A stretch of DNA of 64,000 bases, taken from positions 96,001 to 160,000 of the IMG/VR virus record IMGVR_UViG_3300031994_000006. One strand, given 5' to 3'. A model generated the notes under the pieces. The model made no database searches. It was not told the origin of the DNA and saw nothing but the letters and a program-made list of their open reading frames with translations. The position numbers and the translations under genes are program-made. This document shows, piece after piece, positions 1-64,000 of this stretch; positions within the stretch are counted from its first letter, which is position 1; the number at the start of each line of letters is the position of its first letter. Source of the DNA: a virus (lineage: Duplodnaviria; Caudoviricetes).

Positions 1-2
1 AG

Positions 3-488
3 GGCGACTGGGCGCCGATTTACGTCATGAGCCAGGCTACGTCGCAGAAGGTCGTATCCAATAAGGAGAAGCCGACGAGATGCACGCCCTGGATGCACTG
101 GTACTATCCGACGACCGTGGGCGCGGGTTCGACCGTATCACAGAAGGCCGGCTCGGAGGCCGTACAGAACAACCAGAAGTACCCGCACTTCGTCAAGTAC
201 GTGTTCATGCAGGACGGTGAGAACAGCGCCAATATGAACGCCGGTACCATCAAGGTATACCACTATGCGATATACGAGCAGAACTTCGCGAACGACGCCA
301 AGTCCGCACAGTTCTTCGCAAACGACGAGTTCGACGACAAGCTGGCTGAAAGGGCCAGGCTGCATAACGCGACAGGCTCGACGACATCCGCATCGCCTAC
401 GGTCCTCCCGGCAGACGGTCTGGGCGTCACCATCAAGTTCATTGATGAGTTCCTGCCCAGGTTCCATGTCATGACGGCGGCCGACTGA
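3..488 (+). CDS. C-terminal part of a hypothetical protein, probably truncated by the window start
   Basis: Frame is open from base 3 to TGA at 488; GC3-rich codon usage like the large structural genes. Confidence 0.75.
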   Translation, partial: GDWAPIYVMSQATSQKVVSNKEKPTRCTPWMHWYYPTTVGAGSTVSQKAGSEAVQNNQKYPHFVKYVFMQDGENSANMNAGTIKVYHYAIYEQNFANDAKSAQFFANDEFDDKLAERARLHNATGSTTSASPTVLPADGLGVTIKFIDEFLPRFHVMTAAD

Positions 489-506
489 AAATAAACCGGA
501 TATCCT

Positions 507-680
507 ATGATTACGACAATCTGCATTCTGATCTACCTCATCTGCGCCTGGGCGGCGTACAGGTACGTTATCTCCAAGTGGAGCCAGCCCAAGTGGGAGA
601 AGGTGATGCTGAGCCTCGCATGGATCCTCATGCTGCCGCTCTACGGAATCAACAAGCTGAACGATATCGACAGGAAATAA
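507..680 (+). CDS. 57-aa two-TM membrane protein (holin-like size and topology), absent from the ORF track
   Basis: Manual translation MITTICILIYLICAWAAYRYVISKWSQPKWEKVMLSLAWILMLPLYGINKLNDIDRK: two hydrophobic stretches and a charged C-terminus, followed by a terminator. Confidence 0.7.
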   Translation: MITTICILIYLICAWAAYRYVISKWSQPKWEKVMLSLAWILMLPLYGINKLNDIDRK

Positions 681-681
681 G

Positions 682-710
682 AAATCCCGGGGAAATCCCC
701 GGGATTTTTT
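682..710. terminator. Intrinsic terminator between convergent genes
   Basis: AATCCCGGGG-AAAT-CCCCGGGATT followed by a T-run, A-rich on the other side. Confidence 0.8.
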
Positions 711-894
711 ATCCTACGCAGTCACTGTCAATCGGGCCTGGAATACCCTCGACGAGATCCTCGTTCTCGCCGTCCGATACCTCCTCATCGACGGACGTCA
801 TCGGGCCGGCGCAGGTTGAAGGCTTCCTGGCCGAACAGCCGAGTTCCCATGAACACCTTTTACACTTGCTGTAGTCTTCAACAGTCTTTCCCAT
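709..894 (-). CDS. Small Cys-containing hypothetical protein
   Basis: Last ORF of the minus-strand run, ends at the terminator. Confidence 0.5.
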   Translation of the reverse strand: MGKTVEDYSKCKRCSWELGCSARKPSTCAGPMTSVDEEVSDGENEDLVEGIPGPIDSDCVG

Positions 895-1501
895 TGTATT
901 GTCTCCTATAGTCTTTTGTTAAATCGCAGTATTTCTCATACAGCTCGTCCTTCACGTTGGGCAGGCCCTCACACTGCTTGAGGTGCTCGTACCTGAGCCT
1001 GAAGTTGAGCGCCATCTTGTTCTCGAAGAAGAGCCGGTTCAGGACCTTGATGGCCCGCACCGCCTCGGTCCCGGTCAGTCCGTCCTCGTAGTTCGTCTGT
1101 ACGAAATGGTACAGCTGTGAATCGAGCATGTCGCCGTCGTCGTCGATGATGACATAGTTCTCGGTATCCGGATGCCGGTCGAGCCAGGTCTGTATCTCGC
1201 CGCCGCGGCCCTGTCCAGAGTACTTCTCATCCGAGAAATACGGTGTGCAGTCATACAGGTTATCCCTGAGCCAGTTCAGCATCGCATTCCTCGGACACCG
1301 TTTGGGCCTGTCGGCTATTTGGGCCGCAGTCGCCTCAGCACTGGGCTCCGGAAATCCGTGACGCCATGACGATGACACCACGATTCTGGCGCCGGTCTCG
1401 TCGACAATCCTCTTGACGTTCCTGATAAGGGACGCCTTCAGGCGCCATCTGGACGACGGTATGGTTATGACCCCGTCGAAGTCAAGAAATATGATTTTCA
1501 T
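878..1501 (-). CDS. HAD-superfamily phosphatase (HAD_SAK_2 / Swiss-army-knife RNA-repair type)
   Basis: Motifs IIFLDFDGV, IVVSSSWR, YVIIDDD. Confidence 0.8.
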   Translation of the reverse strand: MKIIFLDFDGVITIPSSRWRLKASLIRNVKRIVDETGARIVVSSSWRHGFPEPSAEATAAQIADRPKRCPRNAMLNWLRDNLYDCTPYFSDEKYSGQGRGGEIQTWLDRHPDTENYVIIDDDGDMLDSQLYHFVQTNYEDGLTGTEAVRAIKVLNRLFFENKMALNFRLRYEHLKQCEGLPNVKDELYEKYCDLTKDYRRQYNGKDC

Positions 1502-1815
1502 TCATCCTTGTATTCAGGGTACAGGAACCGCCTGATGGCCTCATAGTCCTCCACCAGGTCGTCGGGATCCTTACGGAACCGTTTGCCGTCCCAGTACAGG
1601 TAGTAGCAGTTGACCATTTGTCCGTGTACGTTCTCGCGGATAACGCGGATCAGGATGCCGTCAAAGGTCTCACCTTTTTCCCTGAGTCCGTCGTACAGTT
1701 CCTTGGCCTTGCCGCGGATCTCATCCATTGAGAAACCGTTTCCCCATATGTTGTACAGGGAATTCATTCCTATGACCTTGTCGACGACCTTGTAGAAGTT
1801 ATAATAGCCTTTCAT
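1498..1815 (-). CDS. Hypothetical protein
   Basis: ATGA overlaps with both neighbours. Confidence 0.75.
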   Translation of the reverse strand: MKGYYNFYKVVDKVIGMNSLYNIWGNGFSMDEIRGKAKELYDGLREKGETFDGILIRVIRENVHGQMVNCYYLYWDGKRFRKDPDDLVEDYEAIRRFLYPEYKDE

Positions 1816-2012
1816 CGTTGACGGTTCAATAAGTACTCACCGAGCACGGACATGAAGAATATGATATATCCTGCAGTACCTATCAGGGTCCATCCGTTAT
1901 AAGTATTCATGGCCAGCATGAACAGGTCGAGTATGAACAGTAAGACCGACAGCCTGAACAGGAACGGATATCTTCTGATTCCGTATCTCCAGTATCCTAA
2001 AATAAAATCCAT
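1812..2012 (-). CDS. Small two-TM membrane protein
   Basis: Two hydrophobic segments; in operon. Confidence 0.7.
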   Translation of the reverse strand: MDFILGYWRYGIRRYPFLFRLSVLLFILDLFMLAMNTYNGWTLIGTAGYIIFFMSVLGEYLLNRQR

Positions 2013-2031
2013 ATCTTAAACTGTATTGTAA

Positions 2032-2409
2032 TTACATGAATCCGAAAATCGACGAATAGATGCTGAGACTGTCGACAAGCCCCTTCATGGACTCCTCCGA
2101 CTGCCGCCTGGTCTTGAGCTCGTCCAGGTACGTCCTGAACGCGGGACCACGCTCCTCCTCGGGGAGGTTACAGAAATCCTGCATACGCTCAATCCAGTCC
2201 TTGAACTCCTCGATTTGCTCCCTGAGCCTGAGGTTGGCGTCGATAAGCTCTCTGTTCTTCCGCTCGAGCTCGATGCGGCGGTCCTGCTCACGGTTGAACA
2301 GCGTCTGCATATGCGCTATCTGATCGTCTTTCCGCTGGAGCTGATACTCGAACTGCTTACGGACTCCGTTAATCAGCTGCGCCTTTATCTGCTTCTTCGT
2401 CTCCTTCAT
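2032..2409 (-). CDS. Coiled-coil hypothetical protein
   Basis: Heptad-like charged sequence; ATGA overlap. Confidence 0.75.
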   Translation of the reverse strand: MKETKKQIKAQLINGVRKQFEYQLQRKDDQIAHMQTLFNREQDRRIELERKNRELIDANLRLREQIEEFKDWIERMQDFCNLPEEERGPAFRTYLDELKTRRQSEESMKGLVDSLSIYSSIFGFM

Positions 2410-2849
2410 GATCTTGCCTTATTGATCATCGTATATATGGCGGTATTCATGATATTCTCGAGACGCTGACGGACGCGGTCCATATTCTCAGGCTCGACGC
2501 GGCTGAAATCGAAATCGTAATAGAAGTCCTTGAATACATTGGCGAGCTTCCCGGACAGCTTGACGTATGCCTCGTCCTCCTCCTGCTGGATACGCTGGCT
2601 GTATTCCCAGTCGGTCTCCTCGTGGTACCGGCAGATGACGGCCGTACGATCGACGCCGCCTCCGTTGCCGTAGTGATCCTCCTCACACTCCTCCTCGTCG
2701 ATATCGAGGTTGATGTCCTTCATATCGAGCTCGGGATGCTCGGCCATATACCTGGCGTAAATCTTCGCGGCCTGATTCTCGGCCGGATACAGGACGATGT
2801 TCTCACTGTGTAGCACCTCCCTGACTCTTTTTCTGTTTCTGTCTACCAT
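2406..2849 (-). CDS. Hypothetical protein
   Basis: In operon; AT-rich start context. Confidence 0.75.
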   Translation of the reverse strand: MVDRNRKRVREVLHSENIVLYPAENQAAKIYARYMAEHPELDMKDINLDIDEEECEEDHYGNGGGVDRTAVICRYHEETDWEYSQRIQQEEDEAYVKLSGKLANVFKDFYYDFDFSRVEPENMDRVRQRLENIMNTAIYTMINKARS

Positions 2850-2861
2850 ATTTTAAAATAA

Positions 2862-3104
2862 TTATTCGACTTTATTTTTTAAAACATAATCCCAACTCAC
2901 GCAACGAGTCATTACTTTATCATAAGGGTTGTATCCATTATGTTTAAATACAGTTACATTCTTATATCCTATTCGTTCCAACTCCTTTGCTCTAATTTTT
3001 GCTGAATCGGAATTAGTATAATAACCCATAGCAGATGCCCAAGCCCCTAACGGTTCTCTTACATCATGTGATAATTCATTAAATGCTATAAAATAATTAA
3101 TCAT
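2862..3104 (-). CDS. AT-rich hypothetical protein (likely recent acquisition)
   Basis: Intact ORF, markedly more AT-rich than its neighbours. Confidence 0.7.
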   Translation of the reverse strand: MINYFIAFNELSHDVREPLGAWASAMGYYTNSDSAKIRAKELERIGYKNVTVFKHNGYNPYDKVMTRCVSWDYVLKNKVE

Positions 3105-3154
3105 ATATGGGTCTGATTGTATATTTTAGTATGAATCTTCCTGTCTTTCCCATA

Positions 3155-3832
3155 TCAATAGTCCTTTGACTCGAACGTTATGCACTTACGGTCATGATCT
3201 ATGTCCACGTTCTCGACATCGTAAACGGCCCGTCCCGTGACAGGGACATAGCTGTCGGGAACGGACAGATTAATCTTATAACTGCCGTATCCGGCCTGTT
3301 TGGCCGCCTGCAGCATGTCCAGAAGATCATCAAGCGTCATGTCCAGATCAGTCGCCTTGATATCAAGGACCTTGTCTTGACACAGTTTCTTCAGCTTCCT
3401 GTTCATTATCCTCTTATGCTTCATATACTTGACACAGTGGAAGCAGTCACCTCCGCATATGTAGACGAGCCCGCTCGGCGAGGTCCCGAGGCACATCTCC
3501 CTGAAGTCCCTGAGATCCTTGTCCTCCTTCTCCTTCTTGTCCGTGATCTCCTGTATCGCCTGCATCAGTTTCCGCCTGACCGGCTCATGATCTATCTTCT
3601 CCGGGAAGATCAGGGTGATCATGTCGTCCGGATCCTCGCCGTGGTTCATGACAGCGTCGATGAGCGCGTTCCATGAGCCGTCGAACAGCTCGGAGTCGAT
3701 GACCATCGTCGAGTCCTTGAGGAACAGGAAATTCGCCCGCTCGTACATGATGCCGGGCTTGCGGGCGTACTTGCGGCGCTTCTCCTCCCAGTGGGCGCCG
3801 TGACTCATGTCTGAATTCTTTTCATTCTTCAT
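3155..3832 (-). CDS. Hypothetical protein, first gene after promoter cassette 1
   Basis: 225-aa ORF with a CxxxCxxC cluster; starts 25 nt downstream of TATCTTCGC. Confidence 0.75.
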   Translation of the reverse strand: MKNEKNSDMSHGAHWEEKRRKYARKPGIMYERANFLFLKDSTMVIDSELFDGSWNALIDAVMNHGEDPDDMITLIFPEKIDHEPVRRKLMQAIQEITDKKEKEDKDLRDFREMCLGTSPSGLVYICGGDCFHCVKYMKHKRIMNRKLKKLCQDKVLDIKATDLDMTLDDLLDMLQAAKQAGYGSYKINLSVPDSYVPVTGRAVYDVENVDIDHDRKCITFESKDY

Positions 3833-3856
3833 AACCTTTACCTTTTAAATTATAAC

Positions 3857-3914
3857 GCGAAGATAAGGGTTTTTCCCGGAAATAAAAAATCCTGCAGCGT
3901 TATTCTGCAGGATT
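3857..3914 (-). promoter_or_regulatory. Terminator/promoter cassette copy 1
   Basis: On the minus strand: AATCCTGCAG-7nt-CTGCAGGATT, T-run, 22 nt, then TATCTTCGC (variant of the Bacteroidota -7 element). Confidence 0.8.
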
Positions 3915-3931
3915 CAGTATCCGTTAGTATT

Positions 3932-4477
3932 TCATCTCCCGACAGGGAACATCATGTTCCAGCACCTGTCAAGCACAGCCGTCAGTGTGCGGACGCCCTT
4001 CTCTGATCCGAGGTCGGCAGCGGACATCTTGATATACGATTCAGACTCATTCCGTCCGTCGCCGTCGAAGTAGAGCCAACCGCCCTTCTCCTCATCATCC
4101 CGTTCATAACAGAAGCCGAGCCTGACCGTGTCGTCGTCCATGCGGTCAATCTCCATGGCGACGGAACCTCCCAGTCTTGTATTCCTGTCGCGGCCGGTCA
4201 GGTAGATGTTCTCCTCCGACTCAAACCTGCCGTCTGTCTCCAGATCGGACCAGACCGCCTCGGGCAGGTAGAAGTCGTCCGCCTTGTACGGAATACTCTT
4301 GTCCGTATTGCGCTTCTTCAAGGCCCGCTTGACGCCGTTGCACCAGGAGTATACGGCGGCCTTCAGATCCATGGGGACGGATTCGACCGCGTCGGCGGCG
4401 GATTCCTTCCTGCGGGCCTTGTTGCCGGCCTTGAAGGCCTCCCGGATATCCGGGGCTATTTCATCGAGCCTTTTCAT
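3932..4477 (-). CDS. Hypothetical protein with shared N-terminal leader (candidate internal head protein)
   Basis: N-terminus RLDEI..IREAFKAGNKARRKESAADAV matches that of 6922..7623. Confidence 0.75.
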   Translation of the reverse strand: MKRLDEIAPDIREAFKAGNKARRKESAADAVESVPMDLKAAVYSWCNGVKRALKKRNTDKSIPYKADDFYLPEAVWSDLETDGRFESEENIYLTGRDRNTRLGGSVAMEIDRMDDDTVRLGFCYERDDEEKGGWLYFDGDGRNESESYIKMSAADLGSEKGVRTLTAVLDRCWNMMFPVGR

Positions 4478-4845
4478 AATCTTAAAATATTATTTTCATA
4501 ATTTTTAAAAATCTCTTTATTTTTAAAAATATTTAAAGGTTTTAGTTCTATTAGATTATCTTCTTTTCTAATAATATGATATAAAATTACTGGACAAATT
4601 TCTTCTTTAAACAATTTCCAACTTAATTTAGGATATTGATCAAAAGCTCCTATTTGCTTTATAATAGATTTACCAGTTGAAGGCTCATTAATTTTATAAC
4701 CTGGTTGTAATTCATTTTTATAATAATTATATACAACTTTCTGAGATTTTTGAGATGAAAATAAAATAAATTTATAATCATTCCAATTAATTTCAGATGA
4801 ACAATCTAACTCAAATTCATGAGGTCCGCTAAAAGAAAATCTCAT
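4474..4845 (-). CDS. Extremely AT-rich hypothetical protein
   Basis: 123-aa ORF, ATGA overlap with the next gene, two TATAAATA upstream. Confidence 0.65.
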   Translation of the reverse strand: MRFSFSGPHEFELDCSSEINWNDYKFILFSSQKSQKVVYNYYKNELQPGYKINEPSTGKSIIKQIGAFDQYPKLSWKLFKEEICPVILYHIIRKEDNLIELKPLNIFKNKEIFKNYENNILRL

Positions 4846-4895
4846 TATTTATAATGTTTTTATTTATATAATCAATATATCTATAGTGAATTAAA

Positions 4896-6812
4896 TTAAC
4901 GAATTTGATAACAGTCTGGTAATATATCCCAGAGCTCCTGACGCTCGGTCATGTCCAGGCCTATCTCCTGTGCGATGCGATCATCGTCCCAGTCGTCCGC
5001 AAAGCCCGTGTCGGGCCAGGGGATGTACTTGATGGCATGACATACATGAAATCCATTTCTGAAGGCCTTGACATATACACGGACGAAGTCGGTCATCATA
5101 TAGTGATAGAAATGAAGGGCCTCCTTCTGTGTATTAAACGCAACGAATATACCTGAAATCTTAAAATCGGTATTTTGTTGTACAGGTATACCTATATTTT
5201 TAAACATCAGAGTATCATAATCAGGTGAACCTATATGTTTGTTCTGATCAGTCAGCTTGACAGTCCATTTGTTAATAAATCCTGAATTGTCTTTAATACG
5301 TTTGGCACCACCACGACCACCGTCACCATTTGTAAATGCATAATTATTAAGTCTATTATTTCCGAGTCTCTTACCCTTCTCAATGACAGTTTTCAATATT
5401 GAGTGTCTGTCAGCCTGACTGAAATCTTCTACATTTTCATATGACTTTTTATCTTTACCATCATAAGCAACAGTAAGGCCTGATCCTTTGACGATTCTGA
5501 ATATACCGAGAGTCTGTCCAACATTCGCTCCCTCACCTTGGAACAGCTCAAGTGCGTTCGACAATATGTTCGCGTCACAGTGTCTGTCCTCAAGTATCCT
5601 AACACGTTTGGAGTCGTTCAGGAACCAGGTCGCCGGCTGGATGCTGACGACGGTATCAGCGAGCTCAATCGCCTTTGACAGGAACATCTCGTCGAGGTTC
5701 TGTATAGACGTGGACGTGGACGTCTTCGGGGCCGTATACGGCGGATTCATTATGATATAGTCGAATTTCATGTCTCTCAGTTTTTCGGGAATTTCTGTAT
5801 CGATGCCTTTGATCCAATTTAGGAAACCCGGCACATTAATTATATGCTTAAATTTACACTTAGTCCTATATTCAAGCTGACTTTTTATTGCAATTCTGGC
5901 ATCTCCTGTAAGACAAATGCCCCAGAATCCGTCAGCAATAGTCTGACGATCGATTCCCTGTTCACAGAATTTGTTACAAAGCCTATTGAATATAGTCTCA
6001 ATAATATTCGCATCTTTACAAGCAAAGTCACAGATTTCAACCAGTCCATTATGGTTCAAATCCATATGATTATAATTACGGATACGTCCGAGATTCATTA
6101 TAGGAATTATTTTCTCACTAACAACCTTTTCAGGTGTTGAGACATATTTCATCTCAACAATCCGCTCATCAGTATATCGTCCAAATCTGTTATAAAAGAT
6201 ATGACGAAGTAAATTGGCCTCTATCGATCCAGGCTGGAACTCCATATCAAGATCCCTTGTATATCTCGAATCATAATGCTGAATCATTCCAGACATCTGA
6301 TCTATCGTAATCTGGAGTGACTTGATGAACTCATCAAGGCCTCTGTGAGGAAGACTTTCGATATACTCAGATCCACGACCAAGCTTCTCATCTGAATAAT
6401 TATCTTTTCTATTTCTGGTTGTCTCAGTATTCATTACACTTGCGCATAATTCACGGATGACATCATCAATATGTCCTGTATAATTGGCGCCGAGCGTCAC
6501 ATATCCATACAAATCGTCATTCAGATCATAACCGCGCCAGTCCTCATTGTATGTCGATGAATAGCGAGACTTACATGCCTCTATACACTCATCCTCAGTC
6601 GCATCGGACGGACAATGGGTAAGACCGATTTTAATTTTCTCGACTGTCGGCATCATCTCATAGTCATGATTACAGTATGCCTTCGGCGTTATGAAATAAA
6701 TCAGGGTATCGTCCTTAGCCTTTTTGGCTGGACGGCCTTCTCCGCGTACAGTCCTCTGTTCCATCAGTTCCTGGTACACATCCGACAGTCTGTAGGGCAT
6801 TTTCTCTTCCAT
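4896..6812 (-). CDS. Amino (N6A/N4C) DNA methyltransferase, Eco57I/type IIG-like, with a possible N-terminal T5orf172/GIY-YIG-like domain
   Basis: Motif I-like ICDFACKDAN and motif IV FDYIIMNPPY; N-terminal LIYF..KIKIGLT..R..SEY. Start moved to 6812 because the ATG at 6854 lies upstream of the promoter element. Confidence 0.75.
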   Translation of the reverse strand: MEEKMPYRLSDVYQELMEQRTVRGEGRPAKKAKDDTLIYFITPKAYCNHDYEMMPTVEKIKIGLTHCPSDATEDECIEACKSRYSSTYNEDWRGYDLNDDLYGYVTLGANYTGHIDDVIRELCASVMNTETTRNRKDNYSDEKLGRGSEYIESLPHRGLDEFIKSLQITIDQMSGMIQHYDSRYTRDLDMEFQPGSIEANLLRHIFYNRFGRYTDERIVEMKYVSTPEKVVSEKIIPIMNLGRIRNYNHMDLNHNGLVEICDFACKDANIIETIFNRLCNKFCEQGIDRQTIADGFWGICLTGDARIAIKSQLEYRTKCKFKHIINVPGFLNWIKGIDTEIPEKLRDMKFDYIIMNPPYTAPKTSTSTSIQNLDEMFLSKAIELADTVVSIQPATWFLNDSKRVRILEDRHCDANILSNALELFQGEGANVGQTLGIFRIVKGSGLTVAYDGKDKKSYENVEDFSQADRHSILKTVIEKGKRLGNNRLNNYAFTNGDGGRGGAKRIKDNSGFINKWTVKLTDQNKHIGSPDYDTLMFKNIGIPVQQNTDFKISGIFVAFNTQKEALHFYHYMMTDFVRVYVKAFRNGFHVCHAIKYIPWPDTGFADDWDDDRIAQEIGLDMTERQELWDILPDCYQIR

Positions 6813-6840
6813 ATTACTTTGTTTTATATTTAACTTTACT

Positions 6841-6898
6841 GCAAAGATAGGCATTTCCGACGAAAATAAAAAATCCTGCAGCGTCTTTCTGCAGGATT
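6841..6898 (-). promoter_or_regulatory. Terminator/promoter cassette copy 2
   Basis: Same hairpin, 22 nt, then TATCTTTGC. Confidence 0.8.
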
Positions 6899-6921
6899 TT
6901 GCATTATTTTGTTATATCCGC

Positions 6922-7623
6922 CTATTTCTGTCTGCCGAGGCTATCCGGCCAGATCATAAACGTGTCCGTCAATATGAAATACGTATCACATCCGTATTCG
7001 TCCAGGAACTTCTTGAACATGCCCGCAAGCTCCCGGGGATTGCGGTACAGGTCCCTGGCCTTGTAGATGTATGCCGAGACCGTGGGCCAGTACATATAGT
7101 TTTCCGATGGATCCGTCTCGTTCCACCTGTCATATACGTCGTCCTCACCGTACTTCTCTTCGAACTCCTCGAACGTCATGAACCTTCCGGTATTGTCATC
7201 GTACCGGTAATTCTCCGACGTCTTGTATATGTCGTCCATCTCATAGGCGAAAGTCTTGCCGAAGAACCAGTTGCTGAAGCTTCCATTCTGTATATAGTTG
7301 TCGGGAATTAGGACAGCCATGAACTTATCGCCGTCGATGGTGTTCACCTCGTCGAGTCCGCTCCTCTCCATGAGATCCTGTATGTCCTCGGGTACGCCGG
7401 TGCACCTTCTCTTATTAGAGTCCTCATATATCTCCAGGGTGCCATTCTTATTTCCGTTGTAGTACGTGACGAGCGCCACGTGGAACACCATGTTCGCGTA
7501 GTCGGTCACATCGAAGGCCATATCCTGGACGGCATCCTGTATGGACTCCTTCTTACGAGCCCTGTTGCCGGCATTAAACGCCTCCCACAGAGGCCTGTAT
7601 ATATCCGAAAGTCTAACATTCAT
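6922..7623 (-). CDS. Hypothetical protein with shared N-terminal leader (candidate internal head protein)
   Basis: RLSDI..LWEAFNAGNRARKKESIQDAV; TATAAATA immediately upstream at 7628-7635. Confidence 0.75.
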   Translation of the reverse strand: MNVRLSDIYRPLWEAFNAGNRARKKESIQDAVQDMAFDVTDYANMVFHVALVTYYNGNKNGTLEIYEDSNKRRCTGVPEDIQDLMERSGLDEVNTIDGDKFMAVLIPDNYIQNGSFSNWFFGKTFAYEMDDIYKTSENYRYDDNTGRFMTFEEFEEKYGEDDVYDRWNETDPSENYMYWPTVSAYIYKARDLYRNPRELAGMFKKFLDEYGCDTYFILTDTFMIWPDSLGRQK

Positions 7624-7661
7624 GCCATATTTATAATCCCAGGCGGCCCGTGCCGGTCATT

Positions 7662-7669
7662 GATAAATA
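7662..7669 (+). promoter_or_regulatory. Late-type promoter GATAAATA for the giant gene
   Basis: Resembles T4 late TATAAATA; the same motif recurs upstream of other structural genes. Confidence 0.55.
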
Positions 7670-7713
7670 ATCGGAACTATTGCCGATAAAGGCCTTATTC
7701 TTTTTAGTATATC

Positions 7714-10700
7714 ATGATAGAGAAATGGACCCGCAGGGACGCCTCGACGTTCGAGAAGCAGATCATAGGCGCGGCGACCGCCAACAACATCGTCGTCAAC
7801 AACCCCAGGATCGCGTCCGGGCCCGTCTCGCTCGACAGCGTGCTCGGCTCGTACAAGGAGAACATCGACCACCTGTACGGAATAGCCAAGTGGAACTCCC
7901 GCCACGGGGGCGGCGGAGGCGGCGGCACGGGCGGCGGCGAGACGGCCGAGACCAGGATCATGTTCACCGACTCGAACAACCTCGACATATCCGACTCCGC
8001 CAGGAGGACCGACGGATCCTCGTACTCATTCAACGTGACGATCGCCAACGCGGATCCCGACTACCAGTACCGCGTCACGGTCTACCGCCAGGACGATCCC
8101 TCGAAGGTCTACCGCACCGCGGTCCTGACCAGGGCGGTCCCGACCATCTCCATCACGGCCGACGACATCGTGTCCGGCAACAACGTCATCATCGCCTCGG
8201 CGCAGGTCATCAACGACGGCACCAGGCTGACGTCGCGCTCCCTCACGGTCCAGAGGGCCGGCGTGTCCGTATCGGCCGTGACCGTCAACTACACCTCGAG
8301 CTCCCTGGAGGACGGCTACACCGTCACCCCGGGCGCCGCGGTCTACAAGTCGAGGGACCAGATACCCTTCATCGTCAACATACTCATCAACCCGAGCATC
8401 TCCGGTAACCTGGACTACGAGATCGACCTGAGCTCGATACTCGGCCCGGCCCATGAGAACGCCAGGATAACCGTGACCGGCCTGAGGTCCACGGGACAGC
8501 AGATCACCGTGCCGCTCAACCTGTCGGACCAGCTCTACTCGAGGGTCATGGTCAACGGCAAGTCCTATGACGTCAAGGTGACCGCCAGGCTGCAGATCGA
8601 CGGAACGCTGGACTACATCTCGGCGCCCGTGTTCACGTTCAGGGTCTCCTGGGTGACCGCCGACGGCATCACGGTGCTCTACTCCAACCCCGAGTGGAAC
8701 GACCTCGAGACGGAGGCCTATTCGGACTCCTGGTTCGCCGACGGCAACAACATCAACATGAACGGCTATGTGTACGCGCAGCGCACGTACAGCTACATAT
8801 ACCCGATCTACTACGTCTACAGGCGCACGGCGGACGGCGGATGGGACCTCATCCAGAACACCGGCGTCATCAACTACGGCCCGGAGCATGACGACGGATG
8901 GACGTACGCCGGAGGCCAGATGACCAACCGCGACATCAACGCGTTCATCTCCGGTAACATCCAGCGCCGACAGAGGAACAACGGCGAGGGCGTCTCGTTC
9001 GACGTCAACCTGTCCTACAACTCGATGCAGGACGACTGGTTCATGCCGAAGGACGTGTTCGACCCGGGATACGGGCTCGAGGATCCGACTGACTTCGCGT
9101 CCATCCGCGTCGACGTCTACATATTCGCCGGCAACTCGGCCAACAGCATCACCACGATGCCGGCCGTCGACTCAGAGGGCAGGTTCATACCGAACATATC
9201 AGTCAAGGCCGCCGTCGAGTACGCGGCCGCCGCGGTCCCTGACTACGTCCACGGCCAGTGCTACAAGGACGTGATAGCCGGCAAGGCCGAGGGCATCATC
9301 CGCTCCGAGGAGCACCGCCGCTTCAACCTCGACCTGCTGTCGAACCTGACCGGCTCGTACACGCAGACAGAGTACCGCAATCCCCAGAGATTCGAGGCCA
9401 ATGGGCAGGATTATGAGTACGACCTCCCGTTCCGCTATGTCAGGTCCAACAACACTACGACCGGATTCGTCCGTGAGGATTCCAGGGGCGTCATGAAGTT
9501 CAGGGCGACCGGCGAGTTCTACGGCTACATGACCACCGACGACCTCGCCCCGTTCGTGCTTACCGCATCCGACGGCATATCGTCATGGACCAATCTGTTC
9601 GCAGGCGACGGTTCCGGCTTCACTATCGAGCTCATCTTCAACTCCGACTGGCACCCGAACAACAAGGGCACCGTGTTCTCCATGGGCACCTATAACGCCA
9701 ACGGGGAGCTCACGTCGGGTATCGAGGTCACGCTTGACAAGGTATCCGTCAAGCTCAGGCAGGACGATACCATCTCGCTCGAGGTCCCGCTCATCCAGAA
9801 CACGCTCACGCAGATCGACATCTGCGTCTCCAGGCGCCGTGTCACCATCGGCGGCCAGACCGAGGACTATATCATCGCGAACGTCTACAAGAACGGCATC
9901 AGCCACGCGCTCGGCGCCGCGGCCGTCCGCAGCCTGAACGACCTCATGCAGTTCAACGGCCTGTATTTCGGCGCGAAGAACGTGAACGGGACCATGACCA
10001 ACTTCACGGACGCCGACATGTACGGACTGAGGCTCTACGATCAGCCGCTGCTCGACTACGACGTGACCAGGAACTGGCTTATCACATACTCGTGCATGCA
10101 CAAGGTGAAGTCTGCTACCGGAAACTCATGGGAGTACGATCCGGACGTGGTCGCGTCGGTGCTCGAGAAGAACTACTTCAACGCCGACTGGGATACGCCC
10201 ATCTGGGACTTCGCGACCAAGAAGCCTGCATCCGGCGACGCCCTCCTCGAGGCCCTCACGACCGTCAAGCAGCGTCTGTCCGCCACCAGCAAGGAGTACT
10301 ACCGCGAGCTTCCCGTCCTGCTGATTACAACACAGGACCAGGGCGCCTATAACTACGTCAGCGCGATATACGACGAGAACGCCGCCGCGGTCAACAACGC
10401 ACGCAGCTACGACTCGCAGCCAGGCTCAGGCACAGGCCTCATCCCCGCGTCCATGCAGTACTGGGACGAGCTCGGAAACGACCCGATCAGCATCGCCTCG
10501 ATGTTCTTCAACGTACAGGGTACCTCCACACAGGGCTATCACTCCAAGAACTTCGAGATATACTTCGGCAGGTACCGTGAGACCGGCTCCGGCCATGCGT
10601 ACGATCCGGACCAGAACTACTCGGGCTCGCTCGGCACCGACCAGGCGTTCAATGACGGCGAGGTGCTCTTCACCCCGAAGTCGAAGAAGTGGCTCCCTGA

Positions 10701-13700
10701 GAACCGCTTCACGCTGAAGGCCGACGTCATGGACTCCGGCCATGCGAACAACGCCGCCATCGGACGCTGGATCAACGACACCGGCTACATGCCGAAGAAC
10801 CCGGCGCAGAACGACACCGCCAACAGATACCGCAGCAAGGTCAAGGGCACGCTTGAGGGATTCCCCGTCGCCGTGTTCGTGACATGGGGCGACACGACCG
10901 TGCCTTCGTTCCTCGGCATCTACTCGTTCAACCTCGGCCGTGGCTCGTACTTCAACCTCGGCTTCAAGCAGCTCGAGCGCTATGAGCTCGTCCATGACAA
11001 CGTGGGCGACTCCGCCGACTGGAAGGACGCGGCCGACTCCGACTACGAGGGACCGTCAATCGTCAACCGCTATGAGATGAAGGTGCCGAGCGACACCGTG
11101 TTCTCGTTCGAGTGCACGACCAACGATCCCGTCGAAGCCACGGGCCTCAACCAGGTCAGCGACGCCGTCATCCAGAACTCATGGGACGTCAAGTACAAGT
11201 CCGCCAACATGACGGACCAGAACGCCTTCGCCGTCCTGCGCGGATTCCATGAGTTCCTCGCGTTCGCGAACGACAACGTCGGTAACGACAGCAGGAACGA
11301 GCAGAAGTACTGGTACACCGTCAACCCGCAGACGAACGAGATCCTGACCGACAAGGTGTACCGTTCGGTATCTGATCCGTCCGTATGGTTCCGCAACAGC
11401 GTGACCGTCACGGAGCTCGACGCCGTCGACGGACAGCGCCGCTTCAGTCATATCATATCGGCCGCCGATATCGAGACGCTCAATACGCTCGTCGTGAAGG
11501 GACAGGGTTCGCTCGTCGACGACCTCTTCATCGATGACATGAAGTGGACCGAGGGACTGTTCCTCAACAGGAATGCCGGTCGCCTCGGCTGGAACGAGTT
11601 CATGAACTCGCGTCCCGACCACAGGCTCGGCTTCTATAACGCCGACGCGACCGACCTCTACTTCAACCTGAGCGAGAAGACGATTACACCGGCGACCTCC
11701 GCGGGCGAGGGAGGCTGGATGGACTTCGCGTCGTTCTCATGCTACTTCAACGTGGCGATGCTGTTCGGCATGGTCGACTCACTCGGCAAGAACTTCACGC
11801 TGAGGACCTGGAACGGCGTCAACGGCGTCGCGACGATGTTCCCTGCCTTCTATGATATGGATACCGCCCTCGGCCTTAACAACTACGGCGCCGAGAATAT
11901 CGATCCTATCGCGTTCGTCGACTACTGGATGAACGTGGAGCGCAACGGCAACACCCAGATCAGGGTGCTGACCGAGCACTACCCGACCCGTGTCAACGAG
12001 GGCAACGTCTATAACTGGTACGATCCGGACGACGGCGCACTGCTCCGCTCGTTCACCGACTCGGCCCTGCAGCCGCCTTCTCCCGAGCTCGTGCAGTATG
12101 ACCAGCCCCAGTCCCACCTGTGGCACCTCGTCAGGTTCCTGCCGTACATCGAGGGCAACGACTTCTTCTATAACAACAACGGCCTTATCTCCGTCTACGG
12201 AGAATGGGGACGTCTCCGCGGCACCAAGAGCGGCGGTGACTTCTCGTACTTCGGCTCCTATAAGGAGTTCATGGAAAACTACTACAAGGCGCAGAACGAG
12301 GCCGTCGGCGAGATGATCTTCAACCTCGACTACGCTGAGAAGTACCAGACGCCGGTCATCAGGAACAACAAGCAGTCGTTCGGAGACATGACGTTCTGTC
12401 ACGGTCCCCGTATCGAATTCGTCACCGAATGGCTCCGCAAGCGTATATCGTTCCTCGACTCGATCTACAACCTGAACGGCCTGTTCCAGATGGACGACGG
12501 CGTGACGATCGACTCGAGGTTCAATGAGCTGCACGGCACGAACATCGGCGGCACGACGAACCAGTACGATATATTCAACGCGACGTACTCCGGCAATGTG
12601 GCCGAGACCGGCGAGTCGCCCTATCTCGAGAACTTCAACGGCCGTACCGGTATCATCAAGCAGAACTCCAGGTACTACTTCGATATCACGGCCAACACGC
12701 CCTGTATCATGACAATGACGCTCGGTAACGTCGCCAACAGGTTCCTCCTGATGGACAACGTGCCCACGTCGGTCAACATAACGGCGGCGTCGTCAATCTC
12801 GATGACCGTGAACTTCAATGCCGTATCGGCGCTTTCGGAGTGGACCGGCCTGAAGGAAATAGGACTGCAGTCGTTCAACTCGGTCGTCAACGACTGGAAC
12901 CTCATCGGCCTCGACTTTTCAGGGCTCGAGTCCATCCAGTCCGACACGAACTTCAACATCTCGGCGATGAACGAGCTCAGGACGCTCGACCTGTCCAACT
13001 TCAAGCTCCAGGGCGGCGCCGCGGTATCCGGTATCAACTGCGCCGACATGGAGAAGCTCGAGGAGCTCAACATCAAGGGTTCCTCAATCCGTTCACTGAC
13101 GCTCCCCGCCGGCGGTAACCTGCGTACGCTCGACGTCGCCGGCACCGACCTGACGGAGCTCGTCCTCCAGGACAAGTACATGCTCACGGGCTCGAAGGAC
13201 GGATACCTCAACCTGGCGGGCTGCACGCAGCTCAGGACGCTCAGGGTCATCAACTGCCCGAATCTCCGAGGCATCAGCTTCGGCAACAACATCTCGCTGC
13301 AGACCATCGAGATTGAGGACTGCGACATGCTCGAGATGTTCAACTGGGACGGCGAGTCCTCGACAGCCGTCACCCTGGACAACAAGACCAACGCGTATCC
13401 GGATGTCATACAGTCCATCAGGATCACCGGCAGCTGCCCGAACCTGAAGTCCGTATCCGTCAGGAACGTCGCCAACCCCGACGCCGTCATCGACCTCAGC
13501 GGATGCACCGGCATGGACTCCCTGACCATTGAGATGTGCCAGGACCTCAAGGCCGCGCCGATACTGCCCGCCACCATATCCGTCGGTTCCGACAACAAGC
13601 CGACCGACTATCTCATCTATGACGCCGACTACCGCCGTAACAGGCCGTTCTCGCTGTTCCTGAGGAACGTGGCGTTCACCGCGTTCGCGTTCGGCCAGAC

Positions 13701-16700
13701 GGATCAGTCGTTCACTTCGTATACGGTTCCCGAAGGCGCGGTCGACGCGTCCTATCCGTACGTGTCCTATGTCCCCTATGCCGATGCGGACACGGTCGTC
13801 AAGCAGACGCAGCAGGATCTCATCATGAATCTCGCGGTGTTCAAGTCGCTCGGCACGGTCACGCTGACCAACCTGACAAACATCAAGTTCGTGGCACTCC
13901 CGATGACTGCGACCGCGCAGAGGATCAATGCACAGACCGGCGCCGGCATATCGATTACAGCCTGCCCGATGCTCCGCCGCATATTCGGTAATATGGCGTT
14001 CGCGGCCGGTACGTTCGGTATGACGAAGAACCTGACCTCGTTCAGGATCTGCGACTGGAACGGATTCGACTCGAGCTATGTCGCCGCCGGCGAATACGTC
14101 TCGATGCGCAACTCGCACAAGCAGGTCAAGGACGCGTTCGACTCCATCATGGTATCCGGCAGCTCGCTCGACGCCGGCGCGATCGTCGCCAAGATGCACG
14201 ACCAGGATCCCGCGGCCCCGATACTGCAGGATATCCGCCCGTGGACCAGGCTCGCCGTCGATACGGAGCTCGTCCGCGGATTCCAGGGCCAGCTGTCCCA
14301 GGCATTCAACAATACGTCCGTGTCGATGAACGACGTCTACTACATCATGGCGATCGTCAACATCTACAACAGGAACCTGATGCGTCAGGGCATGGAGACG
14401 CCCGGACTCATAACGAACCTGTCCGACATGTTCAACGGATGCCCGAACATCTTCACGGAGTACAGTCAGGACGCCGCGAGGGGCGACCGTTCACCGAGCC
14501 ACATGCTCTTCAAGTACCTGGCGTCCGTCAACTCCACGCCTACCGACGCGGATCACGGCGGCGGCTCGGGACTGCTGAACATCTTCAACGGAACCCTCAT
14601 GGGCGGCGTGCTTTACTCGCCTGACTGGAAGCATACCTATACGGATCCCGCCGAGTTCGGCGACCATATCGGCATACTGACGCCGTTCGCGCTGAACGGT
14701 GCGACAGTGTCGAGCCTCGGATGGGGCCTGTCCCTGATGGACGACCACTTCGCCGACACGCCGGAGGGCCTCGCCGCGTACTGGAACGCCTCCCAGAGCT
14801 TCAACGGCGTCTATAACCTCCAGGTCATCGACAACATCATGAACAACAAGGAGGCCGTCAAGTCCGCGATTGCGGGCGCGGTGGACGTCGCGTACGCCGA
14901 GGACGACAACGGCATCAGGGGATTCCGCTCAGACTGTCTGATGAAGAACTTCAAGAACGCGGAGACCGTCAGCAACTCGTTCAACGGCTCGATGATCGTC
15001 AACCCGATCAACCTGACCGTCAGCGACTCACAGGGATACTCCTATACCTATACGAGCATGCTCGAGGAGAACACCAGGCTGACCGAGGTCGTAAGCTCGT
15101 TCAACTTCTGCGTACCGAAGGAGAACGCGTTCATCGTCGACGTGTTCGGCGGCGCGCTCCCGCTTATCGAGAACCATCCGGACAAGTGGTCGAACAAGAT
15201 CACCACGATAGCCCAGTCGTTCGCGGTATCCGGCGAGAATGAGAAGATCACGAACGAGAAGGGTGAGGTGGTCCAGATCAACTACTCGCACTCGTTCTTC
15301 GTCATGACCGACGACATGTTCGCCAGGTTCGCCGACAAGATTAAATTCCTGCAGCCGAACCAGCCGGTCGTCACGACCGAGGGTCAGGGCGCCTCACAGG
15401 TGACCAAGGTCAACTATAACGCGAATATCACGGAGTCCACCGCATACGGATGGATGTTCGGCCTCAACGACAAGGATACCGCGAGCTCCATCATCAAGAC
15501 GTATGTGAGATTCAAGAACAGGACCGGACTGCCGACCGGCTCGTCCGTGTTCCCATACGGCGTGCTGAAGGGCTGCACCTCGCTCGAGGGCTGTCCCGGA
15601 CTGTTCGCCAACCTGGATCTCCGTCACTGGGTGGACAAGACATCGCTCGCCAACATAGGCACCCCGTTGACGACCGCCGAGCTCGAGGCCGGCACCCTGC
15701 TCACTGCGAGGGACGCCGTCGTCACGCTGCCCGACTGCTATTCATCGGCGCCGTATGCGCCGGTACGCAAGTACGGGGAGACGGAGTATGTCCACAAGGC
15801 GGACTTCAGCATGTTCGACGACTGCGTCTGGCTGACCAACATCACCAGCATGTTCCGTAACATCACCCCGCCTGACATCATCGGTTCGGCGTACAGCCTG
15901 GGAGACCAGTATGTGATGCCCGCCGCCATCAAGCTGACCGCGAGGTCGTTCGAGCCGTTCGCCAAGAGGCTTACGTCCGGCAGGTCGCAGGAGGAGATTA
16001 CGAAGGCCGTCTACGCGCAGTGCCTGTTCGCCGACAACCACTTCATTACCGGGCATATACCGTTCGGACTGATGTCGACCGGCAAGACGACGGAGCAGGT
16101 GTACGTACAGGGCTTCTCCGCCGCGGCCGCGAACAACGGCAGCATCGGCATCGGTTCCGGCGCGTCGGCGCTCGACTCTGCGCCGGCCGTCTATGTCCGT
16201 GACCCGTACGTGCTCGACAGGGACGCCTATGTCTGGGATGTCAAGCAGGACGATTTCAACACATATACGATTACGGATTCCGACACGGTGTCCAAGGTCG
16301 TCACTGTGAACGGCAGGAGGATCATGCCGATGGTCAAGTTCGATCCGACGAACGCGCTGCACCACAGGCTGCCCAAGTACTCGCTCAAGCACCTGAGCGA
16401 CTGGCAGAGGTCGGCGGCCGCGGGCACCGGACTTCCATCGGCGCAGACGCAGGCCGTCACGGTCACCGTCCCGTTCCGCGTCATCGCGTCCATGACCCGT
16501 ATCTTCAAGGGCTGCGACGCGAGGGGCTTCGCGTATATCCACGCGAGGTACAAGCAGGACGAGGCGGCCGATCCCGCGTTCGTATACGAGAACGCGCTCG
16601 GATTCGCCTTTAATGACGCGACGTACAGCGCCGAGAACAAGGCGAAGATCGCGGCCATCAAGAAGTACAAGGAGACCGAGTACGTCGCGGACGACTACAT

Positions 16701-18294
16701 GAAGCTGCCCGACGGCACATGGCTCAACGAGAACATGGTCGTCGAGAACGAGTCCTACAACCCGTTCGAGTTCGTGTCCAACCCGGACTACGACACGGCG
16801 GAGTTCAAGGAGACCGGCTTCACAATCGGCGGCTATCCCGTCTATGAGTACAACGGCTCGTATGACCCGAGGTTCACCGTATCCAACCCGAACAGACACG
16901 AGCTTGTATTCAACAAGTACGTATATGACGGCAAGGCGCTGACCGACGGCGATATTACCGCCATCGGCAACCAGTGGGCGGCCTATATCGGAGGCGACGC
17001 AGTTTCAATCGTGCCCGGCGAGTGGACCAACCCGCACGCGCTCAGCGAGGACTGGACGGTCAACCTCAACTGGGACAGCCCGTCAGCGGAGCCTGTCGGC
17101 ATATTCGCCGAGTCGAGCGCCGAGTATGAGACCCTCGGCGGCAACTCCGAGCATCAGCGCCAGTTCAACAAGCTCATATGGTGCGGACTGCACGACACGA
17201 CCAGGTATTTCGTACCGAGCGATATCTTCGCATACTGTCGTAAGAACACCAATGTCAACTACGCGTTCGCGGAGGGCGGCTGGCTCAAGCCGAGGATTAC
17301 CGACGCGGGCCTGCAGTCGACCGTCAGGGACATCTCCGAGGATCCCGTCGACAAGTCGCTCCGCAAGATAGGCTCCGGCGAGTTCTACTATGAGATCGAC
17401 ATCTGCGGCGACATGTTCTCAGGCTTTACCGGACGCGTCAGCCCGATGATGTTCGACAACCTCTCGGGACTCTCCACGGTCGAGGGCATATTCTACCAGA
17501 ATCCGCAGCTCAGCCCGTATACGTACCCGGTCAAGGTGGACGGTGTCATAGAGCAGGGCATGCTGTTCGATCCGGACACGTTCAATGGCATCGCGAACCT
17601 CCAGGACGCATACAGGCTCTGGTCGAACAACTCGGTACCGAGGAACGTCAAGGTCCATCAGTCTACGTTCAGGAAGACGACCAGGCTCCAGTTCATGGAC
17701 TATGCGTTCGCGGGCACGCTGTTCTTCGGCTACAAGGCGGACGACGACACCTACGGCGGACAGATACCTTACGGCATGCTGTCGAACCAGAGGGCCCTGC
17801 AGTCGGTCAACGCGATGTTCTCGGCGATATCCGGCGGCAACTACACCATCAGCCATGTGTCGAACGCGAAGATCTCCATACTGTCGAACTCCACGACGCT
17901 CGAGAACACCGGACTGTTCGGCGTCAGGTCGATACCGGAGAACCTGTTCAGCGGCTCTTACAACTCGCTGAGCTTCCTCCAGGCGCTCTTCTACTACGAC
18001 AAGAGCCTCAACCATATCCCGGAGTTCTGGAACATACCGGGATCGGAGGGAGGACACTGGCAGAACCCGACATCGGACACGGCCATCGCGAGCCTTAGTC
18101 AGCAGCTCTGGCAGACGTTCTACTACCTGGCAGGCGAGCGCACGGCACCGTCGGAGAACATCGACAACGTCCAGGCGCTTATCGTGAACTACGTTACCGG
18201 AATCGGCACGAACCCGACGGCGCATGCGGACGCGCTCGCGACTGACGAGTCCGACATCGTGAGATTCGGTGCATACAGAACCAGGAGGACCTGA
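7714..18294 (+). CDS. Giant 3526-aa probable virion/tail-associated protein: beta-rich N-terminus, LamG-like, CotH-kinase-like, LRR and BspA-like repeats
   Basis: LamG-like FTIELIF..VYKNG..LYFGA..YGLRLYDQPL; kinase-like FTLKADVMDS, FLGIYSFNLG, VDSLGKN, FYDMDTALG; LRR units LRTLDLS, LEELNIKGSSIRSLTLP; repeats such as ITNLSDMFNGC and LTNITSMFRN. Confidence 0.75.
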   Translation: MIEKWTRRDASTFEKQIIGAATANNIVVNNPRIASGPVSLDSVLGSYKENIDHLYGIAKWNSRHGGGGGGGTGGGETAETRIMFTDSNNLDISDSARRTDGSSYSFNVTIANADPDYQYRVTVYRQDDPSKVYRTAVLTRAVPTISITADDIVSGNNVIIASAQVINDGTRLTSRSLTVQRAGVSVSAVTVNYTSSSLEDGYTVTPGAAVYKSRDQIPFIVNILINPSISGNLDYEIDLSSILGPAHENARITVTGLRSTGQQITVPLNLSDQLYSRVMVNGKSYDVKVTARLQIDGTLDYISAPVFTFRVSWVTADGITVLYSNPEWNDLETEAYSDSWFADGNNINMNGYVYAQRTYSYIYPIYYVYRRTADGGWDLIQNTGVINYGPEHDDGWTYAGGQMTNRDINAFISGNIQRRQRNNGEGVSFDVNLSYNSMQDDWFMPKDVFDPGYGLEDPTDFASIRVDVYIFAGNSANSITTMPAVDSEGRFIPNISVKAAVEYAAAAVPDYVHGQCYKDVIAGKAEGIIRSEEHRRFNLDLLSNLTGSYTQTEYRNPQRFEANGQDYEYDLPFRYVRSNNTTTGFVREDSRGVMKFRATGEFYGYMTTDDLAPFVLTASDGISSWTNLFAGDGSGFTIELIFNSDWHPNNKGTVFSMGTYNANGELTSGIEVTLDKVSVKLRQDDTISLEVPLIQNTLTQIDICVSRRRVTIGGQTEDYIIANVYKNGISHALGAAAVRSLNDLMQFNGLYFGAKNVNGTMTNFTDADMYGLRLYDQPLLDYDVTRNWLITYSCMHKVKSATGNSWEYDPDVVASVLEKNYFNADWDTPIWDFATKKPASGDALLEALTTVKQRLSATSKEYYRELPVLLITTQDQGAYNYVSAIYDENAAAVNNARSYDSQPGSGTGLIPASMQYWDELGNDPISIASMFFNVQGTSTQGYHSKNFEIYFGRYRETGSGHAYDPDQNYSGSLGTDQAFNDGEVLFTPKSKKWLPENRFTLKADVMDSGHANNAAIGRWINDTGYMPKNPAQNDTANRYRSKVKGTLEGFPVAVFVTWGDTTVPSFLGIYSFNLGRGSYFNLGFKQLERYELVHDNVGDSADWKDAADSDYEGPSIVNRYEMKVPSDTVFSFECTTNDPVEATGLNQVSDAVIQNSWDVKYKSANMTDQNAFAVLRGFHEFLAFANDNVGNDSRNEQKYWYTVNPQTNEILTDKVYRSVSDPSVWFRNSVTVTELDAVDGQRRFSHIISAADIETLNTLVVKGQGSLVDDLFIDDMKWTEGLFLNRNAGRLGWNEFMNSRPDHRLGFYNADATDLYFNLSEKTITPATSAGEGGWMDFASFSCYFNVAMLFGMVDSLGKNFTLRTWNGVNGVATMFPAFYDMDTALGLNNYGAENIDPIAFVDYWMNVERNGNTQIRVLTEHYPTRVNEGNVYNWYDPDDGALLRSFTDSALQPPSPELVQYDQPQSHLWHLVRFLPYIEGNDFFYNNNGLISVYGEWGRLRGTKSGGDFSYFGSYKEFMENYYKAQNEAVGEMIFNLDYAEKYQTPVIRNNKQSFGDMTFCHGPRIEFVTEWLRKRISFLDSIYNLNGLFQMDDGVTIDSRFNELHGTNIGGTTNQYDIFNATYSGNVAETGESPYLENFNGRTGIIKQNSRYYFDITANTPCIMTMTLGNVANRFLLMDNVPTSVNITAASSISMTVNFNAVSALSEWTGLKEIGLQSFNSVVNDWNLIGLDFSGLESIQSDTNFNISAMNELRTLDLSNFKLQGGAAVSGINCADMEKLEELNIKGSSIRSLTLPAGGNLRTLDVAGTDLTELVLQDKYMLTGSKDGYLNLAGCTQLRTLRVINCPNLRGISFGNNISLQTIEIEDCDMLEMFNWDGESSTAVTLDNKTNAYPDVIQSIRITGSCPNLKSVSVRNVANPDAVIDLSGCTGMDSLTIEMCQDLKAAPILPATISVGSDNKPTDYLIYDADYRRNRPFSLFLRNVAFTAFAFGQTDQSFTSYTVPEGAVDASYPYVSYVPYADADTVVKQTQQDLIMNLAVFKSLGTVTLTNLTNIKFVALPMTATAQRINAQTGAGISITACPMLRRIFGNMAFAAGTFGMTKNLTSFRICDWNGFDSSYVAAGEYVSMRNSHKQVKDAFDSIMVSGSSLDAGAIVAKMHDQDPAAPILQDIRPWTRLAVDTELVRGFQGQLSQAFNNTSVSMNDVYYIMAIVNIYNRNLMRQGMETPGLITNLSDMFNGCPNIFTEYSQDAARGDRSPSHMLFKYLASVNSTPTDADHGGGSGLLNIFNGTLMGGVLYSPDWKHTYTDPAEFGDHIGILTPFALNGATVSSLGWGLSLMDDHFADTPEGLAAYWNASQSFNGVYNLQVIDNIMNNKEAVKSAIAGAVDVAYAEDDNGIRGFRSDCLMKNFKNAETVSNSFNGSMIVNPINLTVSDSQGYSYTYTSMLEENTRLTEVVSSFNFCVPKENAFIVDVFGGALPLIENHPDKWSNKITTIAQSFAVSGENEKITNEKGEVVQINYSHSFFVMTDDMFARFADKIKFLQPNQPVVTTEGQGASQVTKVNYNANITESTAYGWMFGLNDKDTASSIIKTYVRFKNRTGLPTGSSVFPYGVLKGCTSLEGCPGLFANLDLRHWVDKTSLANIGTPLTTAELEAGTLLTARDAVVTLPDCYSSAPYAPVRKYGETEYVHKADFSMFDDCVWLTNITSMFRNITPPDIIGSAYSLGDQYVMPAAIKLTARSFEPFAKRLTSGRSQEEITKAVYAQCLFADNHFITGHIPFGLMSTGKTTEQVYVQGFSAAAANNGSIGIGSGASALDSAPAVYVRDPYVLDRDAYVWDVKQDDFNTYTITDSDTVSKVVTVNGRRIMPMVKFDPTNALHHRLPKYSLKHLSDWQRSAAAGTGLPSAQTQAVTVTVPFRVIASMTRIFKGCDARGFAYIHARYKQDEAADPAFVYENALGFAFNDATYSAENKAKIAAIKKYKETEYVADDYMKLPDGTWLNENMVVENESYNPFEFVSNPDYDTAEFKETGFTIGGYPVYEYNGSYDPRFTVSNPNRHELVFNKYVYDGKALTDGDITAIGNQWAAYIGGDAVSIVPGEWTNPHALSEDWTVNLNWDSPSAEPVGIFAESSAEYETLGGNSEHQRQFNKLIWCGLHDTTRYFVPSDIFAYCRKNTNVNYAFAEGGWLKPRITDAGLQSTVRDISEDPVDKSLRKIGSGEFYYEIDICGDMFSGFTGRVSPMMFDNLSGLSTVEGIFYQNPQLSPYTYPVKVDGVIEQGMLFDPDTFNGIANLQDAYRLWSNNSVPRNVKVHQSTFRKTTRLQFMDYAFAGTLFFGYKADDDTYGGQIPYGMLSNQRALQSVNAMFSAISGGNYTISHVSNAKISILSNSTTLENTGLFGVRSIPENLFSGSYNSLSFLQALFYYDKSLNHIPEFWNIPGSEGGHWQNPTSDTAIASLSQQLWQTFYYLAGERTAPSENIDNVQALIVNYVTGIGTNPTAHADALATDESDIVRFGAYRTRRT

Positions 18295-18300
18295 TAACAG

Positions 18301-18328
18301 AAAGAACGCGCACAATGCGCGTTCTTTT
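18301..18328 (+). terminator. Intrinsic terminator after the giant gene
   Basis: AAAGAACGCGCA-CAA-TGCGCGTTCTTTT. Confidence 0.75.
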
Positions 18329-18422
18329 GTTTTTAAGCCCGTGTGCGCGTTTATGCGCATGAGGCTGCAAGTTATAAGCAAAGGGACGTACGGACGCGAT
18401 ACGGGCCTGATAAATAGCCCGG

Positions 18423-18451
18423 ATGACCTATCTGCGGTCTCCGCGTTTAAT
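18423..18451 (+). promoter_or_regulatory. ECF-like bipartite promoter ATGACC-N15-CGTTTAAT
   Basis: One of seven matching intergenic sites; late-type GATAAATA also at 18409-18416. Confidence 0.6.
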
Positions 18452-18593
18452 ATACAGGAAAAATAACAGCTCTGGACATGGATGACAATCCCGGTAATAG
18501 TAGCCAATTATCAGCTTATCATCACGCTGGCGGGCATCGCGGGGATACTGTCGTTCACGATGGGGCTGCTGATGTATAGCTTAGACAGTTTAG

Positions 18594-19142
18594 ATGGCAG
18601 AAAAAAAGAAGAAGATGGCGACGGCGGAACTTTCGGACGAGGCCAAGATGAAGATGAGGCTGAAACTGATAAGGGAGACCGGACTGTCGACTAAGCGCGC
18701 CGAGGTGTACCTTGACCGCTGCGACTGGAACATGGACAAGGTCTATGCGATGCCGCAGGTGAAGAAGGCGCTGAAGGCGGAAATCGAGAAGAAGGTCAAG
18801 GAATCGGTACAGGCGATGCTCGATACGCCGGACGATGATAATAAAGAGGCCTCTGTCAAAATGGGTCCCTCTGAGATCAGGGGCAAAAAGAAAAAAGTCC
18901 GCTTCGGCGGCTCCAAGGGACTGGAGTTCACGGTCACCATCACCGACAACGGCGATATGTACTACGGGAATACCAGGATCCGTAGTGACGCCAGCGGTCT
19001 GTACGCCCCATATCTCACCCAGAAGCAGATCTGCGAGTGGACCAGGAAGTATATCAAGCAGGCAGAGAACCTGACGGACAAGATGCTGGCCAGGAGATCC
19101 AAGGAGAAACATCCGGAAAGACCGAAAGCGACGACAATATGA
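18594..19142 (+). CDS. Hypothetical protein with N-terminal UBA-like (EF-Ts N / TAP-C-like) helical motif
   Basis: KLIRETGLSTKRAEVYLDRCDWNMDKV fits a three-helix UBA-like pattern. Confidence 0.65.
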   Translation: MAEKKKKMATAELSDEAKMKMRLKLIRETGLSTKRAEVYLDRCDWNMDKVYAMPQVKKALKAEIEKKVKESVQAMLDTPDDDNKEASVKMGPSEIRGKKKKVRFGGSKGLEFTVTITDNGDMYYGNTRIRSDASGLYAPYLTQKQICEWTRKYIKQAENLTDKMLARRSKEKHPERPKATTI

Positions 19143-19810
19143 ACAAACCCGAATACATAAACGACCCGGTGTCGACTACGGACGGCAGGAAGCCGTCAAT
19201 ATCGGCGCATCCTATGTTCACCGACAGGACGCTCAGGCTGTACAGGATGCAGCATGATCTGAATGCGTTCAATATCAAGGGTGTCTGGAGACATTTTGCG
19301 CTCTGGCTTGCAGAGCTTATAGAGTATGAGTTTCCAGAGGCGCTCGACGGCGCCGATATCATACTGTCCGCGGCAATGCCATGCGCCGAGCCTTCAGGCG
19401 CGCCGGGCGATTCGGCATGGCTGAGGACCGTCTACAGGGTAAGGCTTCACGGAGACGAGCTCTGGATCGGATGCGAGAATCCCAGGGACAGTAAGGCCGA
19501 CCAGATGCCGAAGGCCGTGCAGTCGCCTATGTGCGACAATGAGACCTCGGGACTGATCATCGGCACCGGCGTCAACTTCGTCCAGGTAGTGACCGGCTCG
19601 AGCGTGCCCGTCGATAACCTGTATTTCATACCGACCAGCAAGGACTGTGACGACGGCTGGTGGGAGCTTAACGGATTCAATCTGTGCGGCGCCCTGATCG
19701 GCACACTGCATGATTTGTCCGATACGAACAGCTACTGGCACTCGCACATGAAGCACGGGTACAGTAACGACACAGGCGGCGTCAGCTATTCAGAATCCAT
19801 TTCAACATAA
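19139..19810 (+). CDS. Hypothetical protein
   Basis: Start taken at MNKPEY (ATGA overlap with previous stop). Confidence 0.7.
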   Translation: MNKPEYINDPVSTTDGRKPSISAHPMFTDRTLRLYRMQHDLNAFNIKGVWRHFALWLAELIEYEFPEALDGADIILSAAMPCAEPSGAPGDSAWLRTVYRVRLHGDELWIGCENPRDSKADQMPKAVQSPMCDNETSGLIIGTGVNFVQVVTGSSVPVDNLYFIPTSKDCDDGWWELNGFNLCGALIGTLHDLSDTNSYWHSHMKHGYSNDTGGVSYSESIST

Positions 19811-19822
19811 CTGAACATAACT

Positions 19823-20131
19823 ATGACTTTTGAAGAGTTAAAGGCGGAGGCCAAAAAGGTCTATGACGACGTGGCGAAGAACAGTGTATTCTGTGCCTCG
19901 TTTGAAGCCCGTAAGGTAATCGCAAGCAAGATTGATCAGTGCTCGGACAGGAATGAGCATCTGGATGTCCTTGAATGGGATGAATACAAAAACATCTATG
20001 CTCCGATGAAACGTGAGACGTATGAGCATAGGAAGCAGTTGGCGAAGGAATCCTATGAACACGCCCTTGCCGAGATTGAAAAAGAGTATGAGGAGCGTGG
20101 CAAGTTCTCTCCTGATTATCACAAAATATAA
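19823..20131 (+). CDS. Hypothetical protein
   Basis: In operon, ends at terminator. Confidence 0.75.
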   Translation: MTFEELKAEAKKVYDDVAKNSVFCASFEARKVIASKIDQCSDRNEHLDVLEWDEYKNIYAPMKRETYEHRKQLAKESYEHALAEIEKEYEERGKFSPDYHKI

Positions 20132-20157
20132 AAAGGTTGCAGAAATGCAACCTTTTT
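20130..20157. terminator. Bidirectional intrinsic terminator
   Basis: AAAAAGGTTGCA-GAAA-TGCAACCTTTTT between convergent genes. Confidence 0.8.
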
Positions 20158-23100
20158 ATATTCTCCTGAGTTCGACCCCGTATTCGGTACCCGTGTCCGG
20201 ATCCGTGACCCGGCCCTTGAGCGAGTCCCTGGACACGTCGGAGAACGTCATCCTCTCGCGGACGGTCTCGCCGGCGTACCAGCTCGACACGACGTCTCCC
20301 CTGACGGACCAGGTAAACGACCAGTCATGGTACTCGAAGCTTGACGAGTCCGCATAGTCGGTCCTTATCGTCCTGACGCCTGTACCGTCCGCCGCGAACT
20401 TGAACATTATCTCGGACTTGCCGTCGCCTCCGGTCAGTATACCGGTCCATGATCCCGCGATGACGTCGGTGAGCCTGACGTATTCATCCGGTACGGAGTC
20501 GTAGAGCGAGCCTGACACGCCCTTCCTGACGGTCACATATGCGCAGTTGCCGGAACCTCCGAGCAGGTTGCCGAACATGTCGATGGTCTCGAGGCCTATG
20601 TGGTAGACGCCTTCCCTGACACCCTTCAGAGGCAGGGTCTCGTTGATGGACCTGAACAAGACGGACGCATCTCTGGCGTCGTCGTGTGTCGCGTGTCGCA
20701 CGGTCCACAGGCACATGTAGTTGAGATCGCCCTCCCTCTGTGATATGGATCCCTCACAGTAGGTGCCGGCCTTGTCGTCTGATACGGCGAGCAGTCCCTC
20801 CTCAGGCTCTATCTCACACGGCACCGGGCTCTTGTAGTGTATGAGCGACTTGTCCAGGTTGTCATATCCCCACTCCCTGAAGGCCTCGTCCGCCCTGAAG
20901 TCGTAGACGTTCACGCTGAACGACCTGTCGGTGAACCTGTCGATATGCCATCTGCTGTCGACGGACACGTCGCATGTCATCGTATCGGGATCCTCGGCCG
21001 CGGCGGTCACTCCCGCCGTGTACATGACGAACGACGACAGCGACGGCGTGAGGCATGCCCTGACAGAGAACGGATCAGAGTCGTTGTTATAAAGCCCGTT
21101 CACGAACGCCGGCTCACCCTTTACATAGGTGAACGGCCTGAGGAGCGCGTCGTTTACGGTCCCGTCTATCGTGAACGTCCAGGTACCGTCGCCGTTGTCC
21201 TCGCCGGATATCACCTTGTATGTGTCGCCGGATATGAACTGGCGGTTCCTCGTCGCCGCGTTAATCAGGTACTCACGGTCGGCCTCGTTCCATGAGTCGA
21301 AGTTCCTCTGGTACCTCCAGTACATGACCTTGACGACCTGTCCGTCGAGCAGCACGCGCCTGTCGGCCCTGAACCTTATCCTGCATGTACCGGTCCTGTA
21401 GTCGTTCTCACAGGTATCATAGGTGAACCAGAACTCCGTCACCGGGGCAATGAAGCAGTCGTACCTTCCGCTGTTCACCGCATCGTGCATCTCCGGGGTG
21501 AACTTGACATACTCGTCCTCCTTGGTCGAATATGACAGCTCGATGAAGTTGTCATCCGGCTCCTGGAGGTCATATTCGGGTATCTCCTTATAGTCGATGA
21601 CCCTGTACGGGCCCGAGCAGCTGAGAGACGCCGCGGCATTGTTGTTGGCCGGGTTCACGTAGTACAGCATGACCGAGCAGTCCGTATAGAACGTCTCGTT
21701 CCCCCTCGGATTCTCGTCGTTCAGTATGACGCGGATACGTCCGCCGAACGACTCCTCGGACTCAGGTACGGTCTCTGTGATACTGTCGACGCGCTCGGAT
21801 ACGTTCGTGACATGCAGCCACTCGCCTTCCTCGGGCATGTGCATCGCATATGAATGCGAGCTGTACCCGATGGAGTCGCCGCCGGCCTTCGTGACGTTCC
21901 TCCTGACATCCGGCCAGAATTCGGGCACGGTACAGTTGTCGGTCAGCGACAGTATGACGTTCTGTCCGAGCGCCGCGTCCCTGACGGAATCCGGCGCGGA
22001 CTCGGGATCCTCCGACAGGTATTCCCTGATGATCTCGACCGAAGGCGCCTTGCCCGATATATGGATGAGTGAGTCGGACTTGGCCCTGTAAGGTGTGTTC
22101 CAGTTGTCCCAAACGGTCGCGTACAGGCTCCAGTCGGCCCTGTGGTTCACCCACATCGGCCATTCCTTGTAACGCACGGTCCTGGCGGCCTGAAGCGCCG
22201 TGAGTGAATCCTCGAGCTGCGCCGCGAGCCTGGTCTCCTCGGCCCTGTACACGGCCCTGTATCTCTCGTCCGCATTGCCGAGCTCGGCCTCGCGCTCCTC
22301 CTCATAGCGCTCCTTCATCGCCGGCACACGGTCAATCCATTTCTGGAAATTGCCGATTGATGACTGCAGTATACGTTTCTTGGCCGTCGCCGTATCAGGG
22401 CTGGCGAGCTCGTCCTTCATCGTCAGGATACGATTCTCGTACTTGCCGGCACGGGCGTCGAGCGCCCCTATCATGTCATCGTACTTGCCGTTAATCAGGT
22501 CGAACTCCCTGGTGAATTGCGCGGTAATCAGAGCAAGCCTTCCGGTCCGCGCATTATCCCGCATCGCATGCCAGTCCTCAAGGAACCTGTCACGGTCCTC
22601 GTCGGTCAGGAATGAATAGGCGGGCACGCGTCCCGTACGGTACGCATACCTCATATAGATGAGCTGCTCACCCCTTGCATTGTAGCTGTCGAATACGATC
22701 CTGGCCCTGCAGTCGGCATTGACCGCCTCCGGACCGTCGTATCCGGCGCCTTCCCATACCTTCTCGCGCTTCTCTATGAATCCGTCCGATATGGTCAGTA
22801 TCAGCCTCGTATCCTCAGGCAGGAACGACGAGCCTCCCTCGAGCGACGACACCACGTAGTTGGACAATATGAACAGGGGCACGCGGTACTTGTTCATCCT
22901 GGTGTAGGCGAACGTCGCGCCGGGACCGGGCCTGAGCGTTATCCAGTCCTTGGACTTCAGGTATCTCTCGGGAGTCACCTTATCATGCAGCTCGTAGTTC
23001 CATCCGGTATTGCCGACGTACGACGATACCGTATAGAGCACGTTCTTCTCCCAGGGGCCGTAGCACTTCCTGAGCTCGCCGGCCCTTATCCTGATGACGG

Positions 23101-25183
23101 GCAGCGCCGAGTCCTCGGTCACCTCAGACGCCGCGGTCCTGCCGCCGTGCACGATTATCTCATTGTCCTTGACAAGCAGCGGATGCGACAGTCCGGACTT
23201 CCAGGCGCCGCAAGACACATCGGCCCTGAGCTCATACCCGACGTCGTTCCACTCGACCGGCATGTCGCCGAACGCGCCGAATACCAGCGCATCCGACGCG
23301 GGATCGGCCAGCGCCGCGAGCTCCGCGTCGGTCAGGGAAGTGACAGGCCTCATGCCGTCCGAGCCGGTACCCACCCATTTGATGAAGTCCGCCGCGGTGA
23401 GTACGGACGTGTCCGCCGCCGTGACCGTGTCGCCGAACTCCTTGAGCGACAGCGTGATCTTCGCCGAGCTGTCCTCGAGCTGCGTATTGCTGAGCTCCGG
23501 TATCCATATCGGGGTAACGGATCTCGAGTGTTCCTCCTCGAGCGTTATATGGCCGGTCGAATAGGCCGTCGTGACGACCCTGCTGAAGTAGACGCCCTCG
23601 CCCGTTATGTCCCTGATACGGCAGTTGATGCCGACGATATGGCGCTCGAGCCATTCCTTCAGACCCTCGAGCTTCGCCAGCAGCTCGGCGTTGTAGTATT
23701 TGTACTCGTTCTTGGTGACGGGTATGTCGAAGGCCATCAGTCCGTCCGTATAGTAGTAGTCGCCGGTGGACGGATCGACCTTGTGGATCGTCGCGGCGAC
23801 CGTGTCGTACTTGGCCTTCTCCCTGTTGATGCGGTACAGCATGGACAGGATGTTCAGCTTCTTCCACTTGAGGAACTGATCCGGCGAAATGCCGACGGCC
23901 TCGAGCTTCCTCCTGACGCTGAGATCCTGTGTTATGTCGATTTTCTGGTACGCTATGTCGTTCTCCTTCTCGCCGTCGAAGAACCTGTACCATTCCTTGA
24001 AGTAGACGTCATCCCATCCGAGGTAGCTGACGGCGTTCATGAGCGCCTTGTATGTGCCGGCGTACGGGAATATCTGGTCATACGTCAGGAACAGCTCCTT
24101 GGACTTCCTGTTGATGAACTTCCAGTCGGTACCGTCCTCACGGTCGTCATAGTCCTTGAACACGTGCGGGTACCACTTGGGATCGGGCACGCCGAAATTG
24201 GTGAACAGCGTCCTGAAGCGCTCATCCTCGTCGACGGCCTCCGACTTGACCGAGATCCAGCCGGCCTTCTCAAGGCTTCCGGCGGGCGTCAGCAGCCAGG
24301 CAGTTATCATGTCCTCATAGCATCCGCCCTCAGGCGACAGGAACGCAGGCGTCAGTACCAGCGGCTCCGACAGGTCGCCCGCCGTCATGCCGTCCGGAAG
24401 GGTGAAGTTCTTGATCCTCGACCAGTATACCCTGGAATGGTCGAGCTCCTCATAGGGTGAGCCTTCCTGGCGTCCCTCGTCCTCCCACCACTCGAGCGAG
24501 TCCTTGACGAACTTGACGGTCGAGTCCTTCCTGACCGTAAACACAAGTCCGTACGACGGATCGGACGGCCTCTGCAGGCCCTCCGGGGTCTCCTCCATGA
24601 TGAACAGCGTCTCAGGCTGCGGCAGTCCGGCCGAGACGGGCTCCAGATAGAGGCTCGCCATGAACAGCGACGACGGCCTGCCTGACAGATCCACATGAAG
24701 GGCGTTCTGCAGGAACTCGGGCGAGTATCCGTCGGCGAACGACACCGACCTGCAGAAGAAATCGGTCACGCCCGACTCGGGATCAGTGCTCGTCACGGCC
24801 CTTTTACTGCCGCATTCCATGCTGAATACGGATTTCGGGAGCTCATACCTGTCATCGTCGATATAGATGTCGACCGTGCTGCCGATATAACGGTCGAAAA
24901 GGTCCGTCATGTATTTCTCCGGATTAATCTTCTCGTCGTCCCTCAGTCCGTATGCCTTGCCCGGATCGGATATGCCGACATGTACGACGTTACCGGCCGG
25001 ATTGACGTCAATCCAGCCGGAAGGCGCGGTCTGCCATCCTTCGGTCGGTGCCGAGTATTCCTTGTGCGGGCCGTACTTGCCGTGTTTCATGACGGGCCTG
25101 AAAGCGAATGTGATACGGTGCTTCCATGTCATCTGGAGCGGCTTGCCGTCCGAGTCGAAAATCCTGAGCTTTGCTATATTCAT
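20156..25183 (-). CDS. Large 1675-aa structural protein, probably baseplate wedge-like
   Basis: Size, late-type GATAAATA at 25208-25215, segment IFPYAGTYKALMNAVSYLGW reminiscent of baseplate wedge proteins (inference); central coiled coil. Confidence 0.6.
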   Translation of the reverse strand: MNIAKLRIFDSDGKPLQMTWKHRITFAFRPVMKHGKYGPHKEYSAPTEGWQTAPSGWIDVNPAGNVVHVGISDPGKAYGLRDDEKINPEKYMTDLFDRYIGSTVDIYIDDDRYELPKSVFSMECGSKRAVTSTDPESGVTDFFCRSVSFADGYSPEFLQNALHVDLSGRPSSLFMASLYLEPVSAGLPQPETLFIMEETPEGLQRPSDPSYGLVFTVRKDSTVKFVKDSLEWWEDEGRQEGSPYEELDHSRVYWSRIKNFTLPDGMTAGDLSEPLVLTPAFLSPEGGCYEDMITAWLLTPAGSLEKAGWISVKSEAVDEDERFRTLFTNFGVPDPKWYPHVFKDYDDREDGTDWKFINRKSKELFLTYDQIFPYAGTYKALMNAVSYLGWDDVYFKEWYRFFDGEKENDIAYQKIDITQDLSVRRKLEAVGISPDQFLKWKKLNILSMLYRINREKAKYDTVAATIHKVDPSTGDYYYTDGLMAFDIPVTKNEYKYYNAELLAKLEGLKEWLERHIVGINCRIRDITGEGVYFSRVVTTAYSTGHITLEEEHSRSVTPIWIPELSNTQLEDSSAKITLSLKEFGDTVTAADTSVLTAADFIKWVGTGSDGMRPVTSLTDAELAALADPASDALVFGAFGDMPVEWNDVGYELRADVSCGAWKSGLSHPLLVKDNEIIVHGGRTAASEVTEDSALPVIRIRAGELRKCYGPWEKNVLYTVSSYVGNTGWNYELHDKVTPERYLKSKDWITLRPGPGATFAYTRMNKYRVPLFILSNYVVSSLEGGSSFLPEDTRLILTISDGFIEKREKVWEGAGYDGPEAVNADCRARIVFDSYNARGEQLIYMRYAYRTGRVPAYSFLTDEDRDRFLEDWHAMRDNARTGRLALITAQFTREFDLINGKYDDMIGALDARAGKYENRILTMKDELASPDTATAKKRILQSSIGNFQKWIDRVPAMKERYEEEREAELGNADERYRAVYRAEETRLAAQLEDSLTALQAARTVRYKEWPMWVNHRADWSLYATVWDNWNTPYRAKSDSLIHISGKAPSVEIIREYLSEDPESAPDSVRDAALGQNVILSLTDNCTVPEFWPDVRRNVTKAGGDSIGYSSHSYAMHMPEEGEWLHVTNVSERVDSITETVPESEESFGGRIRVILNDENPRGNETFYTDCSVMLYYVNPANNNAAASLSCSGPYRVIDYKEIPEYDLQEPDDNFIELSYSTKEDEYVKFTPEMHDAVNSGRYDCFIAPVTEFWFTYDTCENDYRTGTCRIRFRADRRVLLDGQVVKVMYWRYQRNFDSWNEADREYLINAATRNRQFISGDTYKVISGEDNGDGTWTFTIDGTVNDALLRPFTYVKGEPAFVNGLYNNDSDPFSVRACLTPSLSSFVMYTAGVTAAAEDPDTMTCDVSVDSRWHIDRFTDRSFSVNVYDFRADEAFREWGYDNLDKSLIHYKSPVPCEIEPEEGLLAVSDDKAGTYCEGSISQREGDLNYMCLWTVRHATHDDARDASVLFRSINETLPLKGVREGVYHIGLETIDMFGNLLGGSGNCAYVTVRKGVSGSLYDSVPDEYVRLTDVIAGSWTGILTGGDGKSEIMFKFAADGTGVRTIRTDYADSSSFEYHDWSFTWSVRGDVVSSWYAGETVRERMTFSDVSRDSLKGRVTDPDTGTEYGVELRRI

Positions 25184-25244
25184 GACTACAATGTACTATA
25201 TGCCCGGTATTTATCGGTAGGCCCGGAAACGCATGAAAACGCAA

Positions 25245-25302
25245 AACAAGGCAGAAAAACGCCGCAGGATTTTTTTATTCCGTAATAAAGCGCTATCTTT
25301 GC
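25245..25302 (+). promoter_or_regulatory. Cassette copy 3 (promoter intact, hairpin left arm degenerate)
   Basis: CCGCAGGATT, T-run, 22 nt, TATCTTTGC; the upstream gene is divergent. Confidence 0.75.
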
Positions 25303-25329
25303 AGTAACAAAATAAAAAACAAGTAAGTT

Positions 25330-25782
25330 ATGGCAAGGTTTAAGGAATTTCATTCATCAAAGACTAAGAGCGCAGGCGACTGCGTCATCAGATCGATAAT
25401 GGCCTGCACGGGCTACACATGGGAGAGGGTATTCTGGGATCTCTGCAACATCGCGCGTAAAAAGCAGTGCATGCCGAACGACAAGCCGGTGTATGACGCC
25501 TGGTTCAAGGCCAACGGCTTCAAGAAGTGCAAGGTCGAGAAAATCACGGACGACTCGGATTACCGCCTGCGTTTCCCGACAGTGTACGAGTGGTGTCAGG
25601 ATCATCCGGGCAGCGTCGCCTGCCTGACGGTCAGCGGCCACATGGTCGGCGCGGTCAAGGGACAGTACTGGGACAGCTGGGACTGCGGCGAGTACAAGGT
25701 CCGCTCGTTCTACCTGAGGGAACTCGGCTGGCGGCAGAGGGAATTTCATACGGCCGATATGGAAATCCCTAACAAACTTTAG
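25330..25782 (+). CDS. Hypothetical protein with papain-like Cys/His/Asp pattern
   Basis: GDCVIRSI...GHMVGAV..QYWDSWD. Confidence 0.65.
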   Translation: MARFKEFHSSKTKSAGDCVIRSIMACTGYTWERVFWDLCNIARKKQCMPNDKPVYDAWFKANGFKKCKVEKITDDSDYRLRFPTVYEWCQDHPGSVACLTVSGHMVGAVKGQYWDSWDCGEYKVRSFYLRELGWRQREFHTADMEIPNKL

Positions 25783-25794
25783 GAAAAATAACCG

Positions 25795-25824
25795 GTGATT
25801 CCGGTAATTTGCGGCGTATATAAT
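25795..25824 (+). promoter_or_regulatory. ECF-like promoter GTGATT-N14-CGTATATAAT
   Basis: Matches the recurrent motif. Confidence 0.5.
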
Positions 25825-25849
25825 GTATAGCACATAAGAATATAAGCAT

Positions 25850-26173
25850 ATGAAAGGTAAAGACAACACTGAGACTATCGTATTATCAAGGTATGTGAAG
25901 ATCTCCAATCCGCGTCCGGTCAACGTCAAGACCGGCAAGTTCTCAATTCCCGTCTGGGCGTTCAACCGCTATCAGAAGAAGGATTTCGTGTTCGACGGCG
26001 TCATCGGCGGCAAGGAGGTCGTCAAGGTCCTGGACCGCGAGTACGTCAAGAACCATACGGTACTCGTCCGCAAGAAGCATGAGAGCGTCGAACCGATGAC
26101 ACTCGAGCCGGTCGTGACTTATCAGTATTTCTATCTCATCAAGGCAAAGGATATTCTGGACTATGGCGCTTAA
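25850..26173 (+). CDS. Hypothetical protein
   Basis: In operon. Confidence 0.7.
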   Translation: MKGKDNTETIVLSRYVKISNPRPVNVKTGKFSIPVWAFNRYQKKDFVFDGVIGGKEVVKVLDREYVKNHTVLVRKKHESVEPMTLEPVVTYQYFYLIKAKDILDYGA

Positions 26174-26657
26174 CAGGACATACACACTCGATCAGATCAG
26201 GACACGCATGATCAACCTCGGCCTTCAGAACCTGACGGCCGCCGAGCTCATCGAGAACTTCCAGAAAATGGAGGATGAGTCCGAACAGAGGATCAATGAC
26301 AGGAGCAAGGCCCGTGACGAATGGTATAGGAACTGCATCGGCAGGTGCTTCCTGATCGACTTCAACGGCACATCGTTCGCGGCATACCGCATCAATAATG
26401 ATCCGGTTTTGACTAATCAGATGGAGGGTGTCAGGATCTGCATCAGCCGCCCCGGATCTGACATGGGCACGAGGATTGAATACAATAAGAAGGACGCGTT
26501 CAACCGTTTCTGGCTGCAGAACCCATATGATGACAACGGCAAGTTCGGCGGCTATAGCGGCATCAACGGCGTCAGGGAGATAACGGACAAGGAATTCGAT
26601 GAACTTATCGCGACATATGACAAAGTCAATAAAATACTGGAGGACGTCGTAAAATGA
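26163..26657 (+). CDS. Hypothetical protein
   Basis: In operon. Confidence 0.7.
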   Translation: MALNRTYTLDQIRTRMINLGLQNLTAAELIENFQKMEDESEQRINDRSKARDEWYRNCIGRCFLIDFNGTSFAAYRINNDPVLTNQMEGVRICISRPGSDMGTRIEYNKKDAFNRFWLQNPYDDNGKFGGYSGINGVREITDKEFDELIATYDKVNKILEDVVK

Positions 26658-26830
26658 ACAGGAAATTAAGGAACACCGTCATGGCCGGAACGGCCGGACT
26701 GATCATAGGCCTGATCATAGGGGCCGAGAAGCTCAGGCGCTCTGTCAGGAAGACCGTCGAATCTTTGTGTGACGGATTCTTCGAGCCCCTATACAGGGAT
26801 ATAAAAACGGAAAAGAACGAAGAGGTATGA
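26654..26830 (+). CDS. 58-aa protein with one hydrophobic segment, absent from the ORF track
   Basis: MNRKLRNTVMAGTAGLIIGLIIGAEK...; ATGA overlaps at both ends. Confidence 0.7.
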   Translation: MNRKLRNTVMAGTAGLIIGLIIGAEKLRRSVRKTVESLCDGFFEPLYRDIKTEKNEEV

Positions 26831-27156
26831 AGAAGATTGTATGCGCGATTGCCGTACTGATGCTTACGGCATGCGGACCCGGCAGACAGGCCGGTAAGAT
26901 ATTGCAGGCGTCACAACCTGATACAGTAAAGGCGCCGAAGGCCGGTACGGCCGTCAATCCGGTCATAATCGGCGATACCGAGCTCGGATCGTACGGACAT
27001 GTATACGTGATCAAGGTGACCGACCACGACGGCGTGAATCATACGGTCGTCACCGTCAAGAACTCCGCCGCCGACGGAGGTGTGGCGGTCTGCGAGCTCC
27101 GCGGCCCTGAGGGACCTGATCCCGGCTGTGTCGACACTTATCCAATCGGCAACTAA
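26827..27156 (+). CDS. Putative lipoprotein
   Basis: MKK, hydrophobic stretch, LTAC lipobox. Confidence 0.75.
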   Translation: MKKIVCAIAVLMLTACGPGRQAGKILQASQPDTVKAPKAGTAVNPVIIGDTELGSYGHVYVIKVTDHDGVNHTVVTVKNSAADGGVAVCELRGPEGPDPGCVDTYPIGN

Positions 27157-27174
27157 ACCCAACCATTCGATATT

Positions 27175-27669
27175 ATGAAGAAACTGCGTATTCTGGCCGT
27201 ATCACTCTGTATGATGCTCGGCCTTACACTTACATCATGTGTGGGCGCGGCGGCGATGGTGGACGAAACAGGCGTGTCTGTGGACATCCTGGTCGCGGAA
27301 GGAGTGCCATGTTATGACCTGGACAACGTACTTCTGTACTATTACTGGAACGGAAGGTACTGGTACAGGTACTGGTATCACAATACATGGTACTACAGAC
27401 CCTATGTACGCCCGATGCCCGGATACAGGCGTCCTCATTTCACGGGACCCCAGTCCGGGGATGTCTGGCGTCACGGTCCCGGACGGATCGGTCCGAGACA
27501 CAATATGCACCATCCGAACGTGCGTCGTCCCAATCCACGGCCGCCGAGGCAGCCTGACAGAATGTCGCCTCAGCCACGTCCGGACAGGGGAGGCGTCAAC
27601 AGGATTCCCAACGTCAGGCCGTCCGGAGGTCCGCATTCAGGCGGCGGCCATATAGGCGGCAGGCGATAG
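27175..27669 (+). CDS. Putative lipoprotein with Tyr/Trp-rich core and Pro/Arg/Gly-rich tail
   Basis: LTSC lipobox; YYYWNGRYWYRYWY; disordered C-terminus. Confidence 0.75.
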   Translation: MKKLRILAVSLCMMLGLTLTSCVGAAAMVDETGVSVDILVAEGVPCYDLDNVLLYYYWNGRYWYRYWYHNTWYYRPYVRPMPGYRRPHFTGPQSGDVWRHGPGRIGPRHNMHHPNVRRPNPRPPRQPDRMSPQPRPDRGGVNRIPNVRPSGGPHSGGGHIGGRR

Positions 27670-27681
27670 ATGTCCGGAAAG

Positions 27682-27711
27682 AAAAAGAGGAGCCCTGAGG
27701 CTCCTCTTCTT
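27682..27711. terminator. Bidirectional intrinsic terminator
   Basis: AAGAGGAGCC-CTGA-GGCTCCTCTT between convergent genes. Confidence 0.75.
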
Positions 27712-27964
27712 AGTTTATGTAGATGGTCTCCTTGTCATGTGCGACGCTGTACTGCGTCCGGATCTGCTTGACCATGTCTATCAGGTATATGATCAGCCGC
27801 TCAATCTGGCGGTAGTTCGAGTCCTGTACGGGATTCGAGAACATCTCACGCGACAGCACCTTGTTCAGCACCCCGTATTTGTAGTACTGATAGCCGAGGT
27901 TCGTGAAACCGTCCCTCATGTGCCGTGAATCCTTACGGAACGAGCTTATTCCCTTCAGTTTCAT
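27710..27964 (-). CDS. Small hypothetical protein at the end of the late operon
   Basis: TAATG-coupled to the upstream gene. Confidence 0.7.
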   Translation of the reverse strand: MKLKGISSFRKDSRHMRDGFTNLGYQYYKYGVLNKVLSREMFSNPVQDSNYRQIERLIIYLIDMVKQIRTQYSVAHDKETIYIN

Positions 27965-30900
27965 TAGGCTGTCGTAACTTTAAATCCTATTTCAGATACC
28001 TTCTGTCCGCCGTCGACGCGCAGTCCCGTCATCGTGATGGATGATGTGTATACATTATTCGTATATACCACCTCATTGTTTCCGGGGTTCATGAACTTGT
28101 CCTCATAGTAGATACCGTTACCGCCTCCGGCCGTCTTGAACGTCGATGTACCGATCAGACCGAGCAATGTACGGGATGTACCGGCAAACGTACAGTTGAT
28201 ATTCGATACCGTTCCGTTGCCGCCGCGTACATAGAACGTAGACTCGGTATCCGTACCTATCTTCCTGGCCTCTGCGAAGTTCCAGGCAAGCTTGAGATTC
28301 GTCAGGGTGAGCTTGTAGTTTCCGGAAGGCGTGCCGGATCCGGTCCAGATGACCGCGAGTCCGTTCGCATAGAACGTATTCGCCTGGATGGTCCTCGGGA
28401 GTCCGTCCCTGCCGTTCGCGGTCACACTGCTGCTCGGCGTCCTGGCGACGTTCACGAGCGCGAGCGTCCAGCCGTTGCTCTCCGCTATCTTGACATAGTT
28501 CTTGCCGCTGTCAGGGACAGAGCTTGTATTGATGTCAGGCTCGGTAGGCTCGGCCGATCCGGCGCTCCTGTATACGAGTCCGGGCTGGCTCGATGACGAA
28601 CTTGTCTGCCACAGCAGCCATCTGCCGTTGGGATTCGGGCCGTGTGAGAACGACGATGAATTCGAGGGCTCCCATCCGGTACCGGACTGGGTCATCGTTA
28701 TGCCGCCGGTTTCAAGCTTGAACTTCGTTGACAGTATATAGGTCTCGGAATTCATTGTCACCTCTGTTCCGTTCTTGGCAATCTGATAGGTCGTGCCTCC
28801 TGTCGTGAATGACTTCCTGTACAGGATGGCGTATTCCTTATTGTACTGAAGATCCGCCGTGATATACCAGTTATCCTCGTAGTTCAGCGGATTGTATATC
28901 TCCTCAGGCCAGTTGCACTTGGCATCGGTCACGCCGTATCCGCTGCGCTGTGACAGCCATGCCTCATGCAGATCGGGCACCGCGTCATACCATGTATTGT
29001 TCTCCTGGTATGCGATTCTGAGCAATGTACTTCCGGCACCGCTTCCCGCGAGTCCTCCGACAATCCACTGTCCTCCTGTCGTATTGCCGGCCTCCATCGC
29101 GCCGGACGCCATCAGGTATACGATATGGGTGGAGTTCTTCGTCAGGCCTATCGTATAGTTGGTATCGGCCGACAGGGTTATCTCAGTGTTCTCCTTATAA
29201 TAGGTGGAACTTGTACCGGCCTGCCACTTGGCCTGCTGCGTGGTCGTATAGCTGTAGCCGTCATAGTCGCCGGTAAGTGTCGGGTATGCGGGAGTCGTGA
29301 CCTTCTTGTTGTTCGTCGTAAAGGTCTTGTACAGTGTCGTCACACCGCCCTTGTTGATATAGAACTTGGCGGTATATTCGACCTTCTTGGACAGCTCGAG
29401 TACATAGCTCGAGTCCTTCGTAAGCGTTATCTGGGTATTCTGCTCATATGACACGTTGGAAACGCCTGACTGCACCCATTTACTGCTTATGCTGTATCCG
29501 GCATAGTCGCTTGTCATCGACGGATACGACGGTGTGGTAAGCTTGCCGGCAGACGTCTTCACGGTCTTGAACAGCGTATTGCTGGAGGAGTCGTTCTTAT
29601 GCAGGTAGAACTGTCCGCTGTACTCGGTCGCGGCCTCAGGCTGGAACCTTGTGATATTCGCGACCTTGAAATATGACGATTGCAGGGTCTTTGAGTACCT
29701 GACCGTATACAGGATATACGTAATGGTACCGATTGTATAGTTGCCGATACGCTCGATCTGATTCTCGGCGTTCGCATCCGGGAATGTGAAATAGCTGCCG
29801 TTCGACGCGGATAGCTTGAATTTCCATCTTGCGGTCTGCTGTAGTGAATCGGTGGCCGACGAGGCCCTTTGCATCACGACGAAATACACCTTGTTCTTGC
29901 TGGTTGAGTTCCAGCTCTGCGCCACGGTGGATCCGAGATTATACCATGTGCCGCTGGCGCCCGAGACCGGGAAGTCATATGATCCGGCAAGCGACTCGGC
30001 GAAATCGAATGATGATATTACGGAATTGTCGCCTATCCAGTCACCGTTGCCCCTGCAGTCGGAACCAGCGCCGGTATAGCAGTACCTGCAGTATCTGTTG
30101 CTGCTTTCCGTCACAGGATGACTGGTAAGCAGCGCGTCGCCGAGCTCCTCGGACGTCACGCTGTCGGACGTCATTCCGACGATACCCGCGATTACCTGCG
30201 GCATGACGCCGTTGAATCTCGTATTGGAGTCGGATGCCGGCATGCGTCCGGCAAGTGATGCGTCCTTCGCGAACTTATTGCCGCCGTGTTTCGTATAATA
30301 GTCGACATAATCGGTCCTGTACGGCGCGAATTTACGGTACAGGTCGACCATCTTGATACCGATGCTTACCGAATACGTCAGCTCGGTCGACTTGTCGTCC
30401 GGTGTCCTGATATATCCGTGATACAGGCCTGACGCGGGACTGAGTATGTTATAAAAGGCCTTATTCTTTTCATTATACTGTTCCAGGCCGAATATCTGGC
30501 CTGAAAGCTCGTCGCTGTTGTTCGGATGCTTGAACCTGTATGTTGCCGTCGCTTTCTCCAGCGCATCGTCCTCCTTGAAATACGGAGAAAGATCGCATTC
30601 AGTCATGTCGACACCCTGGTATCCTGCCTGATTCATACGGAATATGTAGGGGAACGGAAGGCCGAGCACCTCATTGTGGACCTGCGGATCCATGCTTGCG
30701 GCCTTCCACTGGTTGGCCGGCGTCTTGGACCAGTCCCTGGAGGTACCGGACAGGAATCCGGCCTGCACATGCACCTCAGGAATCATCATCTCCGTGTATT
30801 TGAGTTTCTCCACGGCGTCGTCGAGTATATCGACAGACGATTTGTCGCCGTCCGACTCCGATGCATAGCCGTTCAGTATCAGGGACGCGCCGGACTTATT

Positions 30901-31779
30901 GAATCCGAGCGTGTTCAGGTATGTCTTGGAATACCGGAACCAGTGATATACCTTACCCGTAAGCGAGCCGCCGGCTGAACTGACGGTCGTCTTCCAGGCG
31001 GACCATTTCGATTCGGATCCCCATTTGGAGCTTACCGTCGCGCCGCACTGACCGGAGCTGATTCCCATGATGTCGCCGAACGTCACGGTACCCTGGAAGC
31101 CTTCACTGCTCGCCTTCCACGGCAGTATCTCAGACTCGCCCGTCTCTGAGTTGTATATCCTGATTGAGAACTCAGGATCATCCTCGCCGTAGAGCGGGAC
31201 ATACACGTCAAGGCTCGACGCGTTCGTAATGTCGCCGAACTCGCTTACCCGTATGTCATGTATGCTGCCGTCGAAGTTGCCGTTCTGAAAAAGCCTGGGA
31301 CTGTCCGTATAGGATTCGAACGCCCTGCTGCCGTCATATATTATATTGCCTACCGCGGATGAGTTCCTGCTCATCATCATGATGACGGGCCAGAACCATC
31401 CCGCGGTCAGATCCTCCGAGTCGACCACAACCGACGTACTGTCGGGATCCGTCCGGAGAAGTCTGAACCTGTATACGTTCTCATATGAACCGGACAGGTT
31501 CCTGTCGCTCTTGCTGACGGCAGTGGCCGCGAACTGGCGCATCGTCTCACAGGCCTTCGGGCCGAATTCGTTATTGAATGTGCGTGAAGAGAATGTCGAA
31601 CTGTAATTCGAGGCATTATCAGGCCTGATGACGACCGGACTGCCGTTCACAGAGGCGGCAGGCTCGATCCTCAGTCCGTACAGCGCGAAACTGCCGGTAT
31701 CGACGGTCGTCGTCGTGTTATCCGGCCTCAGTTCCGCGTAGAGGTCCGTCGGACGCAGTATGTTGGTTATGATTTCCAT
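27964..31779 (-). CDS. 1271-aa probable tail fibre / receptor-binding protein
   Basis: S/T/G-rich beta-like sequence; two internal ~75-aa repeats resembling Listeria-Bacteroides (InlB B) repeats; in the terminase operon. Confidence 0.6.
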   Translation of the reverse strand: MEIITNILRPTDLYAELRPDNTTTTVDTGSFALYGLRIEPAASVNGSPVVIRPDNASNYSSTFSSRTFNNEFGPKACETMRQFAATAVSKSDRNLSGSYENVYRFRLLRTDPDSTSVVVDSEDLTAGWFWPVIMMMSRNSSAVGNIIYDGSRAFESYTDSPRLFQNGNFDGSIHDIRVSEFGDITNASSLDVYVPLYGEDDPEFSIRIYNSETGESEILPWKASSEGFQGTVTFGDIMGISSGQCGATVSSKWGSESKWSAWKTTVSSAGGSLTGKVYHWFRYSKTYLNTLGFNKSGASLILNGYASESDGDKSSVDILDDAVEKLKYTEMMIPEVHVQAGFLSGTSRDWSKTPANQWKAASMDPQVHNEVLGLPFPYIFRMNQAGYQGVDMTECDLSPYFKEDDALEKATATYRFKHPNNSDELSGQIFGLEQYNEKNKAFYNILSPASGLYHGYIRTPDDKSTELTYSVSIGIKMVDLYRKFAPYRTDYVDYYTKHGGNKFAKDASLAGRMPASDSNTRFNGVMPQVIAGIVGMTSDSVTSEELGDALLTSHPVTESSNRYCRYCYTGAGSDCRGNGDWIGDNSVISSFDFAESLAGSYDFPVSGASGTWYNLGSTVAQSWNSTSKNKVYFVVMQRASSATDSLQQTARWKFKLSASNGSYFTFPDANAENQIERIGNYTIGTITYILYTVRYSKTLQSSYFKVANITRFQPEAATEYSGQFYLHKNDSSSNTLFKTVKTSAGKLTTPSYPSMTSDYAGYSISSKWVQSGVSNVSYEQNTQITLTKDSSYVLELSKKVEYTAKFYINKGGVTTLYKTFTTNNKKVTTPAYPTLTGDYDGYSYTTTQQAKWQAGTSSTYYKENTEITLSADTNYTIGLTKNSTHIVYLMASGAMEAGNTTGGQWIVGGLAGSGAGSTLLRIAYQENNTWYDAVPDLHEAWLSQRSGYGVTDAKCNWPEEIYNPLNYEDNWYITADLQYNKEYAILYRKSFTTGGTTYQIAKNGTEVTMNSETYILSTKFKLETGGITMTQSGTGWEPSNSSSFSHGPNPNGRWLLWQTSSSSSQPGLVYRSAGSAEPTEPDINTSSVPDSGKNYVKIAESNGWTLALVNVARTPSSSVTANGRDGLPRTIQANTFYANGLAVIWTGSGTPSGNYKLTLTNLKLAWNFAEARKIGTDTESTFYVRGGNGTVSNINCTFAGTSRTLLGLIGTSTFKTAGGGNGIYYEDKFMNPGNNEVVYTNNVYTSSITMTGLRVDGGQKVSEIGFKVTTA

Positions 31780-31791
31780 ATATTCTGTATG

Positions 31792-34700
31792 TTACTTAGT
31801 TCCGAAAGGCGCCGTCACAAGCTCGAGATCCGCCGGTATGCCGTCATTGTCTCCGTCCTTGTTCCAGTCGGACATGGTCGCGCTGAATGACTGATACACG
31901 GGAGCCACGGACTGCAGGTTGCCTGCCGCGTCGTATATCTTGGCGAGCATCTGGATTTCATGGCTGCCGGAGTTTATCGAGTCGTCTGAACCCTTATACT
32001 TGGATATCGTGAATCTTCTCTTCCAGGTCCTGTAGGCGTTCGCCGAATTATAGGTATTGCTCCAACTCGACCTCGCCTCGGCATGTGAATCGGCGTTACG
32101 GTCGCTTTCAGGATCGCCGTCGTACTCGTCATATCCGCCGTCGACCTTGAACTCGATGGTCATATAGCCGCCCGACGGGACTTTGGTATTCGCATTGTTC
32201 GAGATATTCGCATTGTTCGAATAGTCGCTCAGGTACCTCGGAATCTGAGGATGTATGCCGTCATCGTCGAAATCGGCCTCGACATAGTCGCGGGCACGGT
32301 CGAGATCATCGGCGACCGCCACCTTCGTCAGCAGTGTGATGCTCGAACCGATATTGAAATCTTCGGCATTGGCCGAATCGACCTCGAACTTGACGCCGCC
32401 GAACTGCTTCATATAAATCGGAACGTCCAGGCTTGCACTGACGGTCTTGCCCGCGCCGAGATCTATTTCGAATATCCAGGTCTCATCCGCGGTCTTCAGG
32501 AGCTGTGTGAATCCCGGGATATCGGGATTTACCGAAGCGCATACGTTCGGTTTGACAAGGTATGACAGGGTGATGTTCTTGCCGGATACCTGCGGCGCCG
32601 TACGCTCGACTATCTTATATCCGGATCCCCTGCTGTTCAATGTAACCTTTCCGGTATAATTACCGATCATATGAATTCTCTGCAAATGCTCCGAATACAC
32701 AGCCTCGTACTGTACGGAATCGGTTCCGGACAGATCCGTCCATGTCATGTCGGCGTCGCCGAGCGAGCCGAGCGGCGCGACATGTCCCGTACGGGTAGTC
32801 CGTCCGGTCAGGCCGTGATACGGCGTGACGGGAAGATCGACCGTCGTGCTGTCCACTTCCCTGAGCGTGCAATAAGGCGCCGACGGCGTGGACGAGGCCT
32901 TCGCCCATGCGGGCACGGCCATCGTGCCGAGGTTGATTGTGATATCGACCTGCACCCAGTCCGAGGTGAACTCGACGGATCCCCTCATATAGGGAGACAG
33001 CAGCGGTCCGGGATATTCATGATACCAGAAGCCTGTCTCATGGCCGGACTCGTCCGCACAGTATGAGGACCTGTACGCCGCATCGCACCATCCGGTCAGG
33101 ATGCTGACGTCATGGTAATACCTCAGCTTGTCGGAAATGCTGTGAGGCTGTGAACCGGTCGTATCGAACTCAATCTCAGGATTCGAGCAGGACTTGATAC
33201 GGTATGTCACGCTCGTGACGCTCGGCTCGACGGAATCGCTCGTAGAGACGGACAGATAGCCGTACGGCAGTGTCGAAAGCCTTGCCTCGCTGCGGGGCGT
33301 CGTCTCATCACGCATAACCGGATACTCGTAATCGGGATCCGACGACGACTGTGAAAGGAAATACGCCGAATAGACGCTCGGCGACATCGACCAGTTGATA
33401 TTACGTCCTTCTACTACATTGAAGCAGAGCGGATGCGCCAGCCAGATGCGGTAATACTCATTGCCCTGACAGTCCTTCTTGAATATGGTGCTGAGCAACG
33501 GCTGCTCGGGCAGTCCTGTCAATACGGGCACGAGACCCAGTGTGAATTCCCTGTATTCGTTAGGCGCCGAGAACCTGCTGCCGGTAAGCCTGACATCGCC
33601 GGTCCACCAGTTCTTGTCGATGCCGTCACGGGACGCGGTGCTTGTGGGACGGAGATTGACGTCCTTGACCTTCGACTGCTGGCCTTCGTTCCAGTACTCC
33701 TTTACCTTAGGCGTGTCATCGAAGTTATTGATACCCCATTTATAGTCCGTATTGATTGAGAACTCATTCTCGGTCCAGGCGGTACCGGTCACATCGTCGA
33801 ACGGCATCAGGGTGATGAGCCAGTAGCGCCAGTCGATGACTATCGACTTGACATATACCGTATTGCTCGTACCGCTCTGAAGGCCGCGATCCGGAAGCGT
33901 ACACTTGAACTCGGGCTGATTCTCGAGCACATAGCGCGAGCCGACCTGACTGAAGGTTCCCTTTGCGGAGTCAAGGGAAGGCGTCCATGCGCCGGCAGGA
34001 GCATAGTCACGTACCGCCTCGACCGTCAGGTACTTATAGACGGAGTCGAGCGTCATGCTGCTGCTGCTCGAGACATGCCATTTGGCGAATCCCGTCTCGT
34101 CCGTCCTGTCGATGGACACGTCCATCCTCATCTCATGGTGCCAGTCGCAGAGTACGAACCTGTAGCCGTCGTCATAGTACTGACTGTCGCTCTGGGTACG
34201 CATCTTGCCGTCGTTGTTCTTCCACTTCTGGTTGCCGTCAAGGAATATCCAGGGCGTCCAGATGCTCGGGCGCTGCGGCCTGACTGCGGTCGCGTACACG
34301 GTCGAGCTGCTGCCTGATTCACTGCTGTCCTTGAGCGAGAACGTCCAGCTCTTCGAGTTGCCGATTGCCGACTTCGTGCTGAACCTGACGATCACGTCGG
34401 TCGAGCCTATGCGCTCGGTCACGCCGTCGAAATCCCAGTCGTCCCAGATACCGTCATCGAACCATTCCCTGACAGCGTTCTCATCGGCGATATCGAGGTT
34501 GTATCCCTTGACGGTCATACAGATCTCGAAGTTGCCGCCTGCCGTGCCCGTAAAGGCCCAGTCGCCGTCATCGTCGGTATAGCCGTCTGACGGGAAGAAC
34601 AGGATATTCGCGTTCCCCTGATCAATCCAGGTATAGAATCCCTGTGTCGGGAATATCCGCTCAGGATGCGCCTTGGGGACAGGCTCGTGCCCGTATACCG

Positions 34701-37700
34701 TATCGTCATATACGGTTTCCCGGTACATCCCGCCGGTATCCGTGACATGACTGATCGTTACCGTACATCCGAGCTTGAGCGTGAACTCCTCTTCCGAATC
34801 CGTGTCAGGCATCGACAGGACCTTGACGGTATCCTCATCGGCCGTCTGTATATTGAAGCCGCTGTGGCCGCTCTTTCCCCAGCTGAACGACGCCTTGAAT
34901 TCGGCGTCGTCATCAGCATCGCCGTTATAGTCACGGAACTTGACCGACTTGGAATCGTCGGTCTTTTTCCATTCACTGTCAGGATCGTTCTGATCCCTGA
35001 ATTTGACGACGAACTCAGTCTGGGCGACGTCCGCGCCTGCATGCAGCTCGGGTGAGATCCAGGCCTGCCAGGCAGGCGTATAGGGCTTCCATGTCGCCGT
35101 AAGCGTCTCCTCCTTGTGATAGTAGTCCGTGTCCGTCCTGAAGGTCGCGTCGGACGACAGATCCGTAAGCGGGCTTCTGTGCTTGTCGTTTATCGTCAGC
35201 ATCCAGTACTGTGAGCCGCCGGGACCCGAAATATCACTGGCATCCGAGGAATCATCATCGTTCTCGACACGGGCCGCGATATACACGGCCTTGTTGTCAT
35301 CCCACTTGGAATATCCCGACCTGACCGCCGGATCCGGATACTGCGGGATATTCGATATGAGATTGAACATCTCATTCTTGCCTATCCAGTCCGTGACGGC
35401 CGACTCTTCCGTCAGGTTCGGGCTTGAGAACATACGGAACTTCATCGTATAGCCGACAGTCGTGACGGTGACAGGCAGCGAACCTGTCGCCTCGCCCGAC
35501 GCATCCGCGAGCGTCACGGTTATCTCACCGCTCCTGTCGCTTGTGATGATCGTATCCTTCGGTACTACCTGAATCCTGAGGATACCGTTACTGCAATAGC
35601 TGTCGCTGTCGCCCGGTACGGTCGTGTATTCAAGGACCTGCGCCGCCGTTCCGGCAAGGTTGAAAGACGTCATCCTTATATTGTCCGTCAGTCTCACCTG
35701 GCCGTCCCACAGCGTGGCGTATACTATAGAATATTTGTTCTCATTACTGCGGCGTGCTATGCCGGAGACCTCGCTTGTAAGCTCCGGATCAGAGAAGAAC
35801 CTGATCTTGAGATCTAACGGCTTGGCCGATACCGTAACGGTAAACTGCGTATCGACGGACTCGCCGCCGGGTATGCCGGTCATATCGTCCTTGAAACGTC
35901 CCGTGACATAGATCTTCCAGTTGGCGGGCGCTCCGGTCAGATTATAGGTATCGACAGGCACCGAATAGAGATTGACGCCTTCCTTTGAATACGATACATT
36001 CGCCAGACCGGCAGGCGTCTCCACCATTACGGACACATCGGATTCTACGTCAGACGCGATAGCCGTATAGACGGTATTGTCCTCCTTGAGCCTCGGCACC
36101 ATCCTGAACCAGACTTTCTGTGTGGAATGCTCCCTGGTTCCGCTGAAGTACAGCTGAGAAGGTGCCGTCGAGAAATTCGAAGATGACGACATCTGTATCA
36201 TCGAACTGGCGAACATAGGCTCCACCTCGATATTGAGCACCGTCTTCTTGACATAGCTGAGCGATGATACACCGGGTATATCGGAGTTGAGGCTGAGCGT
36301 GAGATCGATATACTTGCGGAGGAACGTCATGTTCTCAAGCCAGTAGTTCCATGAGCCGTTGGTGGCTGAATTGAACGGGAACGTCGAAGTGCCTGACAAT
36401 TTTATAGACGGATCCGAAGGACTCCATTCCGACTTGTGTGCGGGATCGTCGGCGGCGAATCTCATGCTCGCGTCCCAGATAAATCTCGACTCATCCTGTA
36501 TCAGGATCTGCGTCTGCCATGCGGAACTACCGGGCGTCTGAAGCTGCGCTGTCAGGCTCGCCGTGACGAATCTTCTTTCGCTGAATGAATCGGCCGGACC
36601 GGGAAGCCTGCATCCTATAGATGAGCCGTGACCTGTATTATAGGCGCTCCACTTGTAATACAAAAGGACGGAGCTGTCATATACACCCCAGCTGCTGAGG
36701 TTTATATGGGCATAGCCGGGCTTCTCGTCAAATGAAAGCCTGACACGGTAATCCTTAATCTTTCCCCTGTTATTGTCGTTCTTCTTGAACTTTACCCAGT
36801 TCGGCGCTATGAAGTTTTCAGGGGATGTGCCCGATCTGCGGGTCGTACCGTCGTCGTTCTTCTGTTTGTCGAGAAGATACGGATTATGGTACTCCCAGTT
36901 TATAATTCTTTCATTGTGTTCGATTCCTTTGCCGAACTCATAGAAATTCACGTCGAATCTTATACCGTGCTTCAGTACGCCATCTTCTCTATAATTTCCG
37001 GCATTATATGAATATCTGTACAGGGCGCTTTTCTCAGGCGACTGCGGATCATAGTTGTAGACCCTCTTGCCGAGGTACATATTGGTCAGTTCCTGACCGT
37101 TGTACCAGGGCATCAGTCCTTTGCTGTAATCCGTGAAGTCCCCGTCAGGCATGCTGGTATAGCCGGTCACGTCAAGCGCGCCGCCGGATTCGGACGCGAT
37201 GAGGAATCCCTTCTGCAGCTCAGGCGTGTCCGGATGCAGGTACAGCATCCTCGAGCTGACGTCCTGGATGAACTTCTCATAGGTGTCTTCCGATCCCGCG
37301 GGGTTAATCGCGTATTTCAGGCGTCCGGTTATACGGAGGCCGGATTCTGTCGTCACCTCACAGGGGATGACGCCGGACCTGACGACCTTATTGGTATTGT
37401 TCGCCCTGAATCCGTCGGCTGTCACAAAGAACGGCGCGTCATTGCGTATCTCTGAATTGATGGGGAAATCCGAAAGCCTGGGAGGCTCCGGAATGCTCAT
37501 GCCTTCAATCCTGACGGACTTGCCGCCGATCTGTATCGCGACATTCGGGGTGATATTCACGGAATCCCCGTGATTGAACACCCATGTATGGCCGTACTTC
37601 GAGTCCTTGGATGCACCGGTCACGGTAAAGTCGATATCGAAATAGACGTCGTCATTGCCGATATCCTCGCCGACCAGGTCTCCGATGGGATGCCAGATCA

Positions 37701-37917
37701 GGTTGGAGTCCGCATAATAGTATTCATCCTCGTCGAATACGTAGACGAGCTTACCGGGATATATGTTAGGCCAGTCATTACCGGGATAGGTAAGCGACCA
37801 CTCGGCGGTGTCGAGCGGTCCGCCGTATTCCGACGTAACGGCGTATCCGCGCTGCTTGAGCGCCGGATTGAACTCGCCGTTTGACGAACTGACGTATTTT
37901 GAACTGAAGGAAGCCAT
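31792..37917 (-). CDS. 2041-aa probable tail fibre / virion appendage protein
   Basis: Size, S/T/D-rich beta-strand pattern, two GG(P/A)LD..Y.G motifs. Confidence 0.6.
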   Translation of the reverse strand: MASFSSKYVSSSNGEFNPALKQRGYAVTSEYGGPLDTAEWSLTYPGNDWPNIYPGKLVYVFDEDEYYYADSNLIWHPIGDLVGEDIGNDDVYFDIDFTVTGASKDSKYGHTWVFNHGDSVNITPNVAIQIGGKSVRIEGMSIPEPPRLSDFPINSEIRNDAPFFVTADGFRANNTNKVVRSGVIPCEVTTESGLRITGRLKYAINPAGSEDTYEKFIQDVSSRMLYLHPDTPELQKGFLIASESGGALDVTGYTSMPDGDFTDYSKGLMPWYNGQELTNMYLGKRVYNYDPQSPEKSALYRYSYNAGNYREDGVLKHGIRFDVNFYEFGKGIEHNERIINWEYHNPYLLDKQKNDDGTTRRSGTSPENFIAPNWVKFKKNDNNRGKIKDYRVRLSFDEKPGYAHINLSSWGVYDSSVLLYYKWSAYNTGHGSSIGCRLPGPADSFSERRFVTASLTAQLQTPGSSAWQTQILIQDESRFIWDASMRFAADDPAHKSEWSPSDPSIKLSGTSTFPFNSATNGSWNYWLENMTFLRKYIDLTLSLNSDIPGVSSLSYVKKTVLNIEVEPMFASSMIQMSSSSNFSTAPSQLYFSGTREHSTQKVWFRMVPRLKEDNTVYTAIASDVESDVSVMVETPAGLANVSYSKEGVNLYSVPVDTYNLTGAPANWKIYVTGRFKDDMTGIPGGESVDTQFTVTVSAKPLDLKIRFFSDPELTSEVSGIARRSNENKYSIVYATLWDGQVRLTDNIRMTSFNLAGTAAQVLEYTTVPGDSDSYCSNGILRIQVVPKDTIITSDRSGEITVTLADASGEATGSLPVTVTTVGYTMKFRMFSSPNLTEESAVTDWIGKNEMFNLISNIPQYPDPAVRSGYSKWDDNKAVYIAARVENDDDSSDASDISGPGGSQYWMLTINDKHRSPLTDLSSDATFRTDTDYYHKEETLTATWKPYTPAWQAWISPELHAGADVAQTEFVVKFRDQNDPDSEWKKTDDSKSVKFRDYNGDADDDAEFKASFSWGKSGHSGFNIQTADEDTVKVLSMPDTDSEEEFTLKLGCTVTISHVTDTGGMYRETVYDDTVYGHEPVPKAHPERIFPTQGFYTWIDQGNANILFFPSDGYTDDDGDWAFTGTAGGNFEICMTVKGYNLDIADENAVREWFDDGIWDDWDFDGVTERIGSTDVIVRFSTKSAIGNSKSWTFSLKDSSESGSSSTVYATAVRPQRPSIWTPWIFLDGNQKWKNNDGKMRTQSDSQYYDDGYRFVLCDWHHEMRMDVSIDRTDETGFAKWHVSSSSSMTLDSVYKYLTVEAVRDYAPAGAWTPSLDSAKGTFSQVGSRYVLENQPEFKCTLPDRGLQSGTSNTVYVKSIVIDWRYWLITLMPFDDVTGTAWTENEFSINTDYKWGINNFDDTPKVKEYWNEGQQSKVKDVNLRPTSTASRDGIDKNWWTGDVRLTGSRFSAPNEYREFTLGLVPVLTGLPEQPLLSTIFKKDCQGNEYYRIWLAHPLCFNVVEGRNINWSMSPSVYSAYFLSQSSSDPDYEYPVMRDETTPRSEARLSTLPYGYLSVSTSDSVEPSVTSVTYRIKSCSNPEIEFDTTGSQPHSISDKLRYYHDVSILTGWCDAAYRSSYCADESGHETGFWYHEYPGPLLSPYMRGSVEFTSDWVQVDITINLGTMAVPAWAKASSTPSAPYCTLREVDSTTVDLPVTPYHGLTGRTTRTGHVAPLGSLGDADMTWTDLSGTDSVQYEAVYSEHLQRIHMIGNYTGKVTLNSRGSGYKIVERTAPQVSGKNITLSYLVKPNVCASVNPDIPGFTQLLKTADETWIFEIDLGAGKTVSASLDVPIYMKQFGGVKFEVDSANAEDFNIGSSITLLTKVAVADDLDRARDYVEADFDDDGIHPQIPRYLSDYSNNANISNNANTKVPSGGYMTIEFKVDGGYDEYDGDPESDRNADSHAEARSSWSNTYNSANAYRTWKRRFTISKYKGSDDSINSGSHEIQMLAKIYDAAGNLQSVAPVYQSFSATMSDWNKDGDNDGIPADLELVTAPFGTK

Positions 37918-37931
37918 TTATATAAAATTCT

Positions 37932-38261
37932 TTACTGTATAAGATCCTGCCACCTGTCGGCCGCGCCAGCCCTTCCCGGCTGCCAGATCCTGAACCTGTT
38001 CTTGGACGCGTCATAGGTCAGCTGACCGTAATACGCGTTGGGGAAGGGATTCCTGACATCGCTCGGAAGTGAATCGACGTACTGAGTCGCGTCAAGCGGT
38101 CCGCCGTTGACGGGGCTGCCCGGTGTATCGGACGGACGGGAATCCGTCAGTACGAGGAATCCCGTATGACGCTGTTCGACAAGACCGGTATTGACGTCGG
38201 TATCAATGTAATCGGCCTTCCTGTCAAAATCCTTATCATAGTCTGTACTTCCGTATGCCAT
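37932..38261 (-). CDS. Small virion-associated protein with GGPLD..YYGQL motif
   Basis: Shares the motif with the N-terminus of the downstream 2041-aa protein. Confidence 0.65.
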   Translation of the reverse strand: MAYGSTDYDKDFDRKADYIDTDVNTGLVEQRHTGFLVLTDSRPSDTPGSPVNGGPLDATQYVDSLPSDVRNPFPNAYYGQLTYDASKNRFRIWQPGRAGAADRWQDLIQ

Positions 38262-38266
38262 ATGCC

Positions 38267-39115
38267 TTAATCGATATAGTATTCGCCGTTGTCTTTCTCC
38301 AGGGGTTTCACGATGACGTTATACGGCAGTCCGACACCGAACTTTGAATCCGATATACCAAGAATATAGCCGTCGACCTCTTTGAATGTAAACTCTATCG
38401 TCTGTGGGGAATCGGTGCCTGAATATCCTTTGACATCCGCGAATCTCCAGGAATTTCTCTCGAGTTCTGTGCTGTTTGGCACATGCCCGCTGTCAACAGG
38501 CCACGCTATCCAGATATAACTACCGTTAGGCCTGGAATTCCAGGGCTTGTACAGGGCACGCTGTTCGAAATCATATGTGAATCTGACCTTGTTGCCGTCC
38601 GACGAGTTATTTGTAATGAATACCGGATCAATATCATTTTTTTCACTGATACCGATGATGAGATCGCCGTCATTGGTACACGCCTTGACGCCGAAGATGA
38701 CATTACGGAAATCCTCGACCGTCATGGCGCCGTAGCTGATGGCATGCGAGTTGTCCTTGTACTGGGCGCTCGTTCCGCTGCGCACGGCATCCTCGGACTC
38801 GTCGCCGCCGACCGACGTACTGAGCTCCAGGGGCACAGTCATCTTGTCGATGACCTCTTTTGAGAATGTCGCCGCCGTAATCTTCTGAGGATCCAGCTTA
38901 TAGAACACGTTACAGGCCTTCTTGCCGGCCGTGTCGTCATATATGCTCGTACGGACGTCCACAAGCGGCGACAGGGGCACGTTCAGGTTATCCAGGAGCT
39001 GTGCCGTATTGTATATTATGGTATTCGTGGACGATGACGTCGACGCTCCGAATACCGTCACCGAGTTGGCGACCGTATTGCCGGCGCCGAGGTTGAGTGT
39101 CAGGATCTTTTTCAT
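38267..39115 (-). CDS. Hypothetical (probably structural) protein
   Basis: 282-aa ORF in the late operon. Confidence 0.7.
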   Translation of the reverse strand: MKKILTLNLGAGNTVANSVTVFGASTSSSTNTIIYNTAQLLDNLNVPLSPLVDVRTSIYDDTAGKKACNVFYKLDPQKITAATFSKEVIDKMTVPLELSTSVGGDESEDAVRSGTSAQYKDNSHAISYGAMTVEDFRNVIFGVKACTNDGDLIIGISEKNDIDPVFITNNSSDGNKVRFTYDFEQRALYKPWNSRPNGSYIWIAWPVDSGHVPNSTELERNSWRFADVKGYSGTDSPQTIEFTFKEVDGYILGISDSKFGVGLPYNVIVKPLEKDNGEYYID

Positions 39116-39121
39116 AATACC

Positions 39122-41239
39122 TTATTTGTTATAAAAGCCGGGATATTTATTTTCCCTCTGCAGATAGGGGTTGGCGGCGCGGGCCTGCTGTATCGCGAGA
39201 TACGGATTGGGCGGACGCCTGTAGTTCAGGTACGGATTCGACACGTCCGGCTTGGAAACCGGATTATCGTACGGCCTTCCGTATCCGTCCTTGTACACGG
39301 CATTGAAGGTCTCGTCCGACATCTTGTCCGGATCGTCGTCGATGGCCTGTTTGAGCAGCAGCGCCATAATGAGCTTGCGGGCCGTCGTCTTCATCTGGCT
39401 GAAGTAGTCGAGGAGCCAGTCGATGAACTCGGTCTGCTCATCGTCTATCGCCCTGGGTACGTTCATGACCGTCATCGCGATATCGTCGTGCAGGTCGACA
39501 CCTTCATACTTGAATTTCTTGCCGTCCTTGGACTTGATCTTTCCGAATGACGCGAGCTGCTCGATGGAACTCTGGTTATTCTCGCGCTTGTCAATCTGCG
39601 ACACGATGATCTGGCGCTTGGTGATCATCCTCGCGGCGGTCTCGCAGAAATGGGCCTTGGACCTGGTGCTTTCCTCGCCGCCGCCGGTCGTCAGGAATCC
39701 GGGCTTCTTAATCTGGACCTGTCCCGGTATCGGCTTCCTGTGGAACGTCTTGATGATCAGCGCCTCATAGTACTGATCGTGCGACTTGAACGTGTTGACG
39801 AAGTTCTTTCCGTTGAAGTTCATCTCGACGAGCATCCTGACGTTGTCGACGGATCCCTGTCCGGCATGGAGCACGCGGTATACCAGGTACCGGAGCGCCT
39901 TGGCCATCTCCTCCTCGTCCTGGGTGTTGTCTATGTAGACGCCGACCTGACGGAACCTGAAACAGTCGCTTATCTTGATGTGCTTGTCGGCCGCGAACCT
40001 CTTCACATGGAACGGGTTCATCAGCTCTATGCGGAATATGTTGGCGATATTGTAGTCCGACTGCGGATGTCCGTCCACAAGCTGCTCCGAGCCCTCGGCC
40101 GTGTCTATCGATATGAGGTACCTCTCGCCGAGCCTGTCGACTGAGTTCGGATCGAATCCGGGCAGCCACCTGAACTTGTCGGAGTACTCCTTCGGCATGA
40201 CGGGCATGTCGACGGGCTGGAAGTCCCTGGCGATGCGGTACATGAACCTGAGGTCGGTCGAGCGTATGAGCTTGTTGGCCTGTACGTCGAACGACAGGTT
40301 GAACTCCTGCTCGAACTCCTCGTCGCCGAAGTCCTTGCGCATCTGCTCGCCCCATTTCTCGTCGTAGACCTGCTCCCAGCGGGCCAGGAATGTCACGAAG
40401 CTGTTCTCATGCTTGTTCGCCTTGTCCCAGATCTCATAGAACTTATTCTTCTTTCCTCGGGGCGTGCTCGTCATGATGAGCTTCGACACCTTGGAGGACG
40501 ACAGTGTCGGGAAGACGGCGGTCCAGAACGCGCCCATGATGTTCTGCGGTATAAGCGCGGCCTCGTCGATGTACAGCAGGTGGATGGTGAAACCGATTGA
40601 CGGGGTCTTCGACGTCGCGAATCCCTGCATGAAGGTTCCGTTCTCGAATCCGATGAACGACATGTTCTTCTTGAGGATTCCCGGCTTGAGCCAGAACGGC
40701 AGGTGCTGTATCATCTTGGTCATCTTGCGGATGATCTCGTTCACGGTGCTTCCCTTGTTCGCCACGATAGCCAGGTGACGCTCGGGGTGGAAAAGCATGT
40801 ACCAGACGAACACGGCGCCCGTGGTGGTCGTCTTTCCGAGCTGACGGGACTGCATCGATATGAGGAACCTGTGATCCGGGACGAACTCACCGAGCTCGGG
40901 GTCGTAGAACTCGTCGGCCGCCAGGTGTATGAACTCCTTCTGATAGTCGCGCAGCTGCACGAGCGTGACGCCGTTGTCGTTCTCGAACTTTATGTAGTTG
41001 CTTATGAAGTATACGGGATCGGCCTGGCACCGCTTCCATTCCTCAAGTTCCTCGTCGGTATACTCGAAGAGGATGCCGGGCGCCCGGAAGTCCATGTCTC
41101 CCGTGAAGAAGGGATCCATGTCGATGTCGTAGCCGTGGTTCAGGTCGTCTTTCATCTCGTTGATGATCTTCGTCGAATAGACCTTCGCCAGTTTCTTCTC
41201 TTCCTGTTTGTTGTTGTACTTATCAGCTGCAGCTCCCAT
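39122..41239 (-). CDS. terL: Terminase large subunit, T4 gp17-like
   Basis: EEWKRCQADPVYF, LRDYQ, Walker A SRQLGKTTT, Walker B LLYIDEAA, TSTP, nuclease SIDTAEG and HDDIAM. Confidence 0.95.
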   Translation of the reverse strand: MGAAADKYNNKQEEKKLAKVYSTKIINEMKDDLNHGYDIDMDPFFTGDMDFRAPGILFEYTDEELEEWKRCQADPVYFISNYIKFENDNGVTLVQLRDYQKEFIHLAADEFYDPELGEFVPDHRFLISMQSRQLGKTTTTGAVFVWYMLFHPERHLAIVANKGSTVNEIIRKMTKMIQHLPFWLKPGILKKNMSFIGFENGTFMQGFATSKTPSIGFTIHLLYIDEAALIPQNIMGAFWTAVFPTLSSSKVSKLIMTSTPRGKKNKFYEIWDKANKHENSFVTFLARWEQVYDEKWGEQMRKDFGDEEFEQEFNLSFDVQANKLIRSTDLRFMYRIARDFQPVDMPVMPKEYSDKFRWLPGFDPNSVDRLGERYLISIDTAEGSEQLVDGHPQSDYNIANIFRIELMNPFHVKRFAADKHIKISDCFRFRQVGVYIDNTQDEEEMAKALRYLVYRVLHAGQGSVDNVRMLVEMNFNGKNFVNTFKSHDQYYEALIIKTFHRKPIPGQVQIKKPGFLTTGGGEESTRSKAHFCETAARMITKRQIIVSQIDKRENNQSSIEQLASFGKIKSKDGKKFKYEGVDLHDDIAMTVMNVPRAIDDEQTEFIDWLLDYFSQMKTTARKLIMALLLKQAIDDDPDKMSDETFNAVYKDGYGRPYDNPVSKPDVSNPYLNYRRPPNPYLAIQQARAANPYLQRENKYPGFYNK

Positions 41240-41278
41240 ATGAAAGGGTCTTATTTTGCTGCATATCTATTCAAAAAG

Positions 41279-41308
41279 AAAAACCCGGGTATCTCACGAC
41301 ACCCGGGA
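41279..41308 (-). terminator. Terminator separating the upstream early genes from the terminase operon
   Basis: Minus strand CCCGGGTGTC-GTGA-GATACCCGGG-TTTTT; late-type AATAGATA follows at 41264-41271. Confidence 0.7.
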
Positions 41309-41359
41309 ACTACTAAAAATGAAACAAAAATTACCCTTCAGAAATATGTCAATCAATAA

Positions 41360-41605
41360 TCAGTCATCGTCCTTATACGACGCAGGCCTGTCATAGATTT
41401 CATAGGCCCGTTTCGCGGCCTGCTCGCGGTCAAGCTTGCCGGTACTGAACTGCCTGACGAGCTCAAGGAGTTCACGCTCGCGGTTGTGTGACTCATTCAC
41501 GATATCGCGGATGATCTTCCGGTCATTGCTTACCGAAAAGTATTTGATGACGAACATCAGCACCGCGGCTCCCGCGACTATTGAAACTATAAGGACTGCT
41601 ATCAT
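41360..41605 (-). CDS. Small protein with N-terminal TM helix
   Basis: MIAVLIVSIVAGAAVLMFVI. Confidence 0.7.
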   Translation of the reverse strand: MIAVLIVSIVAGAAVLMFVIKYFSVSNDRKIIRDIVNESHNRERELLELVRQFSTGKLDREQAAKRAYEIYDRPASYKDDD

Positions 41606-41639
41606 AATCTTACTATTATAAATTTTATACGCGTAAAGC

Positions 41640-41846
41640 CTATTGAGGCCCCTTCTCGGATGCGGGATGCTGTCTCAGCCAGTCATAGATGCCGTCGGCG
41701 AGCGCCTGCATCTCAGCCCTGCCGAGGTTCGGCAGCTGATGTGTATACGAGCCGTTCCTCACGCCTACGGTGATGTTTCTGCCGAGACGGTCCGCGCCGT
41801 CGGCCCATTCGACGACGGGCACGTATTTGTTCTCTCTTTCTTTCAT
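41640..41846 (-). CDS. Hypothetical protein
   Basis: In operon. Confidence 0.65.
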   Translation of the reverse strand: MKERENKYVPVVEWADGADRLGRNITVGVRNGSYTHQLPNLGRAEMQALADGIYDWLRQHPASEKGPQ

Positions 41847-41848
41847 AA

Positions 41849-42340
41849 TCAGTCATGTTTTACGGAACACGACCAGTATAGCCGGTTCCTGTTCTTGTTG
41901 ACAAGCTCATCCTTCAGTATCTCAGCCTCCCTGTTGGACAGGCCGTCCTTATACAGGTATTCGCCGCAGTCGTCGAAATATGTCACGACTTTCCATATCC
42001 TCCCGGCCGGCCAGGTCTCCCTGAACCTCTTCTCGGCTGTCTTGACGGCCTCATGGACGTCCGTAGTCCAGAAGGTGTCATGATCCCCTTTCAGGCATTT
42101 CTCGATATATTCGATTGAAAACTCATGACAGCCGTTGAGGCCCGTCCTGCCTTCATCCTGCCTCAGGGTGAACTCACGGTTGCCGAAACCGTCATACTCC
42201 GTCAGGCCGGTAATGACCCTGATCCTATAGGAACGTCTGCCGCGGTCATCAGGCTTGCCGGACTCCGGCAGGACAAGGGTATTCTCCTCAATACACCCGT
42301 TATGCCACACTATATACAGCTTCTCCGGATATTCCATCAT
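41849..42340 (-). CDS. Hypothetical protein
   Basis: Start taken at MMEYPE (ATGA overlap with the upstream stop). Confidence 0.65.
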   Translation of the reverse strand: MMEYPEKLYIVWHNGCIEENTLVLPESGKPDDRGRRSYRIRVITGLTEYDGFGNREFTLRQDEGRTGLNGCHEFSIEYIEKCLKGDHDTFWTTDVHEAVKTAEKRFRETWPAGRIWKVVTYFDDCGEYLYKDGLSNREAEILKDELVNKNRNRLYWSCSVKHD

Positions 42341-42681
42341 TGTCCTAAACTGTGTAAAAGTTCGCTGTTGATACGTCCAGCGCGCATCAGGCGCATCATG
42401 CTTCTCCGGACATGATTCATCTCCCAGGGCAAATCGGAAAAATTGCCCCATACGTCCATGGTTATCTTCACCTCCTTGCCCGGCTTGTCGTTTGAATCAC
42501 GATGTCCGATGAAATAGAATCTGTCGAGGATCGACCTGTCCTTATTCTTAATGATATGCTCGATGACGTTTTCGCGAATTCGGTTTACCTGGTCTATGGA
42601 AACGTCGCCGACGAATTTACCATCTACAAAATACTTAATCGTATTATCCGTTATTTCAGGAATTTCAAAAACCTTTTCCAT
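42337..42681 (-). CDS. Hypothetical protein
   Basis: In operon; relatively AT-rich. Confidence 0.7.
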   Translation of the reverse strand: MEKVFEIPEITDNTIKYFVDGKFVGDVSIDQVNRIRENVIEHIIKNKDRSILDRFYFIGHRDSNDKPGKEVKITMDVWGNFSDLPWEMNHVRRSMMRLMRAGRINSELLHSLGQ

Positions 42682-42702
42682 AATTTAAATATTGTATCAA
42701 AA

Positions 42703-43164
42703 TTATTGCTCGAGTTTGAATCTGTAGCACTTCTCGCTGTTGCAGTGGCTCTTGCACCACTCCCTGTTGCTCGTACGGCCCTTGCGGTGTACGCAGCGTC
42801 CGCAGCACGGCCCCGTGAATACGTCACCGTATCTCGGCTCGGGTATATCAAGCCACGCATACGGATTGGTGATCACATGTACCGTATTCTCCTCAGGGAA
42901 CACCGACAGGCCGATACGGTTCTCGACCGCCTCCTTCAGGCTCTTCGGATTCCCCATGGCGATGTAGTCGCCGGTCTCCAGGGCGCCGTCGAGGTACGTC
43001 TGCTCGATCGAGTCGTCGAACGGACTGCCTTCCTTCGGGTATACTGTCGTCAGCACCGTGTCCTTCTCGGCGTCATAGCCGCGGACCTCGAAGTGATCCA
43101 CTATCGATTTGAATGACGGGCGGAACTCAAACCCGATCCCGTATCTGCATTTCTTTGCTTCCAT
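42703..43164 (-). CDS. Hypothetical protein with Cys-rich C-terminus
   Basis: CCGRCVH...WCKSHC...CY. Confidence 0.7.
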   Translation of the reverse strand: MEAKKCRYGIGFEFRPSFKSIVDHFEVRGYDAEKDTVLTTVYPKEGSPFDDSIEQTYLDGALETGDYIAMGNPKSLKEAVENRIGLSVFPEENTVHVITNPYAWLDIPEPRYGDVFTGPCCGRCVHRKGRTSNREWCKSHCNSEKCYRFKLEQ

Positions 43165-43177
43165 ATCGTGTCAGAAT

Positions 43178-44479
43178 TTAAAACCTTGAAAACAGCTCAT
43201 GGAGCTTGAACTCATCCATTTGGGCCAGCTTATACGCCGTTACGGGCTTTCTCTCCTCCGTTACGCGGGGTGCCGTGACGATTCCCTTCGGCCAGCACTT
43301 GCGGATATACCTGCAGATGACGTCGACCTGTTCCTTTGTCGGCACATATGCCCAGGGGAGGTCCATGTCCTTGGACGACTTGAAGCATCCGTAGACCTCG
43401 TCGTGGTGTATCTTGATCCAGCCATGATGCTCGAGCCACTGGTCGGGATCTTCGCCCTTGAAGCTGCCGTCGAGCCCGGTGATCTCATGGATGCCGTCGG
43501 CCTCCATCGCGGCACGGTACTTGCCTTTGTACAGGGACTCGGCCAGGCTCAGGTGCAGGAATGCGCCCGTTTCTCCGTTGGCGCCGTAGAACACACCCTC
43601 AGGACTGAGCCATCCGGCGTCGTATCCGAGCTCGATATTTTTGGGCAGTATGCCGTCGTCGAGCCACTGCCTGGTCACCTTGAACTTCTTCAACAGGGGC
43701 ATGACGGACTTCTGCATGGCATGTATCTCAGTCATCGCCATGGGCACCTTGTACTGTCCCTTCATGAACTCCGTCAGGAACAGGCAGCCGCGTTCCTCCT
43801 CATCGACATGGTTCGGCAGGATCCCGTTGAGATTCACGATACCGTTCTCATTGAGCCACTCGGACACCGTCAGCCAGTCCCTGAAGTCCTTGATCAGCTG
43901 ACGGATGTGGAGGAAGTACAGGGCGGATCCGTACATGACCGAATCGGACTGATCCGCACGGCCCTTCTCTTCCTCGTCGTCGATGACCCTTTGTTCAAGA
44001 CGTTCGAAAACCTCGTCTATCTTGTGATAACTGTTACCCCGGCCGGACTTGATGACGCGGCAGACGGCGTTGCGGATGCCGTCGGGACCGTAAACCTCCA
44101 GGTCGATATAGTCGGCGGTCACGCCTCCGCGATACAGGCGGCTCTTGTCCCTGAAGATGGAGTCACGCAGCGCCTCAAGGCGGCTGTAGCGGTCCTTCAG
44201 GATCATAGGCCAGTCGGACATGTTCTGCCTGTTCTCGTCCAGGACCTTCGGATCGTCCGTCAGGTTGACGGATCCGTTATCGGCGGCGACAATCGCGGCC
44301 TCGTTCTTCAGTACCATCAGGGCATACTCACGGGTGAATCCGTGGAATCCCTCGATATAGTTCTTAATCGCACGCTCGGGATCGCCGTCCTTGATGCATT
44401 CCTGTGCGATCTCCAGCATCACCTTGCCGATATTCCTACCGACGGACATGTGCATCTGGGTTGTCTTCTTCTCTGCCAT
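43178..44479 (-). CDS. 433-aa hypothetical protein
   Basis: Codon usage fits the minus strand; C-terminal GWLSPEG.FY...H...GWIKIH motif. Confidence 0.75.
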   Translation of the reverse strand: MAEKKTTQMHMSVGRNIGKVMLEIAQECIKDGDPERAIKNYIEGFHGFTREYALMVLKNEAAIVAADNGSVNLTDDPKVLDENRQNMSDWPMILKDRYSRLEALRDSIFRDKSRLYRGGVTADYIDLEVYGPDGIRNAVCRVIKSGRGNSYHKIDEVFERLEQRVIDDEEEKGRADQSDSVMYGSALYFLHIRQLIKDFRDWLTVSEWLNENGIVNLNGILPNHVDEEERGCLFLTEFMKGQYKVPMAMTEIHAMQKSVMPLLKKFKVTRQWLDDGILPKNIELGYDAGWLSPEGVFYGANGETGAFLHLSLAESLYKGKYRAAMEADGIHEITGLDGSFKGEDPDQWLEHHGWIKIHHDEVYGCFKSSKDMDLPWAYVPTKEQVDVICRYIRKCWPKGIVTAPRVTEERKPVTAYKLAQMDEFKLHELFSRF

Positions 44480-44497
44480 AACCGTAACCGATTTTAA

Positions 44498-44776
44498 TTA
44501 AGACATCATGTTCTTGATTCTCGGATGATTGGTCGCGCTCTCCACGAGAAACACGCCATTGGCGGATTTCACGAGAAGGTTACCGTCATGGAACTCATTG
44601 ATAAGCTCCACCTTGCCGGTGTCCATCATCTGACCCTGTGAGAGAATGCCGTTGGAATAAAGGCTGAAATTACCGCCGCCGTCGATACAGCCGCGGGCGA
44701 TGTTTCCGCTTTCTGTGACAAAGTAACGATCCTTGCCGCATGCGATTGACTTGTCGTATAAATCCCTGTTAATCAT
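44498..44776 (-). CDS. Hypothetical protein, first gene after cassette 4
   Basis: Starts 25 nt after TATCTTTGC. Confidence 0.7.
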   Translation of the reverse strand: MINRDLYDKSIACGKDRYFVTESGNIARGCIDGGGNFSLYSNGILSQGQMMDTGKVELINEFHDGNLLVKSANGVFLVESATNHPRIKNMMS

Positions 44777-44800
44777 AACTCATCATTTTTAAATTATACC

Positions 44801-44858
44801 GCAAAGATAGCATGTTTTCCCCAAAATAAAAAATCCTGCAGCGTTATTCTGCAGGATT
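44801..44858 (-). promoter_or_regulatory. Terminator/promoter cassette copy 4
   Basis: Same hairpin, 22 nt, TATCTTTGC. Confidence 0.8.
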
Positions 44859-44879
44859 TAGCATTCATAGGCAAACGGC

Positions 44880-45128
44880 CTAATACTCGTCATCGCCCTT
44901 GCCGTAGACGGCGGTCAGTCCGCCCTCGGCGATGTTCTTGATCTTCCAGTCGCACATAACTCCTTCCATGTGCTTCTTGACCTTGGCCTCAACATCCTTG
45001 AAGTTATCGCCGTAAACGACGTGCTTCTCGGTCGTGCGCTTGACCTTGCCGTTGTCTTTCTCCTCTTCAATGATCACAGTCACGTTGTAGAACTGCGCAT
45101 TGTAGAACTTGTCGTCTAAGTCTGCCAT
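44880..45128 (-). CDS. DUF4494-like protein (Bacteroidota-associated family)
   Basis: FYNVTV..E.DNGKVKRTTEKHVV.G.NF.DVEAKV pattern recalled from DUF4494. Confidence 0.6.
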   Translation of the reverse strand: MADLDDKFYNAQFYNVTVIIEEEKDNGKVKRTTEKHVVYGDNFKDVEAKVKKHMEGVMCDWKIKNIAEGGLTAVYGKGDDEY

Positions 45129-45649
45129 TATCTTTTGAAATTAGGTTTGTGTATTCTTCTGTTGAACCTGTCGAATCTCCTCAGGTTCGAGCCCTTCCTG
45201 TCCTGGAAATACTGGCATACCTTCAGCTCCTTGTCGTATATGTAGCCGCAGTATGTGCGATCATCCTTATAATACAGGATGATACGGCGTCCGTCCTCCT
45301 GTACGGAATATTCATATCGGTGATCGACCGGGAACCTGAACGGGCCGCCGACTGCGATTGACCTGGCGTCGACTACGGCCTTGGTCCTGTCCTTGTCCGT
45401 ACGGATGACGATCCTGTCGGTATGGGGGAGCTCGAACATATAGAAGTTACTGCCGAGATCCACTGCGTTGGCAGGCATCCTGTCTGCGGGGATCTCAAAG
45501 GGCAGGTTGACGTACACCTTCTCAATCGACAGCGTCTCAGTCTCGGTAAAGGCCGACGTGTCGATGAAGGTCATGGGATTTCCGGGCAGCTGCGCATACA
45601 CAAGTACGGCAGCGAACAGCACGGAAAGGGTTGTCAATAGTCTTTTCAT
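45128..45649 (-). CDS. Protein with predicted signal peptide
   Basis: MKRLLTTLSVLFAAVLVYA/Q; Gln after the cleavage site is typical of Bacteroidota. Confidence 0.7.
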   Translation of the reverse strand: MKRLLTTLSVLFAAVLVYAQLPGNPMTFIDTSAFTETETLSIEKVYVNLPFEIPADRMPANAVDLGSNFYMFELPHTDRIVIRTDKDRTKAVVDARSIAVGGPFRFPVDHRYEYSVQEDGRRIILYYKDDRTYCGYIYDKELKVCQYFQDRKGSNLRRFDRFNRRIHKPNFKR

Positions 45650-45661
45650 GAAATACGCTTT

Positions 45662-46006
45662 TTAGGGTAAAATCAATCCGCCGTCCTTTTTCTCATCGGA
45701 AGGCTTTTTATCAGAATCGGGATCCTTGGTGATTTTTGCATACGCTTCCATGAATCCCTTATCCGCCTTGAGGAACGGGGCAAGCTCGCCGCATTTAGAG
45801 CATACCATAACCGGCAGCATGTCCGCAGGTACCGGAGCTTCCTTCATATCAGGCTGTCCGATGAACAGCCCGGGAATCTTCTTCACGACATAGGCATACG
45901 TGAACAGCTGGCATCCGCATCCGCATTTGTAACTCGGATACTCGGACAGCCGAAGCGTCTGCGGCTTCGGCTGTCCTATCAGGAGATCATCCTTCTTCGG
46001 CATCAC
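45662..46006 (-). CDS. Zinc-ribbon protein
   Basis: CGCGC and CSKCG pairs. Confidence 0.7.
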   Translation of the reverse strand: MMPKKDDLLIGQPKPQTLRLSEYPSYKCGCGCQLFTYAYVVKKIPGLFIGQPDMKEAPVPADMLPVMVCSKCGELAPFLKADKGFMEAYAKITKDPDSDKKPSDEKKDGGLILP

Positions 46007-47346
46007 TTCTTGGATTTATTAAGGGATTTCAAATCCTCAAGTGATACAGATCTGCCGGTGAATCCGGCCTCTCCTGACGCCTTCATGCGTGCGGCATGCT
46101 CGGCCTCGCGCTTCTCGTCCTCGATCTTCTGCAGACGCTCACGCTCCTCGATGATCGGCTTGCGTACGGACGCCGGCATGTCGCTCAGCACGATACGGTC
46201 GTTACCGCGGTCGTCCTTGGTGATGTCGTAGATATAGACGTCGATCTTCTCGCCCGCCTCCACCTGACCGGCCTCCAGGCGCTCCAGGAGCTCAGGTGAG
46301 GCGTACATGCCGTGCAGGAGTCCTGTGAAGAACTCGTTCAGTTCGACGAATGCGCCGAACGGCTTCGCACCGGTAATCGTACCGCTCCAGACGGCGTCCT
46401 TGTCCGCGAGCCACTTGGCCTTTAGGCCCTTGATGAGACGGGGCATCTCGTGACGCAGCCAGCGCTTGCGGCTGACGATGAAGCCGTTGCGCTTGTCATA
46501 GCCCTCGATCATCACCTCAAGGTCCTTGCCGACCAGCGCCTCGAAGTCGCTGATACGGTTGGTCGCGGCCTGTGAGCCGGGCAGGAACGCGCGGATGCCG
46601 CGAATGGTCACGATATAGCCGCCGCGATTGGACGACTCAATATGGGCCATATAGTAGTTATGGGCCTTGTCGCCGAGCGCGATCTGCTCCATGAACTCCT
46701 GTTCGGTCTGGTAGGTGATGCCGTCCCAGAGCGACGCACGGCCGTTCTTGTTGACGCGGGCCAGGAAGCCGCGGCTTGTAAAGTCGGCACGTCCCTCCGG
46801 TGTGCTGAAGAGCTCCTTGAACTGTCCCTTATCGGCGTTGAAGAGCTCGAAGAACTTGCTCTCATGTGCAAGGTTGACTACTGCGGCCTGACCGATGGCG
46901 GTCGATACCAGGAGCTCGTCGCCTCCGAGAAGCTGCACGTTGTCAATGCGGATGACGGATCCGGCCTCGGTATCCTTGCCAGCGGCTCCCTCCTCGAATC
47001 CGAAGGCGTCGAATGACTGCGCATACTTGTTGTATACCTTGGCGGCGTAAGACTCGTGACAGAACACGACGTCGCCCTCGTGTGTCTTCACCTTGGTATT
47101 GGGCTTCATGCCACGGCCGTTCCAGGCCTCATAGGTATCCCAGTCGAACTCTTCAGGAGTGGGATACTGCGGGAGGGGCTGACCCCTCAGGATAAGATTC
47201 GTACGGATGATCGGCTCATGCACGACAATCGGTTTCTTGGCCGTCTCCTTACGATCCTTCTCGTGTCTGTCGCGTTTCCCGCGGCCGCGGCGTTCACGTA
47301 CTGCCGCATCCTGGGATGCGTTTCTTGCGTTTTGTAATGCTGACAT
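46003..47346 (-). CDS. Ribosomal protein S1-like protein (two clear S1 domains)
   Basis: NRGGYIVTIRGIRAFLPGSQ...VSRK and GTITGAKPFGAFVEL...GLLH...RIVLS. Confidence 0.85.
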   Translation of the reverse strand: MSALQNARNASQDAAVRERRGRGKRDRHEKDRKETAKKPIVVHEPIIRTNLILRGQPLPQYPTPEEFDWDTYEAWNGRGMKPNTKVKTHEGDVVFCHESYAAKVYNKYAQSFDAFGFEEGAAGKDTEAGSVIRIDNVQLLGGDELLVSTAIGQAAVVNLAHESKFFELFNADKGQFKELFSTPEGRADFTSRGFLARVNKNGRASLWDGITYQTEQEFMEQIALGDKAHNYYMAHIESSNRGGYIVTIRGIRAFLPGSQAATNRISDFEALVGKDLEVMIEGYDKRNGFIVSRKRWLRHEMPRLIKGLKAKWLADKDAVWSGTITGAKPFGAFVELNEFFTGLLHGMYASPELLERLEAGQVEAGEKIDVYIYDITKDDRGNDRIVLSDMPASVRKPIIEERERLQKIEDEKREAEHAARMKASGEAGFTGRSVSLEDLKSLNKSKK

Positions 47347-47391
47347 TCAAAATCAGATTAAAAGGGTAAAACAATAAAATTAACTGTAAAG

Positions 47392-47420
47392 ATTAAACGC
47401 CGCAAGGCCGGAAGGGTCAT
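47392..47420 (-). promoter_or_regulatory. ECF-like promoter ATGACC-N15-CGTTTAAT
   Basis: Upstream of the S1-like gene; both elements identical to the 18423 site. Confidence 0.6.
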
Positions 47421-47440
47421 CTCCCGGCCGCGGAATTTTC

Positions 47441-48325
47441 TCAGATTTCATAGTCGTCCTGATCAGGAGCGATATTGTCGACCTTAGCGATAACGGACTG
47501 GGTGCCGGTGCCTATGGTCTCGACACACAGCTTCATGGGATCCGTGACGGACATCGTGAGCACGGCCGGATTCATGCCGGTGGTCTTGAAGCACAGGATG
47601 AACTTGTCGCGCATGACGGGCACGATGATATCCTGCCAGTCAGTCAGCTCGGTCTCGATCTCGCCGACGAGATAGTCGAACGTGTTCTTCTTGTCCTTCA
47701 CGTACATGACGCGCTTGCCGTCCTCGGTCTTCGAATAGAAGAACAGGAGGTTCTCGGTGGACTGCGTCTGCTTGAAGATCTCAGAGAACGCGAGGATGTT
47801 CTTGACGACGTCGGACGACACGGTTACGCTCACGGGATCCGGGTTGGGCCAGACGCCGTTCTTGAATTTGTCGTCCGAAATGACGATGAACTCGGAAATC
47901 AGGAAGCACTTCATCTTCATGCGGAGGCTCTTCGAGCGGAAACGGACGTTGTCGGTCTGCAGCATCTCATTGCCCTGGCTGTCCTGTCCGGGACCGAAGT
48001 TGAAGGTCATAGTGAACTCGTCGGCGGTGGCGAACGCCTTGAACACGGCGACGAACTTGGAGAAGATCTTCAGGATACCGGCATAGACGATATCGGTCAG
48101 GCCGTCGGGAATGACAGCCTCAAGGCCGGCCATCTCAAAGGAGATCTCGCCGCGGCGGACGAGCGCCTGATCCTGCGTGAACACCTTGGCGCAGAAGCAC
48201 TTCGCGGCCGGGTTAATCTCAAGGAGTACGCTGTTGTCAGACACGTCCCCTTCAAACTGCTCAAGCCATGACGTGAAATCGTTGACGTTCGCGCCAGACT
48301 TTTTGATGAATTCGATTTTCTGCAT
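47441..48325 (-). CDS. Possible DNA sliding clamp-like protein
   Basis: About 294 aa with an alternating helix/strand pattern resembling PCNA/gp45; function is a weak inference; start taken at MQKIEF. Confidence 0.4.
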   Translation of the reverse strand: MQKIEFIKKSGANVNDFTSWLEQFEGDVSDNSVLLEINPAAKCFCAKVFTQDQALVRRGEISFEMAGLEAVIPDGLTDIVYAGILKIFSKFVAVFKAFATADEFTMTFNFGPGQDSQGNEMLQTDNVRFRSKSLRMKMKCFLISEFIVISDDKFKNGVWPNPDPVSVTVSSDVVKNILAFSEIFKQTQSTENLLFFYSKTEDGKRVMYVKDKKNTFDYLVGEIETELTDWQDIIVPVMRDKFILCFKTTGMNPAVLTMSVTDPMKLCVETIGTGTQSVIAKVDNIAPDQDDYEI

Positions 48326-48354
48326 TGTATAATCAGATTGGTGATTTCTCATTC

Positions 48355-48383
48355 ATTTAACGCGGCCCGGGCCGGAGAGTCAC
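48355..48383 (-). promoter_or_regulatory. ECF-like promoter GTGACT-N15-CGTTAAAT
   Basis: Matches the recurrent motif. Confidence 0.6.
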
Positions 48384-49228
48384 AGGAATTCCGTGACATA
48401 ATCCTCCGGCCTGTGCCTGATGACATTAGCCTCATCCTTGTCGCCGTGTATGGATCCCTTCCTGAGATCGGGATCCTGCATGCAGAGCGGCGTCGCCGCC
48501 ATGCACCTCGTGAGGTTGCGTTCCCATTTGCCGCAGTGCACGCCGGCCTCGAGGACCGCCGGGTTACCGGGCACGGCCCATGTGTAATAGTCCGGATTGG
48601 CGAGCCTCTCTTTCATGGACGCGATATAATAGCGCATCGCGTCGAAGCTCATATGGAACATGTCACAGTTCCATACCATGCCGTACGACGCGAGCAGCCG
48701 GCGGGTATTCGGCATCCCTATCGGCCTGATGTGCGCGAACTTCTCCTGTTCCGGGGCGACGTACCCGTCGAACAGCGCTATGTCGTAGCCGAGCGCCTCC
48801 GACATCGTGTCGATGATAAGGTCCGGATCCCTGTGGAACACGACGTCGTCCTCGATGAACAGGACCTTGCCCGTGGAGTCGGGGAACCAGCTGATGAGTT
48901 TCTCCATGACGCGGACCAGATTCAGCGAGTAGTCCCAGCACCTTATCTGTCTCTCTGAATAGGGATCCTCTCCCATATCGAGCAGCCTGCCGTCCTCGGC
49001 GAACCCGCGTACAATATTGTAGATGTACGGCATGCGTATCATGTCGGCGAAATCCCAGACGGGATCGCCACAGTTCGACCAGGTTATCTGGCCGTAGTCC
49101 ATGAGCCTCCTCGATATGCGCTCCTTGCGCTCGGGAAGGCTCAGGCAGTTCAGTATGACCACCTTCTGGTACAGCGAGGCCCACTCATGCTCAGGCCTGG
49201 CGTTTATGTCCGTTATCGTCCTGCTCAT
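48380..49228 (-). CDS. Glycosyltransferase family 25-like
   Basis: VVILNCLSLPERKERI and VLFIEDDV. Confidence 0.7.
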   Translation of the reverse strand: MSRTITDINARPEHEWASLYQKVVILNCLSLPERKERISRRLMDYGQITWSNCGDPVWDFADMIRMPYIYNIVRGFAEDGRLLDMGEDPYSERQIRCWDYSLNLVRVMEKLISWFPDSTGKVLFIEDDVVFHRDPDLIIDTMSEALGYDIALFDGYVAPEQEKFAHIRPIGMPNTRRLLASYGMVWNCDMFHMSFDAMRYYIASMKERLANPDYYTWAVPGNPAVLEAGVHCGKWERNLTRCMAATPLCMQDPDLRKGSIHGDKDEANVIRHRPEDYVTEFL

Positions 49229-49743
49229 ATATTCCAGTACTTATGCGTTATGTCATCGACGGTAAAGGAATCGCCCGGCAAAACATCGGTAATGACATAC
49301 ATACGCTGATTCGTGTCACGGCTGTCGAGTCCGCCGTGTCTCTCGTCATAAGGACCAACCTTGATATAGTCCCAGAGCACGGGATTGAGCGAGCTCTTGA
49401 ATCCGTTCATCCTGCCGGGATCGTCGGTCTCATGGAACACGGTCGACCGGGACATGCCGGTCCACCAGGCGGTTTTCAGGTTCGAGGCCCTGCAGACGCG
49501 GGCCAGATCGTTCAATGCGTCTGTGTTGAATCCTCCCTGGAACGATACACATGTTATGCCGGGATTCCTGTTGATGAGATCCGCGAGCGCCTCGCCGGTG
49601 AGCTCGTCGCCCCTGTCCTCCCAGAGGTACTTGGAATGACAGCCCGGACAGTGGACCGTGCATCCCGTGATGTTGATGAGCAGCGAGATCTCACCGGGTA
49701 TCTCCCGGAATCCCACTGTCGCGTCTTCCTTGATGTATTTCAT
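49225..49743 (-). CDS. nrdG: Anaerobic ribonucleotide reductase activase (radical SAM)
   Basis: FREIPGEISL..TGCTVHCPGCHS (CxxxCxxC), YIKVGPY, TNQRMY. Confidence 0.9.
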   Translation of the reverse strand: MKYIKEDATVGFREIPGEISLLINITGCTVHCPGCHSKYLWEDRGDELTGEALADLINRNPGITCVSFQGGFNTDALNDLARVCRASNLKTAWWTGMSRSTVFHETDDPGRMNGFKSSLNPVLWDYIKVGPYDERHGGLDSRDTNQRMYVITDVLPGDSFTVDDITHKYWNI

Positions 49744-49744
49744 G

Positions 49745-50068
49745 TCAGCCGTCAAGGGCGCATAGCGCCTGATGTTTGAATTTCTCATAGAATATATGCC
49801 ATGCGAACTTGATTTCCTCGGTATCCGAATCCTTCTTGTCCGGATGGCCGCACATTACATAGCTGTTGTCAAGACGGCCGCTCATCCATGTGTGCAGGAC
49901 AGGGACGTCCCATGCATGCAGCGTCCCCTTGCAGTGCGGGCAGACATTGGTGCACCGCTCACTGCCGGCATAGCACGGCAGGCCGCTTCCCTTGCACTTC
50001 TCGTCCCAGACGACAAGGTGGAAGTCGGTCGTGATCTGTCCGGTCTTGTAGTCATATGTCGATGCCAT
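49745..50068 (-). CDS. Cys-rich hypothetical protein
   Basis: In operon. Confidence 0.65.
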   Translation of the reverse strand: MASTYDYKTGQITTDFHLVVWDEKCKGSGLPCYAGSERCTNVCPHCKGTLHAWDVPVLHTWMSGRLDNSYVMCGHPDKKDSDTEEIKFAWHIFYEKFKHQALCALDG

Positions 50069-50271
50069 CAGCCTTTGTTTTTCAGATAATCACAGAGCGC
50101 GATTTTGGCAGTCCTGTATCCGTTATACCATTTCAGGCACGTATGGCAGTGCTCCTTGTCACATTTCTCACGAGTCTCATTCACAGTGCCGTCGCACTTA
50201 AAGCACCTGCACCATGTGGATGCGGCGTCCCTTGCGATCTGATCCAGTATTTCGTCTGTCTGTTGTGCCAT
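50068..50271 (-). CDS. Small Cys-rich protein
   Basis: CRCFKC, CHTC. Confidence 0.65.
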   Translation of the reverse strand: MAQQTDEILDQIARDAASTWCRCFKCDGTVNETREKCDKEHCHTCLKWYNGYRTAKIALCDYLKNKG

Positions 50272-50769
50272 CTATTTGACCTTCTTCAGTTTAATCGTAC
50301 TGTAGTGCCAGGGGCCTCGTTTATAGTCACCGTTTTTGTCCCTGTACCAGCATGATGAGCTTCCCGTGATGGTCTCCTTCCCCTTCAGGCCGGGGAACAT
50401 CTTGTAGAAGCGCTTCCATGCGGACTTGCGCTTGAGTTTCGGCACACGGATCATCGAACTGTGCGCCCAACTCTCGCCTTCGCCTATGAAGCTGCAATCA
50501 TTGTCCTTCTGACGCTGCGGCTTCTTATAACTGTATGAATGACTCTGTACGTAATAATCGACGTTCTTCAGCATCGACTCCGCAATCTTCAGCTTCTCAC
50601 GGATCTCCTCGTCTGTCGGCTTGTTATACAGATGAATCAGATATCCTACCCGCCAGTCCCTGTAACCGGCAAGCCATGCACGGCATACCTTGACCTCACT
50701 CTCCCAGTTTTCCAGGAATCTCTTCCTGAAATCCTCATTATACTGCTCTATGGTATTCGTTCTCTTCAT
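50272..50769 (-). CDS. Basic hypothetical protein
   Basis: In operon; CGTATAAT upstream. Confidence 0.7.
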   Translation of the reverse strand: MKRTNTIEQYNEDFRKRFLENWESEVKVCRAWLAGYRDWRVGYLIHLYNKPTDEEIREKLKIAESMLKNVDYYVQSHSYSYKKPQRQKDNDCSFIGEGESWAHSSMIRVPKLKRKSAWKRFYKMFPGLKGKETITGSSSCWYRDKNGDYKRGPWHYSTIKLKKVK

Positions 50770-50812
50770 AAGACAGAATTTTATATTATACGCGACTATG
50801 CCTTGTCAATCC

Positions 50813-51214
50813 TCAGTTGATCAGGATGAAATTCTCACCGTATGCGGTATCCCTGTGACGGGGATCGTACCAGAGGTCCTCCCTCCAGCCAGGACGGTCC
50901 ATCCTGTCCCATTTCCAGGGACGCTTCCACTCCCATGACGGATGCATGGACCTGAGCTCGTCATGCGTCTTATGCCGGCGGAGCAGTACGGACCTGCCCT
51001 TCGTGAACATGCGGGCCTCGGGCCTGTTTGTACAGTATGATCCGTAATACTTCCAGTCGTCTGTAGGGACTATGTCCCCCGCCACGGCCCTGAACAGCCC
51101 GTTCTTCACCTCGGCGGCTTCTGTGAAGAGTATGTAGCCCTCCCGGATCTCATGCCGCCTGAGCTCAGTATTCCACCTGCGCTCGAATACATTATGTTTC
51201 CAGACTCTGATCAT
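50813..51214 (-). CDS. Trp/Arg-rich hypothetical protein, first gene after cassette 5
   Basis: Starts 20 nt after TATCTTCGC. Confidence 0.7.
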   Translation of the reverse strand: MIRVWKHNVFERRWNTELRRHEIREGYILFTEAAEVKNGLFRAVAGDIVPTDDWKYYGSYCTNRPEARMFTKGRSVLLRRHKTHDELRSMHPSWEWKRPWKWDRMDRPGWREDLWYDPRHRDTAYGENFILIN

Positions 51215-51233
51215 ATTCTCTCTGTTTTATACC

Positions 51234-51292
51234 GCGAAGATAGCGCTTTTTTCCGGGAATAAAAAAATCCTGCAGCGTTTTTCTGCAGGATT
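51234..51292 (-). promoter_or_regulatory. Terminator/promoter cassette copy 5
   Basis: Same hairpin, 23 nt, TATCTTCGC. Confidence 0.8.
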
Positions 51293-51298
51293 CAGCGT

Positions 51299-51811
51299 TT
51301 ATCGGTATGATCTGAGCAGGCTGATTTCCACGTCCCAGTAGTCTATCCCGAGGTTCTCGGCGAATTTCCTGTCGCTGTCCGAGAAGTCGCCGGGCTTACC
51401 CGACGCGTCGCCTATCATCAGGCACCGGGACTTGAATCCGGGATCCTCAACCTCCTTGTACGGAATGTAGTGCGAGATGCAGTGTTCGGCCATGCCGGTG
51501 TTCGGCTTGCGCCAGGGATCCGCCTTGTCCTTCGAGCCGCAGTATACGGCCCAGGCCTCGCATCCGATGTAGTCTGCACAGGCGGCGGCCACATACTCAA
51601 GCTTCTTCCTGAAATAGTCCTCGTTCACGTATTCGCCGAGGCCTCCCTGGTTCGTCACGATGAAGAGCTTCTTCGGCTTGAGCTTCTTTATTCTCTCAAG
51701 GACGTCAATTCTGAGCTCCATGTCCCACACGCCCCTGGGGAACGTATCGCCGCTCCTGGTGCGGATGAGCGTGTCGTCCATGTCGGCGAAGATGTATCTG
51801 TACTCCTTCAT
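51299..51811 (-). CDS. HAD-IIIA polynucleotide 3'-phosphatase-like (PNK3P)
   Basis: DMDDTLI.T.SG, VTNQGG, RKPNTGM, IGDASG..FSDSDRKFA. Confidence 0.85.
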   Translation of the reverse strand: MKEYRYIFADMDDTLIRTRSGDTFPRGVWDMELRIDVLERIKKLKPKKLFIVTNQGGLGEYVNEDYFRKKLEYVAAACADYIGCEAWAVYCGSKDKADPWRKPNTGMAEHCISHYIPYKEVEDPGFKSRCLMIGDASGKPGDFSDSDRKFAENLGIDYWDVEISLLRSYR

Positions 51812-54117
51812 CAGTCGAGGACCCCTCCTAAGGCCTGTTCAGCGTCCTGGTATACCCTGAGCTTCTGCTCCTCGCGCCTCGGCCTCGACCAGTTGTAGAT
51901 CTTGGTGAGATAGCCGATGATGCGGTCCCAATGATCGATATGCTCGGATCCGCAGTGCGGGCACTTCGAGACGGGACGCTTGCCTATCCACCCGCAGTCG
52001 CGGCACTCGCTCTGGGGCACGTTATAGGTGAAGTAGCTGCATCCGGTCTCGCCTGCGTAGTTGAGCAGCTTCCAGTTCTGGTCCGCGTCGAGGTGCTCCG
52101 ACAGGTTGATGTGCGCGGCGGATCCGCCGTCGAGGAAGTCGCCGATATAGTCGCGGCCGTGCATGCGCATCTTGTCCAGCGCGGACAGATCCGGGTTGTA
52201 CGGTTCGAACACGTAGCTGGTGTAGAGGTTGACGTCATCAGGCACCCAGTAGCCGTCGGCCTTGTCCCAGTTGTAGTTCTTGGCCGCGAGCGACTCAGCG
52301 GGGATAAGCTCGGTATTGAACGACAGCGTATGGTTGTTGAACTTGCCGGACGCCCTGGTGTTGCACTCCTTGATATAGCCGAACAGCGTCTGACAGAACT
52401 CCTTGTATCCCTCGTTGTCGGTGCATTTGAGCCCCATGAACCTCGCGGCCTCGTTCAGGCCGTTCAGGCCGATCGTCAGGTACTGGCGGTTCAGGTCGAT
52501 GAAGCCTGCCTCGTAGACGGGCAGCAGATGCGCATCGTAATGGTCCCACAGGATCTCGTTGTACGCTGTATGGTAACGGTACACATGCTTGAGTATCTTG
52601 CCCAGGTACTCCTTGAAGCCGTCGTACCAGGCGGCCTTATCGGTCGCGAAGTCCGCGGTGTCCTCATCGGCGCAGTAGTCCTGCGTGATACGCGACAGGT
52701 TGAGCGTGATGACGGACTTGGATCCGGTCATGATGCCCATATTGCCGTTCGTGAAGCTGAACTCCCTCGTCTTGAGCTTGTTCTTCAGGCGGCAGCAGCT
52801 CGACAGTGAATCGACGGTGTCGCTGATGTACGTGAAGAAGCTGTGTCCGCGGGCGTACTCCTCCGCGACGAACCTGGCGGTCTCCTCATCCTCGAATTTG
52901 CCGTCCCTGTAGATGAGCGAGAACGACTCGACGGGGAACGTCAGGATGGTCCTGAGGCGCTCGTCGTTGAACCACTGCATGAACTCGCGCTGTATCCAGT
53001 CGAGGGACTCCCAGTCGGGCCTGGATCCGTCGGGAAACACGAACTCGCCGAACATGGCGTCGAAGAACGGATGGTCGAAATACGCGAAGTTTGTGAAAGC
53101 CGACTGCATGCCCCTGGCCGCGGCGGGCTGGTTTATGCCGTAAATCATGGACTGCCAGTACTGGCGGATCTGATACCTGATGGTCTTGATCCTCCTGCAG
53201 CCGGGGCCTGAGATGACCTCCTCGGGACGCTTCCAGAAGTCATCGCCCCATTCCTTCTTGCAGAAGTAGGTGAAGTAGAGCAGCGTCTCAGGCAGTGCGA
53301 CGGCGCCCGCGAACTGAGCCGACAGCGCGAACACCAGGTTGACGTACATGCCGCAGAACGAATCGATGTTCTTCGGGGCGGCGGACAGTCCGCCGAGGTC
53401 CTTGATGCCGTTCAGTATGAAGGGGTACATGGTGGCGGCCACGCAGTACGGGCTGCCGGCGAACGCGAAGTTGGACTCGTCGTTCTTGTAGATGATGCGT
53501 CCGCGGAGGTCGCGGAGGTACTGCTTGGAGTCCTTCTCGGGGAACAGGTCCTCGAGCTTGTCCATGATCATCTCACGGCTGATCTCCACGTTGTCAGCCT
53601 TGTGTATCTCGGCGTTCAGGATGCCGATGTTCTTGCCCTTGACGTTGCTGTTGTCGTCGATGGTCGCGTCGGCCGTGTTCTGCTGACGCTTGTAGTTCTC
53701 GACGTACGCCTTCTTCTTGGCCACGTAATCGCGCGTCTTCTTGCGGTCCGCGCGGAACAAGATGTAGGCCTTGGCCACGTCGGGGTTCTCCTTCATCAGG
53801 AAGTACTCGATGACGTCCTGCAGGTCCTCGACGTGGATCTTGTCGTCATCGAACTTGTCGTCGAATTTGTCAAGGTAGTAGTTGAAGCGCCTGTAGAGGT
53901 TGGCGGGAATCTCCTGTCCCGCGTCGCCGTACGCCGCGGCGACCCCCTTCTTGATCTTCTTGATGTTGTATTTCTGGATTTTGCCGTTACGCTTGACGAC
54001 CAACTTGATCTTCCTGGCGTAAGGGGCTTTCTCCTGTGTCTGTGCGGCGATAAGGCCCTCGCCGGAAGAGGCGTCGTCATATGACGACTTTGCGTTTTCA
54101 CTGATTTTCTTCTTCAT
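51811..54117 (-). CDS. nrdD: Anaerobic (class III) ribonucleoside-triphosphate reductase with ATP cone
   Basis: VVKRNG ATP cone, SSCCRL, PAESL, C-terminal CxxC..CPHCGS and RIIGY glycyl-radical motif. Confidence 0.95.
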   Translation of the reverse strand: MKKKISENAKSSYDDASSGEGLIAAQTQEKAPYARKIKLVVKRNGKIQKYNIKKIKKGVAAAYGDAGQEIPANLYRRFNYYLDKFDDKFDDDKIHVEDLQDVIEYFLMKENPDVAKAYILFRADRKKTRDYVAKKKAYVENYKRQQNTADATIDDNSNVKGKNIGILNAEIHKADNVEISREMIMDKLEDLFPEKDSKQYLRDLRGRIIYKNDESNFAFAGSPYCVAATMYPFILNGIKDLGGLSAAPKNIDSFCGMYVNLVFALSAQFAGAVALPETLLYFTYFCKKEWGDDFWKRPEEVISGPGCRRIKTIRYQIRQYWQSMIYGINQPAAARGMQSAFTNFAYFDHPFFDAMFGEFVFPDGSRPDWESLDWIQREFMQWFNDERLRTILTFPVESFSLIYRDGKFEDEETARFVAEEYARGHSFFTYISDTVDSLSSCCRLKNKLKTREFSFTNGNMGIMTGSKSVITLNLSRITQDYCADEDTADFATDKAAWYDGFKEYLGKILKHVYRYHTAYNEILWDHYDAHLLPVYEAGFIDLNRQYLTIGLNGLNEAARFMGLKCTDNEGYKEFCQTLFGYIKECNTRASGKFNNHTLSFNTELIPAESLAAKNYNWDKADGYWVPDDVNLYTSYVFEPYNPDLSALDKMRMHGRDYIGDFLDGGSAAHINLSEHLDADQNWKLLNYAGETGCSYFTYNVPQSECRDCGWIGKRPVSKCPHCGSEHIDHWDRIIGYLTKIYNWSRPRREEQKLRVYQDAEQALGGVLD

Positions 54118-54192
54118 ACGAACGGTCAAATATACGTTTGTATAGCTTTTGTGGTTCCCACAACGGAAACACGCGGATTATCTATCACATAA

Positions 54193-54220
54193 ATTAAACG
54201 TGAAAACAGGCAAAAATCAC
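54193..54220 (-). promoter_or_regulatory. ECF-like promoter GTGATT-N14-CGTTTAAT
   Basis: Upstream of nrdD; GATAGATA also at 54179-54186. Confidence 0.55.
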
Positions 54221-54355
54221 AGTTTTTTTACCAGTATAGCCGGTAAAAAACTGATAAAAAAATTAAGTTTTCCATAAATGTTTGAAAATCAGGACCGGCA
54301 GTTTCCGTACAGAACGGACAAGGCTGAAATTTTAGCGTTTCGGCCCTGAAAATTT

Positions 54356-55897
54356 TCATGGATAGCCCGGTATGCCGAAATGGTTGATGCCCTGCGGGCC
54401 CCATGAACCGAGGAGGAAGGCGATCCACTGGAGGTTGTACACCTGCAGGTTCTCATAGCGGGGAAGCGGCTCGACCTCCTTCAGTATCATCATGAGCGGC
54501 TCGACGATGCGGCATATGGCCTGCGTGTTCATGTCAGACATGACGAGCCTCGCCCTGAACACAGGAGGCTCCATGAACCACTCAGGAGTCATAATCGGCG
54601 GGAACGCGGGCTCGAAGGCCGCCAGGATGGCATCGGTCATCTCGGTCCCCTTGGACGTATTGCCCGAGTTGAGGCTCGGCAGCCTGTTGACGAACTTGCC
54701 CGGTATCCTGACGAGCGACCTCGGCGTGAATCCGAAGTTGACGGAGTCCGGCTCTATCAGGAACGGGACCATGGACTCCACGGCCACCTTATAGACGACC
54801 GCGAACGCGGCGTTCAACTGCGCGTTCAGGGCCGCCAGGGCCGCGATGCACGCCTCGACCCCTGCGAACAGGGCCTCCAGTCCCGCCGTGGCGCCGTCGG
54901 TCCAGTTCTTCTTCCTCGACAGGAGCTCCAGGATGAGGTCGTTCTTCCAGATGAGCACGTTGTTGATCTGGATCTTGACATAACACATCAGCATGTTGGC
55001 CACGGTCTTGAAGTATACGGCGAATATGCCGTCGAATCCGCCGGCGCCGCCGAGTCCCTGCTCAAGGTCCTCATTGTCCCTGAGTCCTGATATATTGCCC
55101 GAGCCTATGTCCTGCAGGCCCGTCGTCACTACGTCATTATACGAGTTATACCCGCCCACGGTGCCCGCATGCGCAAGGGCCGTCGCATTGATTCCGGCTC
55201 CGGCCGACGTCACCGCCCCAGCCGCCGACGTCACCGCCCCAGCCGCCGATGATACGGCCCCAGCCGCCGATGACACGGCGTTCTGTGCGGACTGGATGAT
55301 GTTGCCCTTGCCCGGGATGAGCGCCGCGGCCTGTGACAGATCGGCCGAACCGACGGCAGACAGCACGGACTGCGCCGTCTCCAGGACGCTCAGCAGCTGG
55401 TTCGCGGCCTTGACCTGTCCCTTGATATTGCCTATGAGGCCGTCGTTGTTTACGCCCCTCCTGGCCTCCTGGAACTCCTTCCAGACGTCCGCGACGGCCT
55501 GCGGCTTCATAAGGTTCATGGCCTGCCTGCACTTCCATGCGCCGCAGAGTCCGTCCTTCGACGGTTTAAGCAGGGGCCTGCCGCATATCGGGCACGTGCC
55601 GAATCCGGTCGTGTCGCCGCGGTCCGTATGGATACGGTTGTCCAGGGCCGTGTCCTTGAGCAGGCTGAGGTTCTCGGTCACGGAGCCGCCGTTCCTGAGG
55701 AAGTCCTTGACGTCGAATCCGTCCGAGAACCTCTCCACGAAGTCGAGCTTCTGGAGCAGGGGAAGAGCCGGCGTGCCCGTGATGCCGGCGCCTTTGCCGC
55801 CATCCACCTCGAGATGCGCCTGAAGCACGGCGAATCCCTCTTCCGCCGCCCGTCCGGTCGTCACGTCATTGTTCTTGTCAAAAGCATCTTTGGCCAT
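54356..55897 (-). CDS. Probable late/structural protein with Zn-finger and Ala/Gly-rich heptad repeats
   Basis: CPICG..LC...C; SAAGAV(S/T) repeats; late-type GATAGATA at 55906-55913 suggests the MAKD start. Confidence 0.65.
   Translation of the reverse strand: MAKDAFDKNNDVTTGRAAEEGFAVLQAHLEVDGGKGAGITGTPALPLLQKLDFVERFSDGFDVKDFLRNGGSVTENLSLLKDTALDNRIHTDRGDTTGFGTCPICGRPLLKPSKDGLCGAWKCRQAMNLMKPQAVADVWKEFQEARRGVNNDGLIGNIKGQVKAANQLLSVLETAQSVLSAVGSADLSQAAALIPGKGNIIQSAQNAVSSAAGAVSSAAGAVTSAAGAVTSAGAGINATALAHAGTVGGYNSYNDVVTTGLQDIGSGNISGLRDNEDLEQGLGGAGGFDGIFAVYFKTVANMLMCYVKIQINNVLIWKNDLILELLSRKKNWTDGATAGLEALFAGVEACIAALAALNAQLNAAFAVVYKVAVESMVPFLIEPDSVNFGFTPRSLVRIPGKFVNRLPSLNSGNTSKGTEMTDAILAAFEPAFPPIMTPEWFMEPPVFRARLVMSDMNTQAICRIVEPLMMILKEVEPLPRYENLQVYNLQWIAFLLGSWGPQGINHFGIPGYP
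55203..55277 (-). repeat. 21-bp in-frame tandem repeat (~4 copies)
   Basis: GCCGA(C/T)G(T/A)(C/T)AC(C/G)GCCCCAGCC units. Confidence 0.8.
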
Positions 55898-56273
55898 ATA
55901 CCGCATATCTATCGGCCTCGCGCGCGCATGCCGTGTACGCACATTCCCGCGCCATGCGCACAATGTGTATGCACACGCTTACGCGCACCTGTACGTTAAG
56001 TCGCCGGCCGATTAAGTTTTTTTATTAAAGTAAATTACTTCTATTAACCCCTTTTCAGAATCTCCTATTAACAAATATTGATATCGCGCGCGTGAGAAAA
56101 GGTCACATGAATTTAAGCTAAAATTATTTGAATTTAATTATTTTTAGAGAATAAACGCAAATAGTCATATATATGCAGTTAAAGTATGGTCAACTGCAAA
56201 TTATACTAAACAGGTCCCGGACAGGCCTTTTCTGTAAAAACCGATATATACGATAACGGTATTTTCTGTCTAT

Positions 56274-59200
56274 ATGCTTACTGAAAACTTCAATATCCGC
56301 AAGGGATTCCAGTTCAAGGAGAGATTCGAGCGTGCGCCGTTCGAACAGAGGTGGGACGAGCCCACGTACCTCACCTTCAAGATTGAGTTCGACTTCGACG
56401 ACGTCTATTCGAGACTGACGTCCGAGATGTCGTTCGACGACATCCCGCAGGGTCTGTTGATATTGCCCGTGACAAGGCTTGATCCGGATCCCGGCGAGAC
56501 GCTCGAGCTGCTCGTCAAGGAACTTGATCCGTATGACGGACAGGGACAGGGCGCCGGTTTCGAGGAAAGCCTCATCGGCTCGGATTCAGGATATAACCAG
56601 AGAATTAACAAATACATCGGCAATGTATCCGATGACAAGCGGTATTCGGCACTCGAGTACCTGCTGCGCCGAAATGAAGACTACCGTGCATGGTGCCTCG
56701 CCAGGTTCCTCCAGGGACTGACCGCGCTGCAGAACGAGTATCAGTACTACTTCCAGGAGATACAGGGCCTCGACGCGCTGTCGGGGCTGACGCCTGACAA
56801 GGGCTGGCAGATAGACAAGAACGCTGTAATCACCATCAAGTGCCTCGAGGGCCTCGATCAGAAGGTCAAGTACCTGTTCTACCTGTACCGTGAGGCCGCA
56901 TGGGACGCCGAGTACCAGAGATGGATACTCCCCGACATATACAGGTACTTCAAGATGAATATATTCGTCTCGGAGATACGTACGTTCCACCAGTCGAACT
57001 TCGCCGAGTCCGGCGCAGCGGCCGACCTGTTGACGAGTATCGCGACGAAGTACGTCAACAAGTGGGCCAATCAGTTCCTTGACAAGGTCGCCGACTGGAC
57101 CAAGGGCGCGATCGACGTCAATGTCAATATGGATCTGCAGCGCCTTAACATCATATCGACGGCGGTGCCCATCACGTGTTTCCGCTGCGAGATGTGCGAC
57201 TTTGACATAGCCCGCAATATGTACAGCGACTCCTATAGCATCAACAACGACAGGCCGGAGGAGTCGGTGCTCAAGATCAGGGTGAAGAAGTGTGAGATAC
57301 TCAACCACTGGAAGATTGGCGGCAAGGACGGCATACTGCTCAAGAACCTGAAGAGCTGGCTCGAGCGTCAGTACGGCCCGGACAGGGCGCATGCCGCGTA
57401 CGGCTTCATACAGGAGGGCATGCATGACGAGATGTGGTTCAACGGGACCGAGAACCTGTCGGATGATGACAAGTCCAGGGGGTACTCGAAGGTCATAGCC
57501 GACGGATGGGGCATGAATGCCGCCAGAGGCGTGCTCGACACGCTCTCCGGCAAGAACGGATCCGGCATACTCGACATGGCCGCCGGCATATACTCGACGG
57601 TCAAGAACGCCGTGGCCGAGCGCAGGGCGACAAAGGGCGAGTATGTCGAGTCGGCCGCCACGAATCCGTCGGACGAGCAGGAGTCCGCGCTCATATCCCT
57701 GGTGCTGACGCAGATGTACGCGAATGCAATGGCCGCACCGGCCGGAACCCTGTCACAGGCCGAGCTCGAGGCGCTCAGGATAGCGGCGCATCCCTCGGAG
57801 AGGCTGAGCGACAGCTCGGTCTATGAGACCATCATAAACCAGGTGGCCATTATACCCCATACACACGAGCCTCTGTTCCAGGACGAGACCATTGACGGCT
57901 CGGTCGTACAGTCCGCGATGCCTTCGTTCAATATGGCGGAGGTCGAGGTCGGACGCTTCAAGGACGTCAGCCTCAGGGACGTGTCCGTCTACGGATTCGC
58001 CGACACTTCCGTCGAGTCGCCCGATCCTTCGATGATGCTGGCCGATACCTCGTTCAGAGGGGTTCCCTTGGGCGAGCTGGCCGATACGTCGTTCAGGGAG
58101 GTTCCCCTGGGCGAGCTGGCCGATACCTCGTTCCGTGAGGTGTCCGTCGGCAGGCTCGTGGATACATCGTTCCGCGGGGTGCCTCTCGGCAGGCTCAAGC
58201 CCACTTCGTTCAGAGAGGTGTCCGTCGGCAAACTCGCGGATACCTCGTTCCGTGAGGTTCCGCTCGGCGGGCTTTCGGATACGTCGTTCAGGGAGGTGTC
58301 CGTCGGCGTGCTCGCGGACGTCAGCCTTACCGGTTCAGGTCCCGGCGGATTCGCGGACGTCAGCCTTACGGGTTCCGAACCCGGCGGATTCACGGATGTC
58401 TCCATCTGGTCGCCCGGCGTTGATCCGATACTGTGGCCGCTCGGAATACCCGGAGATGTGGACGCGTCGACCGACTCATCGGTTGAGATCGGCGAGTATG
58501 AGATGCTCGGCCTGAGGGATCTCGACGGCGTCATCACGGGCACCGGTCCCGGCTCGTTCAGGCCGGTCGAGGTCAGCGGCGTCATGCATGAGACGAGCGT
58601 CGGCGGACTGGACGGCGACTACAGCCCGTCATTCGCCGAGCAGGAGATGACAGGCACCTATAATGATCCTGACATGGGAGAATACAGCATGACCGGTGCC
58701 GAGCCCGGCGCCATGGCGGAGGTCATCGTCAGCTCGCCTGACAGGCCTGCGGGCCGGATAGAGACCGCGGTCGACAGCGCCGGCCGTGTCCCTGAGATGT
58801 ACGAGACGGCCGTCCTGTCACCCGTACCGGTACCGGCGGAGGTCAGGGAACAGCAGATTGCCGGATACGAGGCTGACAACATACCGGTCCGCGAGGCCCA
58901 GATTACCGGATACGGCGACATACAGTCGGAGGTCAGGGAGACGCTGATTATGGGACCGGACTATTCGCCCATGGCGCCGCAGGTTCCCTCGATGCAGGCA
59001 CCGGCAGTGCAGACGGAGCCCGGAGACGCCCGTCCTCAGGGAAGGGACTATGCACCCGTGATGTCGGAAGCCGGCGTCAGCTCGCCCGATCCTGACATGA
59101 GCGTCGCTGAGCATGAGGTCAGCTCGCCCGCCCCGGAGATGCCGCAGGGAGAGACCAGGGTCGACTCGCCCGCCCCGGATATGAAAGTGAAGGAGGCTGG

Positions 59201-59945
59201 GGTCGACTCGCCCAGTCCGGATCCGGCGCAGAAGGAGACGAAGGTCGGGTCCGCCGACTACGAGCCTGCCCACAAGGAGGCCAGGGTCGAGAGTCCTGAA
59301 TACACCCCCGAGCTGAAGGAGGCCGCCGTGAAGTCCCCCGACTATGAGCCTGCCCGCAAGGAGGCCAGGGTCGAGTCTGAGGAACCGTCCAACAGGATGA
59401 AGGAGGCCGTCGTCGTATCGCCCTATCAGGCCGCGGGCATGAGGGAAGCAAGGGTCGAGTCCCCGTCATATGAGCCCAGACTCAGGCCGCTGCTTGTCGG
59501 AGAGGACGGAATACCGGTCAGCGGCGAGCTCGTCGAACAGGAGGTCAGTTCGCCGGAACCTGAGCCGGAGCTTGACCGGTCAAGGCCCGAGGAGCCTGCA
59601 GAGGAGATACCCGAGGAGCCCAGGATACTGTCGGCCGCCGATATGTTCAGGTCGAACTACACACCGGCGCTCTCGCGTGCGGAGATAATAGATAAGTACG
59701 CGCATAAAAAGGAGCCTTCCGCCGTAAAGGAGACCGTGGCCTCTCCCTGGTCGGATCAGACGGTCAGGGACGAGCTCAGGGCTGACGGGACCGTCGGAGG
59801 CATGCTCGACGCGTATTCAAGGCTCAAGGAAGAGGGGCGGATAGGCCGTCCGGACAAGGTCGACGATCCGAAGGTCGGCTCCAATGATCCCAAGAGGCCG
59901 AGCGCCGCGGACAAGGGACGCAGGATAAACAAGCAGATACTATAA
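56274..59945 (+). CDS. 1223-aa structural protein: possible tail-tube/gp48-54-like N-terminal fold plus a long repetitive acidic C-terminus
   Basis: ITIKCLEGLD.KV..L..LYREAAWD and PITCFRCEMC segments (fold is inference); late-type GATATATA at 56243; adjacent to the gp5-like gene. Confidence 0.65.
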   Translation: MLTENFNIRKGFQFKERFERAPFEQRWDEPTYLTFKIEFDFDDVYSRLTSEMSFDDIPQGLLILPVTRLDPDPGETLELLVKELDPYDGQGQGAGFEESLIGSDSGYNQRINKYIGNVSDDKRYSALEYLLRRNEDYRAWCLARFLQGLTALQNEYQYYFQEIQGLDALSGLTPDKGWQIDKNAVITIKCLEGLDQKVKYLFYLYREAAWDAEYQRWILPDIYRYFKMNIFVSEIRTFHQSNFAESGAAADLLTSIATKYVNKWANQFLDKVADWTKGAIDVNVNMDLQRLNIISTAVPITCFRCEMCDFDIARNMYSDSYSINNDRPEESVLKIRVKKCEILNHWKIGGKDGILLKNLKSWLERQYGPDRAHAAYGFIQEGMHDEMWFNGTENLSDDDKSRGYSKVIADGWGMNAARGVLDTLSGKNGSGILDMAAGIYSTVKNAVAERRATKGEYVESAATNPSDEQESALISLVLTQMYANAMAAPAGTLSQAELEALRIAAHPSERLSDSSVYETIINQVAIIPHTHEPLFQDETIDGSVVQSAMPSFNMAEVEVGRFKDVSLRDVSVYGFADTSVESPDPSMMLADTSFRGVPLGELADTSFREVPLGELADTSFREVSVGRLVDTSFRGVPLGRLKPTSFREVSVGKLADTSFREVPLGGLSDTSFREVSVGVLADVSLTGSGPGGFADVSLTGSEPGGFTDVSIWSPGVDPILWPLGIPGDVDASTDSSVEIGEYEMLGLRDLDGVITGTGPGSFRPVEVSGVMHETSVGGLDGDYSPSFAEQEMTGTYNDPDMGEYSMTGAEPGAMAEVIVSSPDRPAGRIETAVDSAGRVPEMYETAVLSPVPVPAEVREQQIAGYEADNIPVREAQITGYGDIQSEVRETLIMGPDYSPMAPQVPSMQAPAVQTEPGDARPQGRDYAPVMSEAGVSSPDPDMSVAEHEVSSPAPEMPQGETRVDSPAPDMKVKEAGVDSPSPDPAQKETKVGSADYEPAHKEARVESPEYTPELKEAAVKSPDYEPARKEARVESEEPSNRMKEAVVVSPYQAAGMREARVESPSYEPRLRPLLVGEDGIPVSGELVEQEVSSPEPEPELDRSRPEEPAEEIPEEPRILSAADMFRSNYTPALSRAEIIDKYAHKKEPSAVKETVASPWSDQTVRDELRADGTVGGMLDAYSRLKEEGRIGRPDKVDDPKVGSNDPKRPSAADKGRRINKQIL
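58038..58410 (+). repeat. 39-bp (13-aa) tandem repeats LADTSFR(E/G)V(P/S)(L/V)Gx
   Basis: Seven well-conserved and three diverged units. Confidence 0.85.
59067..59486 (+). repeat. 42-bp (14-aa) degenerate repeats ExxVxSPxxxPxxK
   Basis: Ten consecutive units in the translation. Confidence 0.75.
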
Positions 59946-59955
59946 GACAGCAGAC

Positions 59956-60720
59956 ATGGACGCACAGGTACCACAGGTAGACCCGAACAAGTTCTATACG
60001 GGCGAGATTATCGACAACAGGGATCCGGACAAGCGCGGCAGGTGCAAGGTCCGCGTCATGAACGTCATGGACGGATTCGACGACAACTTCGTGCCGTGGG
60101 CATACCCGGCCATGATGTCGGTGTTCGCGGGCGAGGCGGGCGGAAACCTGTCCGTACCGAAGAAGGGCACGACGGTCCGCGTCAAGTTCATCGACGGCGA
60201 CGTGGCGCAGCCCGAGTACTACGCGACGCAGAAGGTCGACCACAACCTGACCAGGGAGATCAAGGACGACTATATCGGCTCGCACGTGCTCCTGTACGAC
60301 CATGAGAAGGACCTGGCCGTCATATACCAGCCGAACGCCGGCATACGCGTCTACCTGCAGGGCAGCTTCGTGCAGATAAGCGCCGACGGCATGATTACGA
60401 TAAACCATGCCGGTAATACGGGTATCATACAGCTGAAGAAGGAGGATATAGACGCCGTCGCCAAGAACGACATCACGATAAACGGACTGAACAACGTCAG
60501 CCTCGAGTCGAAGGTCGTGAACATCCAGGGAGCCGAGGCCGTGAATATCCAGGGCGACAGGCCCGACGAGGTCGCGGTCAACGGAAGGGCGCTGATAGAC
60601 CTGCTCCTGTACATGGCCCAGATGATAGACACGAAGGCCTATATGACGCCGGGCGTGTGCGTCGGCGAGGTCGCGGCGAGGATCCCGGCGATCCTCAATG
60701 AGAAGATCCACTACACCTGA
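59956..60720 (+). CDS. Baseplate hub/spike protein with gp5/VgrG N-terminal OB fold
   Basis: GEIIDNRDPDKRGRCKVRV..PWAYP..VPKKGTTVRVKFIDGD..P.Y. Confidence 0.85.
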   Translation: MDAQVPQVDPNKFYTGEIIDNRDPDKRGRCKVRVMNVMDGFDDNFVPWAYPAMMSVFAGEAGGNLSVPKKGTTVRVKFIDGDVAQPEYYATQKVDHNLTREIKDDYIGSHVLLYDHEKDLAVIYQPNAGIRVYLQGSFVQISADGMITINHAGNTGIIQLKKEDIDAVAKNDITINGLNNVSLESKVVNIQGAEAVNIQGDRPDEVAVNGRALIDLLLYMAQMIDTKAYMTPGVCVGEVAARIPAILNEKIHYT

Positions 60721-60910
60721 TATAGGAGCGGAGGTAATCCTCTGACACCTCTTTGTAGGCGCGCCTGTTTACGGATACGTAGACGGGCTTTCCCGTCTTC
60801 ATATGGCAGCCGAGCGCCTGATCTGCCTCGGTGAACCATCTGGTGCCCCTGTCGAGGATTTTGCCGGTCGGGGTCCTGCCCTCGCCTACCCTGAATATTA
60901 TGTCGTCCAT
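60695..60910 (-). CDS. Small hypothetical protein
   Basis: Fills the gap between two plus-strand genes. Confidence 0.45.
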   Translation of the reverse strand: MDDIIFRVGEGRTPTGKILDRGTRWFTEADQALGCHMKTGKPVYVSVNRRAYKEVSEDYLRSYIRCSGSSH

Positions 60911-60924
60911 GCCCTATATATCCT

Positions 60925-60953
60925 GTGACTGTATGTCCTGCCGGACGTTTAAA
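60925..60953 (+). promoter_or_regulatory. ECF-like promoter GTGACT-N15-CGTTTAAA
   Basis: Upstream of the exonuclease gene. Confidence 0.6.
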
Positions 60954-60978
60954 TTGATGAGATATAACCGTTTTTATA

Positions 60979-62172
60979 ATGAGACAGATTGTATTGTGTA
61001 TTGACTGGAGCAACATAGCGTTCCGCAGCCTCTATATGATGGGCGGATACGGCAGCGCCCCGGGATCGTTCGACACCAAGGACGAGTGCGACCGCTACAT
61101 CGGCAAGATGGCGACGGACATCGCGTATATCGTAAGGTCGTTCATGCCGTCCAAGGTGATTTTCTGTACGGACTCCAAGCATTCGTGGCGCAAGGACGTC
61201 TACGAGGACTACAAGGCCAACCGTGAGCGTCCTGACACGTTCAACTGGGACAACATCTTCGACGCGCTCAACCGCTTCAAGGCCCATCTGGAGTCCAAGG
61301 GCTACCTGTTCGCCGAGACCGAGCATGCCGAGGCGGACGATCTGATGGCGCTCATCAAGGAGACCGTCATCGACGCGGGATATCCGGATCTCGCGAACAT
61401 GAATGTCATACTGGTGTCGGCCGACGCCGATATCCGTCAGCTTATCACCTTCAACAAGGACACGCACCAGTACTGCGCGGTGTTCAATGAGATAGGCCGC
61501 GGACCCGGCGGCTTCAAGCACATCTACGTCACACCGGAGATGCTCGAGTGGTACAACGACACCACGACCGGCAACGACATCTTCTTCACTGGCCTCGACG
61601 CCGACCGTCAGTACCTCAAGGGCATACTCGACTCCAACCTCAAGATCCGCATCGAGGCGGTCGATCCGGAGTCGGTCCTGCTCACCAAGATATTCTGCGG
61701 CGACGACGGCGACAACGTGCCCGCGTTCTATGACTGGTACGGCAGTACCGGCAAGAAGGTCCGCGTGACGGCCACTAAGCAGAAGGCGCTGCTCGAGGCC
61801 CTTGGCGTGAATACGATGGCAGCGCTCGAGGCCGTAGGCCCTGAGGAGCTTCACAGCGCGCTCGAGACTGCGTGCAAGCGTGAGATTATAGATATCAGCG
61901 CGCCTGAGCGGCTGGAGCGGCAGAAGAAGCTCGTCGAGCTCAAATCGTCCAATTTCCCGAAGTCCATCCGGCTGTACGCCGCCGACGTGCTTCAGATGCT
62001 TCAGGACGGCAGATACCTGCAGAACGTAATATCGCTCAAGATGGATGATCTCATCAAGGGTTCCGACTTCGAGCAGACGCTGAAGCACGGCAACGCCAGG
62101 ATGGCCGAGGTGTTCCAGGGACTCGACAAGTATATCGCCGACAACCAGATTCAAGTGACCAAGTTGCTCTGA
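60979..62172 (+). CDS. T4 RNase H-like 5'-3' exonuclease / flap endonuclease
   Basis: IDWSNIAFR, SWRKDVYEDYKANR, EADD, SADAD..QL, GDDGDNVP. Confidence 0.9.
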   Translation: MRQIVLCIDWSNIAFRSLYMMGGYGSAPGSFDTKDECDRYIGKMATDIAYIVRSFMPSKVIFCTDSKHSWRKDVYEDYKANRERPDTFNWDNIFDALNRFKAHLESKGYLFAETEHAEADDLMALIKETVIDAGYPDLANMNVILVSADADIRQLITFNKDTHQYCAVFNEIGRGPGGFKHIYVTPEMLEWYNDTTTGNDIFFTGLDADRQYLKGILDSNLKIRIEAVDPESVLLTKIFCGDDGDNVPAFYDWYGSTGKKVRVTATKQKALLEALGVNTMAALEAVGPEELHSALETACKREIIDISAPERLERQKKLVELKSSNFPKSIRLYAADVLQMLQDGRYLQNVISLKMDDLIKGSDFEQTLKHGNARMAEVFQGLDKYIADNQIQVTKLL

Positions 62173-62173
62173 C

Positions 62174-62572
62174 ATGGAAGATTACGAATATAATGACAAT
62201 CCGCGGAAGGGACTGACCGTTCCCTGGCCCGAGACCGTCGTCCGGTTCGGTTCCGCGATGATCAGGCTCGACTATGTGATGTCTCTGCAGTTCGGCGTCA
62301 CGGGCCTCGATCAGGACATGTTCACACATTTCGTCAAGGTCATGTACGTCTCCAACCAGGAGCAGGTGCTGACGGGATCCCGTGAGGCGGTGTTCCACCT
62401 GCTCGAGCAGCTCGGCGACCGTAACTATTATGACAGGGTTACGCTCGCGTCTGTCACCAAGTTCGTACAGTCGCTTGACGATGTCAAGACACAGGAGGAT
62501 GTTATGAAGGCTTTCGCGGCGGCGCAGGAGGCGCAGGAGGCGAAGAAACAGAAGAAGCCGAAGAATGACTGA
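62174..62572 (+). CDS. Hypothetical protein
   Basis: In operon with the exonuclease. Confidence 0.7.
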   Translation: MEDYEYNDNPRKGLTVPWPETVVRFGSAMIRLDYVMSLQFGVTGLDQDMFTHFVKVMYVSNQEQVLTGSREAVFHLLEQLGDRNYYDRVTLASVTKFVQSLDDVKTQEDVMKAFAAAQEAQEAKKQKKPKND

Positions 62573-62595
62573 TTCCGTAATGTGAGCGAATGCTG

Positions 62596-62653
62596 AATCC
62601 TGCAGATAAACGCTGCAGGATTTTTCTGTTTCGGGGAAATCCGCTATCTTTGC
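62596..62653 (+). promoter_or_regulatory. Terminator/promoter cassette copy 6
   Basis: AATCCTGCAG-ATAAACG-CTGCAGGATT, 22 nt, TATCTTTGC. Confidence 0.8.
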
Positions 62654-62704
62654 GCCGTTGAAATAACGAATAACAGGAATACGGTAACAAAAAAAGATCA
62701 GATT

Positions 62705-63064
62705 ATGTCACGCACATTCAAGAAGAACATCCGCTGCTTCGTATGCTGCGGCAGCAATACGGAGTATTACAGGGCACGCCGCCGCAAGGTACGCCGCCGC
62801 TGTAATCATCAGCTTCGTACCCTTATGGCGAACCGCCTCCCCGAGGACGTCGACGACCTCTGGACCGATCCCTGCCTGCCGAAGGAGGATCAGTGGGACG
62901 AGCCTACTGACGGCCACTGGCATGAGAACCTGGATACTCTTAAGATGAATATCCGCATCTACGGACCCAAGGGCCTCTACTATGCCGACATGAAGCAGTT
63001 CAAGTACTACCTCAAGCCCCGTGTAAGCAGGTTTAAGGAAAAGATTTGCATTTTTTTGCATTAA
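62705..63064 (+). CDS. Basic Arg-rich hypothetical protein heading the tRNA region
   Basis: MSRTFKK...RARRRKVRRR. Confidence 0.7.
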   Translation: MSRTFKKNIRCFVCCGSNTEYYRARRRKVRRRCNHQLRTLMANRLPEDVDDLWTDPCLPKEDQWDEPTDGHWHENLDTLKMNIRIYGPKGLYYADMKQFKYYLKPRVSRFKEKICIFLH

Positions 63065-63121
63065 AACGGATTTTTTGGGAAAGTCCGTGAATATATAAAA
63101 TGAATTCAATCTGACAAAGGT

Positions 63122-63235
63122 ATGATTTTCGCAATAACAAATATACGTCCGGTGAACGTCTACGGTAATGATGACCGCAGGCGCGAAGGTACGTATGCAG
63201 AGGCCGGAAGGCCCGAGGGTTATACGGAAATATAA
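63122..63235 (+). CDS. Putative 37-aa leader peptide (attenuator)
   Basis: MIFAITNIRPVNVYGNDDRRREGTYAEAGRPEGYTEI, TAA TGA; immediately followed by the antiterminator strand. Confidence 0.5.
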   Translation: MIFAITNIRPVNVYGNDDRRREGTYAEAGRPEGYTEI

Positions 63236-63310
63236 TGATCCTGTCAGAAATTCAAGTTCAGATGAGTGCTGATTAGAGATTTCGGAATTATTGAATGATA
63301 TGAACGGATG

Positions 63311-63344
63311 ACAGGATTACCGGAGACGGGAATCCTGTTTTTTT
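63311..63344 (+). terminator. Intrinsic terminator upstream of the tRNA cluster, probably conditional
   Basis: ACAGGATT-A-CCG-GAGA-CGG-G-AATCCTGT followed by a T-run; the 5' arm can instead pair with 63236-63246. Confidence 0.75.
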
Positions 63345-63356
63345 ATGCCTGACGAT

Positions 63357-63385
63357 GTGACCGGCCGTAAACCGGAGCGTTTTAT
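63357..63385 (+). promoter_or_regulatory. ECF-like promoter GTGACC-N15-CGTTTTAT
   Basis: Matches the recurrent motif; lies between the terminator and boxA. Confidence 0.55.
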
Positions 63386-63451
63386 AGATACAAGGCGACT
63401 GCGGCCGCCTGGCAAGAAGGGCCTCAAGGGGTCCGGGCCGAAAACCGCGGA

Positions 63452-63467
63452 GTTCTTTGACATATTG
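63452..63467 (+). promoter_or_regulatory. rrn-type boxA antitermination element
   Basis: GTTCTTTGACATATTG fits the boxA consensus GYTCTTTRA(C/A)A. Confidence 0.65.
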
Positions 63468-63509
63468 ATACATGATATAGCAAGGGTGCGGATTCGTCCG
63501 CACCTGTCT

Positions 63510-63584
63510 GGGGGATTAGCTCAGCCTGGTTAGAGCGCCTGCATGGCATGCAGGAGGTCACGGGTCCGAATCCCGTATCCTCCA
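63510..63584 (+). tRNA. tRNA-Ala(GGC), no encoded CCA
   Basis: Acceptor GGGGGAT/ATCCTCC with G3:U70, D-arm GCTC/GAGC, anticodon arm CCTGC-ATGGCAT-GCAGG, T-arm ACGGG-TCCGAAT-CCCGT. Confidence 0.92.
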
Positions 63585-63597
63585 CACTATTTTAATT

Positions 63598-63691
63598 GCC
63601 GAGATAACGGCGTTGGTCTGTAAAACCAATCTGCTTTAACAAATTGTCGTAGTGGACTCGCAGTAAGCAGGTTCGAATCCTGCTCTCGGCA
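63598..63691 (+). tRNA. Atypical D-armless tRNA-Tyr(GTA)-like RNA
   Basis: Perfect acceptor stem GCCGAGA/TCTCGGC + A, anticodon arm TTGGT-CTGTAAA-ACCAA, T-arm GCAGG-TTCGAAT-CCTGC; only 8 nt where the D-arm should be; 37-nt variable region. Confidence 0.7.
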
Positions 63692-63703
63692 CATTTATCT
63701 TAA

Positions 63704-63942
63704 CAGAGCCTCCGTAAGCCGAGGAGAAAGGGCGTTGCAGAGCGGTCACCGGGACCTGTCATGAGTTCCGCCCGCCGATGACGCAGCCCGAATGCGGTGA
63801 AGTCCGATATACCGCATACCGTTGGCCGGCTGGGAATCGAAGGTGACGGCACGGAAGGGCGGACCTCCTGCCTGCAGGCACTGAGTTAGGGACACAGATT
63901 CCGGGATGTCGGGAACACGGTCAAGGTAACGGACAGGCTCTG
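63704..63942 (+). ncRNA. Candidate structured ncRNA of unknown family (~240 nt)
   Basis: Six nested helices found by eye; no ORF in the track; directly downstream of the tRNAs. Confidence 0.55.
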
Positions 63943-64000
63943 AACCATAACAGTATGACTGCTCTAATCCGGCGGACGCGCCGGTGGTAATGAGGCGCCC

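Follow-up and report, generated by a model that had tools for sequence, protein, structure and literature searches.

Why phages carry tRNA genes has been an open question for decades, with codon compensation set against the replacement of destroyed host tRNAs (PMC10264068). In the phage described here, a short open reading frame (ORF) and an intrinsic terminator stand at the head of a long tRNA region, which raises the question of whether translation of the ORF decides if the tRNA genes are transcribed, and what is sensed. The locus is probably a transcription attenuator of the leader-peptide type, sensing how readily the tRNAs under its own control decode. An earlier note on this DNA had proposed a ribosome-controlled switch before the tRNA operon; the core of that proposal was supported by conservation, shuffled sequences and folding, whereas its non-specific sensing and its two promoter assignments were not.

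The window, the 64,000-nt stretch of DNA that was analysed, corresponds to positions 96001-160000 of a 207,794-nt virus record, and a 443,820-nt contig carries the same proteins as this record. The sequencing runs that best match the window DNA are from sheep and goat gut (runs with small shares were left out of the habitat claims). The repeated promoter cassettes of the genome contain a -7 box of the Bacteroidota type, and the exonuclease adjoining the locus shows ~43% identity to that of Prevotella Lak phages. Because of these boxes and the Lak-like exonuclease, the phage appears to be a Lak-related jumbo phage, and its host is probably a member of the Bacteroidota. Three promoter motif classes occur in the genome (G000): the host-type cassette, an ATATATA-type box and a T4-late-like GATAAATA box, the last of which lies ~25-30 nt upstream of many genes. 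One sigma70-region-2 gene is present on the minus strand (genome 772-978).

The tRNA region (genome 159510-178682) contains 41 tRNAs identified by ARAGORN and a tmRNA, with the putative attenuator at its head. Array 1 (genome 159510-168209) extends past the window end and includes tRNAs for Ala, Tyr, Gly, Thr(TGT/CGT), Asp, Asn, Arg(ACG/CCT/CCG), Glu, Pro and Val, together with CAT tRNAs, one of which is a probable Ile2. Array 2 (genome 173889-178682) includes tRNAs for Phe, Ile(GAT), Lys, Gln, His, Trp, Met, Cys, Leu, Ser, Arg(TCT) and Thr(GGT). The phage-encoded tmRNA (L001:13978-14424) lies between the two arrays. A 234-aa A+T-rich gene without a Pfam hit, which may be a mobile endonuclease, is inserted in array 1 (L001:11938-12642 = genome 166938-167642), and a promoter-like box with a boxA and no leader is found 3' of it, at genome 167642.

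Anatomy and predicted folding of the leader

The features of the locus are as follows, in window coordinates.

62595-62653, + strand: cassette 6, a repeated early cassette with a hairpin and a Bacteroidota-type -7 box (context only)
62705-63064, + strand: 119-aa gene, no Pfam hit, not part of the switch
63090-63099, + strand: ATATATA-type promoter-like box, with the 36 nt leading to the start codon identical in the relative L046
63110-63116, + strand: tentative protector strand (segment 1), which may pair with 63242-63248 if the leader is untranslated
63122-63235, + strand: leader ORF of 37 codons with an ATG start and a TAA stop
63236-63246, + strand: antiterminator 5' strand, directly 3' of the leader stop codon
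63247-63308, + strand: variable spacer enclosed by the antiterminator helix
63309-63319, + strand: shared strand, serving as antiterminator 3' strand and in the terminator 5' arm
63311-63344, + strand: intrinsic terminator with a stem, a GNRA-capped inner hairpin and U7 (-16.9 kcal/mol predicted)
63452-63463, + strand: boxA-like element ahead of the first tRNA, a putative rrn-type antitermination signal
63510-63585, + strand: tRNA-Ala(GGC), the first array-1 gene (ARAGORN, Rfam)
63598-63691, + strand: tRNA-Tyr(GTA) of atypical shape, its D-arm shortened and its variable region long (Rfam, 39.6 bits)
63699-63946, possibly to L001:5150, + strand: unclassified ORF-free RNA downstream of the terminator

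The 37-codon ORF ending with TAA at 63235 and the 11-bp pairing of 63236-63246 with 63309-63319, which includes one G:U pair, were found as the earlier note had described them. An overlapping ORF (63168-63272) was rejected as the leader, its stop being shifted in L046. The antiterminator duplex has a z-score of -4.9, none of 200 dinucleotide shuffles being as good, and the domain that it encloses folds at -22.8 kcal/mol. In the terminator, 63311-63318 and 63331-63338 form a stem of 8 bp, inside which lies a 3-bp hairpin capped by a GNRA loop, and a tract of seven U (63338-63344) follows; a simple terminator scan overlooks it because of its internal loop. The antiterminator and the terminator cannot coexist, because both use the eight bases 63311-63318, in agreement with the mutual exclusion claimed earlier.

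A ribosome-dependent switch between the two helices was predicted for the window leader. The model assumed a ribosome footprint reaching +12, counted from the P site, and folded the RNA 3' of the ribosome up to the start of the terminator 3' arm. The antiterminator then held the terminator 5' arm with P=1.0 for a ribosome at least two codons before the stop and with P=0.37 for one at the stop; the latter value was 0.09 in L046. At equilibrium the full-length RNA prefers the terminator (P 0.73-0.91) even with no ribosome in the way, so that the decision of the switch must be kinetic. The distance between the stop and the shared strand is 74 nt, compared with 24-50 nt in most relatives, and to bridge this gap the ribosome would have to linger, to be followed by another, or to pass its role to a protector helix. 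A candidate for the last is the 63110-63116/63242-63248 (1:2) helix, which forms with P=0.97 in nascent RNA at 63250 and is displaced by the antiterminator at 63320, so that the outcome without a ribosome is ambiguous; segment 1 of L242 differs by one A>G change that retains a G:U pair. The untranslated leader is predicted to fold into a long stem that buries its own start codon.

The ATATATA-type box is the probable promoter of the leader; such boxes lie 20-45 nt upstream of most of the 39 leaders collected from relatives and also before several other genes of this genome. The early cassette, present in ~9 copies in the genome, is absent beside the leader in L046, L240 and L241. Cassette 6, earlier taken as the promoter that feeds the tRNA operon, is not required, relatives having the leader without the cassette or the 119-aa gene, and it may add read-through transcription in this strain. 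An ECF-like promoter at 63357, also proposed earlier, found no support: its full motif occurs once in the genome, and recurrence before other genes together with conservation in relatives was not found, the site being kept in L046 and its segment replaced in L240 next to an intact leader and terminator. The segment 63345-63450 is G+C-rich with short hairpins and shows one G-C to A-U compensatory change in L046. Further copies of the boxA-like element stand before tRNA runs of this genome, and many relatives have one behind a terminator. Among the first genes of array 1, the tRNA-Ala(GGC) is cleanly missing in several strains (63473-63595), and the atypical tRNA-Tyr, which has almost no D-arm, is the only tRNA-Tyr of the array; L240 has a conventional tRNA-Tyr at this place.

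Codon content of the leaders and the tRNA arrays

The leader contains 25 distinct codons, including ATA three times, AGG twice and Tyr codons three times, as counted before. The accompanying statement that no single amino acid is enriched is true and also incomplete, since the codons mirror the downstream tRNA set. The ORF is without C, H, K, L, Q, S and W (seven amino acids), and the array-1 tRNAs read 34 of the 36 codons after Met, against a background of ~0.6 taken from a codon set that includes shadow ORFs (p=6e-6). This match was equalled by none of 4,746 36-codon windows of long ORFs and attained by no other among 889 short ORFs. The codons at leader positions 2-3 belong to array 2, not array 1. 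For array 1, the leader samples ~11 amino acids and 23 codon types.

Directly upstream of array 2 lies a second leader.

L058:3628-3873 (genome 173628-173873): second leader of 38 codons with its own terminator

The second leader is composed of array-2 codons except for its last seven, and the table of leaders by array-exclusive codons, [[32,2],[7,23]], gives a Fisher p of 3e-9. Amino acids with tRNAs in both arrays are mostly encoded in each leader by the codons of its own array (leader 1: ATA, CGY and ACR; leader 2: ATT, AGA and ACC), and leader and array agree at the isoacceptor level for Ile, Arg and Thr. The second leader also shows a his-like relay, in which the end of the ORF pairs with a middle strand that, if free, captures the antiterminator strand ~50 nt past the stop.

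A pipeline built on fixed rules, which looks for a tRNA sub-array, the terminator upstream of it and then the first short ORF with an AUG start, gave 39 leader units from rumen, gut and environmental relatives; the leaders were picked by terminator quality and first AUG with composition visible, so that selection was not fully blind. Six related jumbo phages, including Lak-type Prevotella phages, contain 16 leaders, each of which matches its own array. In the genomes with two to four arrays, the true pairing of leaders and arrays ranks first in 6/6, jointly 1 of 6,912, the genomes being related and thus not fully independent draws. At the extremes, an array with only Thr and Ser tRNAs is preceded by a Ser/Thr-rich leader, and a pair of tRNA-His genes by one rich in His. 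Where gut phages have a single undivided array, the leaders are 58-61 codons long and hold nearly all 20 amino acids (L156:13133-13309, L157:10632-10817). Both leaders of the Lak-type record G006 occur in 15/15 GenBank Lak genomes, and their frames are kept between Lak-A1 and Lak-B7. For one array of G004 and a few arrays that are truncated, the pipeline found no leader. Other features were noted in some of these loci: CTA-anticodon (amber-reading) tRNAs lie inside leader-gated arrays (L077 and L235, records G001 and G009), and many environmental phages have a conserved ~60-aa gene between the attenuator terminator and the first tRNA (L063:6221-6403 and relatives).

The earlier note had read the leader as a general translation-stress sensor. 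With a sensor of that kind, slow translation of any sort would open the terminator, whichever codons the leader holds. Such a sensor would accommodate the 25 different codons without a tandem run, the modelled stalls that free the antiterminator anywhere up to two codons before the stop and the long leaders of the undivided-array phages, and a general slowdown would indeed trigger the switch too. However, the codons partition by array within and across genomes, down to the isoacceptors, and separate leaders for separate arrays would be pointless if sensing were non-specific. A purely general sensor is accordingly very improbable, and sensing of the controlled tRNA set is preferred.

Conservation of the unit and expression downstream

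Close relatives are represented by L046, the exonuclease of which is 93% identical to that of the window phage, and by L240-L242. The leader in these four has a 3-nt in-frame deletion, a TAA>TAG change of the stop at the same position, two synonymous changes and one conservative change, and the ORF is highly conserved at the DNA level (107/114 nt). Homologous leaders differ in length in six comparisons, each time by a multiple of 3. In L046, the antiterminator strand is identical at 9/10 positions, the sole change converting G:U to A:U, and the terminator keeps its stem unchanged and a GNRA loop. The spacer is identical at only 30/65 positions (46%), although the pairing strands on both sides are kept, and it is also replaced in a bovine gut run. 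Upstream of the leader, 63086-63121 is identical at 36/36 positions in L046 and the DNA beyond at 35/46, and the 119-aa gene is replaced by a 340-aa gene or missing in relatives. Leader frame, stop position and both pairing strands are kept in the close relatives, which are not independent and show few true double compensatory changes. The conserved unit is the box, leader, antiterminator and terminator, because these stay where the flanking gene and cassette 6 vary.

A ribosome-dependent switch was predicted for 26/31 leaders, compared with 13/91 ordinary gene-end terminators from the same loci (p=3e-12), under a perfect-stem terminator rule that leaves bulged terminators, including that of the window, unscored. 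In 19 environmental leaders, the partner of the terminator arm is found within the last eight codons, 4-24 nt ahead of the stop, and in L026, L034 and L115 this partner strand changes together with the terminator arm. The environmental antiterminator strands were left unaligned by MAFFT, and the pairs were therefore read from per-sequence folds without a formal covariation score. The antiterminators of L047, L055 and L053 were not individually significant against dinucleotide shuffles. Exact DNA patterns for the leader or the terminator gave zero matches in viral contigs, blastn of the region against GenBank phages gave only tRNA matches, and an alignment-based search with the leader recovered only these same families. 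The leaders of different families have no common sequence, sharing only the frame, the stop geometry and the codon set.

In a sheep gut metatranscriptome, two contigs match the RNA at 63699-63946 with 0 mismatches at a depth of ~1,000-1,770, about 400-fold deeper than the leader contig of the same metatranscriptome (63043-63353, depth 4.5). The leader contig is an assembled sequence that does not show strand, ends or RNA origin, and for this reason it was not used as evidence of termination. Expression downstream of the terminator does take place in vivo, as the exact-match RNA at a depth of >1,000 shows, and stems either from read-through or from an unmapped promoter. The downstream RNA is conserved in L046, has a folding z-score of 0.23 over 451 nt and has no match in Rfam or the phage database.

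This depth, the dominance of the terminator at equilibrium and the internal promoter-like box and boxA without a leader at genome 167642 could suggest that a constitutive terminator simply ends a small-protein gene, with the tRNAs transcribed from a separate downstream promoter and the complementarity being incidental. That reading leaves unexplained the codon match, the conserved antiterminator strand beside a diverged spacer and the contrast with ordinary gene-end terminators, and the segment 63345-63450 is replaced in L240; it is very unlikely. Equally hard to credit is antitermination driven by a phage protein, a small RNA or a ligand acting on a structured leader, with the ORF incidental or a mere timer: the stem burying the start codon and the 107/114-nt conservation could reflect RNA structure, but no riboswitch or T-box match was found in Rfam, leader indels keep the frame, and leaders of different families agree in frame, stop geometry and codon set without any common sequence. 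The attenuator controlled by leader translation is thus the preferred reading.

Proposed mechanism and known attenuators

Anatomy, conservation, codon matching and folding logic were computed; translation, coupling, read-through and the natural trigger are what we infer in the following scheme. RNA polymerase would start just upstream of the leader, and a ribosome would translate the 37 codons. With plentiful tRNAs for Ala, Tyr, Gly, Thr, Asp, Asn, Ile2, Arg, Glu, Pro and Val, the ribosome would reach the stop and cover 63236-63242, so that no antiterminator forms, the terminator folds and transcription ends at ~63344. If any of those tRNAs were scarce, the ribosome would lag inside the ORF, and 63236-63246 would capture 63309-63319 before synthesis of the terminator 3' arm, allowing the polymerase to continue through the boxA into array 1. 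The new tRNAs would speed decoding of the leader and restore termination, a negative feedback, and the second leader would exert the same control on the complementary array. The natural trigger may be tRNA cleavage by host defence, tRNA decay in infection or high demand. Amino-acid starvation or a general slowdown would, in the model, also open the switch; tRNA cleavage by host defences or tRNA decay fits as a trigger, because extra tRNA helps only when tRNA itself limits.

In the pheL attenuator, slow passage of the ribosome over the control codons leaves the antiterminator strand free (PMC3082878), and the trpL, hisL, pheL, thrL and leuL attenuators have, like the window locus, a short leader ORF and an exclusive antiterminator and terminator. 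These amino-acid operon attenuators control enzymes, whereas the window attenuator would control phage tRNA genes; unlike trpL/hisL-type leaders, the window leader is without a tandem run of one amino acid, and its product itself would relieve the stall. The computable structural features of leader-peptide attenuators are present in the locus as far as modelled: a short ORF in the 5' leader of the operon, the frame and stop of which stay in place in relatives, control codons that correspond to what the regulated genes do (34/36), a conserved predicted intrinsic terminator (stem and U7) between leader and regulated genes, an antiterminator helix exclusive with it, and a block of the antiterminator by a modelled ribosome at the stop that an upstream ribosome does not exert (0.37 vs 1.0). 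Tandem codons for one to three amino acids before biosynthetic or synthetase genes are absent, the leader having 25 codon types and tRNA targets. Control codons covering half the code and tRNA genes as targets set the locus apart from the classical amino-acid operon class.

One leader senses several (two or three) amino acids in the ilvGMEDA and thr attenuators, and the E. coli pheST synthetase attenuator regulates a component of translation via charged tRNA supply. The window leader would instead sense half the genetic code, and it differs from ilvGMEDA and pheST in its isoacceptor-level match to co-transcribed tRNA genes and in the paired leaders that split the code. The T-box binds uncharged tRNA directly, without translation; like the window locus, it is a tRNA-dependent terminator/antiterminator switch. 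Rfam gave no hit at E<=5 and none at the gathering score over 63100-63350, which places the region in neither the T-box nor another known cis-regulator family, and a DUF2693 hit was rejected as far below threshold and reflecting the boxA and the tRNA.

The closest functional parallel is the Anabaena trn operon (L-array), a long tRNA operon that is silent in normal growth and induced by translational stress, in which the DNA-binding repressor TrcR acts at initiation (PMC8421152, PMC10272220). Unlike the window leader, it is repressor-controlled without codon matching, and attenuation or leaders are nowhere mentioned in PMC8421152. Phage tRNAs counter tRNA-cleaving defences in the case of the tRNA-rich region of T5 (PMC11555353), as also hypothesized in PMC10264068, and the need for phage tRNAs when host tRNAs are lost is a likely biological reason shared with the window system. 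The expression of the T5 tRNAs is ascribed to a strong promoter, with no attenuator or leader mentioned (PMC11555353), unlike in the window. No description of leader attenuators before tRNA arrays was found in the published literature searched, most subscription journals lying outside the search.

The phage probably makes array-1 tRNAs only when ribosomes run short of them. It is more likely than not, with less confidence than for the attenuator itself, that Lak-related jumbo phages possess a modular, self-correcting tRNA supply, in which each array is gated by a leader sampling exactly its isoacceptors, so that loss of particular tRNAs (e.g., to host anticodon nucleases) is detected and the matching block is switched on. 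A switch that opens only on slow decoding of the codons of its own array implies on-demand tRNA replacement, which becomes directly testable with a 250-nt reporter. The leaders help to assign ambiguous or degenerate phage tRNAs, such as Ile2 vs Met and the odd tRNA-Tyr, and could act as in-vivo sensors of tRNA-targeting defences in Bacteroidota. The finding would extend ribosome-mediated attenuation to tRNA genes and to viruses.

Follow-up and report, generated by a model that had tools for sequence, protein, structure and literature searches.

The gene described here occupies 94 bases (63598–63691, plus strand) near the end of the window, by which we mean the whole stretch of 64,000 nucleotides analysed, comprising bases 96001–160000 of a 207,794-bp linear IMG/VR record that is estimated to be 76% complete. 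We refer to it as the rewired tRNA-Tyr gene; it comes second in an array that extends over 19 kb on a single strand and holds 41 tRNAs called by ARAGORN and a tmRNA. The array's first gene, a tRNA-Ala(GGC) at 63510–63585 on the plus strand, is recognized by ARAGORN and by Rfam (62.9 bits) and lies 12 nt upstream, and the preceding operon, which includes a gene for a 5'-3' exonuclease, is closed by a terminator-like hairpin with seven T at about 63311–63346. A sigma-70 promoter scan of 63000–64000 returned nothing convincing on the plus strand. Just 5' of the first tRNA, GUUCUUUGACAUAUUGAUACAUGAUAUAGCAAGG (63452–63500) matches the 5' part of the DUF2693 RNA model at 22.3 bits, far below the gathering threshold, and may be an array promoter or leader motif of Bacteroidota phages. 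On its 3' side, the rewired gene is separated from the next tRNA (Gly) by a G+C-rich spacer of 462 nt, running from window positions 63692–64000 on to L041:753, in which we found no Rfam match and whose longest open reading frame (93 aa, minus strand) has no Pfam match.

The 41 ARAGORN tRNAs of the contig cover 19 amino acids, with Tyr alone absent, so that the rewired gene is the sole Tyr candidate on this 76%-complete contig, although a canonical tRNA-Tyr may lie in the rest of the genome. A search of the same contig for a phage tyrosyl-tRNA synthetase (TyrRS; PF00579) found none, and the host enzyme would therefore have to accept the altered variable arm described below.

Other parts of the array and contig, outside the window, hold further unusual RNAs. 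Two modules resembling YrlA (contig 168262–168325 and 168405–168468; L041:8862–8925 and 9005–9068) score 29.1 and 27.4 bits against a gathering threshold of 69; their elements come in the order T arm, closed acceptor-like hairpin, D arm, as circularly permuted tRNA-like units, and a weak 141-nt tRNA match bridges the two. A search of the contig, at 76% completeness, found no TROVE/Ro60 gene (PF05731), whereas crAss001 has one (Gp96). The phage tmRNA inside the array (contig 168978–169424; L041:9578–10024) matches RF00023 over its full length at 72.6 bits. A tRNA-Sec-like RNA at contig 164244–164332 (L041:4844–4932) scores 32.2 bits with RF01852 (gathering 47) and 30 bits with RF00005; its acceptor stem and variable arm are both long, its anticodon loop is CUACGAA (anticodon ACG), and it may be an allo-tRNA-like Arg tRNA. 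ARAGORN also reports two tRNAs (contig 161835–161909 and 163251–163326) whose anticodon loops are abnormal, with lengths of 6 nt ('gg') and 8 nt ('tcat'), the latter possibly a quadruplet decoder. Finally, a 190-aa open reading frame within the array (contig 163571–164143; L041:4171–4743) has an RNase T/DEDD exonuclease domain (PF00929, E 1e-15), and its product may trim tRNA 3' ends.

An initial annotation of the gene, made without database searches, had listed a perfect acceptor stem, a canonical Tyr anticodon loop, a perfect T arm and an A discriminator, together with an 8-nt connector and an oversized variable region of 37 nt, and every element on that list can be located by direct reading of 63598–63691. 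From the 5' end, and on the plus strand throughout, the acceptor strand GCCGAGA (63598–63604) pairs perfectly with UCUCGGC (63684–63690) and is followed by the connector UAACGGCG (63605–63612), whose 8 nt are all that separates the acceptor and anticodon stems. Within the connector we distinguish UAA (63605–63607), which homology to canonical copies in loci L157 and L175 suggests is the equivalent of U8, A9 and A21; CGGC (63608–63611), equivalent to nucleotides 22–25 of the D helix; and a single G (63612), equivalent to G26. The anticodon arm UUGGU-CUGUAAA-ACCAA (63613–63629) presents the anticodon GUA at 63620–63622. The variable region that follows reads U-CUGC-UUUAACAAAUU-GUCG-UA-GUGG-ACUC-GCAG-UAA and comprises the equivalent of U44 (63630), the partner of G26; the 5' strand of the variable-arm stem, CUGC (63631–63634), paired with GCAG (63660–63663); an A-rich linker, UUUAACAAAUU (63635–63645), within the variable loop; GUCG (63646–63649), complementary to the connector strand and equivalent to nucleotides 10–13; UA-GUGG-ACUC (63650–63659), which holds the D-loop equivalent (A14, N15, Y, G18G19) and the return to the variable stem; and a UAA junction (63664–63666) just 5' of the T stem. 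The T arm, GCAGG-UUCGAAU-CCUGC (63667–63683), and the discriminator A73 (63691) complete the gene, which does not encode CCA.

Standard models recognize this arrangement in part. The match to Rfam RF00005 spans the whole of 63598–63691 with a modest score of 39.6 bits (gathering 29), the E value being 7e-5 for the window; the alignment leaves out the D arm, where 5 nt stand against 15 model positions, and accommodates an insertion of 34 nt in the variable region. ARAGORN makes no tRNA call there, and RF02553 (YrlA) gives no match. The gene has the 7-bp acceptor stem with discriminator, the 5-bp anticodon stem with a 7-nt loop (U33, R37) and the 5-bp T stem with a UUCRANY loop of the RF00005 cloverleaf, but lacks its local D hairpin, since only 8 nt lie between the stems and the D helix is long-range. 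It likewise has GUA, A73 and G1-C72 of class II tRNA-Tyr, as well as the long paired variable arm, here with the loop engaged in the D helix. Folded alone, the RNA of 63598–63691 has a z-score of −2.7.

Direct searches with the window copy were empty, both for exact 22-nt matches in viral contigs and by blastn against 50,697 GenBank phages, because this copy is too divergent; other family members, used as queries, matched crAss001-like phages. Relatives were recruited in pattern searches, the first joining the D-loop-like motif to the T loop (two homologues), the second joining the connector to the anticodon loop (about 30 true members amid chance matches) and the third leaving the connector and its presumed partner free (further members). 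The resulting set holds 42 distinct copies from viral contigs, one contig of a metagenome-assembled genome (MAG) and the cultured phage crAss001. A scan of metagenomes with the connector, the partner strand and the anticodon all free gave at least 120 loci and at least 94 distinct sequences, and of the 94 listed, 92 are true members. The covarying homologues that the initial annotation had proposed to look for thus exist in number, with 42 viral and at least 92 metagenomic distinct sequences, or more than 130 with the rewired layout in total, an agreement far greater than chance would give. A scan of 185,579 prokaryotic species, each represented by one genome, yielded three true matches, all on MAG contigs; two of these contigs carry identical tRNA arrays, and the third, on which no tRNA was called, is a fragment from a contig end. 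The class is essentially viral. Nearly all member loci have several neighbouring tRNA genes, with none at the very short L124 and L208; the sources range from short fragments to parent contigs of up to 640 kb. When the whole phage contig was scanned for the structure, with patterns adjusted to the variable region of the Tyr form, no further rewired tRNA came to light.

Across the family, the consensus is a connector UAA-NNNN-R and a variable region Y-CUGC-...AACAAAU.-NNNN-UA-NYGG-...-GCAG-UA, while the acceptor, anticodon and T stems vary freely and are always compensated. In an alignment of 38 sequences (A1), all seven acceptor pairs covary (98.5% paired), the anticodon stem has double changes at four of its five pairs, and the T stem (98.4% paired) has them at four pairs, with the equivalent of G53-C61 invariant. 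The loops are more constant: CUGUAAA is the anticodon loop in 40 of the 42 copies, the T loop is UUCRANY in all 42, and GUA is the anticodon of every true member (for the metagenomic set, among the matches listed), the anticodon-free scans of viral and metagenome contigs having returned GUA alone among the matches listed. The UAA at the start of the connector and A73 are each present in 42/42 viral sequences and in 90/94 metagenomic sequences among the matches listed, and G1-C72 in 35/42 copies. Within the variable region, the linker, whose AACAAAU core is conserved, measures 11 nt in 33/42 copies (range 7–11), UA precedes NYGG in 42/42, the first G of the GG motif is invariant in A1 and the second at least 90% conserved, and the junction before the T stem begins with UA in 41/42, its third base being A or G. 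As a separate observation, at least seven distinct metagenomic copies (L230, L243, L250, L273, L278, L301 and L330) with different acceptor stems have C33, giving the loop CCGUAAA, where U33 is otherwise near-universal; the recurrence of this change calls to mind escape from nucleases that attack the anticodon.

The two conserved tetranucleotide slots, one in the connector and one in the variable loop, are complementary to each other. The pair CGGC/GUCG is found in the window and in most members, and CGGC/GCCG and CGUC/GGCG occur in both viral and metagenomic copies; other relatives have CACU/GGUG and CCGA/UCGG, or, with metagenomic examples included, CAAC/GUUG, CGGA/UUCG and CAUC/GGUG. The nearest copy, in the phage of L186, has CGGA/UCCG, crAss001 has CAUC/GAUG, and the metagenomic set adds CGGU/AUCG, CGGG/CUCG, CGGG/CCCG, CACC/GGUG, CAAG/CUUG, CCGU/ACGG and CGAG/CUCG, so that at least 16 complementary combinations of connector and partner are known across relatives. 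Among the matches listed, 90 of the 92 metagenomic true members are fully complementary in this D helix, and the two that are not both have a 9-nt connector; connectors other than CGGC fit their own partner in 37 of 39 cases, against 17% with the partners of other sequences; and the outermost pair (equivalent to 25:10) occurs in all four Watson–Crick types (C-G 68, G-C 10, A-U 8, U-A 6). On A1, 99.5% of D-helix cells are paired, against 21–67% in slid registers, and double-change cells number 10 against 0.8. RNAalifold, given the alignment as its sole input, predicts the same long-range helix. A fifth pair is available, in that the last A of 63605–63607 can pair with U63650 (A-U in 37/38), and the G26 equivalent covaries with the first nucleotide of the variable region (G:U 9/9, U:A 1/1, A:U 12, A:C 20).

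The variable stem CUGC/GCAG is 99.3% paired on A1, with the variants CCGC/GCGG, CCAC/GUGG, CCUU/AAGG and CUCC/GGAG, and because it crosses the long-range D helix the two together constitute an H-type pseudoknot, whose loops of 19, 11 and 10 nt are ample for helices of 4–5 bp. For the model of five helices as a whole, 98.3% of the cells of A1 are paired, against 73% in shuffled and 34–55% in slid controls, and the covariation score of 0.673 compares with 0.186 and was reached by none of 500 shuffles. No clear signal emerged for a covariation resembling the Levitt pair, in which the N15 equivalent would vary together with the bases that precede the T stem. From these sequence comparisons we hold with high confidence that the tRNA-Tyr family has this rewired, pseudoknotted structure, to which the window copy conforms with UAA-CGGC-G after the acceptor stem and GUCG-UA-GUGG in the variable loop. 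We conclude that the feature is genuine and conserved, a tRNA-Tyr variant of new topology.

These counts also bear on the description of the RNA as D-armless, with which the initial annotation began. According to that description, the tRNA would truly lack a D arm and would have a self-contained variable arm in which CUGC/GCAG is topped by a second hairpin, GUC-GUAGUG-GAC; both small helices can indeed be drawn in the window copy, and the minimum-free-energy fold of the single sequence contains the GUC/GAC hairpin. Across the family, however, no more than 74% of GUC/GAC cells are paired, and 18/37 sequences cannot form the middle pair, because GUCG pairs with the connector instead. The connector, with its UAA-NNNN-R pattern, is far too conserved for the plain spacer it had been taken to be and carries, after UAA, the other strand of the D stem. 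We therefore reject the inner hairpin on the family pair counts and regard a tRNA that is D-armless in this sense as very unlikely. What stands of the description is the absence of a local D hairpin, the D helix being rebuilt by long-range CGGC/GUCG pairing; and the companion proposal, of a topologically rearranged tRNA whose D-loop-like element (TAGTGG) comes from the variable arm, is borne out in its core, UAGUGG being the D-loop equivalent.

Relatives of the phage were also sought through the neighbouring 5'-3' exonuclease gene, which led to distant phages only (29–41% identity). The phages found in this way (L022, L008 and L015) have an ordinary class II tRNA-Tyr, which in some cases has the same anticodon arm as the rewired gene and an acceptor that likewise begins with GCCG, which points to descent of the rewired gene from a normal tRNA-Tyr. 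Both halves of the D arm can be recognized in the rewired form: the canonical copy of L175 reads U8-A-GCG-AA-GUGG-UUAAA-CGC-G26, so that its GCG-AA-GUGG...UUAAA-CGC may be set against GYCG-UA-GUGG and UAA-CGGC of the rewired copies, and the canonical copy in L157 reads ...GUGGUUAA-CGGC-A. An ordinary tRNA-Tyr is also present at about 10 of 45 loci, often adjacent to the rewired copy (L092, L101, L177, L175, L185, L181 and L216). In L216 the two forms share their acceptor stem (CGGAAGG) and T arm, which suggests a recent duplication or gene conversion between them.

Such ordinary relatives, with their similar acceptor starts and anticodon arms, together with the rejection of the window copy by gene finders, could be taken to mean that the gene is a decaying pseudogene or an assembly artefact that lost its D arm and gained an insertion, and a local deletion or misassembly was what the initial annotation had feared should relatives carry a normal D arm. 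Distant relatives do carry one, but that objection does not apply, because the rewired copies make up a large and conserved family of their own: in more than 130 distinct sequences, which come from a cultured phage as well as from independent assemblies, every stem is compensated, with 52 different acceptor stems among the 94 metagenome sequences listed. The early view that the gene is not decayed thus holds, and on family size and covariation we reject pseudogene and misassembly as extremely improbable.

As a whole, we consider it probable that the gene is the phage's tRNA-Tyr(GUA) in a conserved non-cloverleaf layout, which would have arisen by the transfer of a block equivalent to nucleotides 10–20 (the 5' strand of the D stem and A14...G18G19) out of its usual place, where it separates A9 from A21, to the variable-arm loop. 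The 5' half of the chain would then run from the acceptor through U8, A9 and A21 to CGGC (22–25), G26, the anticodon arm and U44, and the 3' half from CUGC through the 11-nt linker to GUCG (10–13), U, A14, G, U, G18, G19 and ACUC, and on through GCAG, UAA and the T arm to the acceptor and A73. In canonical tRNA, the D stem is capped by a base triple of U8, A14 and A21, and for this reason joining 8/9 directly to 21 should be sterically easy; in class II tRNAs, moreover, the region around position 20 of the D loop abuts the base of the variable arm. Pairing of CGGC with GUCG across the anticodon arm would rebuild a D helix able to stack on the anticodon stem, with the linker probably leading the chain to the base of that helix, possibly with contacts in its groove, and the GG of the transposed block could reach the T loop, a contact we propose from canonical tRNA structure. 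To judge from topology and loop lengths, the pseudoknot would in this way reproduce the L shape.

A different route to an ordinary tRNA would be a precursor that is cut and re-joined into a cloverleaf, by splicing or as in permuted genes. Archaea and a red alga are known to have tRNA genes that are permuted or split, and the same phage carries permuted tRNA-like modules. The termini of the rewired tRNA are already canonical, however, and restoring the normal order would take two cuts and two ligations with a swap of segments, for which we know of no enzyme, while direct pairing accounts for all of the covariation without any processing. We reject this route, which we hold to be highly improbable, on the grounds of the canonical termini and of the lack, to our knowledge, of a mechanism for such a swap.

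Turning from structure to function, the nearest copy and the cultured phage both resemble the window in what their tRNA sets lack. The phage of L186 has 25 ordinary tRNAs covering 19 amino acids, with Tyr alone absent. The rewired copy of Bacteroides phage crAss001 lies at about 4141–4235 of MH675552.1 (L218:3497–3591), in a 170-nt annotation gap of the tRNA array between tRNA-Lys and tRNA-Phe, and none of the 25 tRNAs annotated in that GenBank record is Tyr; 30 related Kehishuvirus and crAss-like records also carry an unannotated rewired tRNA-Tyr. The GUA anticodon in its CUGUAAA loop, A73, G1-C72, the T loop, GG and the acceptor are elements that RNase P, EF-Tu and TyrRS require, as do CCA addition and decoding. 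Under our preferred explanation, RNase P and 3' processing would excise the RNA and CCA would be added; host TyrRS would charge it, given that GUA, A73, G1-C72 and the variable stem are kept; and it would decode UAY codons. We judge this function the most likely because these elements are kept and because the gene is the only Tyr candidate here, in L186 and in the annotation of crAss001, and to that extent the sequences incline us to see a working tRNA-Tyr in translation.

At loci with both forms, decoding would not depend on the rewired copy, which suggests that this copy brings an additional benefit and may play a role of its own. [quoted passage not shown] With tRNA-Tyr a documented nuclease target and an extra phage tRNA-Tyr able to neutralize the defence (PMC13096335, PMC11555353), and with the rewired gene often directly beside an ordinary tRNA-Tyr as if the two had non-redundant roles, the RNA might be a decoy or sponge that soaks up a tRNA-Tyr-specific nuclease, or another protein that binds tRNA-Tyr, and is not used by the ribosome. 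Yet it is the only Tyr gene here, in L186 and in the crAss001 annotation, within sets that otherwise cover 18–19 amino acids; the elements for charging and decoding (acceptor, A73, GUA with U33 in most copies, A37, T loop and GG) are conserved; and one would expect bait for a variable-loop nuclease to retain an ordinary variable loop, not to rebuild it. We thus consider a decoy unlikely. For the working tRNA that we prefer, a plausible conjecture is that the layout was selected because it withstands defence nucleases whose target is the variable loop of an ordinary tRNA-Tyr, the loop of the rewired form being tied into the D helix and elbow. The full proposition, of a natural and active non-cloverleaf tRNA that is charged by host TyrRS and was selected for hiding or reshaping the loop such nucleases cut, we put forward as a tentative idea of doubtful standing.

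Comparison with known systems places the rewired tRNA apart from each of them. It resembles the class II tRNA-Tyr(GUA) of E. coli (tyrT), of T5/T6 and of the canonical copies in L175, L216 and L022 in its acceptor, A73, CUGUAAA loop, paired variable stem, canonical T arm and, in most copies, G1-C72, but differs in having no D hairpin and in carrying the 10–20 block after the anticodon arm, in the variable loop. D-armless mitochondrial tRNAs, such as metazoan mt-tRNA-Ser(AGY), likewise lack a D hairpin and are missed or poorly scored by gene finders, but they have lost the D helix and elbow contacts and need adapted mitochondrial factors (PMC7609411, PMC4013460), whereas the rewired tRNA keeps a D helix and GG supplied from elsewhere, and does so in a phage of bacteria; its connector covaries and is not the unpaired connector of the mitochondrial type. 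Permuted and split tRNA genes, as in Cyanidioschyzon merolae and some archaea, and YrlA (RF02553) share with it a non-standard order of modules, but permuted genes are re-joined to give a normal cloverleaf, which the rewired tRNA, with its normal ends, does not need, and YrlA has neither the anticodon arm nor the free acceptor end that the rewired tRNA possesses. A 2024 paper (PMC11551756) states that all known bacterial tRNAs are cloverleaves and describes a tRNA of non-canonical fold evolved in E. coli, which raises the same question of a non-cloverleaf in bacterial translation; that tRNA is man-made, whereas the phage class is natural and widespread. A review of non-canonical tRNAs makes no mention of phage or pseudoknotted forms, full-text literature searches returned no published description of the rewired tRNA-Tyr, and the class is apparently unpublished.

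For annotation, the ARAGORN miss and the gap in crAss001 mean that phage tRNA sets have been reported, wrongly, as being without Tyr; for engineering, the layout is a new scaffold for the design of orthogonal tRNAs. The cultured pair of Bacteroides intestinalis and crAss001 makes our reading directly testable. If it is true, the rewired tRNA-Tyr would be the first natural non-cloverleaf exception in the bacterial translation system, and the L shape of tRNA would be reachable through a different topology of the chain. For the conflict between phages and their hosts, it provides a concrete hypothesis in which nucleases directed at the variable loop are set against the tRNA-Tyr of the phage.
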